A stretch of 13,975 bases of DNA from an archaeon. GTDB lineage: Archaea; Asgardarchaeota; Thorarchaeia; Thorarchaeales; Thorarchaeaceae. The stretch covers positions 1 to 13,975 of the forward strand of contig JAJRZD010000084.1 of NCBI GenBank assembly GCA_024275415.1. Direction: 5' to 3'. Below are positions 1 to 13,975 of this stretch, piece after piece. The translations under genes and the position numbers were made by a program. Position 1 is the first letter of the stretch. Each line of letters opens with the position of its first letter. Under the pieces are notes generated by a model that saw only the letters and a list, made by a program, of their open reading frames with translations, was not told where the DNA came from and did not search any database.

Positions 1-653
1 AAGCCCAGATAATCCATGACTCGTTTCTGCAATTCAAGGCCTATCGGCCCCAGTGCAGCATGGCTCCCTGTCGCTCCTGCCACTTTTCCTACGATTGACC
101 TCTCCCTCGCAGCCAGTAGCCTCTCTCTATGTCTCAGCATCTCATCCAGCCAGACAGAGAAGCGGATTCCGTATGTGATTGGCACAGCATGTTGTCCGTG
201 CGACCTCCCGATTGCGAGCAGATCCTTTGTTTCTTTAGCACGAGTGGCTAAGGCATTGCAGAGTCGGGCGACCTGAGGCAACAATATATCGAACGCAGTC
301 TTCAATTGGAGTCCTAGTGCTGTATCCTTCACGTCGTTGCTCGTAAGGCCAAAATGCACCCAGCGTGACCCGCTCCCATCACACTTCTCTGCGATGGCCT
401 CGAAGAGAGCTGCCACATCATGCTTTGTTCGTTCCTCGATTTCCATTGTCCTTGCAAGAGTGACCTTCTCTGGAACCGCCGTTTCGATGATGTCTTGGGC
501 TGCATCCATCGGTATCATCTCTAGGCCGGCTTGGGCTCTTGCCACAGCGCTTTCCACTCTCAACCAGAGGGCATGGCGAAAGTCCTCCTCGAAGATTTCT
601 ATCATCTCTGGACTTCCATATCTCCCATAGTCGATCGGGTTCACGGGCATCAT
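1..653 (-). CDS. purB: Adenylosuccinate lyase, N-terminal ~217 aa (gene continues past the left edge)
   Basis: Manual minus-strand translation from ATG 653 is open to base 1: MMPVNPIDYGRYGSPEMIEIFEE...HDVAALFEAIAEKC...WVHFGLTSNDVKDTA...IGRSHGQHAVPITYG...GKVAGATGS. These match PurB/fumarase-superfamily signatures (RYGSxEM, VHxGxTSxD, GRT/SHGQHA). AGGAG lies 7 nt upstream of the start. Confidence 0.95.
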   Translation of the reverse strand, partial: MMPVNPIDYGRYGSPEMIEIFEEDFRHALWLRVESAVARAQAGLEMIPMDAAQDIIETAVPEKVTLARTMEIEERTKHDVAALFEAIAEKCDGSGSRWVHFGLTSNDVKDTALGLQLKTAFDILLPQVARLCNALATRAKETKDLLAIGRSHGQHAVPITYGIRFSVWLDEMLRHRERLLAARERSIVGKVAGATGSHAALGPIGLELQKRVMDYLG

Positions 654-737
654 GGCTCAACTCCTATGTCCTCTTCACGAACCATTGTCTTGATATGGTT
701 TGCTACACTCTATCATGACCGCTCTGGTTATAGGTCA
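654..737. promoter_or_regulatory. Short divergent intergenic region with AACCAT-N9-ATGGTT inverted repeat (680-700)
   Basis: About 84 nt between two divergent starts, with a perfect 6-bp inverted repeat near the centre. No clear TATA box seen. Confidence 0.35.
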
Positions 738-1733
738 GTGGGCACATTCGAATGTTCAAAGGAAGTGGCATCAATGGAAGTGAATGGGTATAGTAGGAGC
801 GTCCTTGGAGGTATCCTGAACATGGCCCAAGAGATGCTGACTTCTCTGAAGCCCCTCCTGAAGCGAGATGACGGACTACCATTCACAGGTTTGTTGTTTA
901 TGGATGCAAAAAACGAGGATGTGCTGACCATCAAAGCCGCATTGGCTCGAAGCAAAGTCCCCTCCTTCGATGGGAGTCTGATGCTGGGATCCCTCTTGAG
1001 TGAAATGGAATTCATCACTCAGGCATCCATTGTAGCAGATGCCGTAGACTTGCTCGTGACATCGTTTCACAGCCACGACAATCTCGGGCAGGGGAGCAGG
1101 CTTGCTAACGCTGTCGCATCCAACATCGACTTGCCATCCATCAACTTCTCAGATGAGGTGTACTCATCTCTGGGAGCGATTGCAGAACTGTTAGGGTTGG
1201 TACAGGCGCTTGGCACGCTGGACGGAAAACGTGTGGCGATATCATGGGGGTTTGGGAATCATTTTCACTCACCGAATGTGGCGCATAGCCTGCATCTCTT
1301 CCTCGCCCTATTAGGGATTGATCAGAAGATGGTCGCACCATCGAGGTTCCACTTACAGAACCGGGTACGACATCAAGCATCATCCATCGCCAAATCTTAT
1401 GGCGCAGAGATAGTACACGCTCAGGACTTTGAGGGTTCCTTTGATGATGTTGATGCTGTCTTCGTGATGAACTGGGGGTCACTGGCGGAGTTTCAGCATC
1501 CTGAACGGAATGCCGAACACGCAAGGGAGTTCCGTGATTGGTATTTCACCACAGAGAGGATTCCCACCAAGTGTAAGGTTTGTTTCTATCCACCAGTCCA
1601 ACTTGACCTGATTGCTGACAACTCCATTGTGACATCCAATGTGAAGCACAATCGAACGTGGCTCACCCGACGAATCGCCGCCATGAACGCGACTATGGCT
1701 GAAGTCCTGACCAACTCACGGACGTTTCTCTAA
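738..1733 (+). CDS. Aspartate/ornithine carbamoyltransferase-fold protein, knotted (AOTCase/SOTCase/YgeW-like) type, catalytically degenerate
   Basis: Family-like segments PSINFSDEVY, KRVAISWG, DAVFVMNWG and FRDWYFTTER, and ~331 aa from GTG 738 (ATG 774 is an alternative start). The ORF-track start at 531 overlaps purB and is implausible. STRT, HPxQ and HxLP motifs are absent. Confidence 0.8.
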   Translation: MGTFECSKEVASMEVNGYSRSVLGGILNMAQEMLTSLKPLLKRDDGLPFTGLLFMDAKNEDVLTIKAALARSKVPSFDGSLMLGSLLSEMEFITQASIVADAVDLLVTSFHSHDNLGQGSRLANAVASNIDLPSINFSDEVYSSLGAIAELLGLVQALGTLDGKRVAISWGFGNHFHSPNVAHSLHLFLALLGIDQKMVAPSRFHLQNRVRHQASSIAKSYGAEIVHAQDFEGSFDDVDAVFVMNWGSLAEFQHPERNAEHAREFRDWYFTTERIPTKCKVCFYPPVQLDLIADNSIVTSNVKHNRTWLTRRIAAMNATMAEVLTNSRTFL

Positions 1734-1776
1734 TTTCATAGTGCTTTTATCATGTGCCACCAATAGTGATGGTATC

Positions 1777-2874
1777 ATGTGGAAGATGATGAGACCTGAT
1801 GCCGTAAGGGCGTGGCGGGATCAAGAAACAGTCAGACGGCTATCCAGATACCGCGATATCATCGATGGGAAGCGGATTGCAAAGTATCTTCTTGCAAAGG
1901 ACATCTCTTGTGAAACCCCACTTGATGACTCGACCGATACGCTGTGGAAAGTCCACTCACAGTTGCATGACGAATTCGTAGGATATGTCCATGCTGTAGA
2001 TGCAGGCGAACCTCGCCATGAGACGGAGGACGGTAGGTCATTCCTTCATCTTAAGAACGAGCTCGCGTGGCGGATCCTGAGAGAATGCCATTTCTGCGAG
2101 CGTAGGTGCGGTTCAGACCGAGCGTCCGGACAGACTGGGTGGTGCAAACTGGGCCCCGAGTCACGAGTGTCATCTGCATTCCTTCATACTGGCGAGGAGG
2201 CCCCTCTCGTACCCAGCGGGACAATCTTCTTCTCCTCCTGCTGTCTGTCGTGTGCTTTCTGTCAGAACGAGGACATCTCTACGAACCCGAATGCAGGTAT
2301 GCCCGTTTCAGCGGAGGATCTTGCGAAGCTTGCAGAAAGGTTGGGTCAGGACGGGGCAATCAACATCAACTACGTAGGTGGTGACCCTGTTCCCAACACG
2401 CACACGATTATCGGGTCATTGATCCATCAGATGTCCAACATCACGCAGCTCTGGAACTCCAGTATGTATGGCTCGTCGGAGGCGATGGCACTTATCGCTG
2501 ACCTCATGGATGTGTGGCTCCCAGACTTCAAGTATGGCAATAACGAATGCGCCAAGCGACTATCGGGCGTAGACGATTACTTTGACATTGTTTCGAGGAA
2601 TCACCTGACAGCCTACCAGAATGGCGAGGTCATCATCCGGCACTTAGTGTTGCCCAACCATCTCGAATGTTGCACTTTTCCCGTCCTTGAATGGGTTACT
2701 GAGAACCTGCCGGACTGCATGGTCAATATCATGGCACAGTACAGACCTGAGCACCGAGTCCGGAGGAACCCTGATGACTACAAGGAGATATCCAGAAGGG
2801 TGAGCACTGAGGAGATGAAGTTGGCCTTCAGCAAGGCAGAGGACTTGGGGATCTATTGGAGAACTGTTAGCTGA
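1777..2874 (+). CDS. PflX-like (COG1313-type) radical SAM protein
   Basis: CxxxCxxC (CCLSCAFC, 2239-2262) in the context HTGEE...SGTIFF; N-terminal CHFCERRC...C cluster; VGGDP; WLPDFKYGN; IIRHLVLPNH; QYRP. Likely start ATG 1777 (track start GTG 1741). Confidence 0.88.
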   Translation: MWKMMRPDAVRAWRDQETVRRLSRYRDIIDGKRIAKYLLAKDISCETPLDDSTDTLWKVHSQLHDEFVGYVHAVDAGEPRHETEDGRSFLHLKNELAWRILRECHFCERRCGSDRASGQTGWCKLGPESRVSSAFLHTGEEAPLVPSGTIFFSSCCLSCAFCQNEDISTNPNAGMPVSAEDLAKLAERLGQDGAININYVGGDPVPNTHTIIGSLIHQMSNITQLWNSSMYGSSEAMALIADLMDVWLPDFKYGNNECAKRLSGVDDYFDIVSRNHLTAYQNGEVIIRHLVLPNHLECCTFPVLEWVTENLPDCMVNIMAQYRPEHRVRRNPDDYKEISRRVSTEEMKLAFSKAEDLGIYWRTVS

Positions 2875-2910
2875 ACTTCTCTCTTTTGAAACGGAAGATT
2901 TCCTCAAGAC

Positions 2911-2927
2911 TAAAATGCAGTTTATAA
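2911..2927 (+). promoter_or_regulatory. Putative archaeal BRE/TATA element for the epimerase
   Basis: TAAAATGCAG-TTTATAA; the TATA ends 28 nt before ATG 2955, consistent with a near-leaderless transcript. Confidence 0.55.
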
Positions 2928-2954
2928 TTACGCAGTGAATTGGAGCACATAGAA

Positions 2955-3902
2955 ATGGTCGTTCTTGTAACTGGTGGGTGTGGTTATTTAGGCTCCCATC
3001 TTGTCCGAGAGATGGCAACGAGAAGGGAGTTCGAAGGTGAGACTATCCGGCTCTTCGATAACATGCTCAGAGACCGTTATGTGTCACTTTTTGACCTACC
3101 TCGAGAAGTCAGGTTCGAGATGATTCATGCTGATATCGGCGACCTAGATAAGATACGACTGGCTATGAAGGATGTTACCACTGTTGTTGCAGCATCAGAT
3201 ATCACGAATGCTCCTATTTCATTTGAGAGAAAAGAGCTGACTTACCAGACAAATTATGTTGGAGCCCTCAATGTTTTCAACACTGCAATCGATGCTGATG
3301 TAGAACGCTATATCTATACATCCACAGCATCAGTCTATGGTTTCACACAGGATGTAGTTGACGAAACATCCCCCTGTGCTCCTCAGAGCCCATATGCTGA
3401 GTACAAGCTTAAAGCAGAGGTGGAGATGAAACGCATCTCCGAGGATAAATCATTCAGCTGGACATCACTTAGACTCGGCACTGTCGTCGGCCCCTCCATT
3501 GGGATGCGGTTTGATACGGTTCTAGACAAGTTCTCCTACTATGCATCAATCGGGCATCCTCTCACCGTCTGGGACACTGCTTTGAATGAAGCACGACCTT
3601 ATGTCGAGATCCGTGATGTTTCAAGAGCGTATATCTTCGCAGTCCAGAGCAAGAAGATGGACAATGAAATCTACAACGTGGTTGTTGAGAATCTTACAAT
3701 GAGCGATGTCATTGGAAGGATGAGAATCCATTTTCCAGAAGTGGAAGTACAGGTTTCTCCCTGCCCTGATTTAAATCAAGCAAGTTTTGTGGTTTCATCA
3801 GACAAACTCCGGAATTTGGGCTTCGAATACAAATACTCGGTAGATGACGGAATCAAGAGTCTGGCAGAGAGATTCTCAGGAGTCCATAGGTTCCCACAAT
3901 GA
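2955..3902 (+). CDS. NAD-dependent epimerase/dehydratase (extended SDR, nucleotide-sugar modifying)
   Basis: VLVTGGCGYLG (GxxGxxG), YTSTASVYG, YAEYK (YxxxK), LRLGTVVG, RPYVEIRD. Start is ATG 2955 (favoured by TATA spacing) or the track start at 2940. Confidence 0.9.
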   Translation: MVVLVTGGCGYLGSHLVREMATRREFEGETIRLFDNMLRDRYVSLFDLPREVRFEMIHADIGDLDKIRLAMKDVTTVVAASDITNAPISFERKELTYQTNYVGALNVFNTAIDADVERYIYTSTASVYGFTQDVVDETSPCAPQSPYAEYKLKAEVEMKRISEDKSFSWTSLRLGTVVGPSIGMRFDTVLDKFSYYASIGHPLTVWDTALNEARPYVEIRDVSRAYIFAVQSKKMDNEIYNVVVENLTMSDVIGRMRIHFPEVEVQVSPCPDLNQASFVVSSDKLRNLGFEYKYSVDDGIKSLAERFSGVHRFPQ

Positions 3903-3927
3903 CGAGGTGATTCTTGGTCTGGTCATA

Positions 3928-3937
3928 AGATTATAAA
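3928..3937 (+). promoter_or_regulatory. Putative TATA box for the hypC trio
   Basis: TTATAAA at 3931-3937, about 33 nt upstream of ATG 3970. Confidence 0.45.
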
Positions 3938-3969
3938 GTCCAAGCAGTGGTGTCATCTTGTGAACTATC

Positions 3970-4215
3970 ATGTGTCTTGCAGTCCCGGGTCTTGTACTAT
4001 CCATCGAAGATGATTTCGCAGAGGTCGATTTAGGAGGCGTCAAACGTAAGGTGTGTGTCACACTCCTGCCCGATCTCTCTGTTGACGAATATGTCATTGT
4101 GCATACAGGCTATGCCATCGAGAAACTGAAACCAGAAGAAGCCAAGAAGACACTTGCATTGTTCGAGGAGATGGCTTCAATGGCAGACAAGATGGAATCT
4201 CCAGAGAAGGAATAG
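3970..4215 (+). CDS. hypC: [NiFe]-hydrogenase maturation chaperone HypC/HupF
   Basis: N-terminal MCLAVPG with Cys2, AEVDLGGVKRKV, YVIVHTGYAI, C-terminal helix; 81 aa. Confidence 0.96.
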   Translation: MCLAVPGLVLSIEDDFAEVDLGGVKRKVCVTLLPDLSVDEYVIVHTGYAIEKLKPEEAKKTLALFEEMASMADKMESPEKE

Positions 4216-4218
4216 GAC

Positions 4219-4701
4219 ATGTCCACAAGATGGATAATACGAAGACACACTGTCGAGGCTCTTATTGCAGTCCTTTTCCTATTCCTCGCTTCAGCATGGA
4301 TTGGCTCACTCCCGACTCAACAATTGAACGAGAGCGGTTATACATGGGTCGCCCCGCATGTGCTTGTTGAGAATCCTGGCCGTTTTGAGGGAATGAACAT
4401 CAGTACGAAAGTCACAATAAACGGCTCCTTTTCAGATGAAAGCGGTATGTGTTACTCCTCAGAAGAGGGGATAAATCTGGTATGCAGCATCGAAGATCCT
4501 CCCCTCTCACTCGGCGACACAGTCATTGTTCGTGGTGTTTCTTATCTCGAAACCAATCAGACCTTCGTGGTCGGCGAGCTGTATGTGCTTGACACATCAA
4601 GCAGTATCATTCGATCGATTCCTGGCATTATCCTGTTCGTCATAGTGTTCTTCTCCGTCTTTAGATTGGATGTAAAAAGCCTATCATTCAAGCAGCGGTG
4701 A
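4219..4701 (+). CDS. Two-TM membrane protein with an extracytoplasmic OB-fold-like domain, unknown function
   Basis: N-terminal TM, ~95 aa beta-rich loop (RFEGMNISTKVTING...LSLGDTVIVRG) carrying four N-x-S/T sequons (NES, NIS, NGS, NQT), and a C-terminal TM (IIRSIPGIILFVIVFF). Confidence 0.6.
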   Translation: MSTRWIIRRHTVEALIAVLFLFLASAWIGSLPTQQLNESGYTWVAPHVLVENPGRFEGMNISTKVTINGSFSDESGMCYSSEEGINLVCSIEDPPLSLGDTVIVRGVSYLETNQTFVVGELYVLDTSSSIIRSIPGIILFVIVFFSVFRLDVKSLSFKQR

Positions 4702-4707
4702 TTTGTG

Positions 4708-5187
4708 TTGCCTGATATACTGACACACCTAATGATTGGAGCAGCAATTGGACTCGTCATCAGAGGAACAATCAATGATGAGAAATCCATACTTGTCCTC
4801 ACAGGTTCAATCATACCTGATATTGAGCGTCCAGTTGGTTGGGTGCTAGATTTCCTTGGAACTCCGGGTATTGAGCTAACAGAGGGCTTTCACTCTTTTA
4901 TCGGAGTCATCCTCCTCTCATTCGCCATAGCCTCATTTGTGAACAGCGAAGTAGTGACTCGAACAACAAGATTTCAGTTCGCTCTTATCGGCTCTCTTTC
5001 CCATCTGCTGATGGATATGACGATGTGGCCATGGCCTGAGAAAGGTCTCTACCTATTCTATCCTCTCAAGATCCCATTCTCATTGAATCTCTGGTGGCCG
5101 GACTTCGTGTTCTATCCATTGCTAGGCCTTTGCATTTTGGGGTTATCCATCCTTATTCTAAAGGTTGGTCATATCAGACCCAAATGA
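4708..5187 (+). CDS. YdjM/DUF457-like membrane-bound metal-dependent hydrolase
   Basis: MPDILTH...GSIIPD...FHS...SHLLMD metal-ligand pattern with hydrophobic helices. GGTGA RBS overlaps the upstream stop codon. Start is TTG 4708 (or GTG 4705). Confidence 0.8.
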   Translation: MPDILTHLMIGAAIGLVIRGTINDEKSILVLTGSIIPDIERPVGWVLDFLGTPGIELTEGFHSFIGVILLSFAIASFVNSEVVTRTTRFQFALIGSLSHLLMDMTMWPWPEKGLYLFYPLKIPFSLNLWWPDFVFYPLLGLCILGLSILILKVGHIRPK

Positions 5188-5234
5188 GGAGCGAATGATG
5201 CCCTTTGTCCTTTAGTGTGGACACGTGAATTATC

Positions 5235-6539
5235 TCATGCAGTCAAGCCGATATATTTTCGAAATCTATCCCTTTCTTCCTGCAGACTCCCCGTAGGATC
5301 TACAACTATTTTATCTGAAAGGTCATGTTTCAAAAGAGCATCTTTCATCCAAGAATGATTGACTGCAAAAACAATGACATCGCATGAGTCTACTACATCG
5401 CCTAGTTCTTTGGACAATTTCAAATCCGAGTTACTTCTTACAAGTGGGTCATAAAGTCTGAGTTCTTTACCATCTCTTCTCAAAAGACTAATCAATTCGA
5501 GTGAAGGACTCATCCTCGTATCACTCACATTTGGTTTGTAAGACACGCCCAGAATCGCGAACCGTGTTATCGCCAAGTACTCCGAATCCATTTCCGTCTT
5601 TATTCTGTGCAATACATGACTAGGCATGGTATCATTCACAGAACGAGCGGTGGGTATCAGCCTAGCGAGCTTCTTAGTTCCTTCAGTTGAATTCACTAGG
5701 ATCCAACCGTCTTTCGGAAAACAATATCCTCCAACTCCCAGCCCTGGTTCCAAAATGTCCACCCTTGGATGAAGATTAGCGAAATGAATCACCTCTCGCA
5801 CGTCGATTCCTATTTCGGTCGAAAGCAATGCGAGTTCATTTGCGAACGCAATACATGTATCTCTATATGCATTCTCTGCGAGTTTCGACGTTTCAGAGAT
5901 TTTGGATCGAGTTCGATGAATCTTATTTTCTCCGAAAACGCTCCCAAGAAAAAGATGACCCAATTCCGTAGCTCTTTCTGTCACTCCGCCAACCAATCTG
6001 TCATTCTCTTCCATCTCACAAACCACGCTCCCTGGTAGAACTCTTTCCGGACTATGAACAAACCAGAATTCCTCATCATGTGTCAGGGAAACAATCTTGC
6101 TGAAACGATGAGCCTGTCGTTCAGTAAAACCTACTGGAACTGTGCTTTCGATGATGACTAATACGGGGTGGCGTATAATTGCTGCAATACTGGAGAGCGA
6201 GCTTTCAAGATAGTCTGTAATAGGTCGCTTGTTATCATCAATTGGGCTTGGTAGGCACAGCACGAAAATGTCAGTTTCGCCTAATTCATCATATCCTGAA
6301 TGTATTTTCAGTTTTGGAAGGTATCCTCTAGCAAGTTCTGTGAGTCCCTCTTCTACCATGGGTAGTTTTCCAGTTCTGAGGTTTTCTACTAGGCTCTTGT
6401 TTAGGTCGATGCCTTCTACATGATATCCTCCTCTCAGATAGAAAAGTGCAGTTGGAAATCCGATATAACCCAATCCTACTACACATACCTTGCTCTTCTT
6501 TTGGATGATCGCATCTCGGAACTTTCGAAAACTACTCAT
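5235..6539 (-). CDS. UDP-N-acetyl-sugar 6-dehydrogenase (WecC/TviB-type, UDP-glucose/GDP-mannose dehydrogenase family)
   Basis: VVGLGYIG, IIESTVPVG, SPERVLPG, KLAENAYRD..IAFANE, GVGGYCFPKD (catalytic Cys), LGVSYKPNVSDTRMSP. Likely start ATG 6539. Confidence 0.92.
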   Translation of the reverse strand: MSSFRKFRDAIIQKKSKVCVVGLGYIGFPTALFYLRGGYHVEGIDLNKSLVENLRTGKLPMVEEGLTELARGYLPKLKIHSGYDELGETDIFVLCLPSPIDDNKRPITDYLESSLSSIAAIIRHPVLVIIESTVPVGFTERQAHRFSKIVSLTHDEEFWFVHSPERVLPGSVVCEMEENDRLVGGVTERATELGHLFLGSVFGENKIHRTRSKISETSKLAENAYRDTCIAFANELALLSTEIGIDVREVIHFANLHPRVDILEPGLGVGGYCFPKDGWILVNSTEGTKKLARLIPTARSVNDTMPSHVLHRIKTEMDSEYLAITRFAILGVSYKPNVSDTRMSPSLELISLLRRDGKELRLYDPLVRSNSDLKLSKELGDVVDSCDVIVFAVNHSWMKDALLKHDLSDKIVVDPTGSLQEERDRFRKYIGLTA

Positions 6540-6554
6540 TTTCCAATCCCTCAA

Positions 6555-6718
6555 GTCGGCATTGCCTTAACGGTTGGATGATAAAGTTATTCATAGGATG
6601 AACCGTTGTCAACCCGACATCAAAAAGAAACCGCTGTTCTCCACCTCGAATACTCAGTTTGACCATTTATGCCTCGGAAAACCTTTTCAACTTGATAACT
6701 GCTTCTTCATGGGAATAG
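6555..6718. promoter_or_regulatory. Divergent promoter region with nested inverted repeat (6569-6607)
   Basis: AACGGTT...AACCGTT arms enclosing the imperfect palindrome ATGATAAAGTTATTCAT; AAAACCTTTTCAA element about 30 nt before ATG 6719. Confidence 0.45.
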
Positions 6719-7576
6719 ATGATGAACGACACTCTTGACTCAGTCATGGCCGAGTTGAAATCGCGGATAAACACCGCTGACACCAAAACGACAGTCACAA
6801 AGTCGGAAATTGATGAACTCAAACGAAACACTGTTGTGGTTCTTCCAGCAGGGGGAAAGGGAACCCGAATACGAGCAGAAACCCATAGTGAAGAAATCAA
6901 TAAAGTGATGATACCGGTCGATGGAGTTCGAAGCATGATTGAAAAGACCATTCTCGATTATTCTTCGATTGGCATCAAGGAGTTTGTAGTCCTCACAGGA
7001 TTCTTGGCTGAGAAGGTCGAGGATCATTTGGGTGATGGTTCTAGGTGGGGTGTGAGCATCAAGTATTCAAGGGATCCTGATGGACGCAAAGTCGGCAATG
7101 CAGGGGCTATTCTGCATGCGCTGAATTCTGGGATTTTGGATGAGAATCGAACATCAATCATCCACAATCCCGATGACATGATTATTGGGATGAGCCGCCC
7201 GTATGGTGATGTGTTCCTAGAAGGACATCTAAAAGGTCTGAAAAATGGATGTATTGCAACTTTCGTTGTTGTGCCCGAAACACCCTATCAGTATTCCGGG
7301 TTGATTATCAAGAGCGGCTTTGTTCGAGATATCACCAAATACCCTCTGATCAGCATTCCTGCTCACACGGGGATTACCGTCTTCGATCCCGAAGTGTACG
7401 ACTATTTCCGAAGGCTTGTTTCGTTGGATGTGGAATCCTCCTTTGAGTCTGTGGTGTGTCCGACAATTGCAAATGAGAGCCGTCTTTTCGCAATCAATAT
7501 CCCCTCAAAACACTGGGTTCCAGTGAATGATCTGAAAGGACTTGAGCAGGCGAGAGGTGCCCTATCATCGATGTAG
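6719..7576 (+). CDS. Sugar-phosphate nucleotidyltransferase (NTP_transferase family)
   Basis: VVLPAGGKGTRIR, NKVMIPV, KEFVVLTG, FLAEKVEDHLGDGSRWGVSIKYS, GNAGAI, HTGITVF. No hexapeptide-repeat tail. Confidence 0.88.
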   Translation: MMNDTLDSVMAELKSRINTADTKTTVTKSEIDELKRNTVVVLPAGGKGTRIRAETHSEEINKVMIPVDGVRSMIEKTILDYSSIGIKEFVVLTGFLAEKVEDHLGDGSRWGVSIKYSRDPDGRKVGNAGAILHALNSGILDENRTSIIHNPDDMIIGMSRPYGDVFLEGHLKGLKNGCIATFVVVPETPYQYSGLIIKSGFVRDITKYPLISIPAHTGITVFDPEVYDYFRRLVSLDVESSFESVVCPTIANESRLFAINIPSKHWVPVNDLKGLEQARGALSSM

Positions 7577-7600
7577 CATCTGATGTCACATAAAGTCCGG

Positions 7601-7612
7601 CAAAATATAATT
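7601..7612 (+). promoter_or_regulatory. Putative TATA element upstream of the GT87-like gene
   Basis: CAAAATATAATT in the 7577-7669 intergenic region. Confidence 0.4.
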
Positions 7613-7669
7613 GAAACCGCCATTAGTATTGATACCCGATAATGAGAAAATCGAACTCTGGTGAAATCT

Positions 7670-9805
7670 TTGACAGCATTCCTCAATGAATCCCTCACAA
7701 GCTCCTTGTCCCTTTCTGATGTCCTCGAGTCTAAAGGAGTCTTGAAGATTGCAATTGCTGTCCTCGGTATCGGTAATCTCGCCCCAATCATCTTTCTAAG
7801 ATTCTTCAGTGACCAAATGTATCCTTTCTTTTTCCTGTATTATCTCTGGGTTCCTATCTATGTCCTAACAATTGCCTTGCTAATCTTCTATAACAAAGAA
7901 GGTCAGATCAAACCTGTTCTAACCTCCAGTGTGGGTATCATATGTGTGGTTGGTCTTTCACTGATAACACGGCTAATGTTTCTTGGGTCTGCGAATCACA
8001 TCTCATTGGATACGCTTTGGTATCTTGATTATGGTAAAATGATGCTTCAAGGCAAGATGCCGTATGCAGATTTCTACTTTCTCTACCCCCCTGTTTTTGG
8101 ATATTTCATATACGTCATCTCTTCTATCAATCCGTTTATCGATAGCTTCAGACTTCTGTCCTCGCTCTTTGATGCAGCGATTGTACTTGCCCTTTGGCGG
8201 ATTATGAAACAGAGAGAATTTCATTCTCACCAAGAGTTAATTCCATTGGCATACGCGCTCTTACCTATCTCAATCATAGAATCTGGATTGAATGGACACT
8301 TTGAGCCTATCGCAAACTTGACACTTCTGATTGGGTTGTGGTGGATGCTCAATCGGAAATATTCTGCCGGCTCCATTATGATCGGGCTGAGTGGCGCAAC
8401 CAAGGTCTACGCCCTTTTCCTAATGCCTATCCTTTTCTTGATAATTCCAAACAACCAACAGCGAATCAAGTCCTTGCTCCTCGCGGGTTTTACTTTTTTC
8501 CTCACATTCATCCCTTTCTCAATTCCCGTGTGGGTTCGTGGTGACATGGTTTTCCCAGGAATGCCGATGCCCGGAAACAATACGGGGTTCCTTGATAGCA
8601 CTCTTGGTTTCTTGAGCCGCATCAATTCGCTCCAGTTCTCAACATTCTCAATTCTTGTCATTTCTGCAATAGCGATTCTATGTTACAGCCTCTTCAAGTT
8701 GATACAGAGAAAGAAACACGGGGATGTTCTTTCATATCACCTGCTGTCATTTGGATTAGGTCTTATTCTGTTCACAATGGCAATGCTAGCCCTGCTATAC
8801 CCTTTCTTGGCTATTGCTTCCACAGTTCCTTGGCGATTCCCTGGTGATGTTGCATTGCTAAAAGGATCAATCGCGATTGTTGTGAGTTTGTTGATAATCT
8901 ATTCGTCTATCCTGCAATTCAAGGACAAGACAATCGTAAAGGTCGACTCCAAACAGATTGTCCTTGTTGGATCCACTCTTATGCTGCTGATACTATCTCT
9001 TGTGCGTCAGGCCTTTTTTGGATGGTACTTCTTGTGGAGTATTCCGCCACTTATTTTGATACGTGATAAGAGGATGCTACTATCCGTATTCGTATGTATC
9101 CTAATTATATATCCCACATATACTCATGATAATTTCCATGCCATTGGATATGACGAGTCAGTACTCTGGCAAGATCCGATGGAGGATGTAGGAGGATGGG
9201 ACTATACAATCAAGAACGCCCACCTTTTCGGTTCGCCTGTTAATGTAAGCGTGTCTTCGAACGAGGGTATCGGAACTTTCAGTGCTACAATCCCCTCGCC
9301 GCAAAACAGATCGTTATCAGTACGACCTTCTATTGTCTGGCACAAGAATGTAAGTATCAATCTTGAAGGAAGAACTACGCTTGTGACTGACATGTCGATT
9401 AGCTGGAATCCGTCGTTCGGGAAATGGGCTGATGTCTTCGTCAACTACAGAGGAGTCACTCCAAGTGGCTCTGAGATGAATGGGACAATACTCTCAAATT
9501 CCACGATTTACACAAACCATTCATTCTTCTTGTGGCGACACTCATTCCCAGAACTTGTTAACCGAACACCCATCACCATTACTAGCATATCCATCGAACT
9601 CTGGCCTCTCCGATCAGGCAATATGTCAATACTTGTCCGAAACATATACACAGTAAGAGGGGACATCCTCTTTTACTATCCCCTAGAAATGTTTGCTATT
9701 GCGATTCCCTTACTCATCTCCGTCTATACGCTATGGAGAGCACTGCCTGACACATTGTTCCCGCGAAGAGTCAGAGAATCTCAAATACGAGATGATGAGT
9801 CGTAA
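7670..9805 (+). CDS. GT-C fold glycosyltransferase, GT87 (PimE/AftC; DUF2029)-like, with C-terminal extracytoplasmic beta domain
   Basis: Polytopic membrane protein with SLDTLWY (loop Asp at 8009), FLYPP, GHFEP and GATKVYALFLMP. Soluble domain at ~9130-9670 followed by a last TM. GGTGA at 7660-7664 precedes TTG 7670. Confidence 0.75.
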   Translation: MTAFLNESLTSSLSLSDVLESKGVLKIAIAVLGIGNLAPIIFLRFFSDQMYPFFFLYYLWVPIYVLTIALLIFYNKEGQIKPVLTSSVGIICVVGLSLITRLMFLGSANHISLDTLWYLDYGKMMLQGKMPYADFYFLYPPVFGYFIYVISSINPFIDSFRLLSSLFDAAIVLALWRIMKQREFHSHQELIPLAYALLPISIIESGLNGHFEPIANLTLLIGLWWMLNRKYSAGSIMIGLSGATKVYALFLMPILFLIIPNNQQRIKSLLLAGFTFFLTFIPFSIPVWVRGDMVFPGMPMPGNNTGFLDSTLGFLSRINSLQFSTFSILVISAIAILCYSLFKLIQRKKHGDVLSYHLLSFGLGLILFTMAMLALLYPFLAIASTVPWRFPGDVALLKGSIAIVVSLLIIYSSILQFKDKTIVKVDSKQIVLVGSTLMLLILSLVRQAFFGWYFLWSIPPLILIRDKRMLLSVFVCILIIYPTYTHDNFHAIGYDESVLWQDPMEDVGGWDYTIKNAHLFGSPVNVSVSSNEGIGTFSATIPSPQNRSLSVRPSIVWHKNVSINLEGRTTLVTDMSISWNPSFGKWADVFVNYRGVTPSGSEMNGTILSNSTIYTNHSFFLWRHSFPELVNRTPITITSISIELWPLRSGNMSILVRNIYTVRGDILFYYPLEMFAIAIPLLISVYTLWRALPDTLFPRRVRESQIRDDES

Positions 9806-10836
9806 GTCGATAGGATCTCATAGGCCTTCCTAAGATTGGGGATGTTTTCCTCCCATGTATGGGGCGTCGGAACTGGAGCATGACCATCAATACAATCAAG
9901 AATCCCGCGAGTGTAGGATTCAATATCCGTGTCCACCGATATGTAGTCCTTGCCATCCGAATACCCTGCTGCGACTATTGGTTTCTTGAAGAGAGCATAT
10001 TCGGATAGCTTCAAGCTATCATGGATGTTGTAGAAATGCTTTGGAAAACCCGGTGTCCTCTGAGAAAGGCACAGGTCAGCTGCTGATATCCAAGTCGGGA
10101 TTTCAGTATGCATGACCCGTCCCACAAAAACAATCCCCTTCTCTCTGAATTTCTCAAGTGTTATTGGATCATATCCCAGCTTATCATAAGGTCCGAGAAT
10201 GTACAGGAATGCATCCGGTCTTCGCTTACGAACCTCAAACCACGTCTTGAGTAACAAATCGATTCCATATACCTCTCTCAGCCTTGTACCGCCGATGAAA
10301 AGCGCACTTGTCTGGTTCTCGGGAATTCCAAGCTTGTATTTTGCCTGTTGCGCCGAGATTCTCTTATAGAACCTTTTGGGAGGGTAGTTTGGAACAATGA
10401 AACACTCCGGAATATTCGCGTATTCCATTGCATGATCCAGCATCCTTGAATTTGGGGCTATGACCACCTTGGCATTAGATAGGCTCTCTGGGAGCAGGAA
10501 ATGTGCGACTTTTGCCAATGGGAGCAGTCGATTCCAAATCAGTTCTGGAACCAAGGGGACATGATAGTCATGCAAATAGGCTCGGTTCCTGATGAATGAG
10601 TGGATGAACACATCTATTCCATCAAGATGAAGGGTGTGCTCCCACCCAAAGCCCGCGAGTCCTAGGTTCAACATGTTAGTGCCCGAGCTAAGACTTACTG
10701 ACAGTGTGCTACTAGCAGTAAATGAGAACTCGGGCACACACACACTATGATGCTTCCGGAGAAATTCCATGAGATACTTGTTCCTAGGGTGTTTGATATG
10801 ATGCGACAAAAAAAGAATGGAATTCCTAAAGTTCAT
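9781..10836 (-). CDS. GT-B glycosyltransferase, family 4-like
   Basis: FIVPNYP, LFIGG, YGIDLLLK, FVGRVMHTEIPTWISAADLCL, LKLSEYALFKKPIVA. AGGAG lies 8 nt before ATG 10836. Confidence 0.82.
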   Translation of the reverse strand: MNFRNSILFLSHHIKHPRNKYLMEFLRKHHSVCVPEFSFTASSTLSVSLSSGTNMLNLGLAGFGWEHTLHLDGIDVFIHSFIRNRAYLHDYHVPLVPELIWNRLLPLAKVAHFLLPESLSNAKVVIAPNSRMLDHAMEYANIPECFIVPNYPPKRFYKRISAQQAKYKLGIPENQTSALFIGGTRLREVYGIDLLLKTWFEVRKRRPDAFLYILGPYDKLGYDPITLEKFREKGIVFVGRVMHTEIPTWISAADLCLSQRTPGFPKHFYNIHDSLKLSEYALFKKPIVAAGYSDGKDYISVDTDIESYTRGILDCIDGHAPVPTPHTWEENIPNLRKAYEILSTYDSSSRI

Positions 10837-10842
10837 TGCCAA

Positions 10843-11022
10843 CTCTCCTGACCCCTGACGATTATCTCTTCAAATATGTTCCTGCTGTGTGCAACCTGAT
10901 TCTCCTATGACCAAAGTCCCTGATTTCTGAAATGCCAAATTATATGTGTTATCATTAATCATTTTTAACACAGCAAAGGTGCTATAAAGCGATTGAATGT
11001 GAGTCCGCAGTGAGGTTAACAT
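10843..11022. promoter_or_regulatory. AT-rich divergent promoter region (GT4/GT2)
   Basis: TATAAA at 10983-10988 and GAGGT RBS at 11012-11016 for GT2; TGTGTTA-N14-TAACACA inverted repeat at 10945-10972; minus-strand ATATAATTT near 10937-10945. Confidence 0.5.
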
Positions 11023-11751
11023 ATGACAGATAGAGTCACCAGATCCCTGAGCCTTATCATCCCTGTGTATGCGGAGGGGTCTGATGTCTATCATATCCTT
11101 GAAGAACATCATGGGTACCTTCTAAGCAATTTTGATGAATTTGAGATTATCATTGCACTTGATGGCGATGATCAAGAAACTCGGGATACTATAAGCGAAT
11201 TCGAGGCGAATCATGAGAATGTGTTGGTACACCACAGCCCCCACAGGCGAGGGAAGGGAGGTGCAATTCTTGATGCTTTTCCACTTGCAAGATACCCTCT
11301 CATTGCTATTTCGGACGCGGATACATCAATCACACCTGCCGAGATAGGGAAATTAGTGGAACATCTTCTTCGTGAGCACGCTGATGTTGCTATCGGTTCT
11401 CGATACATCAAAGGTTCACGACGAGCTATCCCTTTCAAAAGATTGATTCTTAGCAGGTTCTTCAACATCCTTGTTCGGCTTTTTACTGGTCTCAATGTCA
11501 ATGACACTCAATGCGGTACTAAGGTCTTCTCAGCAAGATGTATTCCGAGTATAGTCAGGTATTTGAACGAGCCTGGATGGGCGTACGATGTTCAAATACT
11601 CTATATTCTCAAATCTATCGGAGCCCGGATAATTGAGGTGCCAATTGACTGGGTCTTTGCTGAAGGATCGAGAATGAGATTAGAAAGTGACATTCCTGAA
11701 ATGTTTCTTTCTGTTACACGGGCTCGATATCTAAAAAGATCCGATAACTGA
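11023..11751 (+). CDS. GT2 glycosyltransferase, dolichyl-phosphate sugar synthase-like (DPG synthase/Alg5-type)
   Basis: SLIIPVY, ALDG, RGKGGAI, ISDAD (DxD), AIGSRY, DTQCGTKVF, GWAYDVQIL, EVPIDW. Confidence 0.88.
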   Translation: MTDRVTRSLSLIIPVYAEGSDVYHILEEHHGYLLSNFDEFEIIIALDGDDQETRDTISEFEANHENVLVHHSPHRRGKGGAILDAFPLARYPLIAISDADTSITPAEIGKLVEHLLREHADVAIGSRYIKGSRRAIPFKRLILSRFFNILVRLFTGLNVNDTQCGTKVFSARCIPSIVRYLNEPGWAYDVQILYILKSIGARIIEVPIDWVFAEGSRMRLESDIPEMFLSVTRARYLKRSDN

Positions 11752-11794
11752 TCAGCAACGACAGACAAAGTTAATACCGACTAGCAAACTACCA

Positions 11795-11801
11795 TTTTTT
11801 T
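11795..11801 (+). terminator. Possible oligo-T archaeal terminator downstream of GT2
   Basis: T7 run about 44 nt after the GT2 stop. It overlaps the flippase 5' region, so the role is ambiguous. Confidence 0.25.
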
Positions 11802-11811
11802 GCAAGGGTGG

Positions 11812-13275
11812 ATGCAGAAGCTGACTAAAGTAAAATCCGTGACTTCGAATTTTCTATCAGTCCTGATGGGTGAGGTGCTTGCCACTGGGATTTCATTACT
11901 TACCGCTCTGACCCTAGCAAACGGACTTGGTGCAGCCCTATTCGGACTGGTTTCAATAGCAACCTCTCTTACAGAGGTTTTTTTTTCCGTTTCTGACATG
12001 GGCATGCAATCTTGGTCAATCCGCGAGATTGCGAGGCATCCCGACTCAGTCACAGGTATCGCTCGATCCCTCTCAAAAGCAAAAATCTATGTCGCCCTTG
12101 CCATTTTCTTCTCCTTCACATCCGTTTCATTCTTTGTATATGGCCCGTCTATATTCTTTGAGCTTTTCATCTTCTTTGCTTTTAGTTTGGTTGCCGATAC
12201 GTTTACGCTTGTTTTGTATTCTGTATTTCAAGCCATTGAACGAATGTATTTCTATTCAGCGTCTAGAGTTCTAGCAACCTCAGTATTCTTTATTGGATCA
12301 TTCATAACTGTTCAGGCTGGCTCTGGAATCATCTTTGTTGGCTTTTCATATATGCTTTCGAGATTCTCAGCACTAGGTTTCTCGCTTTTCGTTGCCTTTG
12401 CATTTCATTTATTCCAAGGAAACATCCTAGATGTTCCTGTTTCCAGTGTATTCAAATCCAGTGCTCCTTTTGCTGCCCTGGTCATTCTCTCTTCATTGAT
12501 TCCTCGCTCTGATGTGGTCATGCTTTCCTTTCTCTTTGTAGAACGACCTGAATTGGCTGGTGTCTTTTCCGCGGCTCTAAGAATATTCCTTGTGACAACT
12601 ATGTTAGCATCATCTCTGTTAATCGGTCTCTACCCTCTACTTTCGAGTTCGTTCGTTAGTGATAATAGCATGTTCAAATATGCAGCACAGAAGACTCAGA
12701 AGTACCTCCTGATCGGGGGTGTGCTAATGTCTCTCCTTTTTGTTTTCTCCTCCAATCAAATCATCTCATTCCTTTATAATCCTGAATACACACAAGCAGG
12801 TATCTTGTTGATGATTCTCGGAGGTGCGTCATTTCTCACCTTTCTCCGCATGTCTTTCGAATGGATCTTTAATTCCGCCAATATGCAGAACAAGGTCGTA
12901 CGATGCTCGCTGGTTCGCTTTGTTGCCAATATCATCTTCAATTTTTCAGTGTTCTATATAGGTCTCATTGGAATTGCGTTGGCTTCCGTGGTGGCTGAGG
13001 TTCTTGCAATCTTATGTTCTCTTCACTACACCCACCAAAGTGAACTATACGCCCTTCGTCCCATCGCCACAGACCTTCTGAGAGTTGCTATTGTTGCCTC
13101 TCTGACCTTGTTCATATCAAGTCTGATTATCCCATTCCTCGGCCTGTCTGGAGGGCTGCTTCAGGAAGTTGTCAAGAGCGGCTTACTAGTTATTGTGTTT
13201 GGAGCATTATCACTTATCTTTGTTATTAACAAGGATGATATCCGCCTTCTAAGAGATGCATTGAGTATCTCATGA
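11812..13275 (+). CDS. Wzx/RfbX-type oligosaccharide flippase (MOP superfamily)
   Basis: About 14 hydrophobic segments with LANGLGAALFGLVS, SDMG, RSDVVML, AGVFSAA, LYPLLS and IGLIGIALAS. Start is ATG 11812 (track start TTG 11800). Confidence 0.88.
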   Translation: MQKLTKVKSVTSNFLSVLMGEVLATGISLLTALTLANGLGAALFGLVSIATSLTEVFFSVSDMGMQSWSIREIARHPDSVTGIARSLSKAKIYVALAIFFSFTSVSFFVYGPSIFFELFIFFAFSLVADTFTLVLYSVFQAIERMYFYSASRVLATSVFFIGSFITVQAGSGIIFVGFSYMLSRFSALGFSLFVAFAFHLFQGNILDVPVSSVFKSSAPFAALVILSSLIPRSDVVMLSFLFVERPELAGVFSAALRIFLVTTMLASSLLIGLYPLLSSSFVSDNSMFKYAAQKTQKYLLIGGVLMSLLFVFSSNQIISFLYNPEYTQAGILLMILGGASFLTFLRMSFEWIFNSANMQNKVVRCSLVRFVANIIFNFSVFYIGLIGIALASVVAEVLAILCSLHYTHQSELYALRPIATDLLRVAIVASLTLFISSLIIPFLGLSGGLLQEVVKSGLLVIVFGALSLIFVINKDDIRLLRDALSIS

Positions 13276-13280
13276 CTAAT

Positions 13281-13975
13281 TCAATTGCTAACAATCTCGA
13301 GAATATCTATTGCATTTCGACTGTAGACTACTTCGAACATTTCCGAAGAATAGAACTTCCCAATGCCCGCCCCGAAGTCGGTTCTTTCTAGGTCAGAGAT
13401 GAAGATGTACCTGACTCCGTGTTCGATGAACATATCCCATACAGGTTCAAGGGTCGAGCTATTATACATCTCGATCACATCCTGATAGAAATCATTTGAT
13501 GCATCAATTCGATAGCCTGAGCTTATGATTTGTCGTCCAATCAGCGGACATATCTCCCAATTGAGTGGATGGATAAGAACCACATCGCTAGCATTCGAAT
13601 TATCATATAACCAGCGATAAGCATCAATTTCTTCTGGCGTAGCTTGAGGAACATTACCATATGCTTGCAAATGGAACTCGCCATAGTTTGCAGACCAGAA
13701 AATAGACATTGTTAGCATGGAACCAATTACTATTATGAGTAACACTCCTGCCTTTAGACGCTTCTCGTGAAGAACAATCATGCGACTACGACCATACGGA
13801 ATTTTGAATTTGGGTATCCCCCCCTGTGATACACCAACAATTGATGTAATGATTACGATTGCTTGGAATGCCATTAGAGGGTAGTAGTCTGCTGTAACAT
13901 ATCCTGTGTGAAGCTCTCTGGCTGTATTGAAGAATAGCATCATTACGGCCAACATTTCTGTTCCTACAATAAGAA
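13281..13975 (-). CDS. C-terminal part of a polytopic membrane protein with an STT3/DUF2298-like extracytoplasmic domain (start outside the window)
   Basis: The frame stays open to the window edge (..LIVGTEMLAV..). TM helices are followed by EEIDAYRWLYDNS..DVVL and HGVRYIFISDLER..F..VY, a pattern typical of the C-terminal domains of archaeal GT-C proteins. No WWDYG. Confidence 0.55.
   Translation of the reverse strand, partial: LIVGTEMLAVMMLFFNTARELHTGYVTADYYPLMAFQAIVIITSIVGVSQGGIPKFKIPYGRSRMIVLHEKRLKAGVLLIIVIGSMLTMSIFWSANYGEFHLQAYGNVPQATPEEIDAYRWLYDNSNASDVVLIHPLNWEICPLIGRQIISSGYRIDASNDFYQDVIEMYNSSTLEPVWDMFIEHGVRYIFISDLERTDFGAGIGKFYSSEMFEVVYSRNAIDILEIVSN

Follow-up and report, generated by a model that had tools for sequence, protein, structure and literature searches.

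Transcarbamylases are a textbook enzyme family. The locus considered here raises the question of whether a gene that keeps their fold still encodes a carbamoyltransferase and, if it does not, which role selection has preserved. The window (the whole stretch of DNA analysed, 13,975 nt of contig JAJRZD010000084.1 from a Thorarchaeaceae archaeon) carries this gene on its forward strand. A preliminary description, made from the sequence alone, had read it as an intact, full-length knotted transcarbamylase with a destroyed active site and a candidate pseudoenzyme, for which no described family of catalytically dead transcarbamylases could be named. Literature searches likewise found no such family, and nothing relevant was found in the literature on Thorarchaeota carbamoyltransferases or on PflX/COG1313 radical SAM proteins.

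Gene boundaries, fold and ancestry

The gene is an intact open reading frame on the + strand that terminates at the stop codon at 1731-1733 (ORF translation). The ATG at 774 fits better as its start than the GTG at 738, from which the preliminary description had begun the gene, because a Shine-Dalgarno-like AGGAAG precedes the ATG and the N-termini of 28 relatives align there. The GTG is possible but would be the poorer choice on both counts. A third candidate, the TTG at 531, was rejected, as the longer frame would overlap the start of the divergent purB at 653. The profile of the protein family matches the window at 774-1727 with 373.9 bits. The features of the gene and its putative start are as follows.

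774-1733, + strand: coding sequence of the transcarbamylase-fold protein (P0003), 319 amino acids plus the stop
761-766, + strand: Shine-Dalgarno-like AGGAAG, 7 nt before ATG 774, read from the sequence

The two-domain transcarbamylase fold is confidently predicted to be complete. The AF2 model of the protein has a pLDDT of 90.7 and a pTM of 0.91, and its best Foldseek matches are the AOTCase entries 3kzc and 3l02 (TM 0.81 over about 328 columns, with 15-16% identity). TM values of 0.75-0.82 to many OTCase, AOTCase, PTCase and ATCase structures place the model in the two-domain ATC-like fold, and the ESM Atlas gave a TM of 0.85 to an AOTCase cluster. The uninterrupted frame and these structural matches bear out the initial proposal that the gene is full-length and the scaffold kept. 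Profile searches with the two Pfam domains agreed with it in part. The C-domain family OTCace (PF00185) scored 35-36 bits against a cut-off of 29.4 and matched 29/29 family members tested, whereas the Pfam search for OTCace_N (PF02729) gave no match in the window protein, and weak matches occurred in only 6 of the 29 members. The top AlphaFold DB match is named 'SRR1-like'. This identity was rejected as an annotation artefact, and no family member matches the SRR1 Pfam domain. Database labels for the family are either carbamoyltransferase or outright misnomers.

Among known systems, AOTCase (ArgF' of Xanthomonas campestris; 3kzc, 3kzk and 3l02) is the best structural match and the best NCBIfam (NF003384) and PDB sequence match, and both proteins have two domains and about 320-335 residues. 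They share the extended 120's loop, a long loop (W-x-x-x...P) that follows the Gly-rich central strand, the Trp of (K)SW, the C-terminal Arg and a common clade in the tree. In the window protein, the extended 120's loop comprises residues 98-110 (family consensus D.ETFG.GR), which align with the loop of an AOTCase-like paralogue and, as counted from the sequences, are about 7 residues longer than the loop in the OTCase of the same genome. The proline-rich-loop region (W158-S172) aligns and matches in length but holds a single invariant proline, P167. However, identity to AOTCase is low (see above), NF003384 scores 53.8 bits against a cut-off of 288, and the gene lies outside any arginine gene cluster. 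The YgeW-type YTCase (3q98, 2yfk) also resembles the family in belonging to the knotted-group lineage and in having an unassigned physiological role, and 2yfk is the top PDB match by phmmer (E 5.9e-06). Unlike the window protein, YTCase has about 390 residues with extra helices. It keeps every carbamoyl-phosphate-binding residue and binds carbamoyl phosphate (PMC4581275), whereas the Thorarchaeota family keeps one of these residues.

In the tree, the family forms a single clade (SH-aLRT 100) whose stem measures 1.81 substitutions per site. This clade falls inside a larger one (SH-aLRT 96) with the two AOTCase-like paralogues of the source genome, and OTCase and ATCase lie outside. The claim that the protein is knotted agrees with the sequence hallmarks and with this tree position, which are the two lines on which it rests. 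The best explanation is that the family would have branched off, in one lineage, from the knotted (N-acetylornithine/YgeW-like) transcarbamylases, in the ancestor of one Thorarchaeota family and along the very long stem branch.

The former carbamoyl-phosphate site

Three carbamoyl-phosphate motifs were described in a 2015 review as characteristic of all known transcarbamylases, with the phosphate-binding motif given as Fx(E/K/N/D/A/Q)xSxRT and a role in carbamoyl-phosphate binding listed for the beta4 Arg in its Table 1 (PMC4581275). To map the corresponding positions, the family profile was aligned with canonical and knotted paralogues in hhalign (probability 100%, E 1.6e-45, 318 columns), and residues were counted across 56 family members. 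The hhalign mapping gives the following positions in the window.

909-923, + strand: K46 N47 E48 D49 V50, the former phosphate loop, replacing S-x-R-T-R
1062-1064, + strand: S97, replacing the beta4 Arg ('IR' Arg; R112 of AOTCase, R106 of E. coli OTCase)
1164-1175, + strand: S131 S132 L133 G134, replacing the carbamoyl-binding motif H-P-x-Q
1584-1595, + strand: F271 Y272 P273 P274, replacing H-x-L-P
1671-1673, + strand: R300, the sole canonical carbamoyl-phosphate contact retained (R322 of AOTCase, R319 of OTCase)

The phosphate motif reads F42-M-D-A-K46-N-E-D49, and no family member has SxRT at that site. Ser is kept at position 46 in 21/56 members, and positions 48 and 50 have no conserved Arg. 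An acidic residue, Glu or Asp, occupies position 49 in 53 of the 56, the one fact that supports the earlier idea that the acidic loop may mimic bound phosphate. Across the family, the beta4 Arg column holds Ser in 24 members, Ala in 17 and Gly in 9. The family consensus is A-x-Q-S at the HPxQ site and T-E-P-P at the HxLP site, where an HxLP motif with a cis Leu-Pro had served as a test of membership. R300, at the 'ENR' Arg position, is Arg in 42/56 members. Of the AOTCase contacts tabulated in the review (PMC4581275, Table 1), and leaving aside W77 of the adjacent subunit, the R322 equivalent alone survives. S49, R51, T52, R112, H148, Q151, C294 and L295 are all replaced. The second-substrate Lys is also gone: the column under K252 of AOTCase is M232 in the phmmer alignment, and no Lys was seen there in the family members inspected by eye. 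The family does retain two neighbouring acidic residues, D127-D/E128, close to the position of E144, the second-substrate Glu/Gln that precedes HPxQ in knotted enzymes.

These losses are common to 40/40 matches in the representative library with E <= 1e-14. From E 5e-13 upward, most full-length matches show SxRT and HPxQ where canonical enzymes have them, with HxLP as well in many cases. The preliminary reading of the site was accurate in its details. All of the strings it quoted were located (DEVY at 127-130, ISWG at 156-159, NWG at 233-235, FRDW at 253-256, TRRIA at 298-302 and FMDAKNED at 42-49), and nucleotides 909-920 are exactly the codons of K46-D49. The hhalign columns and the counts from 56 members also agree with its view of a dismantled site, in which the Arg of DxxxxR has given way to T/S (here S97) and the closing Arg of TRRIA is kept (R300).

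Very probably, the protein neither binds carbamoyl phosphate nor acts as a carbamoyltransferase, because the phosphate loop, the beta4 Arg, HPxQ, the HxLP turn and the second-substrate Lys are lost and acidic or hydrophobic residues would now fill the former phosphate pocket. Metabolic reconstructions of Thorarchaeota should not count members of this family as arginine or pyrimidine enzymes.

Constraint and candidate roles

A search of 85 further genomes in the same taxonomic family recovered the gene from 65, always in single copy, and 314 genomes of other Asgard families yielded none. No internal stop occurs in any of 66 copies. Where the family is absent, 17 genomes also lack the linked radical SAM gene and 3 have the radical SAM gene alone. 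The 17 joint absences involve a physically linked gene and thus suggest assembly gaps. In close pairs, omega (dN/dS) is 0.06-0.24, with 0.04-0.13 for the neighbouring gene. By region, it is 0.09 in the C-domain, 0.10 in the hinge, 0.21 at the N-terminus and 0.18-0.25 in the former SxRTR and HxLP regions. Values of dN are 2-3.5 times those of the neighbouring gene and same-genus orthologues are only 35-44% identical, so the constraint is real but modest.

A decaying remnant without function would account for this fast evolution, and for the failure to find the gene in about a quarter of related MAGs. However, we find this reading scarcely credible. The copies are uninterrupted, omega stays below 0.25 in every region, the fold is confidently predicted, and no fewer than 28 positions reach 85% conservation among the 56 members. 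Most absences, moreover, coincide with the missing linked neighbour. The window protein itself keeps 26 of the 28 family positions conserved at this level, and its other 2 changes are conservative. The results thus favour retention under selection over decay, as the preliminary description had held. Among the observations that would tell against that description, those open to testing were looked at, and neither Ser/Thr/Arg/His equivalents in the pocket nor absent or decaying orthologues were found. All three motifs have been discarded, yet the gene is under selection across many Asgard genera, which means that the transcarbamylase fold can be reused. The family offers a clean natural case for studying how dead enzymes are repurposed.

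The main constraint no longer falls on the carbamoyl-phosphate elements but on the hinge, the C-terminal domain and the 240's loop. The entropy pattern is inverted relative to canonical relatives, with the lowest entropy in the C-domain. Conservation is lowest over the first 75 residues of the N-terminal domain, and by both entropy and regional omega the former carbamoyl-phosphate elements are among the least constrained regions. The longest run of conserved positions in the family lies in the 240's-loop equivalent.

1470-1541, + strand: N233-W256, the 240's-loop equivalent, NWCRLDDFxHPERNxxxAxxYRDW

In this segment, at least 85% of the 56 members share N233, W234, P243, E244, R245, A250 and W256. 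The pLDDT of the model falls to 75-81 here, and the segment is probably flexible. The most conserved residues of the family are D127, D/E128, H171, N233, E244, R245 and R300, which are held by loops that line the cleft in canonical enzymes.

It is very unlikely that the protein is still a carbamoyl-phosphate-dependent transcarbamylase that works through unconventional residues. The complete fold, the widespread R300 and the Ser46 of some members would fit such an enzyme, but the three motifs and the beta4 Arg are missing, the phosphate loop carries a conserved acidic residue, and the elements that once held carbamoyl phosphate are the least constrained.

The active paralogue that the preliminary description had proposed to look for has candidates, since the source genome encodes an OTCase, an ATCase and two tandem AOTCase-like proteins, all with intact motifs. 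The two AOTCase-like paralogues are the closest canonical relatives of the family, and the window protein could be an inactive subunit that mixes into their trimers as a modulator, by analogy with PyrC' in Pseudomonas ATCase. In canonical transcarbamylases, the N-terminal domain forms the trimer core. The hetero-oligomer idea of the preliminary description is weakened because nowhere else in the family is conservation as low, or change as fast, as in the first 75 residues of this domain. The paralogues also lie on another contig, and the family is only 14% identical to them in the profile alignment. A mixed trimer thus appears improbable. Precedents from the same area of metabolism exist for dead enzyme folds that selection has kept in a structural role, namely the inactive PyrC' of Pseudomonas ATCase and the inactive DHOase-like domain of fungal CAD (PMC4581275). 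Those proteins have an amidohydrolase fold and a known partner and role, whereas here the transcarbamylase itself has lost its site.

The leading reading, to which we give about an even chance, is that of a repurposed pseudoenzyme. The two-domain fold has been kept while the carbamoyl-phosphate elements and the second-substrate Lys were lost. Selection now acts mainly on the hinge, the C-terminal domain and the conserved, probably flexible 240's-loop segment (NW...HPERN...YRDW). In place of group transfer, the old cleft and its lid may now hold a small ligand or a partner protein, so that the protein would work as a sensor, a regulator or a scaffold. Of the features by which pseudoenzymes are operationally recognized, the protein shows two: residues that serve catalysis and substrate binding in the parent family are gone, and purifying selection acts across species. 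We infer the loss of carbamoyl-phosphate binding, the non-catalytic role and binding through the C-domain.

The pattern of conservation in the cleft loops suits a re-tooled enzyme as well as a binder. The scaffold might have been adapted to a chemistry without carbamoyl phosphate, with a cleft set of D127, D/E128, H171, N233, E244, R245, E/D49 and R300 and a substrate that is possibly cationic or sugar-linked. The conserved polar residues lie in loops that set second-substrate specificity in canonical enzymes (PMC4581275). Neofunctionalisation classically leaves a long stem and then purifying selection, as seen here, and glycan and nucleotide-sugar genes border the locus in the source genome and in other Thorarchaeota genomes. 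However, the GC content of the gene (0.51) is that of the core purB/radical SAM block, not that of the lower-GC glycan island. The sequence offers no plausible catalytic dyad or metal site, and evolution is fast for an enzyme. In addition, the window protein has L, F and Y in place of the semi-conserved cleft residues Q133, T271 and E272, a change that speaks against a precise active site in this protein. A new enzymatic activity is therefore possible but unlikely. Tentatively, and with no greater confidence, the scaffold may be the first of its kind to be independent of carbamoyl phosphate and to have a new, Thorarchaeota-specific function, be it another chemistry or small-molecule sensing through an acid-lined cleft and the HPERN lid.

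The radical SAM gene and other neighbours

Three features flank the transcarbamylase-like gene.

1777-2874, + strand: PflX-like radical SAM gene, the downstream syntenic neighbour (Pfam Radical_SAM, Fer4_12)
1737-1751, + strand: promoter-like element CATAGTGCTTTTATC, conserved and of archaeal type, about 26-40 nt before the radical SAM ATG
3-653, - strand: 5' part of purB (adenylosuccinate lyase), the divergent upstream neighbour (Pfam Lyase_1)

The radical SAM gene is single-copy in the source genome. Its protein is 64-79% identical within Thorarchaeota and 44-56% identical to proteins of other archaea without the partner gene, and no solved relatives of its family were found at E <= 0.001. 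Among 56 genomes with both genes, 42 have them within 350 nt of each other, and a further 9 have them on one contig at a distance of 1-12.5 kb. The gap between them is 42-64 nt in 20 of 22 loci. This proximity, with the transcarbamylase-like gene upstream on the same strand, would fit a two-gene module in which the transcarbamylase-fold protein serves the PflX-like enzyme as a non-catalytic subunit, either presenting a substrate or regulating it.

Several observations count against such a module, which we regard as improbable. The gap holds a CTTTTATC-like box (variants TTTATC and TTTATA), found about 25 nt before the radical SAM ATG in 26/26 Thorarchaeota loci compared, and the box is present even in loci without the transcarbamylase-like gene upstream. 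We infer that this box acts as a promoter. As it is independent of the upstream gene, the radical SAM gene appears to form a transcription unit by itself, probably a leaderless one. The two genes can be separated by inserts of 1-12.5 kb, and the 3 Thorarchaeota genomes noted above carry the radical SAM gene alone. This gene also occurs across Asgard, Thermoproteota and other archaea beside other neighbours, such as a proteasome subunit and FKBP, and at the Thorarchaeota loci purB and hypC are equally conserved as neighbours. The link between the two genes is one of synteny only.

Other neighbours were considered as well. In Loki- and Heimdall-type genomes, the gene upstream of the radical SAM gene encodes a 247-aa protein, which was rejected as a hidden relative of the family (hhalign probability 0.3%). 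PADLOC defence models gave no match for the transcarbamylase-fold protein, the radical SAM protein or three unannotated neighbours. For purB, of which the window holds the 5' part, a full-length orthologue passes the purB model TIGR00928 with 450.6 bits against a cut-off of 326.2.

Gene model and predicted fold

P0003, a 319-aa protein of the transcarbamylase fold, is encoded in a MAG of 3.5 Mb (92.9% complete), of which the window is contig C65. The preliminary description placed the gene at 738-1733. Its frame and stop hold, and the start moves from GTG 738, in the same frame 12 codons upstream, to ATG 774, because an AGGAAG precedes this codon and 28 relatives begin at the aligned position. 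TTG 531 as the start of the long frame was ruled out by the divergent purB.

P0003 and its nearest features in the window
3-653, minus strand: 5' part of purB, the divergent neighbour upstream of P0003
761-766, plus strand: AGGAAG ahead of ATG 774, read from the sequence
774-1733, plus strand: P0003 CDS, open to the stop at 1731-1733, 319 aa
1777-2874, plus strand: PflX-like radical SAM gene downstream of P0003, N-terminal Cys motif, single-copy in the genome

Sequence models see the C-terminal domain only. Pfam OTCace matches P0003 at 35-36 bits (cut-off 29.4), the Pfam search gave no match to OTCace_N, and PDB sequence matches are confined to residues ~113-246. The top NCBIfam model is N-acetylornithine carbamoyltransferase (53.8 bits vs a cut-off of 288). 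Despite these C-domain-only matches, the whole chain is predicted to fold as a transcarbamylase, and the scaffold is thus kept, as had been proposed. The AF2 model, with a 29-sequence alignment as input, has a pLDDT of 90.7 and a pTM of 0.91. Foldseek aligns it best to N-acetylornithine transcarbamylase (AOTCase; 3kzc, 3l02, and related entries; TM 0.81 over ~328 columns, 15-16% identity), followed by OTCases, putrescine transcarbamylase, YgeW, and ATCases. ESM Atlas gives TM 0.85 between P0003 and an AOTCase cluster.

Rank 1 in an ESM Atlas feature search is a Pseudomonadota cluster of 76 proteins of ~324 aa named 'aspartate carbamoyltransferase', only 11% of whose members match OTCace_N; this cluster, too, may represent a degenerate transcarbamylase-like family. 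AlphaFold DB entry A0A3L6JNT7, a member of the P0003 family (33% identity, TM 0.83/0.91), carries the name 'SRR1-like domain-containing protein'. This name was rejected as an apparent annotation artefact, since no member of the P0003 family matches the SRR1 Pfam domain.

The carbamoyl-phosphate site and the motif-less family

The motifs Fx..SxRT, HPxQ, and HxLP typify every transcarbamylase known (PMC4581275). Residues were mapped by hhalign of the profile of the P0003 family (the motif-less Thorarchaeota relatives) against one of own-genome paralogues and distant library matches (probability 100%, E 1.6e-45, 318 aligned columns). Every motif substitution read by eye in the preliminary description was reproduced.

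Residues of P0003 at transcarbamylase motif positions (hhalign)
S-x-R-T-R: K46 N47 E48 D49 V50 (K46-D49 at nt 909-920, plus strand)
beta4 'IR' Arg: S97
H-P-x-Q: S131 S132 L133 G134
H-x-L-P: F271 Y272 P273 P274
final 'ENR' Arg: R300, retained

In AOTCase, carbamoyl phosphate is contacted by S49, M50, R51, T52, R112, H148, Q151, C294, L295, R322, and W77 (PMC4581275 Table 1). With the adjacent-subunit W77 set aside as unmapped, only the R322 equivalent persists in P0003, which agrees with the earlier claim that nearly all of these contacts are replaced. Of 56 family members, 53 have Glu or Asp at position 49, within the old phosphate loop. Binding of carbamoyl phosphate is very probably excluded for practical purposes, because the three motifs and the beta4 Arg are lost and the phosphate loop has a fixed acidic residue. 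In knotted enzymes, the Lys at AOTCase K252 anchors the second substrate. Its column holds M232 in P0003 (phmmer alignment), and no Lys was found there in the aligned family members inspected by eye.

Active-type paralogues, which the preliminary description had proposed to look for, are present: the genome encodes one normal OTCase, one ATCase, and two AOTCase-like proteins whose motifs are intact, and therefore no pathway needs P0003 as a carbamoyltransferase. That P0003 mixes into trimers with these paralogues is improbable. The two AOTCase-like knotted genes (L002, L003) stand in tandem on contig C21 at ~91.0-94.2 kb with SxRTR and HPCQ intact; one has HCGP for HCLP and scores 251 bits against the AOTCase equivalog cut-off of 288. 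Similar tandem pairs of matches occur in some related genomes.

HMMER, run exhaustively against 1.84 billion cluster representatives, returned 47 proteins at E <= 1e-10, and the list breaks sharply. All matches at E <= 1e-14 are without SxRT, HPxQ, and HxLP at the homologous sites. Beginning at E 5e-13, most full-length matches have SxRT and HPxQ in their canonical places, and HxLP is present in many of them as well. A maximum-likelihood tree groups the motif-less proteins into a single clade (SH-aLRT 100) with a stem of 1.81 substitutions per site; this clade is nested in a larger one (SH-aLRT 96) that also contains the two AOTCase-like paralogues of the genome but neither OTCase nor ATCase. 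Judged from these sequences, P0003 is a member of a family, not a one-off. As had been supposed, the literature searched describes no transcarbamylase family without the carbamoyl-phosphate motifs. The P0003 family bears on enzyme evolution and on the correct annotation of Asgard metabolism.

Among the 85 other genomes searched from the same taxonomic family, 65 match the P0003-family profile at a presence threshold of E <= 1e-45, each with a single copy; among 314 genomes of other Asgard families, none does. Most absences are probably gaps in a region often assembled as short contigs, because they are mostly shared with the neighbouring radical SAM gene: both genes are missing in 17 genomes, and the radical SAM gene stands without the P0003-family gene in only 3. 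Ten genomes have the P0003-family gene without a radical SAM match, and most of these copies are partial or lie within ~0.5 kb of a contig end.

Selection and possible function

Close orthologue pairs in the P0003 family have NG86 omega of 0.06-0.24, and no internal stop occurs in any of the 65 genomes. These selection data exclude decay of the gene and uphold the earlier view that it is retained under selection. For the same genome pairs, omega of the adjacent radical SAM gene is 0.04-0.13, and the P0003-family gene exceeds it in dN by a factor of 2-3.5.

Regional omega in the P0003 family, pooled over eight pairs chosen as largely independent
C-terminal domain: 0.09
Hinge / former HPxQ region: 0.10
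Rest of N-domain: 0.14
Former SxRTR region: 0.18
C-terminal helix: 0.20
N-terminal helix: 0.21
Former HxLP region: 0.25

Column entropy is likewise inverted with respect to the canonical relatives. The regions of SxRTR and HxLP rank near the top for conservation in the canonical and knotted profile and near the bottom in the P0003 family, whose most conserved part is the C-domain. Twenty-eight positions are kept in at least 85% of 56 family members, polar ones including D92, D127, H171, S172, R197, D227, N233, E244, and R245. P0003 retains 26 of the 28 exactly, with conservative changes at the other two, but has L, F, and Y in place of the family's semi-conserved cleft residues Q133, T271, and E272, and same-genus orthologues share only 35-44% identity with it. 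P0003 is therefore constrained and fast-changing outside its core.

The conserved family residues sit in the 120's loop, Pro-loop, 240's loop, and hinge, and second-substrate specificity is set by the 80's, 120's, proline-rich, and 240's loops (PMC4581275). Because of this coincidence, a ligand or partner site likely lies in or near the old cleft. The same residues would suit a neo-enzyme, that is, a re-tooled scaffold, but the protein changes fast overall and P0003 has freely exchanged cleft residues that are semi-conserved in the family; both points make this reading rather unlikely and lean instead towards a binder or scaffold over a precise catalyst. That P0003 is such a non-catalytic protein has roughly an even chance of being correct.

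The radical SAM neighbour and surrounding locus

The P0003-family gene lies directly upstream of the radical SAM gene on the same strand in 21 Thorarchaeota loci, and the gap between the two is 42-64 nt in 20 of 22. This arrangement could point to P0003 as a partner of the radical SAM enzyme. However, a CTTTTATC-like box stands ~25 nt before the radical SAM ATG in all 26 Thorarchaeota loci compared, also where another gene is upstream, and looks like that gene's own BRE/TATA promoter for a leaderless transcript. The radical SAM gene is also widespread outside Thorarchaeota (44-56% identity), never beside a transcarbamylase-like gene among the other Asgard loci compared, and a partnership is accordingly given little probability. 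The two genes are adjacent in 42 of 56 genomes having both, 1-12.5 kb apart on one contig in 9, and on different contigs in 5; in Thorarchaeota, the neighbours purB (upstream) and hypC (downstream) show comparable conservation. The separate promoter-like box, the tolerated separation, the radical SAM genes without a partner, and the equally kept purB and hypC support shared synteny, a two-gene module being at most a candidate reading. A conserved CA.AGaCCTTTTATC box occupies 1737-1751 of the window and the equivalent position in L019-L043 (Thorarchaeota), ~25 nt upstream of the ATG with which the radical SAM gene starts.

In other Asgard archaea, the radical SAM gene has as fixed neighbours a proteasome subunit, a 247-aa protein, and an HHH-FKBP protein. 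In the Loki-, Heimdall-, Hermod-, and Hod-type loci (L046-L097, ~6001-7107), the orthologous gene stands in a fixed block ordered proteasome subunit, 247-aa protein (weak IFT52-GIFT match), radical SAM, HHH-FKBP, HAD hydrolase, and several ATP-grasp genes.

The GC content of the P0003 gene (0.51) is in line with that of purB and the radical SAM gene (0.53); the downstream glycan genes are lower, at 0.42-0.47 (genome average 0.47). Window 2940-13975 is a glycan-biosynthesis stretch with an SDR epimerase, UDP-ManNAc dehydrogenase, NTP transferase, GT1, GT2, and a Polysacc_synt flippase. In other MAGs, the orthologous regions often fall on short contigs or at contig ends, a sign that this may be a variable island where assemblies break.

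Other genes in the downstream stretch
3970-4215, plus strand: hypC, the sole HypC/HupF gene in the genome
4219-4701, plus strand: 160-aa ORF, no Pfam, NCBIfam, or PADLOC match
7661-9805, plus strand: 714-aa ORF, no Pfam, NCBIfam, or PADLOC match
13281-13955, minus strand: 224-aa ORF, no Pfam, NCBIfam, or PADLOC match

The PflX-like radical SAM gene is immediately followed by hypC in most Thorarchaeota loci, but in the window the SDR epimerase gene (2940-3902) lies between the two. The contig of hypC carries neither hypD (C73) nor hypF (C43), nor the genes for the NiFe hydrogenase large subunits, all of which lie elsewhere in the genome. Other Thorarchaeota loci have, at the position corresponding to the 714-aa ORF, a 698-aa ORF of similar size with a weak GT87 match.
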